Assembly: GCA_963737155.1 (NCBI GenBank) | Contig: CAVTRN010000002.1 | Coordinates: forward strand, 864,001 to 928,000 | From: Nitrospirota bacterium | Lineage (GTDB): Bacteria > Nitrospirota > UBA9217 | DNA: 64,000 nucleotides | Direction: 5' to 3' | Notes under the pieces: model-generated | The model's database searches: none | Told to the model about the DNA's origin: nothing | The model's input: the letters and a program-made list of their open reading frames with translations, nothing else | Part shown: piece by piece, positions 1 through 64,000 of the stretch | Layout of the letters: every line of letters begins with the position of its first letter | Numbering within the stretch: position 1 is the first letter of the stretch | Program-made: the position numbers and the translations under genes

Positions 1-669
1 CGCGAAAAAGGGCTCCTGGAAGTCACTGTCCGGAACATCCGGGATTATGCCGATGACAAGCATAAAACCGCCGATGACAGTCCCTACGGCGGGGGGGCGG
101 GCATGGTGCTCAAGCCCGACCCCATCTTCAAAGCCTTCGAGGCGATGAAGGCCGACCATCAGGGAGAAGAGTTTCTCGTGATCCTGCTCTCTCCCCAGGG
201 CAGGGTCCTGAATCAGCGCAGGGCGGAACAGCTTTCCGAGGAGAAACGCCGGATTGTTCTCCTCTGCGGGCACTATGAAGCCATCGACGAGCGGGTCATA
301 GAGGCCCTCGTGGACGAGGAGCTCTCGATCGGCGACTATGTCCTGACTGGCGGCGAGCTTGCCGCACTTGTGGTGATCGATGCGGCGGCCCGGCTTCTGC
401 CCGGCGTTCTGGGCGACGAAGAGTCAGCGTACCGGGATTCCTTCGGGGATGGTTTGCTTGATCATCCCCATTATACGCGGCCCGCTGAGTTCCGGGGCAG
501 GATGGTGCCGGATGTGCTGCTCTCGGGCAATCATGCCGAAATCGAGAAGTGGCGGCGGCGCGAGGCGCTCAAGGCTACGCTTTTAAAAAGGCCCGAACTT
601 CTCGCAACTGCGGACCTTACCGACGAGGACCGGGAGATACTTGCTGAGCTAAGAATATCGGGGAATTAG
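1..669 (+). CDS. trmD: tRNA (guanine-N1)-methyltransferase TrmD, 5'-truncated by window edge
   Basis: Frame is open from base 1 (DDSPYGGGAGMVLKP); motifs CGHYEAIDERV, SIGDYVLTGGE, PHYTRP, LLSGNH; upstream of rplS. Confidence 0.97.
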   Translation, partial: REKGLLEVTVRNIRDYADDKHKTADDSPYGGGAGMVLKPDPIFKAFEAMKADHQGEEFLVILLSPQGRVLNQRRAEQLSEEKRRIVLLCGHYEAIDERVIEALVDEELSIGDYVLTGGELAALVVIDAAARLLPGVLGDEESAYRDSFGDGLLDHPHYTRPAEFRGRMVPDVLLSGNHAEIEKWRRREALKATLLKRPELLATADLTDEDREILAELRISGN

Positions 670-722
670 ACGACGAACATTGAAATATCAATTCAGTTTT
701 GGACTGTTAAGGGAGGTTTACC

Positions 723-1124
723 GTGGACATCATACAATCTTTGGAAAAGGCGCAGTTGAAAGAAGGGATCCTGAATTTCCGCGTGGGTGACACCATCCGC
801 GTTCATGCGAAGGTCGTCGAAGGCGACAAGGAGAGAATCCAGGTATTCGAGGGAGTCGTGATCGGCCGTCAGGGTGCGGGCTCGCGCGAAATCGTCCGCG
901 TCAGGAAGCTTTCCTACGGGGTCGGTGTTGAGCGGCTTTTCCCGCTCCATTCGCCCATGATTGACAAGATCGAGATCGCCAAGGAAGGTAAGGTCCGCAG
1001 GGCCAAGCTTTACTTCCTCCGCGAACTGCGAGGCAAGGCGGCCAGGATCAAGGAAAAGGAACGGGCACTTGCTTCAGTGGCAGGCGCCACGCAGACGGAA
1101 GCGGCGGAACAGCAGAAGTCTTAA
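723..1124 (+). CDS. rplS: 50S ribosomal protein L19
   Basis: [39 protein letters not shown]; GGAGG RBS; trmD-rplS-rnhB synteny. Confidence 0.98.
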
Positions 1125-1273
1125 ACCGGCTAAAACAACAAAACCCCAGGCGCAAAGGAATGTCAAGTGACGCCTCTTCCTAGAAGCGGAAACCATTTGG
1201 CATTCTTTTTTTCTCTTTAAAACATGCTATCGGGCTTTAGGCTTTGTGAATCTTTTTATTCAGTGAGGTCCCT

Positions 1274-1963
1274 ATGCCCCGTGGCCGGCACCGCCAGCGG
1301 GATGCCCAGCTAGACCGCGACGACCTGTTTTCCGGAGAGCTTCTTTGCGATCCACTCTTGTTCGAGCGGAAGGCGCGGGAAGCGGGTTTTTCCCGCATTG
1401 CGGGACTCGATGAAGCTGGCAGGGGGCCGCTTGCGGGACCAGTGGCCGCCGCCGTCGTGGTGCTTCCCGACGGGCTCCTGATACCGGGGCTCACCGACTC
1501 CAAGCAGGTTTCAGAAAGAGAACGGAACCGGCTCTTTGAAGTGATTCGGGAAAAGGCGGTATGCTTCGGCGTCGGAATCGCTGACGAACGGACCATTGAC
1601 GACGTGAACATTCTCCAGGCGACTATAATTGCCATGGAACGCGCTCTTTCGCAGCTTGCCCCACCGCCGGACTACCTGCTAATCGATGCCCTCACTCTCC
1701 CGCGCGTTTCACTTCCGCAAAATGGAATTGTTAAGGGAGACTGCCGCAGCCACAGCATTGCGGCTGCATCAATTCTCGCCAAGGTTACGAGGGACCGGAT
1801 GATGCTAGAGCTGCATGAGCAATATCCCCGGTACAATTTCAAGAGGCACAAGGGATACGGGACCCGCGAACACCTTGAACTTCTCCAGAAGTACGGTCCC
1901 TGCGAGGCGCACCGCAGGACCTTCAACCCAGTTGCGCGGATGCTTGCTGGAGCGCAGCTTTGA
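1274..1963 (+). CDS. rnhB: Ribonuclease HII
   Basis: AGLDEAGRGPLAGPV, DSKQ, KGD, SIAAASILAKVTRD, HKGYGT, HRRTF motifs. Confidence 0.96.
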   Translation: MPRGRHRQRDAQLDRDDLFSGELLCDPLLFERKAREAGFSRIAGLDEAGRGPLAGPVAAAVVVLPDGLLIPGLTDSKQVSERERNRLFEVIREKAVCFGVGIADERTIDDVNILQATIIAMERALSQLAPPPDYLLIDALTLPRVSLPQNGIVKGDCRSHSIAAASILAKVTRDRMMLELHEQYPRYNFKRHKGYGTREHLELLQKYGPCEAHRRTFNPVARMLAGAQL

Positions 1964-2066
1964 GCCTGAGCCGCAAGCCGCTCAGGACGGATCCCTAGTT
2001 GCCAGCGATTGCACTAAGTGGTATATTGATCTTGCCCCGTTCATCCGCTCTTGATGAAAAATACCA

Positions 2067-3389
2067 GTGGTAACGAAATCATATAAAATAGGCCTGGTCA
2101 GTCTTGGCTGTCCCAAAAACCAGGTTGATGCCGAGCAGATGCTCGGTGTGCTGGCCGGCTCCGGATTCGAGATCACGCCGGACCAGCAGGACGCCGACGT
2201 GATCGTGGTGAACACCTGCGGGTTTATCGAGTCAGCCAAGGAGGAATCCATCGAAGCTATCCTTGACGCAGCCAGGATGAAGCAGACAGGCCGGTGCACA
2301 AAGGTCATCATCTCCGGCTGCCTCGCGCAGCGGTACAAGGAAGACTTATTGAAGGAAATGCCGGAGGCCGACGCAGTGGTGGGCACCGCCGAGATCGGCA
2401 GAATCGGGGAGATCTGTAAAGAGGCGCTTGGTGGAAAGGAACATCTGCTCAAGGTCGCTGCTCCCGCCATGGTTTACGGTCTTCCGCGCTTGAGCACCAC
2501 GCCGCGCCATTACCGCTATCTCAAGATCGCCGAAGGATGCAGCAACCGGTGCTCTTACTGTGCCATCCCGATCATCCGGGGGAATTTCAGGAGCAGGCCT
2601 TTTGCGTCGATTCTGGACGAGGCGCGGAGCCTCGCGGACGAAGGAGCGAAGGAACTCATCCTCCTGGCGCAGGATTCAACGGCCTATCGCGATAGTGAGG
2701 CGGACCTCCCCATACTGCTCCAGGCGCTGGCGCGGGTGCCGGGCATCGAATGGGTACGGCTCATGTATGCTTATCCGGGCAGGATAAGCGATGCGCTCAT
2801 GCGGGTCATGGCCGATGAGGAAAAGATATGCAAATATCTCGATATTCCGATCCAGCATTTTGATGACAAGGTGCTCAAAGCCATGAACCGGCGCGGTGAT
2901 TCTCGTGACATCCGCACAACCATTGAGCAGCTGCGAAAACGCATTCCCGGGATCGCGCTTCGCACCTCGCTTATCGTAGGGTTTCCCGGCGAAACCGGGG
3001 CCGCGTTCAAGCGCCTTCTCTCGTTCATAAAGGAAACTGAATTCGAGCACCTCGGGGTTTTCACCTATTCTCCGGAAGAGGGAACGGCGGCATATGATCT
3101 GAAAACGGAAGTCTCCGCGGAAATTGCCGCAGAGCGGTTCCAGACAATAATGCGAACGCAGGCAAAAATATCGTTCAGGAAAAACCAGTCGCTCATCGGT
3201 TCCCGCAAGCGGGTGCTCATTGACGGAATGGAGGACATGGCCCTCATCGGCAGGCTTTCGACACAGGCGCCCGAAATCGACGGCATGGTGTACCTGTCCG
3301 AAACCGAGGCGGCTCCGGGGGATTTTGTCGATATTACCATCAAGGATGCCACGGAGTACGATCTAGTGGGAAGCAGTGAGGCTCTGTAG
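2067..3389 (+). CDS. rimO: Ribosomal protein S12 methylthiotransferase RimO
   Basis: SLGCPKNQVD, NTCGFIESAKEESI, EGCSNRCSYCAIP (CxxxCxxC), APEIDG and C-terminal TRAM domain. Confidence 0.95.
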   Translation: MVTKSYKIGLVSLGCPKNQVDAEQMLGVLAGSGFEITPDQQDADVIVVNTCGFIESAKEESIEAILDAARMKQTGRCTKVIISGCLAQRYKEDLLKEMPEADAVVGTAEIGRIGEICKEALGGKEHLLKVAAPAMVYGLPRLSTTPRHYRYLKIAEGCSNRCSYCAIPIIRGNFRSRPFASILDEARSLADEGAKELILLAQDSTAYRDSEADLPILLQALARVPGIEWVRLMYAYPGRISDALMRVMADEEKICKYLDIPIQHFDDKVLKAMNRRGDSRDIRTTIEQLRKRIPGIALRTSLIVGFPGETGAAFKRLLSFIKETEFEHLGVFTYSPEEGTAAYDLKTEVSAEIAAERFQTIMRTQAKISFRKNQSLIGSRKRVLIDGMEDMALIGRLSTQAPEIDGMVYLSETEAAPGDFVDITIKDATEYDLVGSSEAL

Positions 3390-3509
3390 GCAGAAGGTAG
3401 TCAGGCAAGGGAAGATTCACATATACGAGATGAGGGACTGGCTGGCGATTGTCATCAATCTGAGGCATTGCCTCGTTAAACGATAAAAAAGAACACCGAA
3501 AGGGAATTT

Positions 3510-4721
3510 ATGGATACCAACAATCAGGCAGCGCAGATACCGGACAATGAAGAAAATTTTGCGGATATGTTCGAGAAAAGTTTTAAAAAGCAAGGCAAGC
3601 TTGAACCCGGCCAGAAAGTTGAAACAGTCATCGTTAAGATCTCATCGGAATGGATATTCCTTGATCTGGGTGGGAAAGGCGAAGGTTACCTGGATAAGAA
3701 AGAGATGCTTGATGAGGCCGGGACCCTGAAGGTCAAGGAGGGCGATAGCATTACGGCCTACTTCGTATCCGCAGGAAATAACGAAATGCATTTCACCACC
3801 AAAATCGGGACAGGACCGGGAAAGCAGAGCCAGCTTGAAGATGCCTGGAAGAGCGGCATACCCGTGGATGGGACGGTGGTAAAGGAGATGAAGGGCGGGT
3901 TCGAGATAAAGATAGCGGGCAGCGTTCGTGCATTCTGTCCTTTCTCTCAGATGGGATTGCGGCGCGACGAACAGCAGGCCCTCTATATCGGCAAGACCCT
4001 GTCGTTCAACATCATCGAATTCAGCGAAGGGGGTAGGAATATCGTGGTCTCCCGAAGAGCGATTCTTGATAACGAGCGCCGAAACAAGTATGCGGTATTG
4101 AAGGAGACGCTGAAAGAGGGAGCGAAGGTGACTGGGACTGTGACCTCGATCCAGAAATTCGGCGCCTTTGTGGATATCGGCGGAATCGAGGGTCTGTTGC
4201 CTGTCTCCGAGATTGCCTGGACCAGGACTGAAAAGGTGAGCGACATCCTGTCTGTAGGCCAGACTGTCGAGGTGATCATCAAGAGGCTCGACTGGGACAA
4301 CCGGAAGTTCTCCTTCAGCTTGAAAGACGCGATGCCCGATCCCTGGGAGCGTATAGTCGAAACTTTTCCGATCGGATCCTTTCATGCCGGGACGGTTTCA
4401 CGTCTTGCCCCCTTCGGAGCTTTCGTAACTCTGAAAGAGGGAGTGGATGGACTCATTCATATTTCGAAGTTAGGTGCCGGCAAAAGGATTAACCATCCGC
4501 GCGAAGTGGTTAAGGAGGGGCAAGCTGTCGAAGTGAAGGTGGAGGCTGTGGACGCTGGCCAGAGAAGACTGTCTTTGTCCCTTGCCGAGATCAGCCGTGC
4601 GGAAGCGGAAGAGGCCGCTACGATAAAGGAGTATAATCAGCAGTCAAAAGACGCGCCGCAGAACATGGGGTCCTTAGGCGACATTCTGAAAGCGAAATTG
4701 CCTCATCAGGAGAAAGAGTAA
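3510..4721 (+). CDS. 30S ribosomal protein S1-like protein (four S1 domains)
   Basis: Repeated S1 motifs FGAFVDIGGIEGLL, FGAFVTLKEGVDGLIHIS, RAFCPFSQ; C-terminal MGSLGDIL; shorter than six-domain RpsA, may be a paralogue. Confidence 0.85.
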   Translation: MDTNNQAAQIPDNEENFADMFEKSFKKQGKLEPGQKVETVIVKISSEWIFLDLGGKGEGYLDKKEMLDEAGTLKVKEGDSITAYFVSAGNNEMHFTTKIGTGPGKQSQLEDAWKSGIPVDGTVVKEMKGGFEIKIAGSVRAFCPFSQMGLRRDEQQALYIGKTLSFNIIEFSEGGRNIVVSRRAILDNERRNKYAVLKETLKEGAKVTGTVTSIQKFGAFVDIGGIEGLLPVSEIAWTRTEKVSDILSVGQTVEVIIKRLDWDNRKFSFSLKDAMPDPWERIVETFPIGSFHAGTVSRLAPFGAFVTLKEGVDGLIHISKLGAGKRINHPREVVKEGQAVEVKVEAVDAGQRRLSLSLAEISRAEAEEAATIKEYNQQSKDAPQNMGSLGDILKAKLPHQEKE

Positions 4722-5073
4722 ATATTTTCGCTGGTGTCAGTTGTGTCGCTGCACCCGAATTTGTCACCACAAAAAATGCGGCCTTTGATGGTGGAGTTAT
4801 CCATGAAATCCCTGGTGATGAACAACATCATTATTATGGCCGGACGATAGCCGCTGCCTTACTCGAACCAACGTTTCTACCGAATTTCCCGCCACAAGCC
4901 GGCAATGAGCGCGTTCCATGTCGCGTTTTCGCTATTGCCAAGCAGTGTAACCAGCCGATGCCTGTTATGACAACATTAGCTTTCATTGGGCGCAGTATAG
5001 GGTTTTTTTCGGGCATGTTCGAGAGCGATTTGAACAATCATCGAGAAATCATGGATTAAGCGATGAAATCAGT

Positions 5074-5101
5074 TTGACAATGCAACAGGTTGTGCTATAG
5101 T
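5074..5101 (+). promoter_or_regulatory. Putative sigma70 promoter of the DUF4912 gene
   Basis: TTGACA-16 bp-TATAGT with extended -10 TG, about 50 bp upstream of the ATG at 5153. Confidence 0.6.
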
Positions 5102-5152
5102 ATAGAATACTTAAGAGAAACAGGCATTTAAAATCCGAGAGGGGGGGTTGAG

Positions 5153-6190
5153 ATGAAAAAGACCGATCTGCTAGCTATGGTAATAGATGAGCTCAAAGCC
5201 CTTGCCAATAAAATGAAGATAGTTTTGCCTGTCAGGGCGAAAAAAGCTGAAATAATTGATTCGCTTATGACCACCGCCAGCGCCGGGAAAAAAGCAGCTG
5301 CAAAAAATACAAAGGTGAAAAAATCTACCGCCGAAAAAGCGATGGCGCAGAAGGTAGTGAAGAGCAACCCCTCGGCAAAAAAAGCTGCGCCCGCGAAAAC
5401 AACCTCCAAATCAGCGGTGAAAGCAAAACAGTCCACGGTAAAGAAACCAAATGCTGCAGTGAGTAAAACTACTGCTCCTGATAGGACGCTGGGTCGCGGT
5501 CTTCCTGACCCGATCTATCCGGTCCATGATTGGAAGATACCGCCGAAGGCCGAAGAACCTCTTCTTGCCCACGAGCGCGCTGTTCAGTCGAAGTATTATA
5601 CCGGATCGGAAGGCCAGCAGGCAGCTGCGGAGTCCGGTGTACTGCCTCAGGGATACGGGGAAGACAGGATTGTTCTGATAGTGCGGGATCCTTTCGTGGT
5701 TCATGCTTACTGGGAAGCGACAACGGCGCGTCTTGAGCATGAAAAAGCCTGGTTCAGCTGGGGAAGCAAACTCTTCATCCGGATTTTTGACGTCACAGGT
5801 GTGCAGTTTGACGGCAGAAATGCCATCGGCTATTTCGATCAGGAAGTGAACGAACAGACTGGAAGCTGGTATTTCGATCTCGGACGTCCCGGCCATTCGT
5901 TTTGCGCTGATCTCGGGCTGCTCTCGCCGGAGGGACGTTTTTTGTCCTTGGTGCGGTCCAATTACATAACCATACCCCGGGACGGAGTGTCCGAGGTGGT
6001 TGACGAAGAATGGATGCTTGCGGATGAGGAATTCTGGAAACTTTACAATTATCCGGAGGGATTTCAGGGCGGGCTTTCATCGCCCCGGCGTGGACCCCAG
6101 GAATGGGAAATGATGAAGCGCCGGCGGCTTCAAGAAATGTCCTCGCCCGGTCTTGCTGCGCGGGATCGGGCCAAGGCCCGGAGGAAGTAG
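5153..6190 (+). CDS. DUF4912 domain protein with Lys/Ala-rich N-terminal region
   Basis: LPQGYGEDRIVLIVRDP..HAYWE, RIFDVTG, SWY, RSN.ITIPRD motifs; typical neighbour of GH57. Confidence 0.8.
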   Translation: MKKTDLLAMVIDELKALANKMKIVLPVRAKKAEIIDSLMTTASAGKKAAAKNTKVKKSTAEKAMAQKVVKSNPSAKKAAPAKTTSKSAVKAKQSTVKKPNAAVSKTTAPDRTLGRGLPDPIYPVHDWKIPPKAEEPLLAHERAVQSKYYTGSEGQQAAAESGVLPQGYGEDRIVLIVRDPFVVHAYWEATTARLEHEKAWFSWGSKLFIRIFDVTGVQFDGRNAIGYFDQEVNEQTGSWYFDLGRPGHSFCADLGLLSPEGRFLSLVRSNYITIPRDGVSEVVDEEWMLADEEFWKLYNYPEGFQGGLSSPRRGPQEWEMMKRRRLQEMSSPGLAARDRAKARRK

Positions 6191-6251
6191 CCCCATGATA
6201 AGCGCGGTCAACTCGAGTGAGGGGTGATGCGCGCCGCGAACCGAAAATTAT

Positions 6252-6285
6252 AAAGTCCATCCGGTCCCGGGTGGACTTTTTCTTT
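6252..6285 (+). terminator. Intrinsic terminator-like hairpin
   Basis: AAAGTCCATCCG-gtcc-CGGGTGGACTTT followed by T-rich tail. Confidence 0.6.
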
Positions 6286-6300
6286 GTCTGAGCCCGAGGT

Positions 6301-7965
6301 TTGATGAAAAAAACGGTAAAAGGCATTGCACGGCCCGTAGCCGGGGAAACAGCCGGTGGGGGTCGTTCAGCTCTTGCAGCGGGCAGGGAACGGGGTTATC
6401 TTGCGCTCGTCCTGCACGGCCACTTGCCCTTTGTGCGGCACCCGGAACACGATCGGTTTCTGGAAGAGGACTGGCTGTATGAGGCCATCACGGAGACTTA
6501 CATCCCGCTTATCAATGTGTTCGAAGGACTGGTGCGGGATGGCGTGGATTTCCGCCTGACCATGAGCCTTACGCCCACACTTATCTCCCTGCTCATTGAC
6601 CCGCTGCTGCAGCAACGATACCTCAGACATATCGGCAAACTCATAAAGCTTGCGGATCAGGAACTCGAGCGCACGAAAAAGGAGCCGGAATTCCATTCTC
6701 TTGCTGCGATGTATCGCGAGCTTTTCACGAACGCGCGTGCGGTCTTCGAGGACCAGTACGGCTGCAATCTCGTGAAAGCATTCCGGAAATTCCAGGACCT
6801 GGGGAAGCTCGAAATCATCACCTCAGCCGCCACTCATGCTTTCCTGCCGCTTGTGGTAAACCCTAAGGCCGTGCGGGCGCAGGTCATGGTCGCCGTCGAC
6901 TTTCACCAGAAACACTTTGGACGTCTGCCGGAAGGCATCTGGCTGCCGGAATGCGGATATTACGAGGGGCTCGAGGTGATCCTGAAAGAGGCTGGCATCC
7001 GCTATTTTTTTACTGATGCCCATGGTTTGTTCCACGCTACGCCGCGCCCCAAATACGGCGTGTACGCGCCTATCATCTGCCCGTCGGGCGTGGCGGCGTT
7101 TGGCAGGGACATTGAATCGTCGCGACAGGTTTGGAGCTCCATCGATGGCTATCCCGGCGATTATCACTACCGGGATTTTTATCGTGACGTCGGTTTTGAC
7201 CTCGATTTCGACTATTTGAAACACTTTCTCCATTCCGACGGCCTGCGCACGAACCTCGGAATCAAGTACTTCCGAATCACCGGGCAGTCGGACCACAAGG
7301 AACCCTATTCCCGCCAGGCGGCGATCGACCGAGCGGCGATGCATGCGGGCAATTTTCTTTCCAACCGGGAGAAGCAGATCGAATGGCTCTCCGGACTTTT
7401 CCAGGGCCGGAAGCCGATAATCACGGCGCCGTATGACGCAGAGCTCTTCGGCCACTGGTGGTTCGAGGGGCCGGAGTGGATCAACTTCCTGATCCGAAAA
7501 ACCTTTTTCGACCAGGGCACCGTGCGCCTGATTACGCCGATGGAGTACCTTGCGGAAAATCCCGAATGCCAAGTCGCGGCGCCCGCGGGATCGAGCTGGG
7601 GACACATGGGTTACGCCGAGGTCTGGCTGGACGGTTCGAATGACTGGATCTATCCCCACCTGCATAAGGCCGCGGACCGCATGATCGAGCTGGCGCAGGC
7701 ATATCCGCGGGCCAAAGGCCTTATCCGGCGGGCGCTGAACCAGGCGGCGCGCGAACTACTTCTGGCGCAGAGCTCTGACTGGGCATTTATCATGAAGGCC
7801 GGTAGCCACGTGGATTACGCCGTCGGTCGAACGAAGGAGCATATTGCCAGATTCATCCGTCTCTACCAGGATATCAAGGGAAACTGTGTTGACGAAGCAT
7901 GGCTCGGCGATATAGAATACAAGGATAATGTATTCCCCGATATCAACTACACCGTCTATGCTTAA
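6301..7965 (+). CDS. Glycoside hydrolase family 57 / DUF1957 (branching enzyme-like)
   Basis: LHGHLPFVRHP, WLYEAITETYIP, GIWLPEC, PYDAELFGHWWFEG, AQSSDWAF motifs; start uncertain. Confidence 0.92.
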   Translation: MMKKTVKGIARPVAGETAGGGRSALAAGRERGYLALVLHGHLPFVRHPEHDRFLEEDWLYEAITETYIPLINVFEGLVRDGVDFRLTMSLTPTLISLLIDPLLQQRYLRHIGKLIKLADQELERTKKEPEFHSLAAMYRELFTNARAVFEDQYGCNLVKAFRKFQDLGKLEIITSAATHAFLPLVVNPKAVRAQVMVAVDFHQKHFGRLPEGIWLPECGYYEGLEVILKEAGIRYFFTDAHGLFHATPRPKYGVYAPIICPSGVAAFGRDIESSRQVWSSIDGYPGDYHYRDFYRDVGFDLDFDYLKHFLHSDGLRTNLGIKYFRITGQSDHKEPYSRQAAIDRAAMHAGNFLSNREKQIEWLSGLFQGRKPIITAPYDAELFGHWWFEGPEWINFLIRKTFFDQGTVRLITPMEYLAENPECQVAAPAGSSWGHMGYAEVWLDGSNDWIYPHLHKAADRMIELAQAYPRAKGLIRRALNQAARELLLAQSSDWAFIMKAGSHVDYAVGRTKEHIARFIRLYQDIKGNCVDEAWLGDIEYKDNVFPDINYTVYA

Positions 7966-9334
7966 ACCGTCAGTCCTGAAGGAGCTTGCGAAGATTGTCG
8001 GTCCTGCGAACCTTCTGACCTCACCCGAAGAGCTTACCGTCTATTCCTACGATGCAACGGGCCGGGAATCGCTCCCTTGGGCAGTGGCGCGCCCTGTACA
8101 TGCCGATGAGGTTTCGCGTATACTCATCCTTGCCAACCACGAGCGCTTTCCCGTTGTGCCACGCGGTGCGGGCACCGGCATGTCGGGAGGTTCCGTGCCG
8201 GCGCAGGGCGGCGTGGTGCTCTCCTTCGAGCGGATGAACAGGATTATTGAGATCAATGAAGAGGATTTTCTTGCAGTCGTGGAGCCCGGCGTCGTGACGG
8301 CCGAGCTCCAGCAGGCAGTAGAAGCAAAGGGCCTCTTTTACCCTCCCGATCCCGCGAGCCACCAGTTCTGCACTATCGGAGGAAATGTGGCTGAATGCGC
8401 CGGCGGCCTCCGTGCAGTCAAGTATGGCGTGACCAAAGATTACGTGCTCGGGCTCGAAGTCGTGCTGCCGACGGGTGAGATCATCAACACTGGCGCGCGA
8501 ACCGTCAAGAGCGTGGCAGGGTACGACTTGACCAAGCTCATCGTAGGGTCGGAAGGGACTCTTGGCGTGGTCACGAAGATCACTGTCAGGCTTCTGCCTT
8601 TGCCCGAGAGTGTCAGGACGTTGGCGGCGTTCTTTAAGAGTGTGGATGAGGCGGCCCGTGCCGCCTCAAGAATCCTGGCAAACAGAATCATGCCACGAGC
8701 GCTCGAACTGGTTGACCAGGCGGCGCTCCGCGCGGTTGAGACCTATCTGAAGCACGATTTTTCCGAAGGAGCGAAGGCCATGCTGCTGGCGGAAGTCGAC
8801 GGGCCTCCCGAGTCCACTGCACGCGAGGGCAAACGCGTTGCAGATAGTATGATGCAAGCAGGCGCCATACGAGTCGATCTTGCCGATGCTCCGGCCGATC
8901 GGGAGCGTCTCTGGAAAGCACGACGCTCGATCTCTCCAGCGCTTTATACCATCAAGCCGAAAAAACTGAATGAGGACATCGTGGTGCCGAGGAGCAGGAT
9001 TGCCGATATCTTGCGGGATATAGATGAGATCGCGAAGAAGCACAATCTCCTGATCGTGAACTTCGGCCATGCCGGCGACGGGAATATCCATACCAATATC
9101 ATGATTGATGACGCTGACCTGCCGCGGGCTGAGGCTGCGGTGAAGGAGATTTTTGAGGCTACACTCCGCCTGGGAGGGAGCATCAGCGGAGAACACGGGA
9201 TCGGCCTGACAAAGGCTGTCTATCTTCCCCTGGAAGCCGGACCGGGTGCGCTTGCCGCGATGCAGCGGATCAAACAGGCCTTTGACCCGAATAATATTCT
9301 GAACCCGGGAAAGATATTCCCGGAGCCTCGCTGA
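7958..9334 (+). CDS. FAD-linked oxidase, GlcD/D-lactate dehydrogenase-like
   Basis: PRGAGTG, YPPDPAS, TIGGNVAECAGG, GSEGTLG, GHAGDGNIH, SGEHGIG, FDPNNILNPGK; ATG at 7958 overlaps the GH57 stop. Confidence 0.9.
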   Translation: MLKPSVLKELAKIVGPANLLTSPEELTVYSYDATGRESLPWAVARPVHADEVSRILILANHERFPVVPRGAGTGMSGGSVPAQGGVVLSFERMNRIIEINEEDFLAVVEPGVVTAELQQAVEAKGLFYPPDPASHQFCTIGGNVAECAGGLRAVKYGVTKDYVLGLEVVLPTGEIINTGARTVKSVAGYDLTKLIVGSEGTLGVVTKITVRLLPLPESVRTLAAFFKSVDEAARAASRILANRIMPRALELVDQAALRAVETYLKHDFSEGAKAMLLAEVDGPPESTAREGKRVADSMMQAGAIRVDLADAPADRERLWKARRSISPALYTIKPKKLNEDIVVPRSRIADILRDIDEIAKKHNLLIVNFGHAGDGNIHTNIMIDDADLPRAEAAVKEIFEATLRLGGSISGEHGIGLTKAVYLPLEAGPGALAAMQRIKQAFDPNNILNPGKIFPEPR

Positions 9335-9412
9335 CGTCTGAAGATAACGTTCTTGGCAGATTGGGAAAGCGCGCTGACTTTGAGACCGCTGTACTACTGA
9401 ATAGGCCGGTAA

Positions 9413-10729
9413 ATGACGAAAAACGAGATAAGAAAGAAAACCAAACCGAAATCCGTTGAAGACCGGCCTGTCCTGCTCATCGCTGATCAGGAAGGGGAGA
9501 TATACGACGAGCCCCGCTATATCGCGGGCGGGATGTCGGGTGGTGATTTCCTTCCGCTGTCGGCTGATGATCTGATACCGCTGCCCGAGGGGAGCAGGTT
9601 TTTCTTCATTCCCAAAGGACGGCCCATCGGGTTCAATAAAAAGGGCGGGGCAGTCGTCGTGGACGGTGCCTATGCGGTGTCGGCCTTCCTGCCGCCCGGA
9701 TATACGAGAACGTATCTGCCTGCTTACGAAGAGTTTCAACCGGACCCACTGCTCCCACTCTGGTCTTATACCGCTGTCGCATGGTACAAAGGTGCTTTTT
9801 ACGCGGCAGCGGTACAGGTCGCCTGGATGAAGAAGGCTGACCCGCGGCTGCACGATGACAACATGATTGGGCCGCTTGTGAAGAAGAAGCTTGCTGCCTG
9901 TCCGAAGAACAGACTCCTGAAGCACCTCGAAAAGTGCGCCATGTTCTACCACTGCTTCGCCGCAAAGAACATCTTTGTGGGCCGCTGGGAGGCGCCGCTT
10001 CCCTCGTCTCCCTCCTGCAATGCACGCTGCATCGGCTGCCTGTCGCTCCAGGAGGGCGAGTGCCCGTCGTCCCAGGACCGCATCCAATTCGTTCCCACGC
10101 CTGAAGAGATTGCCGAGGCCGCGGTCCCCCATCTCGAGAACGCGGAGGACGCTATCGTGAGCTTTGGCCAGGGTTGTGAAGGCGAACCGCTCATGCAGTC
10201 GAAGACGCTTGTGAAAGCGGTGAAACTCATGCGTGATGCCACTTCGCGGGGTATTGTGAATCTGAATACCAATGGATTTTCTCCGGACAGGATCAAAGCC
10301 GTGCGCAACGCAGGCCTTGACAGCATCAGGATCAGCATGAATTCTGCTGACCGGGAACGCTATCATGAATACTACCGGCCCAAGGGGTATGCGTTCGAAG
10401 ACGTGATGGATTCAGTCAAAGTGGCGAAGAAGATCGGTCTTTTCACGAGCATCAATTATCTTGTGTTCCCGGGATACACGGACCGCGAGGAGGAAGTGGA
10501 AAAACTGAAAACGCTTATCGCCGATACCGGAATCGACCAGGTGCAGATGAGGAATCTGTCGCTCGACCCTGCGCTCTACATGCAAGCAGTGAAGAGGCCC
10601 CGTGGAAAAGCGATGGGAGTAAAAAACCTTGTCCTGGCACTGAAAGAAGAGTTCCCGGGTCTAACGATCGGCTATTTTAATCTGCCAGAAGCGGACATCA
10701 AAAAGGGGAAGACAAAGTCGGCAATATAA
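9413..10729 (+). CDS. Radical SAM protein of unknown function
   Basis: CNARCIGC motif, SFGQGCEGEPL, NLNTNG. Confidence 0.85.
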   Translation: MTKNEIRKKTKPKSVEDRPVLLIADQEGEIYDEPRYIAGGMSGGDFLPLSADDLIPLPEGSRFFFIPKGRPIGFNKKGGAVVVDGAYAVSAFLPPGYTRTYLPAYEEFQPDPLLPLWSYTAVAWYKGAFYAAAVQVAWMKKADPRLHDDNMIGPLVKKKLAACPKNRLLKHLEKCAMFYHCFAAKNIFVGRWEAPLPSSPSCNARCIGCLSLQEGECPSSQDRIQFVPTPEEIAEAAVPHLENAEDAIVSFGQGCEGEPLMQSKTLVKAVKLMRDATSRGIVNLNTNGFSPDRIKAVRNAGLDSIRISMNSADRERYHEYYRPKGYAFEDVMDSVKVAKKIGLFTSINYLVFPGYTDREEEVEKLKTLIADTGIDQVQMRNLSLDPALYMQAVKRPRGKAMGVKNLVLALKEEFPGLTIGYFNLPEADIKKGKTKSAI

Positions 10730-10897
10730 TCCGGCTCTTCGGCTTGCGTGGTTGGTCAAGTCCATATTAATGTCGAACAGGATGCGGTATTTCTCCTCGC
10801 GCTATTTCCAGTAACCTGCCATAAGCACTTTCGCATCATCCTTCGGATAATATTCCCCAAAATACCGCGCGCTTGCTGAGTGGAGGTTGATTTTTTC

Positions 10898-12445
10898 TTA
10901 ATGCACATCCACGGGCGGTGCACCTGCAGCCGGAGCTGCCCGCTGCATTATGAAGACCAGCGGAAGCACACAGAGGATGAGTACGCAGATGGTGAGAAAT
11001 GCATCGTTGAAGGCAAGGCTCCTGGACTGCTGCATCAGCTCCCGGTATATCAGGCCGTCTGCCCCGGCCGGGGGAATGCCTTTCGAACCCAGGAATGATG
11101 CGAAGTTGCTGTGGAACATGGTGTAGACCCGGTCATAAGGCGATAAATGCTCGGCAAGCCTGACTTGATGGAATTGCGAACGGCGGGAAACCATGGTTGT
11201 CGTGAATGCAATGCCTACGCTTCCCCCCATGTTCCGGAGAAGGTTGTAGATAGAACTAGCCTCGGTCATGTGCTCTCGCGGGATGTGGGAGAGGGTCATC
11301 GTGGTTAGCGGGATGAACGTCAAGCCCATGCCCAGACCGAGGACGACGCGCGGCCAGACAAACGTCAAGAAATCAGCCGTCATGTTGAATCGAGACATCA
11401 TGAACGTGCTGAAGGCGCAAATCAAGATGCCTACGACCAGGATCCACTTGGGATTGATCTTGCTGACGAGCATACCCGCGAACGGCATCGCGAGCATAGT
11501 GGCGATGCCGCCGGGGCCGAGCACTAGCCCTGCGTCAAAGGATGTATATCCCAGGAGCGACTCGAGAAAGATCGGCAGCAGTACGATGCTGCCGAAGAGG
11601 TTCAGAAAGACAAAGAACATGACTGTGGCGCCGCTCGTAAAGGTCCGGTCCTTGAACAATTTCAGGTTTACGATGGGATTGTCGGAATAATATTCATTGA
11701 TCACCAGCAGCGTGAGGCAGACGACTGCGATAATGGCTAAGGCGATGATCGTGGATGAGCCGAACCAGTCATCGCTCTCTCCCTTATCGAGCACAAACTG
11801 AAGGGCGCCGAGCCCCGCGGAAAGAAATAGCAATCCCCAGTAGTCTATCTTCATTTTCTGCCGCTGCATGTATGGGGGATCCTTGATCACGATAATATTC
11901 ATGATGATCGACAGGATGCCGATGGGGATGTTGATATAGAAGATCCACCGCCAGGACATGGAGTCGGTGATCCATCCGCCGAGCACGGGACCAACAATCG
12001 GGCCGAGCATCACGCCAACGCCGAAAATAGCCATAGCTTGGCCGTGCTTCTCCCGGGGAAAGGACTCGAGGAGGATGGATTGGCTGATCGGCACGAGCCC
12101 CCCGCCGCCGATGCCCTGCATGATCCTGAAGAACACAAGACTATGCAGGCTCCATGCGGAGCCGCACATGAAGGAGCTAAAGGTGAAAAGTGCGATGGAC
12201 GCGATCTGATAGTTTTTCCTGCCGATGAGCCGGGCAAGCCATCCGGCCATGGGGATGACGATGGCATTCGACACGAGATAGGCAGTAATGGCCCATGTTG
12301 CCTCGTCGATCCCTGCGGAAAGCGAGCCCCTGATGTGGTCGAGCGACACATTCACAACCGAGGTGTCGATGACTTCGATCAGTGTGGGGAGCATCACCGT
12401 GAAGGCGATGAGCGCCCGGCTTGTGGTTTTATGCTGCAGGGTCAT
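10898..12445 (-). CDS. DHA2-family (EmrB/QacA) MFS efflux permease
   Basis: Many hydrophobic segments; DTSVVNVSL, FRIMQGIGGG, GPVLGGWITD..SWRWIFYINIPIG. Confidence 0.92.
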   Translation of the reverse strand: MTLQHKTTSRALIAFTVMLPTLIEVIDTSVVNVSLDHIRGSLSAGIDEATWAITAYLVSNAIVIPMAGWLARLIGRKNYQIASIALFTFSSFMCGSAWSLHSLVFFRIMQGIGGGGLVPISQSILLESFPREKHGQAMAIFGVGVMLGPIVGPVLGGWITDSMSWRWIFYINIPIGILSIIMNIIVIKDPPYMQRQKMKIDYWGLLFLSAGLGALQFVLDKGESDDWFGSSTIIALAIIAVVCLTLLVINEYYSDNPIVNLKLFKDRTFTSGATVMFFVFLNLFGSIVLLPIFLESLLGYTSFDAGLVLGPGGIATMLAMPFAGMLVSKINPKWILVVGILICAFSTFMMSRFNMTADFLTFVWPRVVLGLGMGLTFIPLTTMTLSHIPREHMTEASSIYNLLRNMGGSVGIAFTTTMVSRRSQFHQVRLAEHLSPYDRVYTMFHSNFASFLGSKGIPPAGADGLIYRELMQQSRSLAFNDAFLTICVLILCVLPLVFIMQRAAPAAGAPPVDVH

Positions 12446-13449
12446 CGGGCGATTACGGTCGGCTCGACGGACATGCCTACCCTGAGGACATGGTCCTTGT
12501 CCGTGCCTTCGTCAAGCAAAATTTTGATCGGAATCCTCTGGACCACCTTTACGTAGTTGCCTGTGGCGTTCTCCGACGGAAAGAGGGAGAAGGAGACGCC
12601 CGTACCGGCCATAATGCTGTCCACCTTGCCTTGGAAGGTCTTGCCGGGATAGGAGTCAACGGTGAAGGAAACTTCCTGGCCGGGCCGGATATTGCCAATC
12701 TCCGTTTCCTTGTAATTCGCGACAATCCAAATGTCATTGAGTGGAACGAGAGCCATGAGCGGCTGGCCCGTCTGAATCCGGTTCCCTGTCTGAACCGATT
12801 TTTTCGTGACATATCCGTCAACAGGAGCGTAAACTTTTGTGTAGTCAAAATGCAGGTTCGCGAGGGACTCCTGCGCTTTCTTCTGCCTGATGAGTGAGGC
12901 CTGTCTGACTTTCCCCGATTCCGCCTCGTGAAGATGTTCTTGCGCGGCCTTGGCCTGGGCCAGCGCCACCTCGTAACCAGTCATCGTCCTGTCATACTGG
13001 TCCTTGGGAATGACCTGTTCCGCAAAGAGTTTTTCAGCCCGGGTCTTTTCCGTCCCCGCGAGCTTCAGTTTGGCCTGTGCAAGCTCGTAATCCGCCCTGG
13101 CTGACGCGATCCTCGTCTCCGCTTCCGAAAGTTTCGCCTTCTCAACGCCGAGGGCTGCCGTGGATTCCCGCAGCCTGGCTTCGTAGTCGGCTGGGTCTAT
13201 TTCAACGAGAAGGTCGCCCTTTTTCACCGCCTGGTTGTCGTTGACCATGACCGCCTTGACCGTCCCGTCGATTCGAGCCGCTACGGTGTGGATGTTCCCG
13301 TCAATGAAAGCATCGTCAGTGGAAATATGCGTTTTCCGGTAGCCGTTGTAGAACCAGCCGGCAATGAGCCCGATGGCTACGATCGTGCCGACAATGATGA
13401 ACGCTTTTTTCTTCTTCTGACCGTTTCCGGCCTTTGCCTGTTCCGCCAT
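12442..13449 (-). CDS. EmrA/HlyD-family periplasmic adaptor
   Basis: STDDAFIDG, ANYKET, FSLFPSENATGNYVKVVQRIP. Confidence 0.93.
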   Translation of the reverse strand: MAEQAKAGNGQKKKKAFIIVGTIVAIGLIAGWFYNGYRKTHISTDDAFIDGNIHTVAARIDGTVKAVMVNDNQAVKKGDLLVEIDPADYEARLRESTAALGVEKAKLSEAETRIASARADYELAQAKLKLAGTEKTRAEKLFAEQVIPKDQYDRTMTGYEVALAQAKAAQEHLHEAESGKVRQASLIRQKKAQESLANLHFDYTKVYAPVDGYVTKKSVQTGNRIQTGQPLMALVPLNDIWIVANYKETEIGNIRPGQEVSFTVDSYPGKTFQGKVDSIMAGTGVSFSLFPSENATGNYVKVVQRIPIKILLDEGTDKDHVLRVGMSVEPTVIAR

Positions 13450-13523
13450 GCTTTCTCCTCGTATATGAACCGGTTGACCTGTTGAAACCGTTAAAAGCGT
13501 TGAAAACGCTTGAACGGCTTTAA

Positions 13524-14813
13524 TTAATCGTTATACACGCCCGCGAGGTCGCGGCCCATCGTGTACAGCAGTTTCGCCTCGGCCCGCTTCATGTCGTAGA
13601 GCGCTTTCCAGGAATTTGATTCAGCCGTGGTCAGGAGCGTTACAGCATCAAGCACGTCGGTTGCTGTCCCCTCGCCCTCCTGATAACGGAGCCTCTGGAG
13701 CCGCAGGTTTTCCCGGGCCTGCTCGGTCGCTGTCTTCGTGACTTCGATTTTCAGCGCTGAGCTCTTAAGGTCGAGGTAAGAACTTTTTACCCCGAGCCGG
13801 ATATTGTCGAGCGTTTTGTCCCGAATCAACTGAAGCGAGCGCACTTCGCTTCTTGCCATCTGGACGCGGGAACTGGTCGCCCCGCCGGAATAAAGATTGA
13901 CGTTCACTCCGGCAATGAGGGTCCAGTTGCCCTCGTGAAGCACATACTTGTTCTGTTGATACTCATATCCTCCCGACAGATAGACAGTCGGCAGGTATTC
14001 CGCCTCGTTGACTTTCACCTTGTCTTCCGATGCCGCGATCTTCGCATTCAGGTCCTTCAGGTCGGGGCTCTCATTTGCGGCAGTGGCCCAGGCGTCGTCA
14101 AGCGAAATGCCCGACGCGGGGCTGGCCTCGACTTCTTCGGCCTGTACGTCGTCATTCAACGGCTTCAGGAGCAGGCTGTTGATTCTCGATGCCCTGACGG
14201 AGCGGAGATTCTCGGCGGACACCTCCCGCTGGCTCGAATCGGCGAGTGCGACGTCGGCCTGGAGCACGTCGTTCCTCGTGATGACGCCGGCGTTGAAACG
14301 GGCCTCCGCATCCTTCTTGTGCGCTTCATCGAGCTGGACTTCCTCCTTCGCGACCTGGAGCAATTTATTGGACTCGAGCAGGTCGAGGTAGGCGATGATG
14401 AAATCGAGGGCGGACTGGTTTCTTGTGCCTTGCGTTTCGATCTCCCGTGACTTGAGGCCGTACTGCGCTGCGTCTATGGACGAGGAGGTCTTTCCAAAAT
14501 CGTAGAGCATCTGGGTTGCTTGGACACCATAGGTCAAAAAATGGTCCTGGGTTGAGGGAAAGGGACCAAAAGGCGTCTTGAACTCGGGCTGGTATTGCAT
14601 CCACGTCTGGTTGCCAAAGAGGTCGACGGTGGGAAGCCAGGGCGCCCGCGCGAGGGAGATTGCCGAACGGGCGGTGTCCTCATCGGACCGGGCAATGATT
14701 ACGTCGCGGCCTGTGTTCACGACCGTCTTTAATCCCTCGCAGAGCGTCAGGGCGTTTGAGGCGAGCGGCAGGAAAAGCAATGCGATAAAATAAAAAAATG
14801 AAAGACGCTTCAT
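13524..14813 (-). CDS. TolC-family outer-membrane efflux protein
   Basis: Signal peptide, two LPT repeats, LYDFG, RYQEG..TATDVLDA; upstream of emrA/emrB-like genes. Confidence 0.88.
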   Translation of the reverse strand: MKRLSFFYFIALLFLPLASNALTLCEGLKTVVNTGRDVIIARSDEDTARSAISLARAPWLPTVDLFGNQTWMQYQPEFKTPFGPFPSTQDHFLTYGVQATQMLYDFGKTSSSIDAAQYGLKSREIETQGTRNQSALDFIIAYLDLLESNKLLQVAKEEVQLDEAHKKDAEARFNAGVITRNDVLQADVALADSSQREVSAENLRSVRASRINSLLLKPLNDDVQAEEVEASPASGISLDDAWATAANESPDLKDLNAKIAASEDKVKVNEAEYLPTVYLSGGYEYQQNKYVLHEGNWTLIAGVNVNLYSGGATSSRVQMARSEVRSLQLIRDKTLDNIRLGVKSSYLDLKSSALKIEVTKTATEQARENLRLQRLRYQEGEGTATDVLDAVTLLTTAESNSWKALYDMKRAEAKLLYTMGRDLAGVYND

Positions 14814-14975
14814 AATTACCTCGGAGATCAGATTAAAAATGTAAGTAAGCGCTATACTACACGAAAAATATCAGAATGGGAAGTTTTTTTGTATCGCGAT
14901 TAGCGTCTGTCCCAGCCCTACTTGAATTTTGCGCTGGAAAGTTGTACCAATAGGAGCGCAGCAAAAGGAGCACTC

Positions 14976-15929
14976 ATGTCCAACGTGATATCGGCAAGCA
15001 GAAGGACCGACATCCCGGCATTCTATTCCGCCTGGTTCGTTCAGCGGCTCAAAGAAGGTTCTGTTGCGGTTCAGCAGCCTTATTCCGGTAAAATTTACCG
15101 GGTATCTCTGAAGCGTGAAGACGTGAGCGCTATTGTGTTCTGGTCGAAAGACTTCGCGCCCCTGATCGCGAAGCTCGAGGAGATTGAACAAACGACGCAA
15201 AATCTTTTCTTTCATTTTACCATTACGGCGGCACAAGAGTTGGAGCCCGGAGTGCCTGACTATCGGGAAGCGGCCCGTGATTACCTCTATCTTGTCAAAC
15301 GCTATTCGCCGCGTCAGATCGTCTGGAGGTTCGACCCTCTCTGCATCACAGACAAGCTGCCTTTTGAAGTCTACCGGGAGCGTTTCGCGCGTTGCGCTGA
15401 ATTGCTGAAAGGTCATGTTCCCACCTGCATCATCAGTTTTGCCCAACCCTATAAGAAAGTCGTCACGAACTTCAAAAAATATTCGGACCACCAGTTGGTT
15501 GAATTATCGATGGCGGAGAAGCGCGATCATGCCAGGAGCCTGGCGGAAATAGCTGGACGTCACGGAATAAGGCTCGCTGCCTGTTGCAACGATTATCTCC
15601 TTGGCGACAAGGTTGGAAAAGCCGCCTGCATCGACGGAGCGCTTCTGTCCAACCTTTTCAACATACCCATCGATACGAGGCTTGCCTCGACCCGCCAAGA
15701 ATGCGCCTGCACCAAAAGTATCGATATAGGCGCATACGATACCTGTCTGCACGGCTGCCTGTATTGCTATGCGAATACGAACAAAGTGAGAGCGGAACAG
15801 GCGCTTGGGCGCCACAATCCCGCATGGAATTCGCTGCGTAAGAATGTGCCGGAGGATGGCGACGAAAAAACGCAGCAGGAGTTATTCCGTGCAGCGAAAA
15901 ACAGGGTCGGTGATAACGATCAAAAATAG
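14976..15929 (+). CDS. DUF1848 domain protein (radical SAM-like)
   Basis: ISASRRTDIPAFY, IVFWSK, WRFDP, CACTKSIDIGAYDTCLHGCLYCYAN; AAGGAG RBS. Confidence 0.88.
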   Translation: MSNVISASRRTDIPAFYSAWFVQRLKEGSVAVQQPYSGKIYRVSLKREDVSAIVFWSKDFAPLIAKLEEIEQTTQNLFFHFTITAAQELEPGVPDYREAARDYLYLVKRYSPRQIVWRFDPLCITDKLPFEVYRERFARCAELLKGHVPTCIISFAQPYKKVVTNFKKYSDHQLVELSMAEKRDHARSLAEIAGRHGIRLAACCNDYLLGDKVGKAACIDGALLSNLFNIPIDTRLASTRQECACTKSIDIGAYDTCLHGCLYCYANTNKVRAEQALGRHNPAWNSLRKNVPEDGDEKTQQELFRAAKNRVGDNDQK

Positions 15930-16281
15930 CAGCAGGATATGATAACAGGGATTGCCGGCCTCTCACTGTGAAACGTTTTGCAGGGAAGGCCATATCCATA
16001 TCATATTGTGCTGAAGTGACCGCAACAGCGCAGCCATAGGCCGCAAACAAAGTTGTTGCCCTCACACACCGTTCGGATTTATATTGCGGAGACAGGATTT
16101 TCAGCCCTGTTAGGAGCGCCTTGAAGTCTATCCAGCTTAGTGCGGTTAGATCTGAATCCCGAACAGGTCATGAGAGCAACATAAGAGATTAAAAGTGCCA
16201 TGGGCACAAACCCACGGGTGTCTGCTAATTCTATTTATCGGGAAAAAGTCCGCCTGCATGCAACAAATACAGAGATAATCG

Positions 16282-16938
16282 ATGTGTATGCTACGTGATA
16301 AAATATGGTCGCAAAAATATTGGTTCTCACCGCCGCATAAACAGTTGTTTAGTGCAGGATATGCGTTGATTATTGTAGTCATCTTTTTTTTACTTTCCTA
16401 TGGGACATATACAAGAAATAAATATTGGCAAAAAAACGAAATAGAAATTTGGGAGGGTGTAGCAGCAAAATCGCCAGCGAAGTTCCGTCCTCATTATAAT
16501 TTAGGTGTCCTGTATGACAAACAGGGTCGTCTCACGGATGCTGTAACAGAACTGCTGACTGCAATTAGGCTGGAGCCGGATAACGCGAAAGCACACAACA
16601 ATCTGGGCTACATTTATGGGAAACAAAATCACCTTGAGGAAGCTGTCAAGGAATTGAAAGTCGCCATTAGATTGGACCCTAATCACTATTTAGCTTACAA
16701 AAACCTGCAAACGGCGTATGAACATTTGGGCGAATTTGATGAGGCTGAAAGGGCTCGAAAAGATGCTGACGCTGTGTCTCATTATGAGAAGGGAAGATTA
16801 CTAGCCAAGCAAGGACATTTGGAGGAAGCCATAAGAGAACTGCAGACCTCCATTATGTTAAAGCCGGATTATGAGATAGCAAATCGTGAGCTAAGCGTGC
16901 TCAGTTCCAAAAGAACTATGGAGGGCCCTGTAAAATAG
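16282..16938 (+). CDS. TPR protein resembling only the C-terminal part of a TMTC-like protein
   Basis: One TM helix then TYTRNKYW...W...KSP.K.RPHYNLG and TPRs, as in 29157-31421 and 57707-59452; lacks the multi-TM GT-C core. Confidence 0.65.
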   Translation: MCMLRDKIWSQKYWFSPPHKQLFSAGYALIIVVIFFLLSYGTYTRNKYWQKNEIEIWEGVAAKSPAKFRPHYNLGVLYDKQGRLTDAVTELLTAIRLEPDNAKAHNNLGYIYGKQNHLEEAVKELKVAIRLDPNHYLAYKNLQTAYEHLGEFDEAERARKDADAVSHYEKGRLLAKQGHLEEAIRELQTSIMLKPDYEIANRELSVLSSKRTMEGPVK

Positions 16939-16969
16939 ATTGTATAAATGACCAAAGTCGGTATATGCC

Positions 16970-17027
16970 ACCGAAACGGAGAAACTAATGGCGGCGAAAA
17001 CGACCTTCCTGACGCTTTAATTGTCAA
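16970..17027 (+). repeat. Imperfect ~58-bp direct repeat, copy 1 (copy 2 at 18514-18571)
   Basis: ACCGAAACGGAGAAACTAATGGC...CGACCTTCCTGACGCTTTAATTGTCAA versus ACCAAAACGAAAAAACCAATGGC...CGATCTTCTTGACGCTTAATTGTCAA. Confidence 0.7.
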
Positions 17028-17040
17028 GGCGGTATCAGCA

Positions 17041-17152
17041 GTTGCAACTTTCTGAAACCGTGCACTCACTACCTAAACCGAATTTTGTGGTTGATTTTGT
17101 CTACAGCTCTCCCTGTTCGATCATCTCGACTATGGTTGATATTTCGATTCCT
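17041..17152 (-). mobile_element. ISL3-type transposase 3' end relic plus downstream end sequence
   Basis: Minus strand reads GIEISTIVEMIEQGEL*; about 95 bp aligns with the reverse complement of 63321-63415; ISL3 assignment from recalled family termini. Confidence 0.6.
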
Positions 17153-17178
17153 TAGGCTAAAATCCATTGCGAAAAATG

Positions 17179-17207
17179 TTGATAAACATGATTCATTGTG
17201 CTATAGT
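17179..17207 (+). promoter_or_regulatory. Putative TA operon promoter
   Basis: TTGATA-17 bp-TATAGT with extended -10 TG upstream of the toxin gene. Confidence 0.5.
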
Positions 17208-17228
17208 TTATAGTGTTATAGGGGTGAT

Positions 17229-17588
17229 GTGCGGGTATTCAAGACAAAGTGGTTCATGCGCTACGCGCGGCAGGAACGGATTAAGGATCATAACTTATGT
17301 GACGCCATCAAGCGTGCGGAACGTGGGCTTGTGGATGCTGATTTAGGCGGCGGAATCATCAAACAGCGAGTAGCGAGAACAGGAAAAGGCCGCTCGGGCG
17401 GTTTCCGGTTGATCATTGCCTACCGCGTCGGCAATCTGGCTGTGTTCCTTTACGGTTTCGCGAAAAGCGAACAGGAAAACATCGATGCAGATGAACTGAA
17501 AACGCTGCGAGAGATCGGGGCGGAATGGCTTGCGGCTAAAAAGAGCACCTTAAAAATGCAATTAAGGAAGGAATTCTACGGGAGGTAA
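17229..17588 (+). CDS. Type II TA toxin, RelE/ParE (DUF1044-like); C-terminus probably frameshifted
   Basis: MRVFKTKWF, DADLGGGIIKQRVAR.GKGRSGGFR, FLYGFAK motifs. Confidence 0.85.
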   Translation: MRVFKTKWFMRYARQERIKDHNLCDAIKRAERGLVDADLGGGIIKQRVARTGKGRSGGFRLIIAYRVGNLAVFLYGFAKSEQENIDADELKTLREIGAEWLAAKKSTLKMQLRKEFYGR

Positions 17589-17591
17589 CCT

Positions 17592-17930
17592 GTGAGGACA
17601 AAAAAAGTGAAACATAGTCGGCTAACGCAAGCGCTACTTGAAACGGCCAATGACATGAAAAAAGTCGGCATTCTAAGCGAGACAGCATACGAAAAAATCA
17701 CCATGCGTCACCACGGTATCGAGAACAATTCCAGGATTGAACCTTTAACCGGTGAAGAAATACGCTTGATGCGCAAACAAGCGCATATGAGCCAGGCGGT
17801 ATTTGCCCACTATCTTAACGTAACGGCTGGTTATGTGTCGCAATTGGAGCGTGGCGCAAAGCGTCCAACAGGCGCGGCACTCGTGCTGCTGAATGTAATT
17901 CACCGCAAAGGGATTGAGGCTATTCTCTAA
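17592..17930 (+). CDS. XRE/HTH antitoxin (HigA-like)
   Basis: MSQAVFAHYLNVT..YVSQLERGAKRPTGAALVLLNVI..KGIEAIL; directly after toxin. Confidence 0.88.
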   Translation: MRTKKVKHSRLTQALLETANDMKKVGILSETAYEKITMRHHGIENNSRIEPLTGEEIRLMRKQAHMSQAVFAHYLNVTAGYVSQLERGAKRPTGAALVLLNVIHRKGIEAIL

Positions 17931-17958
17931 TCTTCCCCCGCGGCCTGCCCGGCCCCAA

Positions 17959-18144
17959 CAATTCTCCTTGTTCGATCATCTCGACTATGGTTGATATCTC
18001 GGCTCCGTAGCGGCGCACCTCTTCCTCAGGTTCATACGTCGTTTCCGTATTTCGGAGGGTTGCTTGTCTTGGCGGTTATTAGGAGTGTTGGCTGGTATGG
18101 TTGACGTTTACGGCTTCAATGTCGGGCAGATTAAGGATGCTCAT
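17959..18144 (-). pseudogene. Internally deleted ISL3-type transposase relic
   Basis: Minus strand: MSILNLPDIEAVNV.. N-terminus joined within 190 bp to ..EEVRRYGAEISTIVEMIEQGEL C-terminus; 17964-18008 is a direct repeat of 17109-17153. Confidence 0.55.
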
Positions 18145-18513
18145 AGGTTTTCACGTATCGGACTAAGCCGCGGGGATATTTTCTCCTTTGACCATTTTTT
18201 CAAGACCTGCAACCAGGTCCTTCAGGATATCTTCCTTAACCTGCGCATATTCTCGATGTCTTCCTGGACCTGCGCAACTTTACTTTTGATGGTATTGATC
18301 TTTTCCAGGATTTCGTAATTGGGCATCTTGTTCAAATTGACGCTGGCAATAATAAATTATTTACAATTGAAAAAACACGGAATACGAAAGTAATCCAAAA
18401 AATATCTTGAGGGAGTAGTAAAATGACCCAGTTTATAGTAACATTTCTGGATACGTTTAAAAAGGTGGCGGTCTTTTCTTCAAACAAGAGCCTTTTAAAC
18501 GGCCTGATAAGTG

Positions 18514-18571
18514 ACCAAAACGAAAAAACCAATGGCTGATAAAGACGATCTTCTTGACGCTTAATTGTCAA
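18514..18571 (+). repeat. Imperfect ~58-bp direct repeat, copy 2
   Basis: Matches 16970-17027. Confidence 0.7.
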
Positions 18572-19021
18572 TGAAGTATTGGTTAGTCGGTATATGACAG
18601 ATGCAAGGGCATCGTTGATACTTTTTAATATTAGACTTGAGTCAACGATGTCTCACCCTCTGCCAATTAGCACGAAGATAAATCTTTCCGGATGTTATTT
18701 CAACCCAGAGTTCTGTGCCAAGAGTTATATGTTTGAGCCGTTTGCATTGCCTCCAATTATCTCTTGTCTTTGCTGGCAGTTTATACCCGACTCCTGCACT
18801 TGATTGAAAACTTGCAGGCTTTTGCCCGCTCTTTATCGGTATTTTTCGTGTATCAAATTGCGCGCACGAAGGTATTTTCAAGTTAGGTGAAAAAATAATC
18901 AATGAATCAAAGCCTTTATTGATAAAGGATGAAAGCGTTTATATCACGAAAAGAGTGCAAGATTCAGATTATAACACAACGAAATTCGCGTCTTTGGCAG
19001 TGAAGAGAAATCAATAGTCTT

Positions 19022-20788
19022 ATGTTATCTTCGACCGGAATATTGAGCCTTGCCGGCTGGCGTCTCCGGCTTGCATCTTACGCTGCGATAATCATTCTCA
19101 TTGCTATCGCATACGGAGGCAGCCTGCATAACGGCTTTGTATGGGATGATGAAACATTTATCGTAAACAACAAATATGTCCATGATATTTCACGCTGGCA
19201 AGAGTATTTCACGATCCCGGAATCCATATCGACCGTACCCAAATTATCGAGTATGTACAGGCCGATACAGACGTTTTCGTTTGCCCTCGATGCATTCCTG
19301 TGGGGAGATAATCCTGCCGGCTATCATTTTACCTCATTGCTATTGCATTTCGCATGCTGTGCCGCGATTGTTTTTGCATTTTCTGGCATCGTAGGCTTAA
19401 ACGCAGCCTTGGCTGGCGCGGTAATCTTTGCCATTCACCCGGCACTCTCGGAAGGGGTCCTCAGTCTGGCGGCACGAGGTAACCAACTGTACACATTATT
19501 TTCGCTCCTCTCATTCGGTTTCTTTGTCAGAACGAATTACCGCTTCGGCATGAATTACGCTCTCTGTGTTGTCACCCTGTTATTGGCCCTATTTTCGAAA
19601 GAGCAGGGCATTGCCGTTATTGCCTTGTTGCCGGTCGCACAAGTCGTGTTGGGAAAGCCTTGGAAAGTTAACAATATACGCTCGATTTTTCTTTATATCC
19701 CGTTGGCTCTGGCAACGGCATTGTTTCTGGTGGTGCGGGCACACGTCGCCGGTACCGTCCTGGTCGCTCCGTACTGGGGAGGCACCCTGTGGTCAACCGT
19801 GCAGATGCAAGCGAAGGCCTTCGTAACGTATCTCTCTCTGCTGGTATATCCCTTCAACCTTCGCGGACGTTACGACATAACTGTCCCCGCCCAGTTTCCG
19901 GATTTATGGGTTATCGGTGCATTCGCCATAAACGTCCTCTTCATAGCGGGAAGCTTTTTTCTTTATCGCAAGGGAAACAGGGGAAAATTAATCGCTTTCG
20001 CCGCCGCGTGGTTTTATCTGTCTCTGGCTCCGGTGTCCAACATAATTCCCATTCCCGGGTCCATGATGGGTGAACGCTTTATCTACTTTACTTTTGCGGG
20101 CATGCTGCCCCTTCTTGCCGCTGTCGTTGAACAATCGCTTAGAGGGAAACCGCTGCTGATATATGCATCCTGCGGCGCTGTTCTTTCCCTTGCCTGGGTG
20201 GCTACCGATATTGCAAGAACGCCCGTCTGGAGAGACAATAGAAGCTTTTTTACTCTAGCTGTTAGGCAAACCCCGACGAGCATGGCCGTGCAGAGCAAAA
20301 TGGCCGAAGAAGAGATTGCGTCTAATGATTTCGGCGCAGCCCTAAGACGGATAGACAGGGTACTGAGCAATCGTTCAAAGTATCAGGTTGATGAAGTTAC
20401 GATCGATTTTCACCTATTGCGCGGGAGAGCATTATTGGGAGCCAATAGGCCTGTAGAAGCGTATAACGAATTTAAGGTCTATACAGACTTTCACAAGAAC
20501 ATATCGAAGGATCTTGCCATGTTACTCGCTGAGGCCGCTGCTCGTTCAGGCAATTTGAAAGATGCCATTTTATTGCTTAAAGGAGAATTGATAAACTCGG
20601 GAGAGGATGACAAATTATGGAACGACCTCGGAAACGTCTATCTTGTGATGAAAGATTTTCCATCTGCCGTTGACTGTTATAAACATGCGCTAAGCATTAA
20701 TCCAGGCAACAATGAAGCAGCCTCTAATCTTCAGTTTGCACTCAGTAATAGCCCTTATTCGAAAGATCATCCCGGAGCTTCAAAATAG
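19022..20788 (+). CDS. TMTC-like GT-C glycosyltransferase with C-terminal TPRs
   Basis: FVWDD acidic pair in first loop, YRP, IHP..SE, FSKE, YL.LLVYP..L..YD (DUF1736-like), ERFIYF, TPR tail. Confidence 0.8.
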   Translation: MLSSTGILSLAGWRLRLASYAAIIILIAIAYGGSLHNGFVWDDETFIVNNKYVHDISRWQEYFTIPESISTVPKLSSMYRPIQTFSFALDAFLWGDNPAGYHFTSLLLHFACCAAIVFAFSGIVGLNAALAGAVIFAIHPALSEGVLSLAARGNQLYTLFSLLSFGFFVRTNYRFGMNYALCVVTLLLALFSKEQGIAVIALLPVAQVVLGKPWKVNNIRSIFLYIPLALATALFLVVRAHVAGTVLVAPYWGGTLWSTVQMQAKAFVTYLSLLVYPFNLRGRYDITVPAQFPDLWVIGAFAINVLFIAGSFFLYRKGNRGKLIAFAAAWFYLSLAPVSNIIPIPGSMMGERFIYFTFAGMLPLLAAVVEQSLRGKPLLIYASCGAVLSLAWVATDIARTPVWRDNRSFFTLAVRQTPTSMAVQSKMAEEEIASNDFGAALRRIDRVLSNRSKYQVDEVTIDFHLLRGRALLGANRPVEAYNEFKVYTDFHKNISKDLAMLLAEAAARSGNLKDAILLLKGELINSGEDDKLWNDLGNVYLVMKDFPSAVDCYKHALSINPGNNEAASNLQFALSNSPYSKDHPGASK

Positions 20789-20929
20789 CCTCTCCTGGCA
20801 GTCCGTTGCGGATAAAAAAATCAGCGCGATATCCTCATAGCGAAAGCACCATTGAAAAAATTTATAATCGAATGAGACCCATAGATAGTGAGAGCGTAAA
20901 TTTTTAGTATATGACTGCTCTACTGATGG

Positions 20930-21010
20930 AACAAGAGAAATATAAACTCTTTGCGAGAAGGGAACATAAAATTACGAGCCTTGAAAGGCCAGGATAGCCG
21001 CCGCCGAAGG
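20930..21010 (+). ncRNA. Degenerate or variant GEMM-I (c-di-GMP-I / cGAMP) riboswitch-like element
   Basis: AT-AAAC-TCTTT-GCGA-GAAGG-GAAC-AT-AAA-ATTAC-GAGCCT...GGATAGCCG..GCCGAA parallels the GEMM-I consensus; 130 bp upstream of a surface protein gene; the P3 3' side looks shortened. Confidence 0.5.
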
Positions 21011-21140
21011 AAATACGTTTGTCATGCCCGGCATTTTAATTTAAAGCAGTGATTTGCGCAGAACCTATCGAACTTCGATAAGCTTTTTTTGTGTTGTTTG
21101 GATGAGTGTAGAGCGTTATGATTGATGCTAAAAGGAGTTC

Positions 21141-24100
21141 ATGATGAAAAGGTTATCCAGCATTTTGATACTAGTCCTTTCGACTGCGGTGCTGTTCTCC
21201 GCCTGCGCCGGAGGTGGCGGGGCGGCCGGAAGTACGACCTCAAAACCCACATATATCGTAATTTATAGCGGCAACGGCAGTACCGGCGGCCTTTTCCCAA
21301 TTGACTCAACCACCTACGTGCAGGGGCAGACTGTCACGGTAATCGGGAATTCAGGCAACTTCGTAAAGGTCGGCTATTCCTTTTCGGGCTGGAATACCCA
21401 AGCTGATGGGTCTGGAACGACCTATACTCAGGGGCAGACCTTCATGATGGGCTCGGCAAATGTCACTTTGTACGCGAGGTGGACCACAAACCCCACCTAT
21501 ACTGTAACCTATAATGGCAACGGCAATACTAGCGGTATCGTCCCTGTTAGTTCAACCAACTACGAGCAGGGGCAGACTGTTACGGTGCTCGGGAATACAG
21601 GCAACCTCGTGGAAACCAACTATTCTTTCCTAGGCTGGAATACCCAAGCTGACGGATCTGGAACGACCTATACTCAGGGGCAAACCTTCACGATGGGTGC
21701 GGCAAATGTTACCCTGTACGCGGTGTGGACTGAAACCTCCACCTATACCGTAACCTATAACGGCAACAGCAGTACCGACGGCATTGTCCCGGTTGACTCA
21801 ACCAACTATGAGCAGGGGCAGACCGTTACGGTGCTCGGGAATACCGGCAACCTCGTAAAGACCAACTATTCTTTTTCAGGCTGGAACACACAGGCTAACG
21901 GAACCGGAACGACCTATACTCAAGGGCAGACCTTCATGGTGGGTGTGGCAAATGTTACCCTGTACGCGGTGTGGACTGCAACCACCACCTATACCGTAAC
22001 CTATGTCGGCAACGGCAATACAGGCGGCATTGTCCCGGTTAATTCAACCAATTACGCGCAGGGGCAGACTGTCACGGTACTCGGCAATACTGGCAACCTT
22101 GTATATACCGGATACTCCTTCGCGGGCTGGAACACACAGGCTAACGGGACCGGAACGACCTATACTCAGGCGCAGACCTTCGCGATGGGGTCGGCAAATG
22201 TTACTTTGTACGCGAGGTGGACCACAAACCCCACCTATACTGTAACCTATAACGGCAATGGCAGTACTGGCGGCAGCGTCCCGGTTGATTCAGACAACTA
22301 TGAGCAGGGGCAGATTGTTACGGTGCTCGGGAATACAGGCAACCTCGTGGAAACCAACTATTCCTTCGTAGGCTGGAATACGCAGGCTGATGGGTCTGGA
22401 ACGACCTATACTCAGGGGCAGACCTTCACGATGGGCGTGGCAAATGTTAATCTGTATGCGGTGTGGACTGCAAACCCCACCTATACCGTAACGTATAACG
22501 GCAACGGCAATACCGGCGGCAGCGTCCCGGCTGATTCAAACAACTATGAGCAGGGGCAGACCGTTACGGTGCTCGGGAATGCAGGTAATCTCGTAGAAAC
22601 CAACTATTCCTTCTTAGGCTGGAACACTCAGGCTAACGGATCCGGAACGACCTATATGCAGGGGCAAACCTTCACGATGGGCACGGCAAATGTTACCCTG
22701 TATGCGGTGTGGACTGCAAGCTCCACACATACTGTAACCTATAACGGCAACGGTAGTACCGGCGGCATTGTCCCTATTGACTCAACCAACTACACGCAGG
22801 GGCAGACCGTTACGGTACTCGGCAATACTGGTAACCTTGTTTATACCGGATACTCCTTCGCGGGCTGGAACACGCAGGCTAACGGGACCGGAACGACCTA
22901 TACGCAGGGGCAAACATTCGCGATGGGTACGGCAAACGTTACCCTGTACGCGGTGTGGACTCTTGCACCACTTTCCGCTCCTGCAGGTGTAACTGCTAAA
23001 TCCGGCAATGGTCAAGCGGTTATCGTTTGGAGTGCGGTACAGGGCGCATTATCGTACAATGTTTACTGGTCAACGACAGCAGCAAACGCTACAAAGCTTT
23101 CAGGATTCAAATTTGCGGGCGTTACAAGCCCTTTCACACATGCTGGATTAACCAATGGCTTAACCTACTACTATACCGTTACGGCGGTTAATGCAAATAT
23201 GGAAAGTGTGGACTCAACTGTTGTGTCAGCAATGCCCAAAGTAGTAACACTGGTGGGCGGCTCTGTGCAGGGAATACCCCTTAATATTGCGGGCTTGGTT
23301 AGCACATTGGTAGGCTATAATTCGATAGGCTCTACCTTGTTTACAAACATGACTACAGATGGTGCTAATCTCTATGTTGCAGACAGATATAACAATAAGA
23401 TCTATAAGATTGCAATATCGACGGGCGCTATAACCACTATCGCGGGTAACGGCTTTCCCGGGTATACAAATGGCATAGGCACTGCCGCCAGTTTTAATAT
23501 ACCGTGGGGGATAACGACAGATGGAACTAACCTCTATGTGGCTGATTATAATAACTGTACCATTCGGCAGATCGTGATCTCAACAGGGCTAGTGACCACC
23601 CTTGCAGGTACAGAAGGCGTAATAGGTTCCACTAACGGCACAGGCGCTACCGCGAGCTTTGATGGTCCCACCGGCATTACTACGGACGGCACAAATCTCT
23701 ACGTATTAGACAATGGAAGTGCCATCCGAAAGATCGTGATAGCTACTGGCGTGGTGACTACACTTGTAGCTCCTGCAGATTTCCTGGCCTATGGGATAAC
23801 GACAGATGGGACTAATCTTTACGTTGCTGACTTTTCTAACTTTGTAATTCTAAAATATGTAATTGCCACCGGCGTGGTTTCTACATTAGCCGGGGACACG
23901 GGAAATGCTGGTTGCGCCGATGGCACGGGTACAGCGGCGAATTTTTATTATCCTTTCGGGATTACAACAGATGGGACAAATCTCTATGTGACTGATTCTG
24001 TTAATATGACGATTCGTGAGATTGTGATATCAACTGGTCAGGTGATCACTCTTGCGGGAACGGCACCACAATCGGGGTGTCCAGTTGGCATTATACCAAC

Positions 24101-24194
24101 GGTAAACTTCTCTATACCATATGGTATAACTACTAATGGAATTAATCTTTACGTAGCTGATGAAGGGACCGAATCAATTTGGGAAATTCAGTAA
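21141..24194 (+). CDS. Surface lipoprotein: 7 Listeria-Bacteroides (InlB B) repeats, FN3 domain, NHL-like beta-propeller
   Basis: Lipobox LFSAC (Cys22); repeats TYTVTYNGNG...GYSF.GWNT..G...TLYA.W; FN3 LTNGLTYYYTVTAVN; repeated GITTDGTNLYVAD. Confidence 0.85.
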   Translation: MMKRLSSILILVLSTAVLFSACAGGGGAAGSTTSKPTYIVIYSGNGSTGGLFPIDSTTYVQGQTVTVIGNSGNFVKVGYSFSGWNTQADGSGTTYTQGQTFMMGSANVTLYARWTTNPTYTVTYNGNGNTSGIVPVSSTNYEQGQTVTVLGNTGNLVETNYSFLGWNTQADGSGTTYTQGQTFTMGAANVTLYAVWTETSTYTVTYNGNSSTDGIVPVDSTNYEQGQTVTVLGNTGNLVKTNYSFSGWNTQANGTGTTYTQGQTFMVGVANVTLYAVWTATTTYTVTYVGNGNTGGIVPVNSTNYAQGQTVTVLGNTGNLVYTGYSFAGWNTQANGTGTTYTQAQTFAMGSANVTLYARWTTNPTYTVTYNGNGSTGGSVPVDSDNYEQGQIVTVLGNTGNLVETNYSFVGWNTQADGSGTTYTQGQTFTMGVANVNLYAVWTANPTYTVTYNGNGNTGGSVPADSNNYEQGQTVTVLGNAGNLVETNYSFLGWNTQANGSGTTYMQGQTFTMGTANVTLYAVWTASSTHTVTYNGNGSTGGIVPIDSTNYTQGQTVTVLGNTGNLVYTGYSFAGWNTQANGTGTTYTQGQTFAMGTANVTLYAVWTLAPLSAPAGVTAKSGNGQAVIVWSAVQGALSYNVYWSTTAANATKLSGFKFAGVTSPFTHAGLTNGLTYYYTVTAVNANMESVDSTVVSAMPKVVTLVGGSVQGIPLNIAGLVSTLVGYNSIGSTLFTNMTTDGANLYVADRYNNKIYKIAISTGAITTIAGNGFPGYTNGIGTAASFNIPWGITTDGTNLYVADYNNCTIRQIVISTGLVTTLAGTEGVIGSTNGTGATASFDGPTGITTDGTNLYVLDNGSAIRKIVIATGVVTTLVAPADFLAYGITTDGTNLYVADFSNFVILKYVIATGVVSTLAGDTGNAGCADGTGTAANFYYPFGITTDGTNLYVTDSVNMTIREIVISTGQVITLAGTAPQSGCPVGIIPTVNFSIPYGITTNGINLYVADEGTESIWEIQ
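21249..22970 (+). repeat. Seven tandem 246-bp (82-aa) coding repeats
   Basis: Recurrent ACCTATAC.GTAACCTAT and CAGGGGCAGAC.GT.ACGGT blocks at 246-bp period. Confidence 0.92.
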
Positions 24195-24327
24195 AACGAA
24201 AATTATTAGTATCCCCTCGTATCGGGACTGTTAATAATGAGGGCTAGGCGGAGGAACCGTGACAACCGCGCCTCGGGGATGATCCCTTGAGTATTGCCTC
24301 GATTCCACCCTAATTAGATAAGCTTTT

Positions 24328-25473
24328 TCACTCGCTGGGATAATACTTCTTAAGTGTCAGCCGCAGAGCATGTTCGCTAAATCTTCCGGTTATAAATTTA
24401 TTTCCAGCCTTGCCTATCCCTTCGCGCAAGGCCTTGTCGTTCAATAATTGTACGACCTTTACCGCAAATTCCTCAGCCTTATCGGCGATCAGGAGATGTT
24501 CTCCAGGTGTTGCGCCGATCCCTTCGTTGCCGATGGATGTTGTCACTACGGGTGTCCCGGCTGCAAGAGCGTCGAGTATCTTGACGATAATTCCACCGCC
24601 CGTCAGGAGAGGGGCGACGAAAACCGTGCAGGTCTTATAGAATGGTTCAATGTCCTCGACAAAGCCGGTAATAAAAGTGTTCTCGTCCTTATCTGCGAGC
24701 GCACGTACCTCGGGGAGCGGCCTGCTGCCCACAATATAAAATTTCACGTCAGGGACGTGCTTGCGTATAAGCGGAAGTATGTCATTCCAGAAATAGAGCA
24801 CGGTCTCGACATTCGGTCCCCGATCCATGGCAGCAAGGAACAGGAGCGTTTTCTCTTCTCTGGCGAATATTCGGTCCGAGAAATCCATGCCCGCAGGATG
24901 CGTAAGCACCTGCGCGTTGAGGGAGGGGGACAGGGATAAAAGGTATTGTCGGTCATATTCGGAACGAACGAACACAACTTCATATCGTCGGAAGAGCAGC
25001 GGTTCCACCAATTTAACAGCGTGATACAAAAGACCAAACACGAGCCACCGGACCCCGCGTGCGTTTCGGAATCTTCGCTCCATGGGTTTGGTGATGATGT
25101 CGTGGGCATCGATGAACATCCTGCCGCGCTTCCTTAAGAAAAGGCCGGTCTCGGTCCACTCCGCTAGCACAACATCAAACGTTCCAAGACGGGAGAGCCT
25201 GTTCGCCTCCCTGCAGAGCGTATAATAGGAATACACGACCCTAGGAATGGTCAGAATATTTCTTCTGATTGGTCGCTTATATCGAACGGGAGTGACGGAG
25301 GAGCAGAAGGCGCGAACAGGCCCGAGAACATCCTCCATCCCTTCAGGCACCCTGACGACGAGGTGAACTTCATGTCGCTCCGCGAGTATTTTGATAATTT
25401 CAAAAACCTCTCGCTCCCCGGCCTGGACCGCGCGTGGAGCCGGGACATGGGGCGCTATCAGGAGAATTTTCAT
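24328..25473 (-). CDS. Glycosyltransferase family 4
   Basis: GFVEDI, FVAPL..GGG..VKILDALAAGTPVVTTSIG.EG motif. Confidence 0.88.
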   Translation of the reverse strand: MKILLIAPHVPAPRAVQAGEREVFEIIKILAERHEVHLVVRVPEGMEDVLGPVRAFCSSVTPVRYKRPIRRNILTIPRVVYSYYTLCREANRLSRLGTFDVVLAEWTETGLFLRKRGRMFIDAHDIITKPMERRFRNARGVRWLVFGLLYHAVKLVEPLLFRRYEVVFVRSEYDRQYLLSLSPSLNAQVLTHPAGMDFSDRIFAREEKTLLFLAAMDRGPNVETVLYFWNDILPLIRKHVPDVKFYIVGSRPLPEVRALADKDENTFITGFVEDIEPFYKTCTVFVAPLLTGGGIIVKILDALAAGTPVVTTSIGNEGIGATPGEHLLIADKAEEFAVKVVQLLNDKALREGIGKAGNKFITGRFSEHALRLTLKKYYPSE

Positions 25474-25677
25474 AGTATTGGACCAAGGGAGGAATTAAGC
25501 AAAATACCGTTTAACACTTGCAACGTACATGTGGGCGGTTTACAAGGACAAAAAAGGCTGGAGCCAGAAACTATGCCGTCAGAAAAAAATCAGACGACAC
25601 AAAAACCGGTAGCAGCATCTATCAGGCAATAAACGAACTACTACCTCTTTTTAGATGCCCACAGGTAATCCTTCCTC

Positions 25678-26670
25678 TTATTCGCGAGTCTTTTCCCAGT
25701 CCCATGCTGTCCGGATTATATAGTTCAAATCATCATGTTTCGGATTCCACCTTAGCATTTGCTTCAGCTTGGAATTGTCAGCAACCAATAGAGGAGGGTC
25801 CCCTGATCTGCGCTCGGTTTCTTGTACAAGGATTTCCATATTAGTGACCTTTTTGGCTGCTTTGATTACTTCGCGCACTGAATATCCATGGCCGTATCCG
25901 CAATTAAAAACGTCGCTTTTGCCGCCATCGAGAAGATATTCAAGAGCGAGGAGATGGGCATTGACCAGGTCTTGGACATGAATGTAATCTCGAATGCAAG
26001 TGCCGTCAGGAGTAGGGTAATCAGTGCCGTATATTTTCACACAATCTCTCTTCTTTTTCGCGGTTTTTAATATTAGCGGAATTATATGAGACTCAGGGTC
26101 ATGTCGTTCGCCGATACGGCCCGAAGGATGAGCACCTGCTGCATTAAAGTACCGCAACGAGACTGCTCGGAATTGCGCTGACGCAGACAGGTCTTGAAGG
26201 ACATCCTCTACGAAAGCCTTTGCACGTCCATAGGGGTTTATGGGTCTCATTGGGGCATCTTCCGTAATGGGGATCTTCGCAGGGTTTCCATACACTGCTG
26301 CGGAGGATGAAAAAATGAAATTATCCACCCGATGTTTTATAAGTACTTGGAGTAGGTTTATCGTATTTACTGCATTGTTATGATAATACTTCAGCGGTTC
26401 CCTGACCGATTCGCCCACCTCGATAAACGAAGCAAAATGCATTACAGCATCCGGCTGAAATTCCGTTATCGTGCTATCGAGTAGTTCCGTATCACCCAGG
26501 TCTCCGACAATGAGGTCCCCGTGCAGGACCGCATCACGGTGTCCCTTGGAAAGGTTATCGTACACTAAAATCGTGTAGCCTTTCTCACCCAATATTTTCA
26601 CGGCATGGCTGCCGATGTATCCGGCTCCGCCGGTAATGAGAATCCTGGCCAATAAAAAATCCTCTTTCAA
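25678..26670 (-). CDS. galE: UDP-glucose 4-epimerase
   Basis: TGGAGYIGSH, VGESVREPLKYY, FSSSAAVYG, LRYFNAAGA, DGTCIRDYIHV; YGxSK motif reads YGRAK. Confidence 0.92.
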   Translation of the reverse strand: MKEDFLLARILITGGAGYIGSHAVKILGEKGYTILVYDNLSKGHRDAVLHGDLIVGDLGDTELLDSTITEFQPDAVMHFASFIEVGESVREPLKYYHNNAVNTINLLQVLIKHRVDNFIFSSSAAVYGNPAKIPITEDAPMRPINPYGRAKAFVEDVLQDLSASAQFRAVSLRYFNAAGAHPSGRIGERHDPESHIIPLILKTAKKKRDCVKIYGTDYPTPDGTCIRDYIHVQDLVNAHLLALEYLLDGGKSDVFNCGYGHGYSVREVIKAAKKVTNMEILVQETERRSGDPPLLVADNSKLKQMLRWNPKHDDLNYIIRTAWDWEKTRE

Positions 26671-26895
26671 GAAAGATTGTGAAACTTAGATGTGCTTAGT
26701 GTTCGTAGCATGAAACGATCGCATAAGTCAAGCCATATTTTGGGGGTTTATTTGTTGATTTTATAAGCCAGCCAATACGAAGAAGGCCTATTGGTAAGTT
26801 ACCCCTAATCAGGAATGGGCGGAAGATTATTGAGAAAGTATTTTAAGCCGGCTACTGCGGGGCAGGGAAGGGAGATTGAAGAAGTGGCCTTGCAA

Positions 26896-28757
26896 CGGAT
26901 GTTCCGCCCTCGATATTCAGAAAATCATTTATCTTGCAGCAGGTTAGGCCTTTTTTTGTCCTAAATATGTAGCCACTAAAATATTCTTATTAATTATAAT
27001 TATATTGACAAATTGCTTTAATTATGATATTTAAGTAACCACTATGTACGTCGACTCCTCTACCGTGAAGCAGGGAAACAAATCCTACACCCGCTATCTT
27101 CTCCGGGAGTGCTATCGAGAAAACGGCAAGGTCAAGCACCGCACGATTGCAAATCTGAGTTCCTGCTCCGATGCAGAGGTTGCCGCAATCAAGCTCGCCT
27201 TGCGCCATAAAGAACAACTTGCCTCTCTCCTTTCCGACAAGATGACTGTGACTCAAAAGCAAGGGCTTTCGTTCGGCGCGGTATGGCTTGTTTATTCGAT
27301 TGCTCGCGAATTGGGGATCGTAGAGGCCATGGGAACAACCAGGGAAGGCAAACTGGCGCTGTGGCAGGTGATTGCGAGAGTCATCGATCAGGGATCGCGG
27401 CTGTCAGCGGTGCGATTGGCCGGGGCTCACGCGGCGTGCGATATTTTGAGCGTGGAGAAGTTCGATGAGAACGATTTATACGACAATCTCGACTGGCTTG
27501 CCGAACGTCAGGCAACGATCGAAGATCGTCTTTTTCGAAAACTGCATGGAGACGGGAAACCGGGGCTGTTTTTGTACGATGTGACCAGTTCGTATTTGGA
27601 AGGGACGGAGAACGAGTTGTCGGCTTTCGGCTACAACCGGGACGGCAAGAAGGGCAAGCTGCAGATCGTGATTGGGTTGTTATGCGATAACGAAGGTACA
27701 CCGCTGTCTGTGGAGGTGTTTACCGGCAATACCCAGGATCCCAAGACTGTTGGACCGCAGATTAAGAAGGTCGCGGAGCGGTTCGGGGCGAAGGATGTGA
27801 CGTTTGTGGGCGATCGAGGGATGATCAAGAGCGGTCAAATTGAAGCGCTGCATGCGGAACCCTACGGGTTTCATTACATCACGGCTATTACCAAGCCGCA
27901 GATCGAAAATCTTCTTGCGCGTAATATCATTCAGATGAACCTGTTCGATCAAGCGCTTGCGGAGGTCACGACAGATGAGGGGACGCGATATATACTGAGA
28001 CGCAATCCCGTGAGAGCTGAGGAAATGAAGGCATCCCGGGAGGATAAGCTCGCATCAGCCCGTAAGATGGTTGACGAGCGGAACCGCTATCTTGAGGAAC
28101 ATCCCAAAGCGAAGGTCGCAATTGCGCTTCGCGCAATAAGTGAACGAATGGAACGGCTCAAGATATCCGATTGGGCGAAGGCTTCGGCAACAGACAGGGT
28201 ACTGTCGATAACCGTAAACGCCGATGCGCTCGGGGAAGCGGAAAAGTTTGACGGTTGCTATGTGCTGAAGACCGACCTTCCGGTGGAATCCGCAAGCAAA
28301 GAAACGATTCATGATCGGTATAAGGATCTAACCTTGGTAGAATCCGCTTTCCGTACCAGTAAGACAGCGGAATTGGAGGTCCGGCCCATTCATGTGCGGC
28401 TCGCGACACGGACGCGTGGCCATGTATTCGTGGTCATGATGGCGTATCGGGTTGTGAAGGAGCTGTCCAGGCGATGGAGGCAGTTGGACACAACGGTGCA
28501 AGAAGGACTCGATGAGCTTTCAACCTTATGCGCCGTGGAGGTTAGTGTGAATGGATCGGTCCGCTATAATCGCATACCGGAACCGCGGGAATCGATCGGA
28601 AAATTGTTGAACGCAGCCGGAGTACGATTGCCGGAGATATTTCCCAGCACAGGAGTAAAAGTAACCACTAAGAAGAAGTTGCCTTCAAGAAGAAAATAGA
28701 CTGTTTTTACAAAATGATGAAATGTTCAAACGCGCCTTTTATTAGGGGGAACATCCG
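26896..28757 (+). mobile_element. Intact IS1634-family element
   Basis: Terminal IRs CGGATGTTCC / GGAACATCCG; flanked on both sides by TTGCAA (26890-26895, 28758-28763), a 6-bp TSD. Confidence 0.88.
27044..28699 (+). CDS. IS1634-family DDE transposase
   Basis: LYDVTSSYLEG, FGYNRDGK, VGDRGMI, DGCYVLKT, YKDL..VESAFR, RPIHV, GHVF. Confidence 0.93.
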   Translation: MYVDSSTVKQGNKSYTRYLLRECYRENGKVKHRTIANLSSCSDAEVAAIKLALRHKEQLASLLSDKMTVTQKQGLSFGAVWLVYSIARELGIVEAMGTTREGKLALWQVIARVIDQGSRLSAVRLAGAHAACDILSVEKFDENDLYDNLDWLAERQATIEDRLFRKLHGDGKPGLFLYDVTSSYLEGTENELSAFGYNRDGKKGKLQIVIGLLCDNEGTPLSVEVFTGNTQDPKTVGPQIKKVAERFGAKDVTFVGDRGMIKSGQIEALHAEPYGFHYITAITKPQIENLLARNIIQMNLFDQALAEVTTDEGTRYILRRNPVRAEEMKASREDKLASARKMVDERNRYLEEHPKAKVAIALRAISERMERLKISDWAKASATDRVLSITVNADALGEAEKFDGCYVLKTDLPVESASKETIHDRYKDLTLVESAFRTSKTAELEVRPIHVRLATRTRGHVFVVMMAYRVVKELSRRWRQLDTTVQEGLDELSTLCAVEVSVNGSVRYNRIPEPRESIGKLLNAAGVRLPEIFPSTGVKVTTKKKLPSRRK

Positions 28758-29156
28758 TTGCAACTCCTGGGATTGCGGAAACTACTGCACATCGTTGGTA
28801 TTCGCCCCGCAAGAGCGTTTCCTGGGCCGCGGGAATCCGGGACATAATATCGGGCAGCAATGTATTGAACTTGATCTTGTAACGATTTTTCTCGAAACAG
28901 ATGGCGCGTTTAAATCAAATCTCGTACGAGATCGCAGCTCATGCCCAGATCGTGGGGTTAGGCCGGCTGCCGAGAACGAGGAAAAAAGTGTCTGTCCTGC
29001 ATTCTGATGGATGGAGGATCCGACCGCTCTGTGGGTGGTTCCAACTGGACCGAAACACCATCCTAAGAATCCTCCATGAACATTTGAGCCGTGATGATTA
29101 TTTTACGCACCTTTCTTCGTTCAGACATGGGAGTCATCATGCGAGATTAGCGGCGA

Positions 29157-31421
29157 TTATTGACCATTTTGCTGTTTTATGAATGAGAGCAATTTATCAG
29201 ATTCTTCGGCAGATTCACTTGTTAAAGTCGCATACTCTTTCATAGCTGCTTCTTTATTGCCTTGCAAAGAATAGACAGCCCCCAGATTATAGAGTGCTTT
29301 CACATACTTCGGATCTATTTTCAGTGCTGCTATAAAAAGTTCTTTTGCCTCATCATACTTCCCAGACAAAAGGTAAAGCCCTCCGAGAGAGTTGTATGCT
29401 TCGGCATAACCGGGATCGAGGGTCAATGCCTTATTAAAGGCTGCGGCGGCATCTTGATACTTTTTTAATTCAACATATGTGAGACCCAGATTGTAATAGG
29501 GGATTGCAAAATCGGGATATTCTTTAATGGCCAGGTCTGCCGTCCTGATCGCATCATCGTATTTGCCGAGTTTCCTGTAGACCGTGCTCAGATCATTGTA
29601 TGCCTCGGCATCATTCGGATCGATCTTCAAAGCATCGTTGAAGGATGCCAATGCATCGTCGAGGCGATTCATTTTTAGGTACACCAGCCCAAGATTCTTG
29701 TAAATTCTTTTGTCTGGGCTGATATTGAGCGCTACTTTTGCTATCGTGATCGCTTCTTCAAATCTGTCAAGTTTTAGATAAACCATCATAAGACCGACAT
29801 ATGGATCATAATAATAAGGGTTAATCTGCATCGCGTCCCGGAACATGGTAAATGCGTCTTCATAGCGCCCGTGGTCCAAATATATGCTGCCGAGATTATT
29901 ATATGCCCGCGCCTTATAGGGAGACTTCTTTACTATATCTTTCCACATGGAGATGTCGTCATGCCAAACCATGTTTCTCGCGTAGGTTGCCCCCGACAGA
30001 GCGATAGTTGCAAGAGCAAGAAAAATAAAAACCGGCTTTTTACTTTTAAACAGCTTTTCAAAGATCAAGATCAATACGCAGATAATAGCCAGAATAATTC
30101 CGAAGGCTGGAAGATAAACACGATGCTCGAATATGACATCCTTTATGGGTATTATGCTCGATTCTACAGAAAGAGTGATAAAGAACCAGAAGATGCCGAA
30201 GGCGATCAGACGATAGAGCATGCCATTAAGAAAATAATCCGACGCGTGCTCAGATGTTTCCGGTAAATGCTTCGTGTTAAGCGCCTTGCGCGATTTGTAC
30301 AAAAGAACTGCTGCAGTCGTTATCAGTGTCAGAAGAAACAGGAATGATAGAAAAACTTGAGGCGTAAACAGGGAGTGATATATCGGGTAGTCATAATCGA
30401 GGTTTTGGTTCACAGGCAGGAATATCAGCCTGATATAGGTCGTGATTACCTGTATCTGTGTCATGAGATAGTCCCATCGGGGCATGGTGGTCTGGAGCCG
30501 AGTCTTCTCTCCCAAATCGGAGAGGAGCTCCCCCAAGGGCTTGTGCATACCCATGATGCTGATTGGAATGATCGCAAGCATCATGAGAATCGGCAGGAGA
30601 ATGAGAATTTTCTTTTTGATGTTGGTCTTGAAAAAGACGAACTCGTAGAGCACGATGATGATCGGCAGGGTAATTGCTGTTTCCTTTGTTTTCATCGCTA
30701 ATAGTGCAGAGCTCACGGATGCGAGATAAAAGCCAAGAGACTTTGCCTTTGATTTATCCCAAGCTCCGGCCCGCGTGTCAAGCCCGGCGAGTCTTGCTTT
30801 TGCGTACATCACCACAGAAAGAAGATAGAACATCGCAGTAAGCGACGCAAACCTCTGGTAAATGTAGGTTACTGCCTGTGTCTGAATTGGATGCGACACA
30901 AACAATAAGCCGGAAAAAAAGGCTATCATATACTTGAAAAACGGGTCATGATTTCTCGGCTGTAAAATAGAAAAAGATCGCATTGAAGGCGTATTAAAGG
31001 TCAGGAGAACGAGAAAGTAGACAAAAATGGCATTGGTAAGATGAATTACGAGATTTACTACATGATAGCCTATTACGTCAAGCTTCCCGAACTTATAGTT
31101 CATTGCAAAGGTGAGATAACCCACGAATCGGTTGCGATTAAAGTTATATATGGTAGAAGACAAGCAGGAATCTTGACCTTTGTGAGCCGCGATAAACTTG
31201 CTTAAATCTTCCATGTGCCCTTTATCGTCGAACATAAACGGCACATTGAATGTATTTGAATAGCATATTAATCCAACGACAGTGATAAGGAGAATATGGA
31301 AGGCAATATTGTGAATAAAACTGACTGGTGAGGATGATTTTCCCCCTGTATCTGTAAGAGCCGCGGTAACGTCGATTACGTGGGGATTATTAATTTTTTT
31401 ATTATTTGAGGATTTTCCCAT
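29157..31421 (-). CDS. TMTC-like GT-C glycosyltransferase with long TPR tail
   Basis: FMFDD, HPIQTQAVTYIYQR, KTKE, NQNLDYDYP, FEHRVYLP, TYARN..W, then multiple TPRs. Confidence 0.85.
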   Translation of the reverse strand: MGKSSNNKKINNPHVIDVTAALTDTGGKSSSPVSFIHNIAFHILLITVVGLICYSNTFNVPFMFDDKGHMEDLSKFIAAHKGQDSCLSSTIYNFNRNRFVGYLTFAMNYKFGKLDVIGYHVVNLVIHLTNAIFVYFLVLLTFNTPSMRSFSILQPRNHDPFFKYMIAFFSGLLFVSHPIQTQAVTYIYQRFASLTAMFYLLSVVMYAKARLAGLDTRAGAWDKSKAKSLGFYLASVSSALLAMKTKETAITLPIIIVLYEFVFFKTNIKKKILILLPILMMLAIIPISIMGMHKPLGELLSDLGEKTRLQTTMPRWDYLMTQIQVITTYIRLIFLPVNQNLDYDYPIYHSLFTPQVFLSFLFLLTLITTAAVLLYKSRKALNTKHLPETSEHASDYFLNGMLYRLIAFGIFWFFITLSVESSIIPIKDVIFEHRVYLPAFGIILAIICVLILIFEKLFKSKKPVFIFLALATIALSGATYARNMVWHDDISMWKDIVKKSPYKARAYNNLGSIYLDHGRYEDAFTMFRDAMQINPYYYDPYVGLMMVYLKLDRFEEAITIAKVALNISPDKRIYKNLGLVYLKMNRLDDALASFNDALKIDPNDAEAYNDLSTVYRKLGKYDDAIRTADLAIKEYPDFAIPYYNLGLTYVELKKYQDAAAAFNKALTLDPGYAEAYNSLGGLYLLSGKYDEAKELFIAALKIDPKYVKALYNLGAVYSLQGNKEAAMKEYATLTSESAEESDKLLSFIKQQNGQ

Positions 31422-31702
31422 TGAGGATTCTGCCGAATGGGCTATTCTTTTTTCAATTACTAAGAGCTACAGTTTTCTGCTACTTTTGTACAAACTGCTT
31501 TGTGCACAGCTGCTGAGTAGTTCTATGGATGAATGCGTCGATTATTATACCTCAGGGTGACTTTTTGTCAAGAACAGCGACGGGTCTTGTCAACCCCAAG
31601 TTAGAATGTACGGTTTTGTGATACTGTCTAACGCTAGCAACTACTCGACCCTCTTGCTATGCCTTCAATTGCTCAACCAATCAACTACTCACACCTGAGA
31701 CG

Positions 31703-32614
31703 CTACTCACCAAACCGCTTCCCTGTTATCCCTTTTGAATAATCCAATATGCCTTGGCAAATGCATCTTATATTTTTTATAGGGTTACGCGTCCCCTTGA
31801 GTATGGCTACCGCTATGCGTTTCGTCATGTGGACCATGAATAATATTGTTTTTTTATTAAAGTGGTATCTTTTAATCAGTAAAAGCCTGTTCCTCTGCTC
31901 ATAATAGTTATAACGCGGGCTAAAACCAGTCATACTTGAAGACACCTTATGCCAAACTCTTGCATTCCGCGCAACCGCGAGCAGGAACCCTTTTTGATCC
32001 GCTCGCATGCAATAATCAACATCTTCACCAAGATGAAAGTAGGACTCATCCAGATAGCCTGTATTATCAAGACAGCGCCGGGAAATTAGCATGGAGCAGC
32101 CGGGAATGTATAGTTTTTCCGAACAGTTCTGGGGCGAATCATGTTCAGCTTGAATATGACGTGCATCTCCTGTATTGACATTAAATACACCACCCATTGC
32201 CCAGACCTTTTCTGGTCGATTAAAGTAAAAAATCTTTGATCCGACTATCCCGATGTCACAGCCTTTCGCCACCAGAACCATTTCCGTGAGTGTTTGGGGT
32301 TCCACGACCGTATCATTGTTGAGAAGCCATACGAGTTCTGCGTCTTGTTTGATAGCTTGTCTGATGCCCAGGTTACTCCCTGCCGCAAATCCTAAATTTG
32401 ATGCGACTTGAATAAGCAATATATCCTGATACTGTTTTTGCAACTTTAAAGCGGAATCGTCCGATGACCCGTTATCGATGACAACAATGCGGAAATTGGC
32501 GTAGGCCAATCTCCTCAGGGAACCAATGCATTCGGCGGTATCATCAAACCTGTTCCAGTTCACCAAAATAATACACACGAAGGGCTGATTACTTTGAGCG
32601 CTCGATAAATTCAC
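31703..32614 (-). CDS. Glycosyltransferase family 2
   Basis: VIDNGSSD, NLGFAAGSNLG, LLNNDT, EDVDYC.RA, WHKVSSS. Confidence 0.9.
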   Translation of the reverse strand: MNLSSAQSNQPFVCIILVNWNRFDDTAECIGSLRRLAYANFRIVVIDNGSSDDSALKLQKQYQDILLIQVASNLGFAAGSNLGIRQAIKQDAELVWLLNNDTVVEPQTLTEMVLVAKGCDIGIVGSKIFYFNRPEKVWAMGGVFNVNTGDARHIQAEHDSPQNCSEKLYIPGCSMLISRRCLDNTGYLDESYFHLGEDVDYCMRADQKGFLLAVARNARVWHKVSSSMTGFSPRYNYYEQRNRLLLIKRYHFNKKTILFMVHMTKRIAVAILKGTRNPIKNIRCICQGILDYSKGITGKRFGE

Positions 32615-32666
32615 AAGTCCCTCCGGTACAATACTTCAATCGGAATGAGTAGACATACTGCATATA

Positions 32667-34256
32667 TTATATGTGTGCTTTAATTACAAATTTGCCGATT
32701 TTTCTTACTTCAACATAGTTATTCTTAATGTATTTGTTCACAAAATTTGCGTAGTTAACAATTTTTCTGCTTTCTAAGCCGTCATACGACGCATTAGGTT
32801 CTTCAACAACGAGTGCAACATTATCTTTAATTAATCGACTAACCATAACCCTCTGATCTTCATCCGACGAGAAATAGCCTGGAGCCAGTAGCATCTGCCC
32901 ACCACCAAATTTTCTTTCGGCAAAATAATAAAATGATGTAAAAAAAGGTATTGCTAAAATATATTGGTCTTTATGAGTGTTATTCTTAATGTACTCAATT
33001 GTTTGCAGATATTCGTTTGCAGGGTCATTAGCTTTAACAATGTCCAATATTTCATTCTTATTTCCCAATAGGGACTGTAAATTTGTAATTACAGACTTAA
33101 TATTAGCATTAGGTAACATGTCCAAGTTTTTACTTAAAAGCACACTAAGCCCTCCCACAAAAATAAAGGTGATGGCACATGATGCTCGTCCCATTTTTGC
33201 TTTCCATGTTCCTTGAGAATAATTTGTTATCACAATGCTTAAAAGCCATGCAATTAGTACATAATCAATAATTATAGATTGCAATAAATGCCCAAAATCT
33301 GATCTGTGCATTGCTTGGACGAGGGTAAATTGTGACAAGAGAATTGCGACGAGGATTTTGAACTTTTCAGATTGCATTAATTTACTTTTTTGACTAACCA
33401 ATACTGTTAGCGACACCAATGGTATGATATTATAAAATACAAACAAGATAAATATGATGTTATTATTCGATGTAACGGATTGATTATCTTGATAATATGG
33501 GAATGGTATTGATAGTCCTATACCTTGATGCAATATCCCAGATAACGTATCACCTATATAATTTCCTAAGCCTCCTTTATACAACGCCCATAATAACCAA
33601 GGAGAAGCAAAACAAATAATCGCCAGTAAGAACATACTTAAGGTTTTTAGTATTTCAATAGTCTGGTGTTTAAAATTGACTAATAATATCGTCATAAATC
33701 CGCAGAGGGCAGTATAGACTCCAAAATCAAGTCTATATAAACCAGTAATCACAATTGCAAACGCCATAAGAACCATGGACTTAATACTCTTGTAATCTAT
33801 GTATTCCCACGCTGAAAACAATGTCAAGACAGGGCCTAGCGCAATATAATACTTATAAAACCTTGGCATAAGCATCAAAGCAAAACATAGACATATAACC
33901 GAAATGCTAAGTTTTTTACTGACAGCAACAAATAATTTAAACAGCAATAAATATGCAGCTAGATATCCGGAAATAACAAGTAATATCTCGCCTATAATTC
34001 TATTATCAGAAACAATCTGACCAAAAGCACTTGCATAAAACGTCAATGGGCCATATGAGCTTCGGAAATCAATAAACGGATGCTCTCCGGATAAAATCTG
34101 CATAGCACCAGTGAGTTGATGCCCTCCATCAGGATCACTAATGAAGTATTCGGGGTTCGGTACTTTAGTCGATAGAAACAGCAAAATGGAAAATCCAACC
34201 AAAAGTATTATCGTACGGGCATTATTACTATTTATTGAATTGCCATCTCTATTCAT
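32667..34256 (-). CDS. Multi-TM membrane protein, putative GT-C glycosyltransferase
   Basis: About 10 hydrophobic segments, acidic SDPDGG after TM1, YGPL motif, soluble C-terminal domain; downstream of a GtrB-like gene. Confidence 0.55.
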   Translation of the reverse strand: MNRDGNSINSNNARTIILLVGFSILLFLSTKVPNPEYFISDPDGGHQLTGAMQILSGEHPFIDFRSSYGPLTFYASAFGQIVSDNRIIGEILLVISGYLAAYLLLFKLFVAVSKKLSISVICLCFALMLMPRFYKYYIALGPVLTLFSAWEYIDYKSIKSMVLMAFAIVITGLYRLDFGVYTALCGFMTILLVNFKHQTIEILKTLSMFLLAIICFASPWLLWALYKGGLGNYIGDTLSGILHQGIGLSIPFPYYQDNQSVTSNNNIIFILFVFYNIIPLVSLTVLVSQKSKLMQSEKFKILVAILLSQFTLVQAMHRSDFGHLLQSIIIDYVLIAWLLSIVITNYSQGTWKAKMGRASCAITFIFVGGLSVLLSKNLDMLPNANIKSVITNLQSLLGNKNEILDIVKANDPANEYLQTIEYIKNNTHKDQYILAIPFFTSFYYFAERKFGGGQMLLAPGYFSSDEDQRVMVSRLIKDNVALVVEEPNASYDGLESRKIVNYANFVNKYIKNNYVEVRKIGKFVIKAHI

Positions 34257-34290
34257 AGCTTAAGTATTCCAGAAGTTTAAATTTAACCAA

Positions 34291-35169
34291 TTATTTCTTT
34301 TCGCAGATTACAGTTTGTAAATAAGTCTGCTTGCTTATCAGTCCGAACAAAAAAATGACCATAACGCTCAGTCTGACCAATAAATCTAATACCGCTGATT
34401 TTACACCAGTGTCAATAGCTGCATATGAAATATTATGATTTATTGTCCTAATACTCGATAAACCACTCATGTCCAGCAATTTATTCAAAGAAGAATGATT
34501 AAAGTGATTAAGATGATGTTTGTCGTATAACCTTTGATAAGGCTTATTTATGCCTAGTTTTTTCAGCAAACGTGATAACTGGTATAATATGCTGCGATCA
34601 TTTAAAGTCATGATAATTATGAAGCCATTTTCTGCACACAAATTTTTCAATAATTCTACATATGCAATGGGATCAGGCATATGCTCTATGACTGCCAACG
34701 TTACGACTACATCATACTTTTTATCTAATTTAATATTAAAAGCATCGCTTTGTATAAATTTGATACCATTCATATCATCATTCTTAGTAATATCTATTCC
34801 TGTTAGCGTGAGGATAGGATTATTATTTCTTAAGTATTTCAGGAAATCACCCTTTCCACAGCCTATTTCTATTACAGATTCTACTTGAACCTTGCCGTTA
34901 ATGACCTCACTAATCCTTTCAAACAAGTTAAGGTTAGGGTTCTCAAACCAGTTCTTATGATACTTATTATAATAAAGGTCACTATACTCTTCCATATCAC
35001 TGTGAGCTTTTAATATAGTAAAGCAATGGTCACATCTTGTACACCTGAAAATATTGACATCGGTTAATTCAGCTTCAACCCTACTGTTATAATTACACAC
35101 TGGACACTTTATTTGCAAATCATTCTCCTGTATTTGTATATCACAATATGTCGCTACTCTTTTTTGCAA
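34291..35169 (-). CDS. Class I SAM-dependent methyltransferase with N-terminal Zn-finger
   Basis: CPVC..CTRC; VIEIGCGKG; VIEHMPDP; HLNHF. Confidence 0.85.
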   Translation of the reverse strand: MQKRVATYCDIQIQENDLQIKCPVCNYNSRVEAELTDVNIFRCTRCDHCFTILKAHSDMEEYSDLYYNKYHKNWFENPNLNLFERISEVINGKVQVESVIEIGCGKGDFLKYLRNNNPILTLTGIDITKNDDMNGIKFIQSDAFNIKLDKKYDVVVTLAVIEHMPDPIAYVELLKNLCAENGFIIIMTLNDRSILYQLSRLLKKLGINKPYQRLYDKHHLNHFNHSSLNKLLDMSGLSSIRTINHNISYAAIDTGVKSAVLDLLVRLSVMVIFLFGLISKQTYLQTVICEKK

Positions 35170-35842
35170 CTAAATAATATTGTGAACCTAAAGGTAGTTT
35201 TCCAAGACCACGCTCAATATATCTAAATAATTTACCTCTAAACGGGAAAAATATAATATAATTTTCATCTATTATGAACAAATCATTATCGTGCAATAAT
35301 GTTTTAAGCTCCACTTTGCCTATTAGAACGGCATCTTTATCAAATTCACATTTTTTTACAGCATGCCTTGTGAAATAATTTAAAGGATTGTGCTCAAATA
35401 TCATAATTAATCCACCATATTTTGAGACCCTTCTCATCTCAGAAATAAAATAATTCCTTTGCGTTACTTGTAAATGATGCATTACGCATATTGTAAAAAC
35501 AATATCAAATGTATTGTCTTTGAATGGTAGCTTCCCGCCATCATATACTTTATAATCCACAGTCGGGTTTAATATTCTTGCTTTATCAACTGCCTCATGG
35601 GCTACATCTACACCAGATAACATGCTGAATTTATTATTAAGAAATGTATCTGTCTGACCAATGCCACAACCGAGATCAAGTACATTTAATTTGTTAATAT
35701 TACTGCCAAATGTTCTTGCTAATTTTAGAATTAATTCCGCCTTGACTGCTGTAAAAAATTCAACAGTCTGGCCAGAAAAACGAATAGATTTGTCGATTTC
35801 GCTTTTATAAGTATCAGAATATTTGTTAAAATTAGCACACAC
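35141..35842 (-). CDS. Class I SAM-dependent methyltransferase
   Basis: VLDLGCGIG, LPFKDNTFD, VMHH, FEHNP.N. Confidence 0.85.
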   Translation of the reverse strand: MCANFNKYSDTYKSEIDKSIRFSGQTVEFFTAVKAELILKLARTFGSNINKLNVLDLGCGIGQTDTFLNNKFSMLSGVDVAHEAVDKARILNPTVDYKVYDGGKLPFKDNTFDIVFTICVMHHLQVTQRNYFISEMRRVSKYGGLIMIFEHNPLNYFTRHAVKKCEFDKDAVLIGKVELKTLLHDNDLFIIDENYIIFFPFRGKLFRYIERGLGKLPLGSQYYLVAKKSSDIL

Positions 35843-35860
35843 ATGAACTCCGTTGCAACT

Positions 35861-36844
35861 TTAGCTAATATCTATCGTAGATAGATTTGAAATAACATCA
35901 GTCTTTCTTTCACGATTATGAATCAACTCTTCAACAAGAAATAATGGCCTGCGCTTCACTTCCTCATATATACGTCCTAAATACTCACCAATAAGACCAA
36001 GACATATGAGGTTGAGTGCACCAAAGACCACTATCGCAACAATCAAAGAAGACCAGCCCGGCACCATGTTTATACCCATAAATATAGATTTCAGCAAGGC
36101 AATGAAGAGATACCCAATAGAAACAATCGTTGCAAACAATGCAGCATAGTATGAGAATCTAAGGGGCCTGGATGACATACTAACAATAGCATCAGCAGCA
36201 AAACGGAGCATTTTCACGAGCGGGTATTTAGTGTTGCCCGCGATTCTTGGTTCCCTTTTGAATTCGATCGACGTTGTTCTAAGCCCTATCCAGCCAACCA
36301 GTCCGCGGAGATAACGGTGGTGTTCTGGCATCCGTTTGAGAGCTTCAAGCGCCCTCCTACTGAGAAGTCTAAAATCCCCAGAATTTTGAGGTGCCCTTGT
36401 TTCGCTGAGAGAACAGATGAGTTTATAGAATAGTTTGGCAGACATAATCTTGAAATAAGAGTCACCCTTCCGTTCAGTGCGAATTCCATAAACTACATCG
36501 TATCCTTCCTGCCATTTCTTTATGAACTCAAGTGTAACTGACAACGGATCTTGTAGATCGGCATCCATGCAAATTATTGCTTCACCACATGCAAGAGCAT
36601 AACCTGCCGTCAGTGCAAACTGATGACCAAAGTTGCGAGTCAGTCTGACAGCAACAAAACGCTGGTCATTGGTAGCTTTGTCTGCAATCATAGCCCATGA
36701 AGTATCCTTGCTTCCGTCATCAACAAGGATTATTTCACTACAGTTTCTAATGGTTTCATGTTCCAGAAATTCAGACAATTCTTTGAATAAGTAGGGGAGT
36801 GCCTTTTCTTCATTATAAATAGGGATGATAAAGCTAAAACGCAT
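35861..36844 (-). CDS. GtrB/ArnC-like polyprenyl-phosphate glycosyltransferase (GT2)
   Basis: VDDGSKD, RNFGHQ.AL.AG, MDADLQDP, GDFRLL, two C-terminal TMs, GEYLGRIYEEVK.RP. Confidence 0.9.
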   Translation of the reverse strand: MRFSFIIPIYNEEKALPYLFKELSEFLEHETIRNCSEIILVDDGSKDTSWAMIADKATNDQRFVAVRLTRNFGHQFALTAGYALACGEAIICMDADLQDPLSVTLEFIKKWQEGYDVVYGIRTERKGDSYFKIMSAKLFYKLICSLSETRAPQNSGDFRLLSRRALEALKRMPEHHRYLRGLVGWIGLRTTSIEFKREPRIAGNTKYPLVKMLRFAADAIVSMSSRPLRFSYYAALFATIVSIGYLFIALLKSIFMGINMVPGWSSLIVAIVVFGALNLICLGLIGEYLGRIYEEVKRRPLFLVEELIHNRERKTDVISNLSTIDIS

Positions 36845-37351
36845 GATATGTGTCTCCGTTGAAGTGATTAGTCATCGCGCTGGAGAGCTTTACTCTTTGA
36901 CATAGCTGTGTACGTAGCTTCAAGATAAGAGTATGCATTCGTTCCAAGCATTGATGAAGATAATCCTAGCTCCTTGGAATGGTCCTTTATTTTGTATGCT
37001 GTATGGCGCTGTCATTTCCCGTATTCTTCCAGGCTTGCACCCTTAAAAAATATTTCCGGTGTGACCTCCTGGGAGTAGTGTCCTATCGTGGACAAACGCC
37101 CGGATAACGAGGATACCCTGCATCGGGCACTATCAGATGGGGCCAGATTTCCCCATAGTCGAGAACCACAGGTGCATATCGAGATATTTTATAAAATCTA
37201 TTGCCAACTTCAACAGGTTTATCTTCATGTATTCCAAAAGTCTGTCCCCTTTGGGCGCCGATAATCAACAGCAGCGTTAATCCCGTTCTGACGCGTGCCC
37301 CAGACTAAGGTGCTGTAGGTTTCTATAGACAGAAGATAAAGTCTTTCAACA

Positions 37352-38302
37352 TTATGGCCAACGCTCAAGATTACCTGCTTCCTGACGGTATACACTTTGG
37401 ATGAAGTGCCAGGTCTTTTCGATGCCGCTCTCTAACGAGGTGAGAGGAGACCAGGAAAGTTCTTTTTTTGCCTTGGTTATATCGAGATAGATCGCTGGTA
37501 TGTCAAAGGTCCGCTTCGCGCTATACTGAGTTCGCACTTCGAGGCCGGTTATCGCGCGAATGACGGAAGCAATTTCATTGAGAGAGTGTCCCGTTCCGCT
37601 TCCCAGGTTAAAAATATGCGATGTTGCGGCCACCATCGATGCGCGGTAAATCCCCTCGACTAGGTCATCAATATAAACGTAGTCGCGCACGACCTCTCCG
37701 TCGCCCCAGATCTCGATGGGTTCGCCTTTGGCGACTTTACCTAGAAAAACAGTTACTGCTCCCTGGATGCCATTCATGTCTTGACGATCGCCGTAGGGGT
37801 TAGAAGGACGCACTATGGTGTAATCGAGGCCATGAAGATGATGGAACAACGCCAGATATTTCTCGATTGCCAGCTTGGTTATTCCGTACGAGCATTCTGG
37901 ATCCGTAGGATCGTCTTCCCGGACTGGCAGCGTCGCAGGTCTACCGTAAATGGTTCCACCTGAAGAAATGAAAATGATTTTTTTGACCTTTTTCTCGACG
38001 CACTGTTCCATCAGGAAAAGGGTTTCAACGACGTTAGACTGGACATCAAAGACGGGATCGTCGTTTGATGTTTTCGGTAGCGTGGTGCAGACAAGATGAT
38101 AAACCATGTCTACGCCGTCCAGCGCTTCGGCCAGCAGACCGCGGTTGCCGAAATCGCCTGACCGGTAATCGACTCCTACCAGAGGCCTGCGGTAACGCTC
38201 CGCGTATTTGTCGAACACGCGCACCCGGTGGCCTTCCTGAAGGAGTTTGTCCACAAGATGCGATCCGATAAAACCGTTCCCACCAAGAACTAAAGTATTC
38301 AT
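37352..38302 (-). CDS. NAD-dependent epimerase/dehydratase
   Basis: GGNGFIGSH, SSGGTIYG, YGITK, RPSNPYG, RDYVYI. Confidence 0.9.
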   Translation of the reverse strand: MNTLVLGGNGFIGSHLVDKLLQEGHRVRVFDKYAERYRRPLVGVDYRSGDFGNRGLLAEALDGVDMVYHLVCTTLPKTSNDDPVFDVQSNVVETLFLMEQCVEKKVKKIIFISSGGTIYGRPATLPVREDDPTDPECSYGITKLAIEKYLALFHHLHGLDYTIVRPSNPYGDRQDMNGIQGAVTVFLGKVAKGEPIEIWGDGEVVRDYVYIDDLVEGIYRASMVAATSHIFNLGSGTGHSLNEIASVIRAITGLEVRTQYSAKRTFDIPAIYLDITKAKKELSWSPLTSLESGIEKTWHFIQSVYRQEAGNLERWP

Positions 38303-38462
38303 TTTATTATCATCTTTCTATATAAATAGATATTAAACATAAGTACAAATATATTTGGTTAGTTTTGCTTTAATTCCCTTAAAGTTTATTGTAAATTTAT
38401 ATTTATTGAGCAAATAAGTAAGTGTCCGTTAAAACTGCAGCCATCACTTGTTAGAGCGTATA

Positions 38463-39527
38463 TCATTCGGAAAATCCGCCTGTATCTGATTTTGCATAGT
38501 CATGCTGAAAGATAAGATAAACAAGCCCGCCTAACAAACTCCACACCGAAAAAAGTGCAAAAAACAAAATGGAAAAAAGTATCGCTGGTTCTTGCCCCCC
38601 TCCCGTCCGTTTGTCAATAGTTATAACTCCAAATGCCGCAAACATGATGACAAAAGCACCTTCTCGTATGCCGTTTCCACCAATGCTGATAGGAATGCTA
38701 ATGACACAGGTTACAACGGAGAGGATGATTAGAATCTGCATAAAGGTTACATCGAGATGAATAGCCCGCGCGATAGAGTAACCCGCTGTAAAAAAGAAAA
38801 GAAACAAGGCGAAACTACAAAGTATTGCTTTTAATGTCAAATATATTGACTGCCCATGCTGACGAAATCCTGCTATCAGCGATTCAATTATGTCATGCCG
38901 GGGAATCCTTTGCCAGAGTTTATGGGGGAAAAAGGGCAAACTTTTAAAGGGGATAAAAGCGAAGCTTACAGCACTCACCAGCATCAATCCAAATATAATC
39001 AATAATGAATAAACAATATTCCTGGCATCATCACTTTTCATCAATAAACCAAGTTGCCACGGCAGTGCGGCTAGAGCAATGAATAGTAAAATAAACAGAC
39101 CAAGCGCTCGATCCATAATAATCGAGAGCATCGCGTGGGTTTTTTTTGAGGGGGCATATTTTAAGACATAAAGAATCTTGATTACATCGCCTCCCGTCGT
39201 ACCAAGAAGAAACGCATTGAAGAACTGGCCGATTAACGTGAGAGCAGTTACCGTTTTTAGTGGTAGGAAAATGTTCTGCACTTTCAATAAGAACCACCAA
39301 CGAATACTCGCAAAGAGGAAAGAAATTCCCACAAAAAGGCAGGCAGTCAACAACCAAAGGGGATCGCTTTGCATGAATTGCTTGCTCAAAACAGTCCAAT
39401 TAATCTTGAAAACAAAATAGAGCAGAATGGAAATTGTAACAGTAACCCTGATGATAGTCCAACTAGGGGCACGTTTACTTGTTTTATTATCTGTTGGTTG
39501 AACACTATCGATATGCATTACTTGCAC
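38463..39527 (-). CDS. Lysylphosphatidylglycerol synthase TM-domain (flippase-like) protein
   Basis: RWW.LL, GQFFN.FL..TGGDV.K, DRALGL, PISIGG.GIRE. Confidence 0.8.
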   Translation of the reverse strand: MQVMHIDSVQPTDNKTSKRAPSWTIIRVTVTISILLYFVFKINWTVLSKQFMQSDPLWLLTACLFVGISFLFASIRWWFLLKVQNIFLPLKTVTALTLIGQFFNAFLLGTTGGDVIKILYVLKYAPSKKTHAMLSIIMDRALGLFILLFIALAALPWQLGLLMKSDDARNIVYSLLIIFGLMLVSAVSFAFIPFKSLPFFPHKLWQRIPRHDIIESLIAGFRQHGQSIYLTLKAILCSFALFLFFFTAGYSIARAIHLDVTFMQILIILSVVTCVISIPISIGGNGIREGAFVIMFAAFGVITIDKRTGGGQEPAILFSILFFALFSVWSLLGGLVYLIFQHDYAKSDTGGFSE

Positions 39528-39650
39528 CTAGGGAATAGACAATCATGGTGTTACGGACTAGTCTTTTTTCCCCCATTCTCATAACAGACATGACGTCACC
39601 TCTCGATGTATTTGCAAACGGCAGATGAAAGAAAGATGCCATCAGCGACA

Positions 39651-39827
39651 GTTGAACGTCACTGACATTGCATTGCCGCATATTGCAAAACGGAAAGCAA
39701 AGTTTCCTTGGTATTATTGAGGGGTTGAACAACAAAGATCAGGGTGATACAGGGCCGACCCTATGGTGATCGAGATGAGGAATATTTTTGTCTCAAAATT
39801 CTGACCTGTATGTTGCCTGACATTTGA
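39651..39827 (+). pseudogene. ISL3-family transposase C-terminal relic
   Basis: With two frameshifts reads H*..IAAYCKTESKVSL/G.IEGLNNK/IRVIQGRPYGDRDEEYFCLKILTCMLPDI*, the EGLNNKI..AYG signature of ISL3. Confidence 0.7.
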
Positions 39828-40218
39828 CCCAAAACGGCTTAAATTAGCGCGCAATTATCGCAAAAAATCCGTAATCATTTACTGATAAAACGTCGAATAC
39901 TATTTGAGGTTAATATGATCAGGGTCTGTTAATCAGTGGTCATGCAGATGGCGATGCCGGATTTTAACGAGTTATCTCTCGTCGCTCCTTCTGTTTTTTT
40001 CTCACCTTGTCATTCTTATTGATTCGTACTATTGTCCCCTTAGTGGCTCTTTTCTTGGAAATGGTTTAGTCCTCGAAAACGAAACGTTACCATCTTATGA
40101 ACCGTTACGTAAAATTTCAACTAACTATAACACTCGTTCTCTTTACCGCATAGGGCAGTCAGTTATGGTGTTCGTGATACATAGCTTACTCAAGGAAAAA
40201 ACCAAACGACAACACGGA

Positions 40219-40920
40219 TTAATCTTTTCTATTCCATTCCCACCATAAGTATTTAGCGAGTTTAATACTTGTGGGCAGAATCTTGAAATGTGTTTCACCA
40301 AAATTACGGGGTATTTCAACTACCGGGAATTCCATCCTTTTCAAACATAGGCGATATGATCTTACCACCATTTCAATATCGATTGATAAACCGTAATCCA
40401 GAATTGCCATTTTTTTGAAGCCTAAAACTGTAAACCCTTTATATCCGTGGAGAACATCTCGGACAAAGTAGCCCTCCCGTTTCCATATCATGGCGGCAAA
40501 TGATGCTAAAAAAAGCACACCCCACTTCCGTGGTTTAAAAAGCCTGTCATCCTCATCATTCCTTGATCCCTTAATATTGCGGCTTGCTATAACCAAATCG
40601 ATTCCATCATGGAAGAAAGAGCGAAATTGAAGTAAACTTTCGGGTGATATCGTTCCTTTTGGGAAAAAAACGACTACTGCATCACAAGTTGATTTCTCAA
40701 CCGCATGGATATACGCTGCATTAAGTCCTTTTTTCGGTTGCAGGTAAACTGGAATATGCTGAGATTCCAGATATTCTGCGGTGCCATCTGTGCTTCCTCC
40801 GTCAATAGCATAGACCTCTTCAAAAGAGGATACTGGTAAGTTTGGCACGTCGATTTTGCAACCTTCCAATTCATTCCACACGATTAAACACAAGGATATT
40901 TTCAACATTCGGTTATTCAC
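40219..40920 (-). CDS. GT2, dolichol/polyprenyl-phosphate sugar synthase-like
   Basis: IDGGSTDGT, DLVIASR, DVLHGYKGF, DIEMVVR, R.FGET; canonical DxD replaced by FPKG. Confidence 0.7.
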   Translation of the reverse strand: MNNRMLKISLCLIVWNELEGCKIDVPNLPVSSFEEVYAIDGGSTDGTAEYLESQHIPVYLQPKKGLNAAYIHAVEKSTCDAVVVFFPKGTISPESLLQFRSFFHDGIDLVIASRNIKGSRNDEDDRLFKPRKWGVLFLASFAAMIWKREGYFVRDVLHGYKGFTVLGFKKMAILDYGLSIDIEMVVRSYRLCLKRMEFPVVEIPRNFGETHFKILPTSIKLAKYLWWEWNRKD

Positions 40921-40969
40921 GAAACCTACCCACCCTTTATTTTATACCATTATACAATTTCGGTATCAT

Positions 40970-42181
40970 TTAATGCCGTGCAACATTGCGGGCAGCCTCA
41001 ATAGCACGTTCTACGGCAACGTCAGAATTCATATGTTCCCACAATCCCCACCGACCAAGGGGGACAATATTCTTGCTCTGCGCCCATGATAGTATCCTAT
41101 CTAACGAAACAGGTTTGCCGACCGTATTAACGGGATAGGCGAAAGTATTGCGATGCCTGAATCCAGAGGCGTTTCCAGATCTTTTTGTATTTGTTTCAGT
41201 CCAGTGCCCTTTAGAACCAGAAATAAAATTGTGACGTAGTAATAATCGATGATATGGAACTTCATATGAAGGTTCGTAAACCCAATGAGCGGGGGAATCA
41301 AGCTGATGGGCATGGTAATCTATATCGATTGATGCGTATTGTAGGTCTCTGGCTGCAATGTGCAATGACTGCGGAAGCGCATCCATCTCAAACCATAATC
41401 TCCAAGGAATGGTATTAACAATTACATCTGCTTTTATCCTGCCATTGACAATTTGACGATCTGTGTCAATTGACGCTACGGGACAACCTAGGCGCAGTCG
41501 CTCCCCTAATTCACATCCCATGCGTCGCCAAACTTCTCCGTACCCATGTTGTTTGGGGTAATAAAAGTTTCCATGAGCAGGTAGTGATCCGCTGGATTTC
41601 TTATCAAGACAGGACTGAAGCGTCTCACGGAATGAAACAGAAGGAAGTTTATATAACCAATAAGTTCCAATCTCTTGAACAGGCATCGAAAATAATTTAT
41701 CATTATAGGGGATCATATATTCTTTGGCGATGCGATCACCCAACTTCCATGTAATCCAATCATTGAAACGTTCCGGCTCTGGTACACCATTGACACAACC
41801 TGACTTGGCAATTGATTCCAAAAAATCAACTTGATCAGAGACATGCAGTTGCCAGAGATTTGCTTCTAATGGGTGATCTATTTCCTGGTTGCGGATACGA
41901 ATTCGGGCAATCCTTTCGAAACGATTCCATTCGGATTCGGGCATTAATTCGAAAAGAAAATTCAATACATTTTTTCGCTTGACATCGAGAAAATGTCCGC
42001 CGCCAATATCCAATGGTGAGCCATCAACAATTTTTGATCTGCAAAGTCCTCCAGCTTCGTTTTCCGTCTCCAATACTACAAATGAATCTATGCCATTCCT
42101 ATTTAATTCTCGCGCAAATGAAAGACCGGTGGGACCGGCACCAAGGATACAGAAACGAATATGTTCAAGCAATTTAACCAC
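40970..42181 (-). CDS. FAD-dependent oxidoreductase, UDP-galactopyranose mutase-like
   Basis: GAGPTG, GGLCRS, DIGGGH, F.YP..GYG, AYP, GRWG.W.HMNSD. Confidence 0.65.
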   Translation of the reverse strand: MVKLLEHIRFCILGAGPTGLSFARELNRNGIDSFVVLETENEAGGLCRSKIVDGSPLDIGGGHFLDVKRKNVLNFLFELMPESEWNRFERIARIRIRNQEIDHPLEANLWQLHVSDQVDFLESIAKSGCVNGVPEPERFNDWITWKLGDRIAKEYMIPYNDKLFSMPVQEIGTYWLYKLPSVSFRETLQSCLDKKSSGSLPAHGNFYYPKQHGYGEVWRRMGCELGERLRLGCPVASIDTDRQIVNGRIKADVIVNTIPWRLWFEMDALPQSLHIAARDLQYASIDIDYHAHQLDSPAHWVYEPSYEVPYHRLLLRHNFISGSKGHWTETNTKRSGNASGFRHRNTFAYPVNTVGKPVSLDRILSWAQSKNIVPLGRWGLWEHMNSDVAVERAIEAARNVARH

Positions 42182-43877
42182 TATATTTCCCCTGATAATT
42201 AATGATTTGTATAGAAGAAGGATTCGAGATTAAGCTGGCTTTAAACGAATACAAAAAGGCCAAAATAGATATCATAGCTAAAAAATGCAATGGGAAAAAG
42301 CCCATGAGATTGTAACCTTGAGGCCATTTAAGAATGGGAAAACCTATAACATCAACAACTGCCATAGAAAGACAAAATGCAAGTAGACCCGACCAACCAA
42401 CTAGAAGCAGTGTTAAAATTGAGGCATAATTGTCACGCTTGTTTCTAAATAACTTCACGCCGGCCACAAGACCTAATATCAGGGAACAAGAATAAATTAG
42501 TCTAAATAGATTCACTATAGAATTGAAGAGGGCATTTTGAAGCCTTATCGAAAAGCTCTGAGACCCAGAAGGTGGATAAGGCCAAGTCTTCAAATATGAA
42601 TGCCATTCAGTCGCAATATTTGAGGGAGGATCAGTTTGAACTAATTGATTACGATATTGCCCCTCTCCTTTAACAAGAAGTAGAAATGACTTAAGACTTG
42701 CCGGCAAAATGTCGTGAGCATCTGAAATTTTTAAGGGTGGTAACATCGAGAATCCAGCTCTGCCGTGCTCTATTTTGCCACTTTCTATTGCGATACGGAT
42801 CTCTTTGGTTGCTTGGCGGCAAAAATCCAAAAAAGCGTGGCCAGTCTCTCGACCCGATAGAATTATTGCCTCAGTCAACGCAAATTCAAAGTCGGATACA
42901 AAAAATTCACGTCCTTCCCCCCCCCATCCATTAAGTTGAAGATGTCCCTTATTGCGAGCGAGATAGTCCATAGCAGGACCTTCCAAGTACGGCTTTAACT
43001 GGGCAAACGTAGGCGAAATAGCATAGGCAAGCTCTCGTGTGTTTGTGTTAATAGGTACATACTTTTGGTGTTGATCCGGTTGCAGAGAACATAAAATTCC
43101 GTAGAAATCTCTAAAGACTGAGTCTTGACGTAATGATGGTGCATAAACGCCATATGATATGTAATTTAATGTGGAAAAAATTGTCATTGGTAAAAGATAC
43201 CCAACAGACATTAATAAAAAAATTACTGCGCAATAGGATAATTTACGTGAACGCCATGCATGATATAGTAAAAATAAAACTACGACAGCAATTGGCAGCA
43301 TAAGCCATGATGCATCTTCTCGCGTGGTGGCTGCAAGACCCAATGTCAAGCCTGCAGAAAATACCCAAGGCCAAACTTTCCTATCGCCAGTTGGAATTCT
43401 AATCACAACTCCGGTCAGTGATATCATGCAATAAAGCGATAGGGCACCGCACAAAGCTGTTCGTAAAAGGCGACTATCATAACCAGCAATAGGGATACAA
43501 AATACACATAATGTCGACAGGTAAAGAATTGTCCATTTCCCAAAATGTAGAGGACGGATAGCTCTCCAAAAAAGAAAAGGCATTGGTGCGAAAAGAAAAA
43601 ACTCAGCCAAACGCAAAGGGATACCAAGACACACGATGCCAGCTAAGAAGACCGAGAAGAAAGGGGCTTTAGAGAGAACCACATTATTGAATGGCCCCAA
43701 CCAATACGCTCCACCTATGTTCGAGATAATAGAAAAAGCATTTTTATAATACAGCGCGTCATCTGCCCACTGCCAGTACTGGACATCAAGAGGACGAAAA
43801 TAAATCACTAAAAGAGATAAGAAATAAATAACAATAAGGCCAATATACTTAAAATATTCTTTATTTTCTTTATTCAT
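42174..43877 (-). CDS. Multi-TM membrane protein, putative GT-C glycosyltransferase
   Basis: WADDALY acidic pair after TM1, TRED motif, multiple TMs with a large extracytoplasmic loop. Confidence 0.55.
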   Translation of the reverse strand: MNKENKEYFKYIGLIVIYFLSLLVIYFRPLDVQYWQWADDALYYKNAFSIISNIGGAYWLGPFNNVVLSKAPFFSVFLAGIVCLGIPLRLAEFFLFAPMPFLFWRAIRPLHFGKWTILYLSTLCVFCIPIAGYDSRLLRTALCGALSLYCMISLTGVVIRIPTGDRKVWPWVFSAGLTLGLAATTREDASWLMLPIAVVVLFLLYHAWRSRKLSYCAVIFLLMSVGYLLPMTIFSTLNYISYGVYAPSLRQDSVFRDFYGILCSLQPDQHQKYVPINTNTRELAYAISPTFAQLKPYLEGPAMDYLARNKGHLQLNGWGGEGREFFVSDFEFALTEAIILSGRETGHAFLDFCRQATKEIRIAIESGKIEHGRAGFSMLPPLKISDAHDILPASLKSFLLLVKGEGQYRNQLVQTDPPSNIATEWHSYLKTWPYPPSGSQSFSIRLQNALFNSIVNLFRLIYSCSLILGLVAGVKLFRNKRDNYASILTLLLVGWSGLLAFCLSMAVVDVIGFPILKWPQGYNLMGFFPLHFLAMISILAFLYSFKASLISNPSSIQIINYQGKYSG

Positions 43878-43928
43878 AGCTACCTAAGTATGCTATCACA
43901 CTGCAATTAACCCACAGTCGATTCTTTA

Positions 43929-44328
43929 GCGGGCCGTTGAAAAAATACATTGTTTGAAGAAAGGCTCTCGCCCCATTAAATCTAAAGAGGCTTGCTGTTT
44001 TGATCTTTGTCAACGTCAGTGGAGCATTGTTTGTACCTTTTCTCACTATTATGCTAGGAAGGCGGTATCTACATCTACACTATGTGGCGCTACCCCCAAG
44101 ATTTCTCATCCTGATGAGATTATAAGCTGCAGCAGCGATGATGAAGTGACAGGAGACCTTGGGAACACCTCGGTACTTGATCTTGCGGAGATTGCCAATG
44201 GTCTTCATCCTTACGAAGGCCTCTTCAACGCGCTTCCGGAACTTCCGGCTTACGGCATAGCCTAATTGACGGGTTGTTCTTCCATCGATTGCGGAATCGT
44301 CCTTGCGATCACAGTCCGCCAAGGGCAT
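43929..44328 (-). pseudogene. IS5-family transposase C-terminal relic with terminal IR
   Basis: AIDGRTTR..GYAVS...RKRVEEAF..MKTIG.LRK..YRG...AAAAYNLIRM; GCGGGCCGTTGAAAAA at 43929 resembles an IS5-type end. Confidence 0.75.
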
Positions 44329-44330
44329 TT

Positions 44331-45239
44331 TTAGGTTGGTTCATTAGTTGCAAATATTACATCTTGATCAAAGCTTTTATGGTCTTCAGCGTATATGTAT
44401 CCTACCTTTGAAAAAAATCTTACCCAGTTTTTTTCGACATATTGTTTTGGTATGCAGCTTTCGCCGTAAAACGATGTCTCCAGCACTCCACCGCCGCCTG
44501 TGGCACTATGAACGAACCTGCCCGCGTCATAATCCAACAAGTCCTTCTCTGGATTGGTAAACGAACATGCTGCCCCACGCTGGAAGTCTTTCAAATTTTG
44601 CTGTTTTGAAAGTTCAATGCAGGTGTTAATGAAATTGCGAGGTCTTGTGGTGGCAATCACCATGCCGTTTGGCTTAAGGATTCGATTGAACTCACCAAGC
44701 CACCTAAGATGGGCTTCTTCGGAAAGATGGGAAAAGACAGAATACAAGTAAATCAAATCAAAGGTGCTGGGTGCAAATTGTGTAGGAGGCATGGTATCAA
44801 TCACTTTAAAATTGCATCCGATATTTTGTTTTTTACATAAATCTATCATTTCCTTGTAACAGTCAATCCCCCACAATCCGGAAGCTTCCACCTCTTTGAG
44901 AAAGAACCTTATGATTCGGCCCCAGCCGCATCCGAAATCCAGAACAGTCGTAAACTTGCCAATATCTTTTGAGTTATTTAGAAGAATACCCTTAAACAAT
45001 TGGTATGCGGCAAACGCTTCCGACAACGCCAAGTGTCCGCTCCTACCGGTGAAGTTGGTCTGTGTTTCCTCGTCCGGCATGCTCGGAAAAAACTGTCTTA
45101 TGAGCACGTTGTTGTCGTATCCAATAGTAAAAAGCCAATACCAAAAATCGTCGCTAACATCCCCAAACACTTTTTTAAGAGACTCTTTTTTGCGTAGTGC
45201 GCTTGTTAGATCCTCAAGTTGTTTCTGATAATCTCTCAT
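44331..45239 (-). CDS. Class I SAM-dependent methyltransferase
   Basis: VLDFGCGWGRI, FDLIY.YSVFSHL, RILKPNG. Confidence 0.85.
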   Translation of the reverse strand: MRDYQKQLEDLTSALRKKESLKKVFGDVSDDFWYWLFTIGYDNNVLIRQFFPSMPDEETQTNFTGRSGHLALSEAFAAYQLFKGILLNNSKDIGKFTTVLDFGCGWGRIIRFFLKEVEASGLWGIDCYKEMIDLCKKQNIGCNFKVIDTMPPTQFAPSTFDLIYLYSVFSHLSEEAHLRWLGEFNRILKPNGMVIATTRPRNFINTCIELSKQQNLKDFQRGAACSFTNPEKDLLDYDAGRFVHSATGGGGVLETSFYGESCIPKQYVEKNWVRFFSKVGYIYAEDHKSFDQDVIFATNEPT

Positions 45240-45257
45240 TCTAACTGTCCCTCTCCA

Positions 45258-46456
45258 TTACAAGTCCGTTTTTGCATCATTAGATAATTTTAGTTCACGT
45301 GTTGTAAGTTTCCATCGGTCTATCATCCAACTTCCCAAGCGCGTTCCCGGGCGTTCAATTAAAAAATACGTGCAATATGATAATGGAGTCAATAATCCCA
45401 AGGTAAGCAGTACGCAAGCTCCGTACTGCAGGGCGGGGGATAAATGTAGTAAGTAAATCGCACGGTAGACCGGGGTAAGCGCAACTACAAGTGTCGGATG
45501 GTTAAGATAGACCGAATAGCTGATCTTGCCATAAAAGCGTGACGCGCGATTTACAAAAAAGCCTAAAGGATAAATTGCCAACCCTATCAACAACCCTGCA
45601 TATATTAAACCTTGCCAATAATAAGCTTCTATGAGAAAATTTAATTTTCCATCGAGCAACGCAATGTACCCAGCAACGGCGGCTGCTACCACAGCAAACG
45701 CCAAACTGCGGGGAAGAACCTTGCCTTGAATAAAGTGCTCGTACACGAAGAAAACGAGCATACCAAAAGCGAAAATGGGCAATTGGTGAAGGAAACTCAT
45801 ATGGAGAAAACCGGCGCGCTGAGATTCGACTATAGGCAATATACCAACAACACCGGAATAGATAGCTGCGACTATTAATGTGAAAAAGAAAAAACCCAGA
45901 GACTTCCAACAATCATTAATATAATCGTAAATGAAAGGGAATAGAAGATAAAATATGACTTCAACGCTCAGGATCCAACTAGCCCATACAAAACCCTCAT
46001 GCTTGCCGGGGACAAAATAAAACACAAGAACACATTAAGCAGCACGTCTGTCCAAGAATGTGTGACTCCATACCAGAACTTGTCACGAATCAAAGAGAGG
46101 AGCATCCAAAAATAGAAGAGGGGTGCAATTCTAAAAAATCGACGCAGGTAAAATTGCATTGTAAGCTGAGGTTCCTCTTTGCGCTTCTGCATGGACAGAC
46201 AAAGGCAGAAGGCGCTTATTATGAAAAAAAGAGTTACCCCCGTGCCTCCACTCAACACAAACCGGCTTGCCCAAAATGGCACGGTCAAATTCGGTTGGGG
46301 AAGAAGCGCCAAATGATACGACAGAATGTATAGTGCAGCTAGCCCGCGCAGGGCATCGATGGCTTCAAGGCGATCCGGCATTTGCAGAGTTTCAATTCTG
46401 GAAGTCATATTCACGATATCAGGCCCCTTGACATAATGAGAATCTTTTTCCCACAA
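45258..46456 (-). pseudogene. Acyltransferase_3 (OafA-like) O-acyltransferase split by a frameshift
   Basis: N-half DALRGLAA..H, GVTLFFIIS, RRFFRIAP; C-half WILSVE..FY, GKISYSVYL.H, IERP; frames switch near 46026. Confidence 0.8.
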
Positions 46457-46674
46457 TTTACTGCCTATATCACACCGCCGAGGGAGGAATACACTGTAAC
46501 TGATTGGTTACTTTACTATAAATTATAAAGAAAGTATTTTCTTTATAATTATTTCCGTCCGCATTGAATAGAGTGAAAGCAATAATATATCATGCGTATA
46601 ATTATATAACCTGTAAAAGAGGTCAAGAGTGGTCGCGAAATAAGTATACAGACGGAATTATCCCTTCGATTGCT

Positions 46675-46814
46675 CTTTGTAAGCAGATGCCGAACACTGT
46701 CTTTGCTAACGCGCTCCTTCTCGAAGACCCTGACACTATGACCATGTTTTAAAAGCACCTCGCACGCATGGGACCAAGAAAGCCGCTATCACCTAATACC
46801 AAACATTTCTTCAA
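46675..46814 (-). pseudogene. N-terminal relic of an NAD-dependent epimerase
   Basis: KKCLVLGDSGFLG / HACEVLLKHGHSVRVFEK resembles the start of 37352-38302. Confidence 0.55.
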
Positions 46815-46897
46815 ATATATCGACTTCTCCTTAGCTCGTATATTGGCCCTCTAAGTAAATTATCAAAGTAATAAATCTGTTTAATAAGGGTATCTGT

Positions 46898-49800
46898 TTA
46901 ACATGTTATTCCCAAATACTTCTTGATATATTCTCTATATGCATAGATTTTATCCTTGGTTGAAACTTCTACTGGGAATTGACTAATGACAAACTCCTGA
47001 ATTTTTACAACCTCGTCATAGTGCATTTCTTTGTTTTCGGCTGCCACAACACTTCGCACATGCCTTCTATGTAAATTCAATGGCTTAGCACAAAATGATA
47101 TCTTGCCATGCTGAAGGAGCCAGATATAAAAAAACCAATCGCCGGCGATTTTAAAGGAAACTAGATCTTCAACAATACTATCAATTTCTGTTTTCTTAAA
47201 AACAGCAGATGATACGTTTGGTATTGTGTTTTTTATTGCCAATGTGTCAGCAATTTCCAGTCTTCCATCGCGAACATAATTTTTCGTCCATTTATTGCTA
47301 TCAATGTCTGCTGTATAATTCAGATAATTCTCACAAAGAACTTTACCATTTTCATCGATCTGTTTAGACTGGCTATAGCTAAAGACCACTTCGCGATCTT
47401 CAAATCCTTTCAGTACTTCTCTGAGAAACGTTGGCTCGCATAGATCATCAGCTTCAGCTATCCAAATGTACTCACCCCGCGCAAGGGAAATGCCCTTAGC
47501 CCACTGCTTAAATACACTTCCTGAATTAGACTTATCAGCAAGGATCTTAATATCTGCTTGACCCGATGCTGCGAAACTTTGAACAATATCCAGACTATTA
47601 TCATTCGACGCATCGTCCAACACTATTACTTCATAAACCGGATAAGTCTGGCGCGCTATGCTCTGCAGCCGGCTTTCGAGGTACTTGCCATAATTGTAAT
47701 TCGGTACGACAACGCTAACCCTCATATAATTGTGGCCAAGAAGCGAAAGCAGCCTGTAAACATAATCCTTAAAATTCAAATTTGTTTCGACCAAGAGCGA
47801 ACCGTTATAACCCAATCTTTTTCTCTCGTCCTGATTGCTCAACAAGCGTATAGTCTCCGCACTCATTGCGTCTACGTCCAGGTAAGGCACGAGGACTCCC
47901 GTATCTTTAGTAACAATATCTTTGAATCCGCCAGCATCGCTGAAGCCGATAACAGGCAATCGTACGTCCATTGCTTCGGGGACAACACATGGGAAAGGGT
48001 CCTCTCTTGACGTCATGAGAAAGATATCTGCTCCCGCATAATAAAGCGCGATATCTCTCTGCGCATCGACAAAAATGATTCTGTCCTTTAAGGCATACGC
48101 TTTAACTCTGTGGTCAATTACATTTTCAAAATTGGGGTCATGCTTTCCTATCCACACGAAATAGGTCTTTGGCAATACATCGCCGACTTTTTTTGCGACA
48201 TCCAGAAAGAGGTCAATTCCCTTTCTGTAATAGGCATAGCCCACTCCCAAGATAATTTGAGCATCTTCGGGCAAAGATAACATCTTTCGCAAGGCAACTC
48301 TGGCTTCGCCCTGTTCGAATTTATAACGATTCTCGCTAAAGAGCCCCTGAGGCAACACCACAGTTTTATTTTCGTCAAGAGAAACAACAGTTTTAAATTT
48401 ATCCCTCACAAATTCCGCCGGAAAGACAACCGTTGAAGAATGTGTGGACAAAAGATCAGCATGGTTTTCAATTTCATAGTGCCTAATCGTTTCTGGTAAT
48501 TCATGCACCAGCGTTATTACGTTGATCCCTTTGCGCGCCAGAATTTCAGTAAGATCTCCTGACACAACAGTATTGCAAATAGCAACATCCGCGCCCTTGT
48601 CATAAAGATCGTTGATAAGATTGTCTAAGCGGGTAGCATCATTGAAAGCACGGTCGATATTATAAACTGTTGCGTATAGCGAAAAGTCAGGTTCCAACTG
48701 CCCCCCTGATTTAAGAAGCAAATGCACGTCATATCCAAATTTGAGTTTCAATATTTTTATGATATTGAGGGAAAGGAGTTGCGCACCGTGAAAGTGGGCA
48801 TCGTGTGAAACGAAAATTATCTTTCTGGCGTCATGGTGCCTCTCATGATGGTCAATAAGAGCTTTTGCAGTCGCGTTCAGGAACGCATAACCATATTTCA
48901 TGTCAGGCTCCAAATAAGCGCCTTCTGCCCACTCATTCCATGCATTAACAAAAATCAACCTTTCCGTTGCTGAAAAAGTTCTGCGTGTGTACTCGCATAA
49001 ATAATCAAGCCATTCTTTATATCTTTGAGGTGAAGCGCTATAATAAATAGTGCCTTTCCCTCTTTTTCGTGATTCATTATCCCAGCTTGGGAAAATCCCT
49101 CTAAACTTCTTATAAGGTGGTGTGGGATATTTTTTGCTAAATTCAATAGCATTCGCATATTCGTAAACAGTGCCATCAAACGAGGGATTAGTGAAATAAA
49201 TTTCGTTGTTAATGGGTGTCAATGGAAATGTGTTAGGAGCGAATTCTATGGCAGCATCAAATCCTACTTGCCTAGGATCAATGTGCTCAAATGAGTGAGT
49301 TAGTGCCAAATATATTTCTCCGATGCCATTATTCCGACAATAGTTGCGCCATCGTTGAGAAGTTTCTGAGAGTTTGGGGAATAATGCTGGTCTATATATG
49401 ATAAGCAATGGTTTCCCATCAATTCTGATATACCGGACATCCTCAAATAGTTTAGAGACCTCCGTAATAAAAGCAATATCATCTTCCGGGGTGTGCCGTT
49501 GTTCTAATAGGATATCACTATCCCGCCCATCCCATCGTCTCGACCAGCTTTCGTTTGCCCAGTTTATACAGAAAGGAAAATCAAGGGTTTTATCAGTAAA
49601 AAATTGCTCCAATGGAGATTCTAAAACCTTTTCTCCTTGAAACCAGTAAAAATGAAAACAAAATCCGCTAATGCCATATTGTTTGGCCAGTTGTATCTGC
49701 CTTTTTTGGACTTCCGGGATCCTTAAATCGTAATAACCGAGTTCACCCGGCAGACGCGGCTGATAATGGCCTATAAATTGAGGGATGGCTTTTGTTACAT

Positions 49801-51667
49801 TAGTCCATTCTGTAAAGCCTTTGCCCCACCATTCGTCATTTTCTGGAATTGGGTGAAACTGGGGAAGGTAAAAGGCAATAAGTTTAATATCCGTTTTTGG
49901 CACTTCCGGTGATGAGATAGACACGTAATCATTATCCGTACCGTTGATCATCTCAAATAAGAATTTAAAATAATCTTTTCCAGTTCCAATTAATGTATGC
50001 CGTTCATTTTCGGGGGCATTCACCGAATTTTCTTGTTTCAATATCGCCGGTTCCAAACCTGCAGATGTCGGCGGTGGACAAGTGAAAGTATTTACTGAGT
50101 CCTCTTGCGTTAAGTCACGCCATGCATTTCTTAAAAATGGGCGCAAACCTTTCGCTCTGATATTTGGAATCGCCTGTTTAAAATCGTAGGTTTTTATAAT
50201 CCGCAAGATGTTCTGAACAGTTATGTTTTTAAGTGTTCTTTCCTTATTTACTTTCCGATTATTTTTCTTTTGCTTAATTAAAAAGCCCCGCCTTAGAACT
50301 TCGTCAACCTTCCTGAGCGGCGCTGTGAGGCGCCATGAACGGCTCAATTGCATTACATGAAGATCGTTCGTAAGATACTGAATCTTCAATAATGCGTTAT
50401 CGCGCTCCGTCTTTATGAGCTCTTGTTGAACAAGTTGCCTCGTATTCTCTGCAAGGATTCGTTCCTTCTCTGACAACAATTGATTTTGTTCTGTCAAAAC
50501 TCGGTCGCGTTCGGTAACAGTTTGACTGAGAGCACCGATCTGCCCGTTGCGTTCGGTAACACTTTGACTGAGAGCACCGATCTGCGCGTCGCGTTCGGTA
50601 ACAGTTTGACTGAGGGCACCGATCTGCGCGTCGCGTTCGGTAACAGTTTGACTGAGAGTACCGATCTGCGCGTCGCGTTCGGTAACAGTTTGACTGAGAG
50701 CACTGATCTGCGCGTCGCGTTCGGTAACAGTTTGACTGAGAGTACCGATCTGCGCGTGGTATTTAGCTTTGTCCCGAGCAAGTGATTCAATATTGTTTTG
50801 CAAAAGATGATTCCGCGCTACCAAAGCTTCTAATTCTTCGCGGAGAGTACCGTTTCTTTGGTTCTGGTCGTCCACAGATGCCCTTAATTGATCTATCTCC
50901 GCCAGCGTCCTGATATTCTTTCTATAAGCGATAAAAGCGGTCGCAAATTGACCATGCACATAGAGCTGAAAGGCGTGTTCGGTACTCATATAGCAGTCGA
51001 TAACATCAGTTGAGAGGCCAAGCATGCCGAGCAATTTAGTAAAGGGAACAAACTCTTCTATGCCGAACTCTTGATATTTGACCTTGTATAGCTGATGCAG
51101 GCTTCTAAATAAAATGAAAGACAACGGGAGATGATCTTGAAATACCCATTCCGTGTCTGTAACATAATATGCGCCATTTTGTACGATAATGTTATCGAAA
51201 GTTAAATCAAGGTTTGATATTTGGCAGAAAAGTCCTTCACGGCCCATAACAGCTTTTTGTCGGTCATCAAAAACATCATCCAAGGATCCGGTTATTTTAA
51301 ATACACTCGAAACCTTAGTGGCACTTTTAAGCAGGGAAGAATATTCCTCAATAACGTGTACGAATCTCTCTTCATTCCGATCCAGAAAAGCGAGCAGTAC
51401 TTCTTTTTCGTAGCTCTCTCCATCGACATATTCAAAAGTAATTGCATCATCGGCTGTATTCAAGATGCGAGGAAGCCTGAATCTGGTGCCCGCTAAACTG
51501 TTTTGAAAGAGTTCATGATTTTGGTGCATGCGGGCCACATGAGCCCGTGCCTCGGGGGTCAGCGCGCGTTTGATGACATATTTCCGATCGCCTTCGCTTA
51601 CGATGAGAGTCTCGGTTTGAAACTCCTTCCTGCGTGTTCTGCTGTATTTTGCATATAAGACTGTCAT
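46898..51667 (-). CDS. Multidomain glycan polymerase/terminator: kinase-like domain, coiled coil, WbsX/GH99-like GT, GT4, GT2
   Basis: NLDLTFDNII..DTEW kinase-like motifs; heptad repeats then SRSWRLTAPLR; IAFYLPQFHPIPENDEWWGKGFTEW and NAWNEWAEGAYLEPD; SREDPFP..EAM; VPNYNY..LDDASND..WIAEADD. Confidence 0.85.
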   Translation of the reverse strand: MTVLYAKYSRTRRKEFQTETLIVSEGDRKYVIKRALTPEARAHVARMHQNHELFQNSLAGTRFRLPRILNTADDAITFEYVDGESYEKEVLLAFLDRNEERFVHVIEEYSSLLKSATKVSSVFKITGSLDDVFDDRQKAVMGREGLFCQISNLDLTFDNIIVQNGAYYVTDTEWVFQDHLPLSFILFRSLHQLYKVKYQEFGIEEFVPFTKLLGMLGLSTDVIDCYMSTEHAFQLYVHGQFATAFIAYRKNIRTLAEIDQLRASVDDQNQRNGTLREELEALVARNHLLQNNIESLARDKAKYHAQIGTLSQTVTERDAQISALSQTVTERDAQIGTLSQTVTERDAQIGALSQTVTERDAQIGALSQSVTERNGQIGALSQTVTERDRVLTEQNQLLSEKERILAENTRQLVQQELIKTERDNALLKIQYLTNDLHVMQLSRSWRLTAPLRKVDEVLRRGFLIKQKKNNRKVNKERTLKNITVQNILRIIKTYDFKQAIPNIRAKGLRPFLRNAWRDLTQEDSVNTFTCPPPTSAGLEPAILKQENSVNAPENERHTLIGTGKDYFKFLFEMINGTDNDYVSISSPEVPKTDIKLIAFYLPQFHPIPENDEWWGKGFTEWTNVTKAIPQFIGHYQPRLPGELGYYDLRIPEVQKRQIQLAKQYGISGFCFHFYWFQGEKVLESPLEQFFTDKTLDFPFCINWANESWSRRWDGRDSDILLEQRHTPEDDIAFITEVSKLFEDVRYIRIDGKPLLIIYRPALFPKLSETSQRWRNYCRNNGIGEIYLALTHSFEHIDPRQVGFDAAIEFAPNTFPLTPINNEIYFTNPSFDGTVYEYANAIEFSKKYPTPPYKKFRGIFPSWDNESRKRGKGTIYYSASPQRYKEWLDYLCEYTRRTFSATERLIFVNAWNEWAEGAYLEPDMKYGYAFLNATAKALIDHHERHHDARKIIFVSHDAHFHGAQLLSLNIIKILKLKFGYDVHLLLKSGGQLEPDFSLYATVYNIDRAFNDATRLDNLINDLYDKGADVAICNTVVSGDLTEILARKGINVITLVHELPETIRHYEIENHADLLSTHSSTVVFPAEFVRDKFKTVVSLDENKTVVLPQGLFSENRYKFEQGEARVALRKMLSLPEDAQIILGVGYAYYRKGIDLFLDVAKKVGDVLPKTYFVWIGKHDPNFENVIDHRVKAYALKDRIIFVDAQRDIALYYAGADIFLMTSREDPFPCVVPEAMDVRLPVIGFSDAGGFKDIVTKDTGVLVPYLDVDAMSAETIRLLSNQDERKRLGYNGSLLVETNLNFKDYVYRLLSLLGHNYMRVSVVVPNYNYGKYLESRLQSIARQTYPVYEVIVLDDASNDNSLDIVQSFAASGQADIKILADKSNSGSVFKQWAKGISLARGEYIWIAEADDLCEPTFLREVLKGFEDREVVFSYSQSKQIDENGKVLCENYLNYTADIDSNKWTKNYVRDGRLEIADTLAIKNTIPNVSSAVFKKTEIDSIVEDLVSFKIAGDWFFYIWLLQHGKISFCAKPLNLHRRHVRSVVAAENKEMHYDEVVKIQEFVISQFPVEVSTKDKIYAYREYIKKYLGITC
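50504..50755 (-). repeat. Six tandem 42-bp repeats encoding (AQIGxLSQTVTERD)6
   Basis: Unit GTCGCGTTCGGTAACAGTTTGACTGAGAGCACCGATCTGCGC starting at 50504, 50546, 50588, 50630, 50672, 50714. Confidence 0.95.
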
Positions 51668-52558
51668 TCAGTTTTTCCTGCCAAAAATCAAAAAGGAATT
51701 GGCAAAAAAGTCAAAATGGTTGTTCTTAATAATATTAAGGTAAGCAAGTTTCTCGTTGAATAAAAGAAATCGCTCGCGATCGAAATTAGGCGCTTGCGAG
51801 AGAACATTTATAATATCAGGGAGACGCTCGTCACTGTAAATTTCTCCGGGAAGTTTGTAATCGGGATGAGGGTAATAGAATTCTAAGTCAGTGAAGCCAT
51901 ATGTGTTGAAAAGTTGTATGATCTCGGACTTACCAAATGTTTCATGTGTTTTGTTGGTGACGTATCCCTCTATGTTTTCAAACAGGTTTCCCGTGTGGTC
52001 TTCTCCTGCGCCGCTAAAATATTTCAGCCCAAACTTGTTCTCTATGGCGACGATGAGAGTCCCGCCTTTGATGAGCAGCGAATCCAATTTATTAAAATAA
52101 TCTTTATAAGGCGTCTTGGAATCCACAAAACCCCGAACGTATTCTAGCACCCCGATAAGCGTCACGTAATCAAACTGAGCATCGAAATTCATATCCATTA
52201 TATTTCCAGCAGCGATTTCGAGGTTCTCAATGCTTTCGTACCTGTTGAGAATTATTTCTGCACGGCGCATCGAAAGTTCCACCGCAACTACCCTTTGCGC
52301 TTTTTCGCAGAAAAGACCGGTCATGGCGCCGCAGCCAGCCCCGATCTCCAATAAGGCTGCATTGCGTTTGAAGGGATACCATTCCAGAAGATTACGTCGT
52401 TCCGGTGACAGATGATACAAAACAGGCCATCTATTGTCATTAAAGAGAACGTCTAAATAGTCCGTCTCTTGCCTGACAATTTCAAGAATGTCGTTCTCGA
52501 CATCCCCATCAGAATACAAATCCTGCCCTTTATAAAAATATGAATTTAATATTGCCAT
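51668..52558 (-). CDS. Class I SAM-dependent methyltransferase, probable glycan chain terminator
   Basis: YSDGDVE, LLEIGAGCGAMT, IGVLEY, AIENKFGLKYF.G..EDH, YYP.PDYKLP; between wzt and the polymerase. Confidence 0.85.
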   Translation of the reverse strand: MAILNSYFYKGQDLYSDGDVENDILEIVRQETDYLDVLFNDNRWPVLYHLSPERRNLLEWYPFKRNAALLEIGAGCGAMTGLFCEKAQRVVAVELSMRRAEIILNRYESIENLEIAAGNIMDMNFDAQFDYVTLIGVLEYVRGFVDSKTPYKDYFNKLDSLLIKGGTLIVAIENKFGLKYFSGAGEDHTGNLFENIEGYVTNKTHETFGKSEIIQLFNTYGFTDLEFYYPHPDYKLPGEIYSDERLPDIINVLSQAPNFDRERFLLFNEKLAYLNIIKNNHFDFFANSFLIFGRKN

Positions 52559-52610
52559 GCTTTATCCGATTGTTATTGCAGTTGCCTTTCCTTCACTGGT
52601 GCGTATAGCC

Positions 52611-53879
52611 TCACGATTTATAGATCGCAATTTCGCTCTTCAAATCAAAAAATCCGACGAACTTATCGGGGTTTATGACTTCAAAAAGTATAATATCATA
52701 GACTCTGTGGTATACCACGAAGTTATCGGCTTCAAAATTCGTGCAACCTAACGAAAGTGCATATATTCCAGTCTGTAAATTGAGAATTTGGGAAAATTCA
52801 ATTTCCACGACATGGTTTTCTTTAAATACTGATGTGGAAATGTTCTTGTAATTAGAATTTGTTCCGGTTAGTTCCAATCCCTTGATGTCCTTTATGGTGT
52901 AGGCGAAAATTGGATTTTCAATTGCCTCGTTAAATTTAACCTTCATCTTTACATAACAAGCTTCTCCTCCAAATAGTTTTTGAGCCGGCTTGCCAGCCTT
53001 GTCAAAAATGCCAAAATCAACAATTTCAGCCTTCATATTGCCATATATAAGAGCATCTTTGTTGATGGAAAAATTATATTTATAAACGGTTTCTAACTTC
53101 CTGGCGTTTACTTTTGCGGCTGTGGTAGGTGACTCCTGCTTGTAACAATCCGCCATTAACCTCTTATAAGAGTCCACTGCCTCTTTAGGAGTATCTTCAA
53201 CCAGCTTATTGCCATCGCTAAGCAATATCCCTTTATTACAATATCTTATTACATTGTCTATCGAATGAGTGACAAAAAGTATAGTTTGCCCGCTCTCTTG
53301 AAATTCTTGAAACTTTTTATAGCATTTTGCTTGAAAATTCATGTCGCCGACCGCTAACGCCTCATCTACAATCAGGATATCCGGCTCAACATTCACCGCG
53401 CAGGCGAACGCAAGCCGTACGTACATGCCGCTTGAATACGTTTTGGCCGGCTGTTCTATAAAATCTCCGATGTCCGCGAAATTCGCGATCGACTCGAATT
53501 TTTCGTCCATTTCATCTTTTGAGATACCCATTAGTGCGCCGTTCATATAGACGTTGTCCCGGCCTGAAAACTCTCGGTTGAACCCCGCCCCGAGTTCAAG
53601 CAGGGCCGATATCCTGCCCCTGACTGTTGCCTCGCCGGTCGTCGGCTGAAGCACGCCGCAGATGATTTGAAGCAGCGTGGACTTGCCGCTGCCGTTTCTG
53701 CCAATGATACCAACGCACTCACCCTTTTTAATATCAAAGGATATGTCTTTTAACGCCCAGAACTCCTTATGATACTTCTTGCCAAAAGGATGCAGCAGCT
53801 CTTTCAACTTTTCCTTGGGAGAAGGATACATGCGGTAGCTTTTGCTGATGTTTTTGACACTTATTGCGATATCATTCAT
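52611..53879 (-). CDS. wzt: Polysaccharide ABC exporter ATPase with C-terminal carbohydrate-binding extension
   Basis: GRNGSGKST, YSSGMYVRLAF, DEALAVGD, plus about 170-aa Wzt-C domain. Confidence 0.93.
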   Translation of the reverse strand: MNDIAISVKNISKSYRMYPSPKEKLKELLHPFGKKYHKEFWALKDISFDIKKGECVGIIGRNGSGKSTLLQIICGVLQPTTGEATVRGRISALLELGAGFNREFSGRDNVYMNGALMGISKDEMDEKFESIANFADIGDFIEQPAKTYSSGMYVRLAFACAVNVEPDILIVDEALAVGDMNFQAKCYKKFQEFQESGQTILFVTHSIDNVIRYCNKGILLSDGNKLVEDTPKEAVDSYKRLMADCYKQESPTTAAKVNARKLETVYKYNFSINKDALIYGNMKAEIVDFGIFDKAGKPAQKLFGGEACYVKMKVKFNEAIENPIFAYTIKDIKGLELTGTNSNYKNISTSVFKENHVVEIEFSQILNLQTGIYALSLGCTNFEADNFVVYHRVYDIILFEVINPDKFVGFFDLKSEIAIYKS

Positions 53880-54203
53880 AATAATAATGTTGTTGAGTAG
53901 CCGGTGCGTTTATTTGCTGAGTAGTTATGTTTGCTGAAACACTGCTGAGCTTTTGAGACGTTTTGTAGCACTTGGGATCACTGTTGAATAGCCCAGTCGT
54001 TAAGTCGTTTAGTACCGACGATGTAATCATACAACTACTTATGCTTTACTACCGTATCCTTTTTCAGTGGTCCCTTTTTGACTTTGCTTCCGGTTCCGTG
54101 AATTCTTCAACATCAAGCCGCTCAATTGCAACTACGACAGTATGTTTTACGTTTGCCCTCTGCGCTTCGCCCCATGTTCTTTGTGTTATGCGCTCTAAGA
54201 GAT

Positions 54204-55019
54204 TCACAACACTTCTCCAAACCCCGGTTTAAGCCTCCGAAACAGTAGCCCCCCGAGCCCGAAGGTTGCCAAGGAAACTGCGGCCATGGTCGCGATATCG
54301 GCCAAGGGCAGCCATCTTCCCGTTAGGATCGCATAGCGGTACCCCTCGACCATGTGATACAGGGGGTTCAGCTTGAAGATCGGTAAAATACGTGTAGGAA
54401 TTGTGCTCGCGGAATAAAACATCGGCGTGAAGAACATCCAGGCCAGCATCAGGAGACCCACTACTTGTTGCACGTCGCGTAGATACACATTGATGCTTGA
54501 AAGAATCCAGCCGATGCCCACGGAAAATATGATGATGAAGCACAGGTAGAGCAGGATGACTGGCGCCATGAGCGATAGTTTTCCCGTAAAGATGAAAACA
54601 ATTGCGAGCAGAAGGACGACGCCGATGAGATGGCCAATGAGATTGCTGAGGACCGTAATGACGGGTAGGATCTCTGAATTAAACCCCACTGCCTTTTTGA
54701 CCAGGTTTGTGTTAGATAGCAGCACATTGGTCGAGGCGTTCACAGTCTGGGCGAAGAACTGCCACGGGACGATGCCGCAGAGCAGGAACAGGAAGTAGCT
54801 GTTCGTTCCGTAGACCGGGTCGGGCTTCGACTTCAGAAATACTCCGAACACCACGCCATAGATCGCGAGCTGTGCGAGGGGGTTAATGACTGCCCAGAAA
54901 AAACCGAACAGGCTACCGACGTACATGGCCTTCAGGTCGCGGATGGCCATCATGCGGACCATGTAGCGGCTCTCGTACAGTTTTTTCACGAATGCTATGA
55001 AGATCGCAATGTTTTTCAT
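54204..55019 (-). CDS. wzm: Polysaccharide ABC exporter permease
   Basis: RDLKA.Y.GS.FG.FW..INP, G.VPWQFF, RD.QQ, TPMFY, LNP; probable start ATG at 55019. Confidence 0.92.
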   Translation of the reverse strand: MKNIAIFIAFVKKLYESRYMVRMMAIRDLKAMYVGSLFGFFWAVINPLAQLAIYGVVFGVFLKSKPDPVYGTNSYFLFLLCGIVPWQFFAQTVNASTNVLLSNTNLVKKAVGFNSEILPVITVLSNLIGHLIGVVLLLAIVFIFTGKLSLMAPVILLYLCFIIIFSVGIGWILSSINVYLRDVQQVVGLLMLAWMFFTPMFYSASTIPTRILPIFKLNPLYHMVEGYRYAILTGRWLPLADIATMAAVSLATFGLGGLLFRRLKPGFGEVL

Positions 55020-55091
55020 ACGTACAACTCGGAAGGTTGAGTAGTTGATCAGCGACTTGATAACTAAACAACTCAACTGTTTTTCAATAAA

Positions 55092-56027
55092 CTACTCGAC
55101 GACCTGATCGCCTTTTCCTGTCCACCACCCCGGATGCGCACTTAATCGCCTGCACAGATCCTTCGGCAACAAGCGGTGCCAACGCCCGAGCAGGAAGCCG
55201 ATGCCTCGAAGCGCGGTCCTCAGAAAGCATTCGAGCGCCTGGAGCAAATTGCCGCGCTTGACTACGTTTAAAAACTCGGACCAGGTGTAGCGCCAAGCTT
55301 CGCCCATGTTCCCGCCGAAGGCTTCTCCGATCCATGCCTCGGACTTGTAAAACATCGCGGTATCGAAATAGCGCTTGAGCTCATCCAGCAACGTGTGGTT
55401 ATGAGAATGATACACAGCGGCATCTGGTGCGTATGCGATCAGGTGCCCGGCGAGGATGAGGCGCGCTCCCGCATGCACATCCTCGGCAAAGATGATGCCG
55501 CGCTTGAATAACCCGATCAGTTGCAGTGCATCTTTCCGGTATGCGGAAAAGGAGTCTGACATGAAGGGCGTTTCAATACCGTATGTCGCCTTGTCCTGAA
55601 GGCCCTTGATCCGGGCTTCTGCCGGGTATTTAAATAACCGTAAATGTTCGGCAAATAGCGTTGCCCCACGGTCCGGAAGCTGCCGTCCGTACGCCGCGGC
55701 CACCTGCGCGTTGCTAAAAGGCCTGAGCAGGTTCTCAAGGGCGTGCTCGTTTGCCGGGACTGCGTCCTGAGTCAGAAAAACGATGAAATCTCCTTTGGCC
55801 GATTGGACGGCCAGGTTACGCGTGGCTCCATGATCGAAGTCCTGCCGACCTATGGTGATTACCGTTGCGCCGAAGGACCGCGCAAGTTCGGCCGTATCGT
55901 CCGATGATGAGGAATCGATGACGAGCAGTTCGTATGAAATGGTCTGCTCTTTTAAAGCTCGAAGCAGCCGCGAAAAATCCCCTCCGGCGTTTAGCGTAGG
56001 GATTGCCACCGTAACCAACGCGTTCAT
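55092..56027 (-). CDS. GT2, rhamnosyltransferase-like
   Basis: IDSSSSD, FDHGATRN, FLTQDA.P, YGRQLP, EDV, HSHN. Confidence 0.85.
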   Translation of the reverse strand: MNALVTVAIPTLNAGGDFSRLLRALKEQTISYELLVIDSSSSDDTAELARSFGATVITIGRQDFDHGATRNLAVQSAKGDFIVFLTQDAVPANEHALENLLRPFSNAQVAAAYGRQLPDRGATLFAEHLRLFKYPAEARIKGLQDKATYGIETPFMSDSFSAYRKDALQLIGLFKRGIIFAEDVHAGARLILAGHLIAYAPDAAVYHSHNHTLLDELKRYFDTAMFYKSEAWIGEAFGGNMGEAWRYTWSEFLNVVKRGNLLQALECFLRTALRGIGFLLGRWHRLLPKDLCRRLSAHPGWWTGKGDQVVE

Positions 56028-57187
56028 AAGGGCTGTGATTCGAACGTTTTCGTTTTGAGAAACAGCACTGACAGCATGAAGCCGTTAAACATACCCTGGA
56101 TACCAAATGTGATCAGCGTTAGTGAGGGAATCAGATACCGCATGGTCTCCCGGTAATCCAGTGCCAAAAAGTCAACCTTATACCATTTCCAGAACGTAAA
56201 TATAAAGCCCCCCAGACCGAGAAGAACGAGGGCACACGATCCGATTAAAAGATCTTCCAAGGTAAATAATGTCACCAAACGGTGAAATCGTTTGCTATAG
56301 GGCAGGATGCCCACGATATGGCTGTAGAGGGTGGCGAAAATGCCGGTAAAAATCACCTGCATGCCGAGAATCTCCAAAAATGCCATAACGAGAAGTGTGT
56401 GAACGTCCAGCGTTACGCCTTTGATCGCCAAAGGTCCTCTCGCAAGGACGATCTCGCCCAGTAGCCCCAAGAAAAGCATGAAAAGGCCCGGAAATATGAA
56501 AAGCCAGGTAGGGGCGTGGAGCAGCATAAAACGCAGGTGCCTCCACCCGTCCTGCCAGCGTTTGAGATGTGGTCCCCGGCTCCGGCCGTCTTTGTAGAGC
56601 GTTATAGGGACTTCCGAAATCTTAAGGTTTGCAAGCCCGGATTTGATGATCATTTCCGATGCCCACTCCATCCCCGTCGTGACGAGATGGAGGGCGAGGA
56701 CCTTTTCCCTGCGAAATGCGCGCATCCCGCAGTGAAAATCACTCACTTTTATTTTGAAAAACATCTTTCCGATGGTGGTAAGGATGGGATTTCCTATGTA
56801 CCTGTTCAGGCGCGGCATTGCGCCCTGCATAATCCGGCCTTTCATCCGGGTGCCGATGCAAATATCTTTTCCCTGGCGGAGTTCTTTGATCAAGGGGAGG
56901 GCCTCGTCGAAATGGTAGCTGTCGTCGCTATCACCCATCAAGACGTACTTGCCTTTTGCGTGCTGAAGCCCTTGCTGGAGCGCGGCACCATAACCTCTGA
57001 CCGGGCATTTCACCACGCGCGCCCCAAGGTCCCGCGCGATCTTTCTGCTGCCGTCAATCGAACCGTTATCGGCAATGAGGACCTCGCCGTCAATGTTATT
57101 ATCCGCAAGGAGCCGTTGAGCCCGCTGTACGCATACCCCAACCGTTTCGGCTTCGTTCAAGCAAGGCAGTAACACCGTTAGTTCCAT
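56024..57187 (-). CDS. GT2 polyprenyl-phosphate sugar (DPM synthase-like) transferase with C-terminal TM domain
   Basis: PCLNEAET, ADNGS.DGS, RGYGAAL, GDSDDSY, DFHCGMRAF, GMEWASEM, DGWRHLRF, four C-terminal TMs. Confidence 0.88.
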   Translation of the reverse strand: MELTVLLPCLNEAETVGVCVQRAQRLLADNNIDGEVLIADNGSIDGSRKIARDLGARVVKCPVRGYGAALQQGLQHAKGKYVLMGDSDDSYHFDEALPLIKELRQGKDICIGTRMKGRIMQGAMPRLNRYIGNPILTTIGKMFFKIKVSDFHCGMRAFRREKVLALHLVTTGMEWASEMIIKSGLANLKISEVPITLYKDGRSRGPHLKRWQDGWRHLRFMLLHAPTWLFIFPGLFMLFLGLLGEIVLARGPLAIKGVTLDVHTLLVMAFLEILGMQVIFTGIFATLYSHIVGILPYSKRFHRLVTLFTLEDLLIGSCALVLLGLGGFIFTFWKWYKVDFLALDYRETMRYLIPSLTLITFGIQGMFNGFMLSVLFLKTKTFESQPL

Positions 57188-57706
57188 TATGCTATCACCT
57201 TTGCATCATGCCGTTTCTGCATTCGATTTGCTGCACGGTTTCGAGGGTTTTTCCGCACCATATTTCTTTCAATCTTAATTCCGCCTAGTGTCTAATAGGG
57301 GATGAAGCATAGTATATTACTCTAAAAATATGTTAAGGTCAAACGGATTTGGGTACTTTTGGGAGCCAGTGAAAGCATTGTAAAAATCCGTCCAGGAACA
57401 ATATATCCCCATTAGGGCTATTTCGATTCCTCTATGCATGGCAAACAAGCCGGGATTATATAGCAATAGCATTTTGAGGTTGAAAATCAACCATTGAATG
57501 GTTATAATGCCGCCACAATATGATCTTCGACGAGCAGGGGAGGATAGTGTGAATCACTTGTCACACGCTTCACGGAGAATACCGGAATGTGGACGATAAG
57601 AGAAGCTATTATCTGAGATGGAGCCTCGCAAATAACCTCTGCTTTAGCTACGTTAAGACACTGCCGGAAATGCCTAGTAGACGTTATAGCATCTGTAACC
57701 AGGGCC

Positions 57707-59452
57707 ATGGTTTCGAAAAACGATAAAAGAAAAGACACAAATGCCGGGGAGGGGAAACGCTCAGGAATTTTTTGGACATTGGTGGGCCAGCCGGCCGTTC
57801 ATGTCATTCTCATCCTGTTTGTCGGCCTTATTGTATACTCAAACACCTTCAATGTACCTTTCCAGTTCGACGACTTGGATTTCATCCAGAATAATCCCAT
57901 CATAAAATCCCTCGATAACTTTTTTTCAAGCACAAGCGGATACGAGTATAATCCTCAGCGCTTTATAGCGTTTCTTACTTTTGCAGTCAATTATCACTTC
58001 GGTGGGTACGATGTTATCGGGTATCACGTAGTCAATCTCGCTATTCACGTGATAAACTCGATACTTGTTTATATTCTCGTTTTGCTCAGTTTCAATATCC
58101 GATCCGGACAAACGGGACAAGACCCTCATCCTCCCGGGGAATCCCGACCGGACTATTCCCGTATGATTGCGTTATTTTCTGCGCTCCTTTTTGTGGCCCA
58201 TCCTGTACAGACGCAGGCAGTAACGTACATTTACCAAAGGCTGACCTCTCTCGCGACTATGTTTTACCTCCTCTCCCTGGTTGCCTATATTATGGCAAGG
58301 AACGCCGGGGGCGTATCAAAGGGGTGGTGGCGTAATACGGCCTCCGCAGCCCTGTATTTGCTTTCGGTCACGTCAGCGGTGCTTGCAATGAAAACGAAGG
58401 AAACGGCCTTCACTCTTCCGATCATCATAGCGGTTTATGAGTTCGTCTTTTTCAGGACGGAGTTCAGAAAGAAAGTACTTTTTGTCCTGCCTGTTCTGCT
58501 GACGCTCGTGATTATTCCGATCAGCATCATAGGAATGCACAAACCTCTCGGAGAGATCCTCTCCGATATCAGCGAGAAGTCGAGGCTCCAAACGCAAATG
58601 CCGAGGTGGGACTACCTTGTCACCCAGATGCGGGTCGTCACAACCTATGTGAGGCTTCTTTTTATGCCTGTAGGACAGAATGTCGATTACGATTATCCGG
58701 TATATCATTCGCTCTTCACACCGGCCGTCTTTTGCTCTTTTCTTTTTCTCCTATCGATTTTCGGGATCGGCGCGTATCTCCTGTACCGTTCGCGCTTGAG
58801 CCCAAAACCTGCTGCACCAGGCAAAGCGAGCACCTTTCTCAAAGGGGCTCTTCCTTTGCCCCTTTTGCCTTACTATCGGCTTATTGGTTTCGGCATTCTC
58901 TGGTTCTTTATAACTTTATCGATAGAATCATCGATTATACCGATTGCCGACGTGATTTTTGAACACAGGGTCTACCTTCCTTCGGTCGGCGCATGCATAG
59001 CAGCGACATCAACGTTGTTTCTATTTGTTTTTAAAATGAGGAAGAAGTTTCCAAGGGCGGAAGAGATCGTCGTCGGGGTGCTAGTTTTGACGATACTTGT
59101 TTTTTCCGGCGCGACCATAGCTCGGAATGCCATATGGAAAGACACTGTTACCTTATGGGAAGATGCGGCCCAAAAAAGTCCGAACAAGGGGCGAGTTCAT
59201 CAAAATTTGGGAAGAGCATATGATATTAACCGTGAACCGCAGAAAGCATTCGAGCAATATTTGATCGCAACGAAAGTTGATCCTGATTTAGCATTAGCGC
59301 ACGAAAGCCTTGGCATATCTTATGTCAGTATCAGGGAATTCAATGAGGCGCGGAAAGAATTATTAATCGCGCTTCAGTTGAATCCCGATTTAAGTGAGGC
59401 GCGGATGTTTCTTGATTACATCTCCCAGCAAAATAGGAAAGTCTCTCATTAA
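57707..59452 (+). CDS. TMTC-like GT-C glycosyltransferase with short TPR tail
   Basis: FQFDD, HPVQTQAVTYIYQR, KTKE, NVDYDYP, FEHRVYLP; close paralogue of 29157-31421. Confidence 0.85.
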   Translation: MVSKNDKRKDTNAGEGKRSGIFWTLVGQPAVHVILILFVGLIVYSNTFNVPFQFDDLDFIQNNPIIKSLDNFFSSTSGYEYNPQRFIAFLTFAVNYHFGGYDVIGYHVVNLAIHVINSILVYILVLLSFNIRSGQTGQDPHPPGESRPDYSRMIALFSALLFVAHPVQTQAVTYIYQRLTSLATMFYLLSLVAYIMARNAGGVSKGWWRNTASAALYLLSVTSAVLAMKTKETAFTLPIIIAVYEFVFFRTEFRKKVLFVLPVLLTLVIIPISIIGMHKPLGEILSDISEKSRLQTQMPRWDYLVTQMRVVTTYVRLLFMPVGQNVDYDYPVYHSLFTPAVFCSFLFLLSIFGIGAYLLYRSRLSPKPAAPGKASTFLKGALPLPLLPYYRLIGFGILWFFITLSIESSIIPIADVIFEHRVYLPSVGACIAATSTLFLFVFKMRKKFPRAEEIVVGVLVLTILVFSGATIARNAIWKDTVTLWEDAAQKSPNKGRVHQNLGRAYDINREPQKAFEQYLIATKVDPDLALAHESLGISYVSIREFNEARKELLIALQLNPDLSEARMFLDYISQQNRKVSH

Positions 59453-59839
59453 TAAGCATGGGGGGAAAGGTTTGCTCTCTTTTACCTTTCTATTTTCTCC
59501 CTAGTCTGCTGGAAGCCGTTACATGGTGAAATGACCTTGCATACTTGGTAATATCACCAGTATTGTTGTAGTGAGACAAACGCATACCAAAAAATCTTGC
59601 ACATTGTCGGGCACGTGCAGAAAGTAATGCGCCTTTAGGTTCAAGTATATAAATTGCATGCATTAACAGAGTTTTAGCTGATTGTGTGGCTGATTGCCGG
59701 TATTTTCCCACTATTACCTGCTGTAATTTCATTAAATACGACTAGAGTATTAATAACCGATCTGCGTCATTCAATATTGTTATGGTTGCGGGATTGATCC
59801 TAGTGACTGATTCATCAATTCAGACAAGGAGGAAGAGTA

Positions 59840-60433
59840 ATGAAGAAGTTATTGTCCAGTTTAGCGATTGTTGCCGTTGCTTGTGTTGCACCAGTAATCG
59901 TATTTGCTGCAGGCGGTCATGATAGTTTAAGCTGCACCGGTTGTCATGCGATTCACACCGCAAAGGAAAAGAAACTGATTTTTGCTGTCGAAAAAAACAA
60001 GACGGATATCAATCCAAGGACTAAACAGCCTTATGCCGGTATCACCGCACTCTGTCTTGGTTGCCATGAGACCCCCGAAAAGGGCGGACAGGGAATCAAG
60101 CCAATTGAAGCGCACATGAGCCATCCCTATGGAATTAAATCTGTAAACCCGAAAGTTGCGCGCGTTCCCGATGAATTATTAAGAAGTGGGAATTTCGAGT
60201 GCGTGAGCTGTCACGATCCGCATCCTTCTAACACCAATTATAAATACTTGAGGGTCGATACTGCCAACGGCGGCAAAATGGAAAATTTCTGCGCAGTATG
60301 CCACCCAATGAAGGCTGATCCTAAAACGGCTGCTGAAAAAGCGCAGTTTTTTAGCAGCATGGATGAACAAGCCTATGGAATGGCGTCACCAGAGGGCACA
60401 ATGAATCCTCCGGCAGCAGGGAAAAAACAGTAA
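59840..60433 (+). CDS. Exported tetraheme cytochrome c
   Basis: Signal peptide; four CXXCH motifs (CTGCH, CLGCH, CVSCH, CAVCH); AGGAGG RBS. Confidence 0.9.
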   Translation: MKKLLSSLAIVAVACVAPVIVFAAGGHDSLSCTGCHAIHTAKEKKLIFAVEKNKTDINPRTKQPYAGITALCLGCHETPEKGGQGIKPIEAHMSHPYGIKSVNPKVARVPDELLRSGNFECVSCHDPHPSNTNYKYLRVDTANGGKMENFCAVCHPMKADPKTAAEKAQFFSSMDEQAYGMASPEGTMNPPAAGKKQ

Positions 60434-60510
60434 GCACACGTTGAATATCGAGCTCATTACTGGCTAGTATAATGGAATGAGTTTCCAGATAGACTATCAA
60501 TCTCCATATC

Positions 60511-60542
60511 TATTCAGGCGGGCATCACTGCCCGCCTGAATA
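60511..60542 (+). terminator. Strong hairpin after the cytochrome gene
   Basis: TATTCAGGCGGGCA-tcac-TGCCCGCCTGAATA, 14-bp perfect stem; no clear U-tract. Confidence 0.55.
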
Positions 60543-60612
60543 ACATTATTCCAACGGAATAACAGCTAACAAATATTTTAAATCATTTCTTCCCCTGCCT
60601 GCTATACAATTA

Positions 60613-60824
60613 ATGATCTTATATTTTTATAACATTCATACAGCTCTATCTCTGCCGGGCGTGGTCGTATTGTTGTCCCTGGCTGCTGACGCAATATTCG
60701 GCTCCGGAATAGGGGCCATCTATGTTAATAACGGCGCCACGGTCGGCGCATCACTGGCTTTCCGGGCCGGCTATCTGTTTCGTGACGGGACTCAGTAGTT
60801 GTTCGGCTCTCAAATGGAAAAGAT
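60613..60824 (+). pseudogene. TVP38/TMEM64 (VTT/DedA superfamily) gene, 5' part
   Basis: TALSLPG..LSLAA.AIFG...G.IYVN.GATVGASLAF..YLFRD; internal stop; continues in frame at 63447 once the insertion is removed. Confidence 0.8.
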
Positions 60825-60953
60825 GGGTATGCGGATTCAGTAGTTGATTACCTGAAAACCCCGGTCCCAGTAAACTGATATGGTTGACAGTTGTCAATAG
60901 GGAAAATAGTCTCCTGCCCCTTTTTTTCAAAGGGTTCATTGTTTCAATATGTT

Positions 60954-61143
60954 CCAAGGCGTAAGGAGGGACGGGGCCGACTTGTGCGACGTTTGATCAC
61001 TCTGATATTCGCGGGTTTGACCGCAAGACCTTTCTTCGCCGCGGAGCTGCCTCGCTCTATTAACGGAAGTTCGGCATTGCCTTATTCCATAGTTTGGACG
61101 AGGATTCTCCGTAAACGTGGCCGCGTCCCCGCTTATGCCTTGG
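60954..61143 (-). ncRNA. Predicted IS110 bridge/seek RNA
   Basis: Outer stem plus two internal-loop hairpins; loop segments AAACTAT, AATAG, GTCT, ATATCAGA match the reconstructed target and donor around the CT core. Confidence 0.7.
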
Positions 61144-61404
61144 AGGTTGTTTATTGTTTGCTTGCGTCCTCCTTTGTTTTGCCTCAGTCGTTTGAGTCGC
61201 CATTGTTACCGGGTGACTTCAAGTTTTTGATCCTGTTCTTTGGAAAGCTCGATGCTCCCGCCTATGTTGACGATTTGAGCGGTTTTTACCTTTGAGGGTT
61301 GATTTTTTCTTTCATAAATGCCCCAGGATTGATTTTCCAGAGACAGTCCATGCCAAGATACCCCCCCAAGTTTTGTGTGACGCCTTGTTCTTGGGTTAAT
61401 CTTC

Positions 61405-62517
61405 TTATGCGCTCTGGAGATTCACTTCCCGGGCAATTGCCCATATGAAGCCGCATAGTTCCCTGGCAATGGCGGTTACCACCTTGTTCCTGGGCTTCCC
61501 TTTGGCCGTGAGTTTACGGAACCGTCCGCAGAGACGCACCTGGGCTTTCCAGGAGATATCACAGATATTTTTCGGCAGCCCCTCCTGCCGCTTGAGGATT
61601 ACCCGGCTCACTCGGGCCGGCAGACTGTAGGCTTGGGCCGCTTCAATCAATGCGCGCCTGACGTGGGTGTTTCCGGTTTTGGTGATAGCACCCCGTCTGG
61701 TGCTGTCGCCGCTGGAGTATTCGGAAGGGACCAATCCAAGGTATCCCATGAGCTGCTTGGGATTTTCAAAACGTCCCAAGTCTCCGATCTCGGCCATGGT
61801 GGTCGCGGCAGTTACATCCGCGATGCCGCGTAACGATTGGATTGCGAGTGCAACAGGGGCCGTTCGGCATGTGGGCATAAGCGTTTGAATCTGCTCCGTA
61901 AGCCGGGCCACACGCTCTGCGCATTCCTTCACCGTGTTGATGTACTCTTGCAGCGTGATCTGCTGTGCAGGGTGTGGCATCTTGATATCAGACAACCAGC
62001 GCATGTGGGCTTGGGTCCATGCGGTTTCTCCAGAGTAACGGTGTCCATGCCGCAGGAGCATCGCGCCTAACCTCTGCCGGGCAGTGCGATGGGCCTTGAC
62101 TGCGTCTTCGCGGCATCGGGTCAGGTCTCTCATGGCTTCATCATCCTCTTGGGGCACGTAAACAGGAGTCAGTTCTCCGGCCCGATACAGCCTGGCTAGA
62201 CTTTGCGCGTCACGACGATCGGTCTTGACGCGATCGCCGCTTTTCTTGGGAATCAGCGATGGTGCCACAACCGTGCATTTGTAACCTCTCTTGGTTAGAT
62301 GGCGGTATATTTCGTAACCACACGGCCCGGCTTCATAGACGAAGTGCAGTTCTGAGCCTTTGCTTTCAAGCTTTCTGACCATTTTGTCCAATGACGCCAT
62401 GTCGCCGCCGATTTTGCCGTAGTAGCGAACCTCTTGGCTGCCGCCAATTTCGGCCGTTGCTACAGCTATGGAGTTTTTTGCTGAATCGAGTCCTACGATT
62501 GTGATAGAATCTTTCAT
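61405..62517 (-). CDS. IS110-family DEDD recombinase/transposase
   Basis: VGLD, YEAGPCG, KTDRRDA, GLVPSEYSSG, TKTGN..RRALIEAA, AIARE; ATG at 62517 with AGGAGG RBS. Confidence 0.95.
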   Translation of the reverse strand: MKDSITIVGLDSAKNSIAVATAEIGGSQEVRYYGKIGGDMASLDKMVRKLESKGSELHFVYEAGPCGYEIYRHLTKRGYKCTVVAPSLIPKKSGDRVKTDRRDAQSLARLYRAGELTPVYVPQEDDEAMRDLTRCREDAVKAHRTARQRLGAMLLRHGHRYSGETAWTQAHMRWLSDIKMPHPAQQITLQEYINTVKECAERVARLTEQIQTLMPTCRTAPVALAIQSLRGIADVTAATTMAEIGDLGRFENPKQLMGYLGLVPSEYSSGDSTRRGAITKTGNTHVRRALIEAAQAYSLPARVSRVILKRQEGLPKNICDISWKAQVRLCGRFRKLTAKGKPRNKVVTAIARELCGFIWAIAREVNLQSA

Positions 62518-62632
62518 GACCTGCCTCCTTGTTTGTGGCTCTGTATTTGGACACCCATTGCATCCAAGTATAACCCACGGTGACAAGGGGCAGGTCACTT
62601 TTTCAACTGTCAACCATTATGTCTATTGATTC

Positions 62633-62661
62633 TTGACAATTATTAACACATATGTTAATAT
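62633..62661 (+). promoter_or_regulatory. TA promoter with palindromic operator
   Basis: TTGACA-17 bp-TAATAT; palindrome TATTAACA-cata-TGTTAATA (62641-60); ATG only 6 nt after the -10, so possibly leaderless. Confidence 0.65.
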
Positions 62662-62667
62662 CCAACC

Positions 62668-62994
62668 ATGAGTTGGACGGTTACGTACTATAACGAGCAA
62701 GTTAGGAAAGCCGTTTATTCCGTGCCACGCGGTATTCTTGCTCGATACTTGCGCTATGTAGAATTGATGGAGAAACATGGTGTCGATTTAAGAGCTCCCC
62801 ATTCAGAACCCATGGGAGAAGGATTATTTGAATTGAGACCTAAATCACGGGAAGGCATTGGCCGGGTACTTTACTGTACTTTAGCAGGGAGCACAGTTGT
62901 AATACTTCATTCAATTGTAAAGAAGACTCAAAAGACACCACAAAAAGATATAGATATAGCGCGACAGCGTATGCGGGAGGTCAAAAATGGATAA
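62668..62994 (+). CDS. Type II TA toxin, RelE/HigB (Gp49-like)
   Basis: PHSEPMGEGLFELR...EGIGRV.YC, VILH..VKKTQKTP..DI..AR.RM. Confidence 0.9.
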   Translation: MSWTVTYYNEQVRKAVYSVPRGILARYLRYVELMEKHGVDLRAPHSEPMGEGLFELRPKSREGIGRVLYCTLAGSTVVILHSIVKKTQKTPQKDIDIARQRMREVKNG

Positions 62995-63301
62995 ACGTAA
63001 TAAATATAAACCAGTAAAGCATACAAAGGAAGACACGGCCAAACTGCTTGCTTCTGATCCGAAATTAAAAGCCGCCTATGATGCGCTTGAGGATGAATTC
63101 GGCGCACTTGATGCGCTTTTAACAGCGCGTCGTAAAGCGGGGCTTAGTCAAGCAGAGGTTGCCCGGCGCATGGGAATGAAATCGTCATCGCTGGCGCGTA
63201 TTGAAACATCACTTGGAAATCGTAAACATTCACCGTCGTTAGAAACATTACGCAGATATGCCGAAGCTTGCGGTAAAAAACTCATAATAAAGATTGCTTG
63301 A
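62987..63301 (+). CDS. XRE/HTH antitoxin (HigA-like)
   Basis: AAYDALEDEF, ARRKAGLSQAEVARRMG, PSLETLRRYAEACG; overlaps the toxin stop. Confidence 0.9.
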   Translation: MDKRNKYKPVKHTKEDTAKLLASDPKLKAAYDALEDEFGALDALLTARRKAGLSQAEVARRMGMKSSSLARIETSLGNRKHSPSLETLRRYAEACGKKLIIKIA

Positions 63302-63438
63302 TCATTGGGGAAAAACTCCCATAATCGAGATGGTCGAGCAGGGACAACTGTAGACAAAATCAACCACTAAATCCGATTTAGTGAAGTGCATGCGCGGTGG
63401 CAGAAATTTGCAAAACCAACCAGTAAATCCGAATACCT

Positions 63439-63720
63439 AAAAAGATGGGCAGCGAACTGGAAACTAGAAGCTTCATATCTCTTTTCCCTGCTGCTCGTCC
63501 TGGTATTTCCTTTTTCCCTGATCAACTTCGTCGCAGACTACCCAAAATGCCCTTGCGGATATTCCTTCTCGGTATCGTGATTGACATTCCGGGCAGCTTC
63601 GTGTACTCCAACATGGCAGCCGGCCTTGCAACGATCACACGCACGAATGAAATTACATCTCCTCACGGGCTCGTTTTTTACCCCTGCTTGGAATCTTCAC
63701 CCTCGTCCCACGGCCTATTA
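63439..63720 (+). pseudogene. TVP38/TMEM64 gene, 3' part (frameshifted)
   Basis: MGSELETRSF / YLFSL.LV.VFPF.LINF / IPGSFVYSNM...LATI fragments spread over different frames. Confidence 0.75.
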
Positions 63721-63844
63721 GGAATCCAGGAGGAAAAGAAAAAAAATATCTTTAGTCTGTCGAAAAAAACGGATAATTGTGCTATTATATTGCGGCAAAC
63801 AAGGGGAGTTTAGTCGACTCTTCTCAGGAGCACGGAATTCCGTC

Positions 63845-64000
63845 ATGAATTTGAAAAAAACTGCTGTTGGTTTCTTCCTCGTCGTATGCTTTACAGCAGG
63901 CAGCTATTATTATCTTGATCAGCCGATTGCCCTGTTTGTAAAAGATGTCTTTCTGTCCGGCAGAGAACAGACTCTTTTTTCGGCAAACATTTTCGACGCG
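63845..64000 (+). CDS. Membrane protein, possibly PAP2-family phosphatase; 3'-truncated by window edge
   Basis: MNLKKTAVGFFLVVCFTAGSYYYLDQPIALFV; TM helix plus LDxPIALF, typical of PAP2 N-termini; catalytic motifs not in window. Confidence 0.4.
   Translation, partial: MNLKKTAVGFFLVVCFTAGSYYYLDQPIALFVKDVFLSGREQTLFSANIFDA

Follow-up and report, generated by a model that had tools for sequence, protein, structure and literature searches.

We analysed a 64,000-nt window (864,001-928,000 of contig CAVTRN010000002.1) from the assembly GCA_963737155.1 of a Nitrospirota bacterium (UBA9217); positions refer to this window. Positions 60825-63438 hold an ISL3-type unit with ISPpu12-like ends that lies inside a TVP38/VTT-domain pseudogene (Table 1). 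The unit carries an IS110 insert, without which the core is 866 bp long and consists, in order, of the left end, a promoter/operator, a Gp49 toxin gene, an HTH antitoxin gene, ten transposase codons and the right end. An intact ISL3 DDE transposase gene is absent from the element.

Table 1. Features of the toxin-antitoxin (TA) element, the gene that it interrupts and the relic at 17-18 kb
Feature	Position	Strand	Remarks
TVP38/VTT-domain pseudogene, 5' part	60628..60824	+	PF09335 weak; aligned to intact paralog C2:744 kb
Left target-duplication copy, 8 bp	60817..60824	none	GAAAAGAT; 7/8 match to 63439-63446
IRL, ISPpu12-like	60825..60848	+	identity 20/24 with either ISPpu12 end, 19/24 with host full-length element C2:1758497
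Remaining left end	60849..60876	+	~11 bp shorter; left half of IS110 target inside
IS110-family element	60877..62624	-	later insertion, outside the cassette; NF033542 273 bits
IS110 14-bp sub-terminal inverted repeats	60880-60893, 62604-62617		
IS110 transposase frame	61405-62613	-	
Predicted sigma-70 promoter	62633..62661	+	TTGACA-17-TAATAT; 10/12 consensus; scan alone near chance level
Predicted palindromic operator	62643-62658	+	within promoter
Gp49/DUF891 toxin (HigB/Tad-type, RelE fold)	62668..62994	+	108 aa, open; PF05973 E 1.7e-25
XRE/HTH_3 antitoxin	62987..63301	+	104 aa, open; overlaps toxin stop; PF01381 E 4.3e-11
Last ten ISL3 transposase codons and stop	63321..63353	+	aligned to C-terminus of 438-aa transposase, C2:1760401
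Inner end-motif copy	63359..63382	-	56 bp inside right end, as in full-length elements
IRR	63415..63438	-	18/24 to IRL; 20/24 to ISPpu12 IRR; terminal G to A
Right target-duplication copy	63439..63446	none	AAAAAGAT
TVP38 pseudogene, 3' part	63447..63749	+	more small indels; aligned to intact paralog
Relic, whole	17040..18148	-	includes an inner right end that lacks a terminal repeat
Relic: two 48-bp transposase-tail copies	17108-17155, 17963-18010		flank RelE/HTH pair
Relic: RelE/HTH pair	17229-17930	+	
Relic: transposase start	18064-18148		

The initial annotation had described imperfect inverted repeats of ~24 bp, an 8-bp target duplication matching at 7/8 positions and a length of ~0.87 kb without the IS110, and we recovered all three (24-bp repeats, 18/24 identical; the same 7/8 match; 866 bp). 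It had also let both ends start with GG, which is correct for the left end (GGG), while the right end starts with AGG. As a check it had proposed that the ends should match ISL3 elements; compared with the ISPpu12 ends taken from the pWW0 record, 20/24 positions agreed at both ends. Given the local composition, the chance that flanks at a set position agree in at least 7/8 letters is about 4e-4. Judged by their motifs the ends belong to the GGGTA..CGGATT....GGTTGAT type of the ISPpu12 subgroup. The inner GGTTGAT half-site of the sister left ends is degenerate here, and a left-end profile built from relatives matched positions 1-50 only, compared with positions 2-96 for the right-end profile (E 8.8e-12). 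The transposase tail reads IIEMVEQGQL-stop against VLEMIEQGEL at the C-terminus of the host ISL3 transposase at C2:1760401, and as only these ten codons are present the unit is a derivative and not an autonomous insertion sequence (IS). With its worn ends and the IS110 insert, this copy has probably lost its mobility.

The interrupted TVP38 pseudogene carries an in-frame stop (TAG, 60796-60798) and several small indels, and ~58 of its N-terminal codons are not alignable. When the element and one duplication were removed, the junction was gap-free compared with five TVP38 homologs (FGSQMEKMGSELETR versus FGPRLEKINTELETR). The earlier statement that removal restores the TVP38 frame thus applies to the junction but not to the gene, which is still broken by the TAG and the indels. 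A search of 41 genomes for the orthologous empty TVP38 site matched five relatives at 68-83% only (68-70% for the longer matches), and these were used for colinearity only.

The nested element shows the DEDD transposase, the fixed short target and the lack of a long duplication that define IS110, and its sub-terminal repeats suggest that it may be a member of the IS1111 subgroup. There are six copies in the genome, 99.7-99.9% identical and at unrelated sites. Empty copies of one IS110 target revealed the site AAACTAT, from which the extent of the insert (60877-62624) and the core length follow. Targeting of ISL3 ends by the IS110 was ruled out, since the six sites have just AAACTAT in common.

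The operon, in which an operator palindrome goes together with a PF05973 toxin gene and a following HTH antitoxin gene, points to a putative type II Gp49-HTH system, and the toxin also matched the HigB structure PDB 6af3 (E 6.9e-9). The predicted promoter and its spacing are conserved in three related TA loci; it lies 6 nt upstream of the toxin start, which predicts a leaderless toxin mRNA. The closest relative of the TA pair is L034 (85% at the DNA level), where the pair precedes the start (codons one to eight) of an ISL3 transposase gene. We obtained a dN/dS of 0.19 for the toxin against L034 and of 0.03-0.04 for the antitoxin against L034 and L041. Values of 0.03-0.34 were observed in 13/13 measurable gene pairs, one further pair being saturated, and the TA genes are under purifying selection. 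The role of the cargo, called addictive in the initial annotation, may be read equally well as addiction or as phage defence.

Transposase-free units of 0.79-1.25 kb with paired ends were found in five genomes of the genus (G000, G001, G003, G010 and G011). All 14 of them hold a TA-type pair, in eight family combinations, and each of the 13 relative units tested has one left-type and one right-type end. Target duplications match at 7-8/8 positions in 10 units and at 6/8 or less in four; six sister units of the genus, as well as full-length host elements, have duplications of 8/8. The sister pairs L021/L030, L018/L027 and L022/L147 are 82-90% identical and collinear from one end to the other, their flanks showing no similarity, and such collinear sisters at unrelated sites suggest movement after the loss of the transposase. 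Among these pairs, only L021/L030 has a 7-8/8 duplication on both members (8/8 and 7/8); the two are 1249 and 1245 bp long and 90% identical throughout. The toxin or its partner is broken in L018, L030 and L293.

The exact unit has no second copy in the host genome. Among 80 loci in a contig scan of the genomes the end motif was present at one only, L034, where it is unpaired around the TA, and in a family search it was near 0/19 other toxin loci. Neither that family search nor a plasmid search with the right end returned a parent or a second copy. Four DNA sequencing runs yielded mainly IS110 sequence and carry no weight either way: one short contig spanned the right junction at this site, and neither a further site nor a joint without the element was seen.

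All five full-length ISL3 copies of this subgroup in the host genome (six distant transposase matches at 22-24% were left out of the count) carry a TA pair beside the transposase, in both orientations, which argues that the pair was a passenger and that the transposase was deleted and not replaced. The initial annotation had anticipated a family of repeat-bounded units with different TA pairs, as the 14 units bear out. Its proposal that TA pairs replace the transposase conflicts with the full-length elements and with L034, and the 17-18 kb unit that it had counted as a member is a relic without terminal repeat or target duplication. The host ISL3 transposases are 41-42% identical to that of ISPpu12. 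Two open frames (438 aa and 433 aa) are present with an end identity of 16-20/24, and the nearest transposase has a Tyr instead of the fourth zinc-finger Cys.

We put the probability at about 75% that this ISPpu12-like TA unit originated by a likely deletion of the transposase in a TA-bearing ISL3 parent and a likely arrival via a transposase supplied in trans. The parent would have had the order left end, TA, transposase, right end, and the deletion would have spared the transposase tail and, adjoining it, the right end including the inner site. An ISL3 DDE transposase would bind both asymmetric ends and, making a staggered cut of 8 bp, insert the unit into A+T-rich DNA. The operon would then be driven by its own promoter with the antitoxin repressing at the palindrome, and freed toxin would cleave mRNA at the ribosome. 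The TA pair would make loss of the unit costly or give the host phage defence, so that TA-bearing derivatives may outlast other derivatives as well as the helper.

It is also possible, though unlikely, that the units are fossils in place: a full TA-ISL3 element inserted itself and lost its transposase later, the remnant did not move on its own and the TA resisted deletion. No unit occurs twice in one genome (two in G000 and eight in G001, all different), tail lengths differ among units, and the junctions are not the same within the sister pairs L016/L178 and L017/L004, as would be expected from separate deletions. The copy studied here is worn and sits in a decayed gene, and helpers are broken or distant in three genomes: the close transposases of G001 with its eight units are all broken, and G010 and G011 have distant ones only. 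However, the members of L021/L030 and of L018/L027 have one transposase-free layout in common while their sites are unrelated, which would require identical independent deletions, and 14 clean, near-whole transposase losses with both ends intact are hard to obtain by random decay. We give much less credence to the transposase having joined ends around chromosomal TA operons, i.e. a true replacement with no TA-bearing full-length stage. Here the five full-length host elements with TA beside the transposase, the TA type of the element preceding the transposase start in L034, and the tails retained in the element under study, L004, L016, L017, L033 and L147 are all contrary evidence. Such a capture would nevertheless fit the varying TA orientation (opposite relative to the ends in 5/14 units), the several tail-less units, and the relic, whose TA sits between two tail copies holding an end-like motif; moreover, intact full-length parents were found for 0/14 cargos. 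Finally, ISL3 ends and TA genes might both gather in A+T-rich islands by chance, and some units do lie in TA-rich regions (e.g. L016, L259, C1:68-71 kb). We regard this as barely credible: it is already contradicted by the TA filling the space between two ends in the correct orientation, with a target duplication around them in 10/14 units; 7 of the 29 toxin loci found in the host lie inside such ends, which cover 0.33% of its genome, and reversed-pattern controls were empty.

Several known systems resemble the element. The ends of a known IS enclose passenger genes without a transposase, and on sequence grounds the element can be classed as a mobile insertion cassette, parallel to TA-bearing Tn3 transposons. 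It resembles the ISPpu12/ISPst2 subgroup in its 24-bp imperfect repeats (20/24) and 8-bp duplications (pWW0; PMC3735179, PMC6305408). In that subgroup, as here, passengers are placed after the left end and ahead of the transposase; they comprise lspA, cation transporter, cadR-like or ArsR, and permease genes (PMC3735179, PMC6305408); the passengers described there are non-TA and the transposase is kept, in contrast to our element. Mobile insertion cassettes and MITEs are described as transposase-free with IS ends (PMC4133298, PMC5444012, PMC7157771), and an ISL3-derived MITE of 187 nt is reported from Microcystis (PMC11448079). Our units likewise have IS ends and a duplication around a passenger, no transposase and a presumed movement in trans, but they differ in their ISPpu12-like ISL3 ends, TA cargo in 14/14 cases and single copies, compared with the high copy number of those described. 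The label MITE (< about 0.5 kb, non-coding, multicopy) was rejected for the element, which has 866 bp, two genes and one copy.

Tn3-family transposons have 38-bp repeats, a 5-bp duplication and a ~1000-aa TnpA plus resolvase; with its 24-bp repeats, 8-bp duplication and none of the Tn3 genes the element does not belong to this family. Lima-Mendez et al. (2020) described several independent TA acquisitions in Tn3-family elements, including Gp49, PIN, PIN_3, ParE and HEPN, with the TA beside the transposition genes and proposed as a stabiliser of the element (PMC7157771). The toxin families and the independent acquisitions are shared with our units, whereas the transposase family differs, a resolvase or res site is missing here and the TA is left as sole cargo; the main text of that paper does not mention ISL3. 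Similar minimal, enzyme-free TA units with a promoter are the TA dif modules of Acinetobacter plasmids and superintegron TA cassettes (PMC10132070, PMC7167474, PMC11980606), which use site-specific recombination at dif/att in contrast to the DDE-transposon ends, random A+T-rich targets and 8-bp duplications seen here. With tad-ata/HigBA the putative TA operon has in common the toxin-first order, the PF05973 toxin, the XRE antitoxin and the palindromic operator (PMC4133298, PMC11980606). A search of the literature, covering the text of articles, found no report of ISL3-TA elements.

To our knowledge TA operons do not themselves include mobility genes, and the origin of dozens of unrelated chromosomal TA pairs is therefore an open question. 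Two ISL3 ends around a TA operon would be a concrete and small vehicle for their spread, extending the link between TA and transposons known from Tn3 to an insertion-sequence family with TA as the only content in the end state. About a quarter of the toxin loci found in the host lie inside such ends, and a genome with a single unit of each TA type is the expected outcome if selection favours non-redundant addiction or phage defence. We see even odds that the ISL3 ends of this genus act as dedicated TA delivery, i.e. as sub-kilobase addiction/defence cassettes that move in trans, form a non-redundant panel (eight in one genome), outlast their helper and account for a considerable part of the TA loci on chromosomes. 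The idea that most host TA loci have decayed ends was not supported, as profiles built from relatives located ends only close to elements already known, to the 17-18 kb relic and to a ParE locus next to it.

Beyond the genus the majority of mini-units hold cargo other than TA. TA cargo was observed in 0/2 mini-units of another genus, in 0/4 in viral contigs and, with 79 of at least 126 metagenome stretches analysed, in 3/7 metagenome mini-units among the matches listed. The end pattern was found with one mismatch in 9/64 family genomes and in 0/201 genomes of another phylum, and a search of 401 phylum genomes gave scattered weak matches. MITE-sized units with the same ends were located at C1:11103 and C2:969801.

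The transposase-free unit in the window is real and, by its structure, a mobile insertion cassette (MIC), neither an autonomous IS nor a MITE. Its terminal repeats are identical at 18 of 24 positions and its flanks read GAAAAGAT and AAAAAGAT, a match with a chance probability of ~4e-4. The initial annotation had assigned the ends to ISL3, and comparison with the annotated pWW0 record bore this out: the left end matched the two ISPpu12 ends at 20/24 and the right end at 20/24 and 18/24. ISPpu12 is described with 24 bp repeats and 8 bp duplications (PMC3735179), and similar ends are listed for ISPst2 (PMC6305408). The window copy is worn: its left end is shortened, one terminal base has changed, and it carries an insert of 1.75 kb. 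Empty copies of one IS110 target read AAACTAT, which fixes the limits of this insert as given in the table and leaves a core of 866 bp, close to the ~0.87 kb first estimated.

Coordinates of the features (bare numbers, window; C1 and C2, host contigs; L-numbers, DNA stretches taken around matches)
Feature	Position	Details
Window element	60825-63438	repeats 60825-60848 and 63415-63438
IS110 insert	60877-62624	
Gp49-HTH promoter-to-start region	62633-62670	
17-18 kb unit	17040-18148	
Similar stretches on either side of it	16986-17030, ~18530-18572	imperfect palindrome (TTGAC..GTCAA)
Second transposase-free unit, AbrB-PIN pair	C2:104308-105390	duplication 8/8
AbrB-PIN unit	L004:2309-3391	two nested repeats at one end, outer repeat fits target duplication
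Two gene-less paired units, host genome		164 bp and 304 bp
Full-length element, Phd-RelE	C1:68685-70861 (= L002:4686-6862)	transposase NF033550, 280 bits
Full-length element, Gp49-HTH_37 and MucR-domain gene	C2:1758497-1761801	
Third ISL3, 2.13 kb, three copies, ends related	C1:135348, C1:1564844, C2:1627825	duplications 7-8/8
Host ISL3 transposase with matching tail	C2:1760401	
TVP38 paralog	C2:744 kb	intact
Candidate defence-carrying ISL3, genome G003	L295:525-8460	
HigB-like/HigA unit	L118:602-1419 (also L129, L141, L181)	818 bp

The emptied site aligned without gaps to five TVP38 homologs. Restoration of the TVP38 frame by removal held at the junction, but the gene still has one stop and several indels elsewhere. 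Six near-identical IS110 copies occur in the host genome. The IS110 element inserts at AAACTAT, its transposase is followed by ~0.5 kb of non-coding DNA, and one copy is nested within another repeated element (~12 copies).

The core carries a PF05973 toxin and an HTH_3 antitoxin behind a predicted promoter with a palindrome, and this palindrome-bearing promoter is kept in three related toxin-antitoxin (TA) loci. Also present are ten codons matching the tail of a host ISL3 transposase, an inner copy of the end motif and the right terminal repeat. PF05973 toxins are described as ribosome-dependent mRNases with a toxin-first gene order (PMC11980606). The promoter-to-start spacing of 5-6 nt is kept in four Gp49-HTH loci (window, L034, L035 and L041), hence a leaderless toxin mRNA is predicted. 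The nearest relative of the window pair is L034 (85% DNA identity), where an ISL3 transposase begins after the pair, its first eight codons being present; this would be the parent layout. The L034 toxin has a premature stop; the L041 toxin is likewise broken, and both loci keep an intact antitoxin.

The genome-wide search for both repeats proposed initially, run with a profile of the ends, yielded five other paired units in the host: the two gene-less ones, the second transposase-free unit (AbrB-PIN) and the full-length Phd-RelE and Gp49-HTH_37 elements. The idea that TA pairs replace the transposase was not supported: all five full-length host elements of the subgroup hold a TA pair beside it, six distant hits at 22-24% standing outside this count. 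In each 2.13-kb copy a HepT-like toxin has a partner gene upstream, labelled nucleotidyltransferase by eye; no other TA-bearing ISL3 in the host has more than one copy. The Phd-RelE element shows two nested repeats on its TA side. Its insertion point is the 3' end of a second pair, Phd-ParE, and the toxin match of that pair is truncated.

A search of 64 family genomes detected the end pattern in 9; the reversed control pattern gave no hit. For the relatives we analysed stretches around 20, 18 and 5 places, covering weak two-mismatch hits only in part. In the genus we found 14 paired units that lack a transposase and measure 0.79-1.25 kb (two in the host, eight in G001, one in G003, two in G010, one in G011); one G010 unit was completed from the identical locus L147 and counted once, and five more paired units below 0.6 kb, without a whole gene, are outside the count. 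Every one of the 14 holds a TA-type pair: Gp49-HTH, AbrB-PIN (2), Phd-PIN (2, one PIN weak), Phd-PIN_3 (2), DUF6364-PIN_3 (2), DUF6922-AbiEii (2), MazE-MazF (2) and DUF433 with a broken partner. The suspected family with different TA pairs between inverted repeats is supported. Duplications match at 7-8/8 in ten units and at 3-6/8 in four, and dN/dS was 0.03-0.34 in all 13 measurable comparisons.

We consider it probable (about 0.75) that a TA-carrying ISPpu12-like element lost its transposase by repeated independent internal deletion and kept its asymmetric ends, with helper-driven movement likely. The starting point would be such an element with a TA passenger; deletion would have occurred several times, each retaining both ends, and the mini-units would probably be mobilised by a helper transposase, the route inferred for MICs (PMC4133298) and for an ISL3 MITE of Microcystis (PMC11448079). 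One left-type and one right-type end were found in all 13 relative units tested. Joining of ends around chromosomal TA operons is improbable. These ends cover 0.33% of the host genome and enclose seven of the 29 toxin loci found there (six Pfam toxin families and PIN_3 searched), and we give chance association hardly any weight.

Full elements might instead have lost the transposase in place after insertion, which we regard as rather unlikely. Three pairs of sisters are collinear end to end (L021/L030 90%, L018/L027 82%, L022/L147 87%) and comparison of their flanks revealed no similarity; L016/L178 and L017/L004 have common cargo, unrelated sites and different junctions. In no genome did the same unit occur twice, and searches of the host genome, related toxin loci, sequencing runs and plasmids with the right end gave no further copy of the window unit. 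The close transposases of G001 are all broken, and G010 and G011 have distant transposases only. Under repeated deletion with helper-driven movement, the TA pair would favour retention through addiction or phage defence, which these data do not separate; both, and decay of chromosomal pairs, are described (PMC7167474). Tn3 transposons likewise have TA passengers, the main text of the source making no mention of ISL3 (PMC7157771). Dif modules are described as TA-only mobile units (PMC10132070). General background is found in PMC13216065, PMC9330008 and PMC5444012. A literature search, mostly at title level and excluding the original ISPpu12 papers, supplements and ISfinder, returned no ISL3 elements or cassettes with TA pairs.

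The 17-18 kb unit had been counted as a family member. It has the inner right end, lacks the terminal repeat and the duplication, and is a relic. A RelE-HTH pair lies between two 48-bp transposase-tail copies (90% alike), and beyond the pair the transposase start is fused almost directly to the tail. The tail duplication may record cargo gain or swap. The similar stretches on either side of the relic were not joined by blastn.

Unpaired end motifs also lie beside further TA-like pairs (L025, L031, L259, L262/L296, L267, L273, L276), with VapB-PIN and a transposase tail in L296 and a DUF2442 pair in L259, the others identified by eye. In the possible defence-carrying ISL3 of G003, an end motif is followed by three type I restriction-modification-like genes (by eye) and then by an intact ISL3 transposase.

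TA cargo is not the rule outside the genus. We found it in neither of two units of another genus (cargo: a zinc-ribbon gene and a cupin), in 3 of 7 distinct transposase-free metagenome units (79 loci, among the matches listed) and in none of four viral units (13 loci). Full-length elements seen there had other passengers, and a search of another phylum (201 genomes) gave no match to the end pattern. Same-ended elements on metagenome and viral contigs (L127, L164, L180, L182, L192, L280, L292) share a small passenger protein that ends in a conserved motif (GKKVNTYLDAES-like) and adjoins variable short genes; the two scanned gave no Pfam match. The HigB-like/HigA unit, on a contig with 62% G+C, shows no target duplication; with both ends present, it may be a TA unit from beyond the genus.

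Follow-up and report, generated by a model that had tools for sequence, protein, structure and literature searches.

RNA-guided IS110/IS1111 recombinases are under development as genome-writing tools, and to our knowledge few IS1111-type RNAs have been characterised so far. The window studied here, the whole 64,000-nucleotide stretch of a Nitrospirota bacterium genome that was analysed (contig CAVTRN010000002.1, positions 864,001 to 928,000), carries at positions 60875-62624 a mobile element of 1750 bp with the IS1111-type layout of the IS110 family and its gene on the minus strand. An initial annotation had proposed that this element is a complete natural programmable recombinase system, whose RNA, encoded 3' of the gene, carries short guides for the target in a first loop and for the donor in a second. 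The question raised by this locus is therefore whether such an RNA exists and which of its guides can be traced in the element, in its copies and in its relatives.

Limits, copies and recombinase of the element

Six full copies of the element were found in the genome, with 100% BLAST identity and 0 to 5 differing bases each, none of which lies within the RNA region. The limits 60875 and 62624, as proposed in the initial annotation, are the exact points at which the six 1750-bp copies diverge, and the recombinase frame has no internal stop in any of the six, with at most one amino-acid change each. To judge from its sequence, the insertion sequence is intact and recently active. The contigs of two public DNA runs follow the element from about 60864/60871 up to 62626 and have unlike flanks beyond, which is consistent with these limits (the coordinates of all features are collected in Table 1).

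Outward of the 14-bp subterminal repeats lie 5 nt at the left limit of the plus strand and 7 nt at the right limit, each including the CT dinucleotide. The ends conserved in relatives read core, ACATA and repeat on the left, and repeat, ATC and core on the right.

We also looked for an empty site and for a circle junction: no contig of the two public DNA runs joins across the site or end-to-end, and the genomes of 30 relatives, searched with the element plus 600 bp on each side, held no uninterrupted target. In a congener (G001) the right flank is present at 85% identity, with similarity from about 5-10 bp past the junction onwards, and it does not adjoin the left flank. The target and the circle junction used below are thus reconstructions, since both were deduced from the element ends. 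The sole joint seen in public-run contigs, which skips 60897-60982 and has 82 other letters instead, is the variant of a relative.

The recombinase carries both of the domains by which the IS110 family is recognised, PF01548 (DEDD_Tnp_IS110, E 9.7e-17) and PF02371 (Transposase_20, E 1.1e-23), each passing its curated cut-off. The nearest solved structures by sequence are those of ISCro4 (PDB 9t56, E 2.1e-11 over residues 7-296), the best match and yet a distant relative compared by its recombinase sequence alone, and of IS621, where the similarity is limited to the C-terminal domain (phmmer, E 1.4e-10).

As described in the literature, the IS1111 group is defined by subterminal inverted repeats of 7-17 bp (PMC11208160), and has a C-terminal GL-P----S(t)G motif, the transposases of the family being 330-350 aa long (PMC11187229). 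The element has the subterminal repeats, a non-coding region of 530 nt 3' of the gene (60875-61404) against 107 nt 5' of it (62518-62624), the sequence GLVPSEYSSG at residues 261-270 of the recombinase, with which an ISEc11-family enzyme aligns GLVPKQTGSG, and the top-then-bottom order of guides presented below. This is the architecture that defines the IS1111 group, and it is on architecture that the subgroup placement rests. The recombinase itself, with 370 aa, is longer than the 330-350 aa of the family range; it is 24% identical to the ISEc11-family transposase over residues 6-361, and its identity to IS5075-family enzymes is also about 24%.

Table 1. Coordinates of the element, its RNA and its insertion site in the window
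Feature	Positions	Strand	Basis
Target half AAA, left flank on the plus strand	60872..60874	+	6/6 copies
Whole insertion sequence, including the CT core (AG in element orientation) at each junction	60875..62624	-	Comparison of six copies
Right-end subterminal inverted repeat, ATGGTTGACAGTTG on plus	60880..60893		14-bp perfect match with 62604-62617
TTGACA, outward-reading, -35 half of putative junction promoter, right end	60892..60897	-	Geometry of abutted ends
Predicted bridge/seek RNA, 192 nt; two hairpins with one internal loop each, within a long closing helix	60953..61144	-	Fold and covariance
Loop 2, 3' strand GAAUAUCAGAGUGAUCAAA, right-donor guide AUAUCAG(A)	60992..61010	-	Right-end match, family
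Loop 2, 5' strand AAGAAAGGUCUU, putative left-donor guide GUCU (tentative)	61025..61036	-	4-nt match to left-end junction
Loop 1, 3' strand GUUAAUAGAG, guide AAUAG pairing with plus-strand CTATT	61055..61064	-	Sites and covariation
Loop 1, 5' strand UCCAAACUAU, guide identical to plus-strand target AAACTAT	61089..61098	-	Sites and covariation
Recombinase gene, 370 aa, DEDD/RuvC-like N-terminal and Transposase_20 C-terminal domains	61405..62517	-	Domain profiles
Left-end subterminal inverted repeat, CAACTGTCAACCAT on plus	62604..62617		14-bp perfect repeat
CATAAT, -10 half of putative junction promoter, left end	62616..62621	-	Geometry of abutted ends
Target half ATT, right flank on the plus strand	62625..62627	+	AT in 6/6 copies, third base T in 4/6

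A conserved structure 3' of the gene

The predicted RNA folds at -83.8 kcal/mol, compared with a mean of -57.9 kcal/mol for 200 shuffled sequences (z -6.3), none of which equalled it. The stems named in the initial annotation, CCTCG/CGAGG, GGAA/TTCC, GCGGCG/CGTCGC and GCGG/CCGC, are all present in both the minimum-free-energy and the centroid folds, the closing helix is made of 25 pairs, and folding of the entire 536-nt 3' end gave the same RNA structure.

We then built a covariance model from the copy at 60953-61144 and a diverged sibling in the same genome. Among 79 related loci, whose recombinases are 51-92% identical, the model matched the sense strand just 3' of the gene in 70, with about 230 bits on this strand versus about 37 bits on the antisense strand. 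Eight of the nine misses are truncated genes or contigs ending at the gene, and a single one (L031) has both an intact gene and downstream sequence. The model also reached elements on a Rhizobium plasmid (57.6% protein identity, 68.7 bits) and on a Klebsiella pneumoniae plasmid (44% protein identity, 28.9 bits), and it had no match at the ISEc11 locus or at another E. coli IS110-family locus. A scan of 60000-63500 with Rfam 15, at E values up to 1, gave no family matching 60875-61404; its three weak matches fall elsewhere in the scanned interval and are far under the gathering scores.

Pairing statistics were calculated on 50 sequences, one per distinct source. Standard pairs were found in 89.1% of the cells, as compared to 37-44% when partners were slid by 1-3 columns; fitting the alignment to the model gives the structure an advantage, and the slid-partner controls carry the same bias. 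Compensatory changes were observed at 41 of the 56 pairs, and none of 500 shuffles reached the observed value of any of five measures. In the family alignment the scaffold is conserved and the strands of loop 1 are hypervariable, except for CUAU in the 5' strand and UAG in the 3' strand. The predicted pairs inside the guide strands are few and mostly unpaired across the family, which fits open loops.

Loop 1 spells the insertion site

The four guide motifs of the initial annotation all lie on the minus strand where it had placed them: AAACTAT (61095-61089) and AATAG (61061-61057) in loop 1, GTCT (61029-61026) and ATATCAGA (61008-61001) in loop 2. AAACUAU is the plus strand of the target, AAUAG is its complement, and the two overlap at the core. 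The 5' guide pairs with the opposite strand of the flank adjoining the right end of the element, and the 3' guide AAUAG matches the flank adjoining its left end. Along the RNA-sense strand of the entire element, the only AAACTAT is the one in loop 1.

Comparison of the six copies on the plus strand gave AAA/CT...CT/AT in every case, followed by a T in four of the six, while the positions beyond AAA/CT/AT(T) vary among the insertion sites. Other insertions lacking the target would have spoken against the proposed guide, but the other five copies carry AAACTAT(T).

We looked at guides and flanks across the homologues. The sample came from 75 sources, rows being excluded if the guide strand was not 10 nt long or if a flank was missing; three rows in which the wrong right end had been detected (L033, L035, L039) scored 0 and were kept, which lowers the observed means. 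For the 5' strand and the right-end flank (49 pairs, 29 distinct left guides), 4.12 of the 6 positions beyond the core agreed, versus 1.70 after permutation, and none of 20000 permutations reached the observed value; contiguous matches beyond the core extended over 5 bases in 23 pairs, 4 in 14 and 3 in 4. For the 3' strand and the left-end flank (47 pairs, 23 distinct right guides) the means were 3.39 and 2.24, the former again reached by none of 20000 permutations. Because kinship makes the elements non-independent, these permutation counts are not true probabilities, though the effect is large. Guide and target thus covary for either strand of loop 1.

The sibling used for the covariance model (L007, G000:C1:1719225-1720771) illustrates this covariation within one genome. 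It is 70% identical to the element in the gene and 82% in the RNA, and its loop 1 reads AACCUACUAU / GCUACUAGAC, so that the guide CAAACU becomes CCUACU. The sibling sits in ACCTACT on one side, where the match is 8/8 including one base past the core, and the other flank, CTAtTAG, matches at 6 of 7 positions. As read from its loop and flanks, the sibling has changed guide and target together. Altogether, the sites and the covariation show, at the level of sequence, that the two strands of loop 1 spell both strands of the insertion site and overlap at the core dinucleotide.

Loop 2 and the joined ends

Looking at the 3' strand of loop 2, we found AUAUCAGA, which is the terminus of the right end, ...CCATATCAG, continued by the initial base of the left end, as expected for ends abutted in a circle. 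Among 33 distinct combinations of end and guide, AUAUCAG pairs up with a CATATC right end in 32. These matches show that loop 2 carries the right-end sequence across the reconstructed circle junction, and they support AUAUCAG(A) as the right-donor guide.

Most of the agreement between loop 2 and the ends is, however, uninformative, because loop 2 and both ends hardly vary. Such near invariance would also suit a different arrangement, in which guiding is left to loop 1 alone, in keeping with the seekRNA model, loop 2 serves as a conserved protein-binding scaffold, and the recombinase reads the ends via their subterminal inverted repeats; the AUAUCAGA and GUCU matches would then be non-functional as guides. 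In line with this arrangement, a short ISEc11 seekRNA of 82 nt, in which the target matches alone were present, is described as sufficient for movement (PMC11187229). Against it stands the one exception among the 33 combinations, L089, in which AUAUCAG is changed into AUAAGAG together with a change of the right end from CATATCAG to CATAAGAG, that is, a compensatory double change. The K. pneumoniae plasmid relative, of which only the loop sequence was compared, has AAUAAGAG at the same position of loop 2. Moreover, the 8-nt match spanning the junction occupies the position equivalent to that of the 3' guide in loop 1. We consider a loop 2 devoid of any guiding role to be unlikely.

The left-donor guide was more difficult to assess. 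The RNA-sense strand of the element contains seven copies of GTCT, and the 4-nt match alone is within chance. Its family equivalent reads GUC(A/U), which changes with the left end in L067 and L089 and does not in L070, L078/L081, the L069 group and L059; these last cases again favour a scaffold over a guide. GUCU is thus a tentative left-donor guide. We also considered as an alternative the AGACA-like 5' half of the loop-2 5' strand, which matches the top strand of the left end; it fits L049, L054, L041, L058 and L070 but not most of the others, and was dropped.

Taken together, four components of the proposed system are borne out: the recombinase, the folded RNA, the target loop and the right-donor guide, the last by its constancy with the right end and by the double change in L089. 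The remaining one, the left-donor guide GTCT, is present in the loop at the expected place, but its match does not exceed chance and its covariation in the family is mixed.

The structure probably acts as RNA rather than DNA

The covariation between loops and flanks cannot by itself distinguish an RNA from DNA of the same strand, and the structure could in principle work as single-stranded DNA, with DNA-DNA pairing of guide and target as in IS200/IS605. Wobble pairs are, however, common in the 50 sequences: one pair, for example, is UG in 26 of them, and at two pairs of helix 6 GU or UG occurs 8 and 11 times. On the opposite strand they would be C-A mismatches, and they speak for the sense strand 3' of the gene. 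In addition, homologous systems are described as using RNA (PMC11187229), and the DEDD enzyme is unrelated to the HUH transposases. A single-stranded DNA guide is hence highly improbable. Still less credible is that the guide matches, short as they are here (7, 5, 4 and 8 nt), arose by chance in a structured untranslated region or terminator while the protein picks the target, given the absence of any equal among 20000 permutations over 29 and 23 distinct guides, the target common to all six sites and the joint change of guide and target in the sibling.

A putative promoter at the abutted ends

When the two ends of the element are abutted, they give TTGACA-N18-CATAAT, and the same geometry, with N17 or N18, was found in 46 of the 56 related loci for which both ends were identified. 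In a promoter scan of the minus strand, the interval from gene to RNA gave no sigma-70-like site. Elsewhere, the flank beyond the left end gave a weak 9-of-12 site and another site follows the RNA; the total of three sites is near the shuffle mean of 1.8. For ISEc11, the joined-end promoter is reported to be the sole promoter, and the RNA to be processed from a co-transcript (PMC11187229). By analogy, the RNA and the recombinase mRNA of the element are probably transcribed jointly from the circle, and the 25-pair closing helix could mark the processing site.

One public RNA run contained 5% of the words of the element. A 220-nt contig of this run aligns to the element at 90% or more over 40 nt (60984-61023), and around these 40 nt it resembles loop 2 of a relative; a 224-nt contig in the gene shows 10 differences. 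We rejected these contigs as evidence for transcription of the element, since both come from relatives and contigs cannot show transcription.

A model for RNA-guided insertion

We consider it very probable that the locus is an active IS110-family element of the IS1111 type, with a 3' bridge (seek) RNA of about 190 nt whose loop 1 specifies the target and whose loop 2 specifies the joined ends. According to this model, the element would be excised as a circle, and its joined ends would form the TTGACA-N18-CATAAT promoter, from which the recombinase gene and the RNA would be transcribed together. The RNA would be cut from this co-transcript and then bound by the recombinase. Loop 1 would pair with both strands of the AAA-CT-ATT target and loop 2 would hold the joined ends, and the DEDD recombinase would exchange strands at the core, leaving a copy of the core at each junction. 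The excision, transcription, binding and pairing steps are taken from homology with ISEc11, ISPa11, ISKpn4 and IS621, and the mechanism is carried over a large distance, because the recombinase identity is about 24% and the RNA model has no match at ISEc11.

Comparison with seekRNA elements and IS621

The kind of system is already known, RNA-guided recombinases having been described in 2024, and the element is a well-supported additional natural example. According to the published accounts, the 3' seekRNAs of IS1111 elements co-purify with the transposase and are essential and reprogrammable (PMC11187229), and for 93% of IS1111 elements the right end is predicted to encode a bridge RNA (PMC11208160). 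The element resembles the IS1111 seekRNA elements ISEc11, ISPa11, ISKpn4 and ISPst6, as described by Siddiquee et al. 2024 (PMC11187229), in its subterminal inverted repeats, its GL-P----SG motif, its long downstream non-coding region and a promoter that is predicted only at the joined ends. It shares with them one RNA segment per target strand, the overlap of the segments at the insertion point, the top-strand match placed 5', and natural retargeting among relatives. It differs from them in the recombinase (24% identity to the ISEc11-family enzyme, 370 aa against 330-350 aa), in the absence of a model match at the ISEc11 locus, in the roughly 8 bp common to its six sites, and in being known here from sequence only.

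With IS621, as described by Durrant et al. 2024 (PMC11208160) and Hiraizumi et al. 2024 (PMC11208158), the element shares two internal loops with the target loop 5', the pairing of the two strands of each loop with opposite strands of the DNA, with an overlap at a 2-nt core, and a core that reads CT on the matching DNA strand. The guides are also of similar length, with 9 nt (LTG) and 4 nt (RTG) reported for IS621 and, in the family of the element and counting the core, up to 7 nt for the left guide and 5-7 nt for the right one. The RNA of IS621 sits in the left end, upstream of its gene (PMC11208160, PMC11208158), whereas that of the element is in the right end, after the gene; the element also has long subterminal repeats and a 25-pair closing helix that encloses both hairpins. 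Moreover, the longer donor guide of the element is that of the right end, in contrast to the 7 bp of left donor and 2 bp of right donor reported for IS621.

The initial annotation had likened the order of the guides, left target before right target, and the CT core to those of IS621. This holds only on the strand opposite the gene. In the orientation of the element, the core is AG and the guides come in the opposite order: AAACUAU, complementary to the top strand of the target, lies 5' of AAUAG, complementary to the bottom strand. Such a reversal relative to IS621 is described for IS1111 seekRNAs (PMC11187229), and the RNA-DNA geometry seen from the opposite DNA strand is that of IS621.

Target stringency in the family

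The guides had also been called short in the initial annotation. The strands of loop 1 are in fact 10 nt long, equal to those of relatives whose match extends five bases past the core; it is the matched part that is short, the six sites agreeing with the guides only over 3 bases, the core and 3 bases. About 8 bp would thus be read, leaving many possible sites. At positions -4 and -5, agreement with the CC of the guide was found in two of the six sites each, which is near chance. In the genome, 192 AAACTATT sites are unoccupied, compared with 158.8 expected from base composition; eight unoccupied 10-mers of sequence CCAAACTATT match two further guide bases, and one unoccupied 12-mer is complementary to both loop strands in full. 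As these free sites with a fuller match remain, the choice of sites does not follow from base pairing alone.

In several relatives the match extends over five bases past the core. In L023-L026, which are close relatives, likewise only AACCT is shared. The element may be a naturally low-stringency bridge recombinase system, in which a core-proximal seed of about 8 bp dominates and the distal guide bases are dispensable, a proposal that we put forward as possible though doubtful. If it is true, low stringency could differ between close relatives, which bears on the off-targets of engineered bridge recombinases.

The clade forms a natural retargeting series on one conserved scaffold, with at least 29 distinct left guides, and its hosts comprise Nitrospirota, Desulfobacterota, Gammaproteobacteria and others, in addition to the Rhizobium and Klebsiella plasmid relatives. 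It includes a pair with different guides in the same genome as well as members with very short effective targets, and is useful as comparative material for the rules of specificity, the picture of the mechanism being unchanged. In some members of the clade, the cores at the junctions differ from the donor core.

Sibling of the element and junction cores

The genome that carries the IS110-family element also holds a diverged sibling, which is 70% identical to it in the recombinase gene and 82% in the predicted bridge RNA. The sibling has the same ends as the element, its loop-1 guides differ (ACCUACU/CUACUAG), and its target differs from that of the element, matching its own altered guides. Thus, two retargeted versions of one scaffold coexist in one genome. 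Decayed fragments of related elements are found in this genome as well (see the table).

At the right end, several relatives show a junction core other than the AG of the donor; the loci to which these core observations refer are listed in three groups in the table. This core is GG where the elements occupy a REP-like GGAATCCGG repeat and AA in other relatives, and the 5' strand of loop 1 matches the non-AG core, with CC for GG and UU for AA. One family with a UU guide has five copies: four of them show AG as the junction core, and the fifth shows AA. These junctions suggest that the target core need not equal the donor core, and that mixed cores are resolved in either direction.

Spacer, plasmid-borne relatives and neighbouring genes

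In the element, a spacer of about 260 nt separates the stop codon of the recombinase gene from the RNA. This spacer measures about 230 nt in the 91%-identical relatives L018-L021, and most of the remaining relatives have one of about 60 nt. A repeat inside the element's spacer (window 61270-61400) recurs at two other sites of the same genome (L016 and L017; roughly 130 nt alignable), and its 55-65-nt core is present at several places in three congeners (G009, G010 and G011).

Elements with the same RNA family are also carried by two plasmids, where the RNA lies downstream of the recombinase; both are unannotated, the plasmid tables listing no gene at either site.

Directly adjoining the insertion is a toxin-antitoxin-like pair, in which a Gp49/HigB-type protein (PF05973, E 1.7e-25) overlaps a helix-turn-helix protein (PF01381, E 4.3e-11). 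This flank is 85% identical in a congener, there without an adjacent element. The window also encodes a multihaem cytochrome c whose start is signal-peptide-like.

Related elements, fragments and neighbouring genes
Feature	Locus	Coordinates	Strand	Remark
Diverged sibling	L007:1506-3046	G000:C1:1719225-1720771		host genome
Right-end junction core compared	L034-L037, L040, L043-L045, L062			GGAATCC targets
Right-end junction core compared	L069, L093, L048, L060, L046, L056, L067			
Right-end junction core compared	L070-L074, L083			
Same RNA family	L109	locus 2310-2490		K. pneumoniae plasmid NZ_CP073792.1; recombinase 44% identical to the element's
Same RNA family	L111	locus 2356-2553		Rhizobium jaguaris plasmid; recombinase 57.6% identical to the element's
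Decayed fragment	L008	G000:C1:1293503-1294244		loop 1 retained, loop 2 lost
Decayed fragment	L013	G000:C1:252857-253039		loop 2 and right end retained, no gene
Decayed fragment	L014	G000:C2:266569-266712		loop 2 and right end retained, no gene
Decayed fragment	L010	G000:C2:819629-819804		
Decayed fragment	L015	G000:C2:337106-337223		
Toxin-antitoxin-like pair		window 62668-63301	+	
Multihaem cytochrome c		window 59840-60433	+	197 aa; Paired_CXXCH_1, E 1.1e-11
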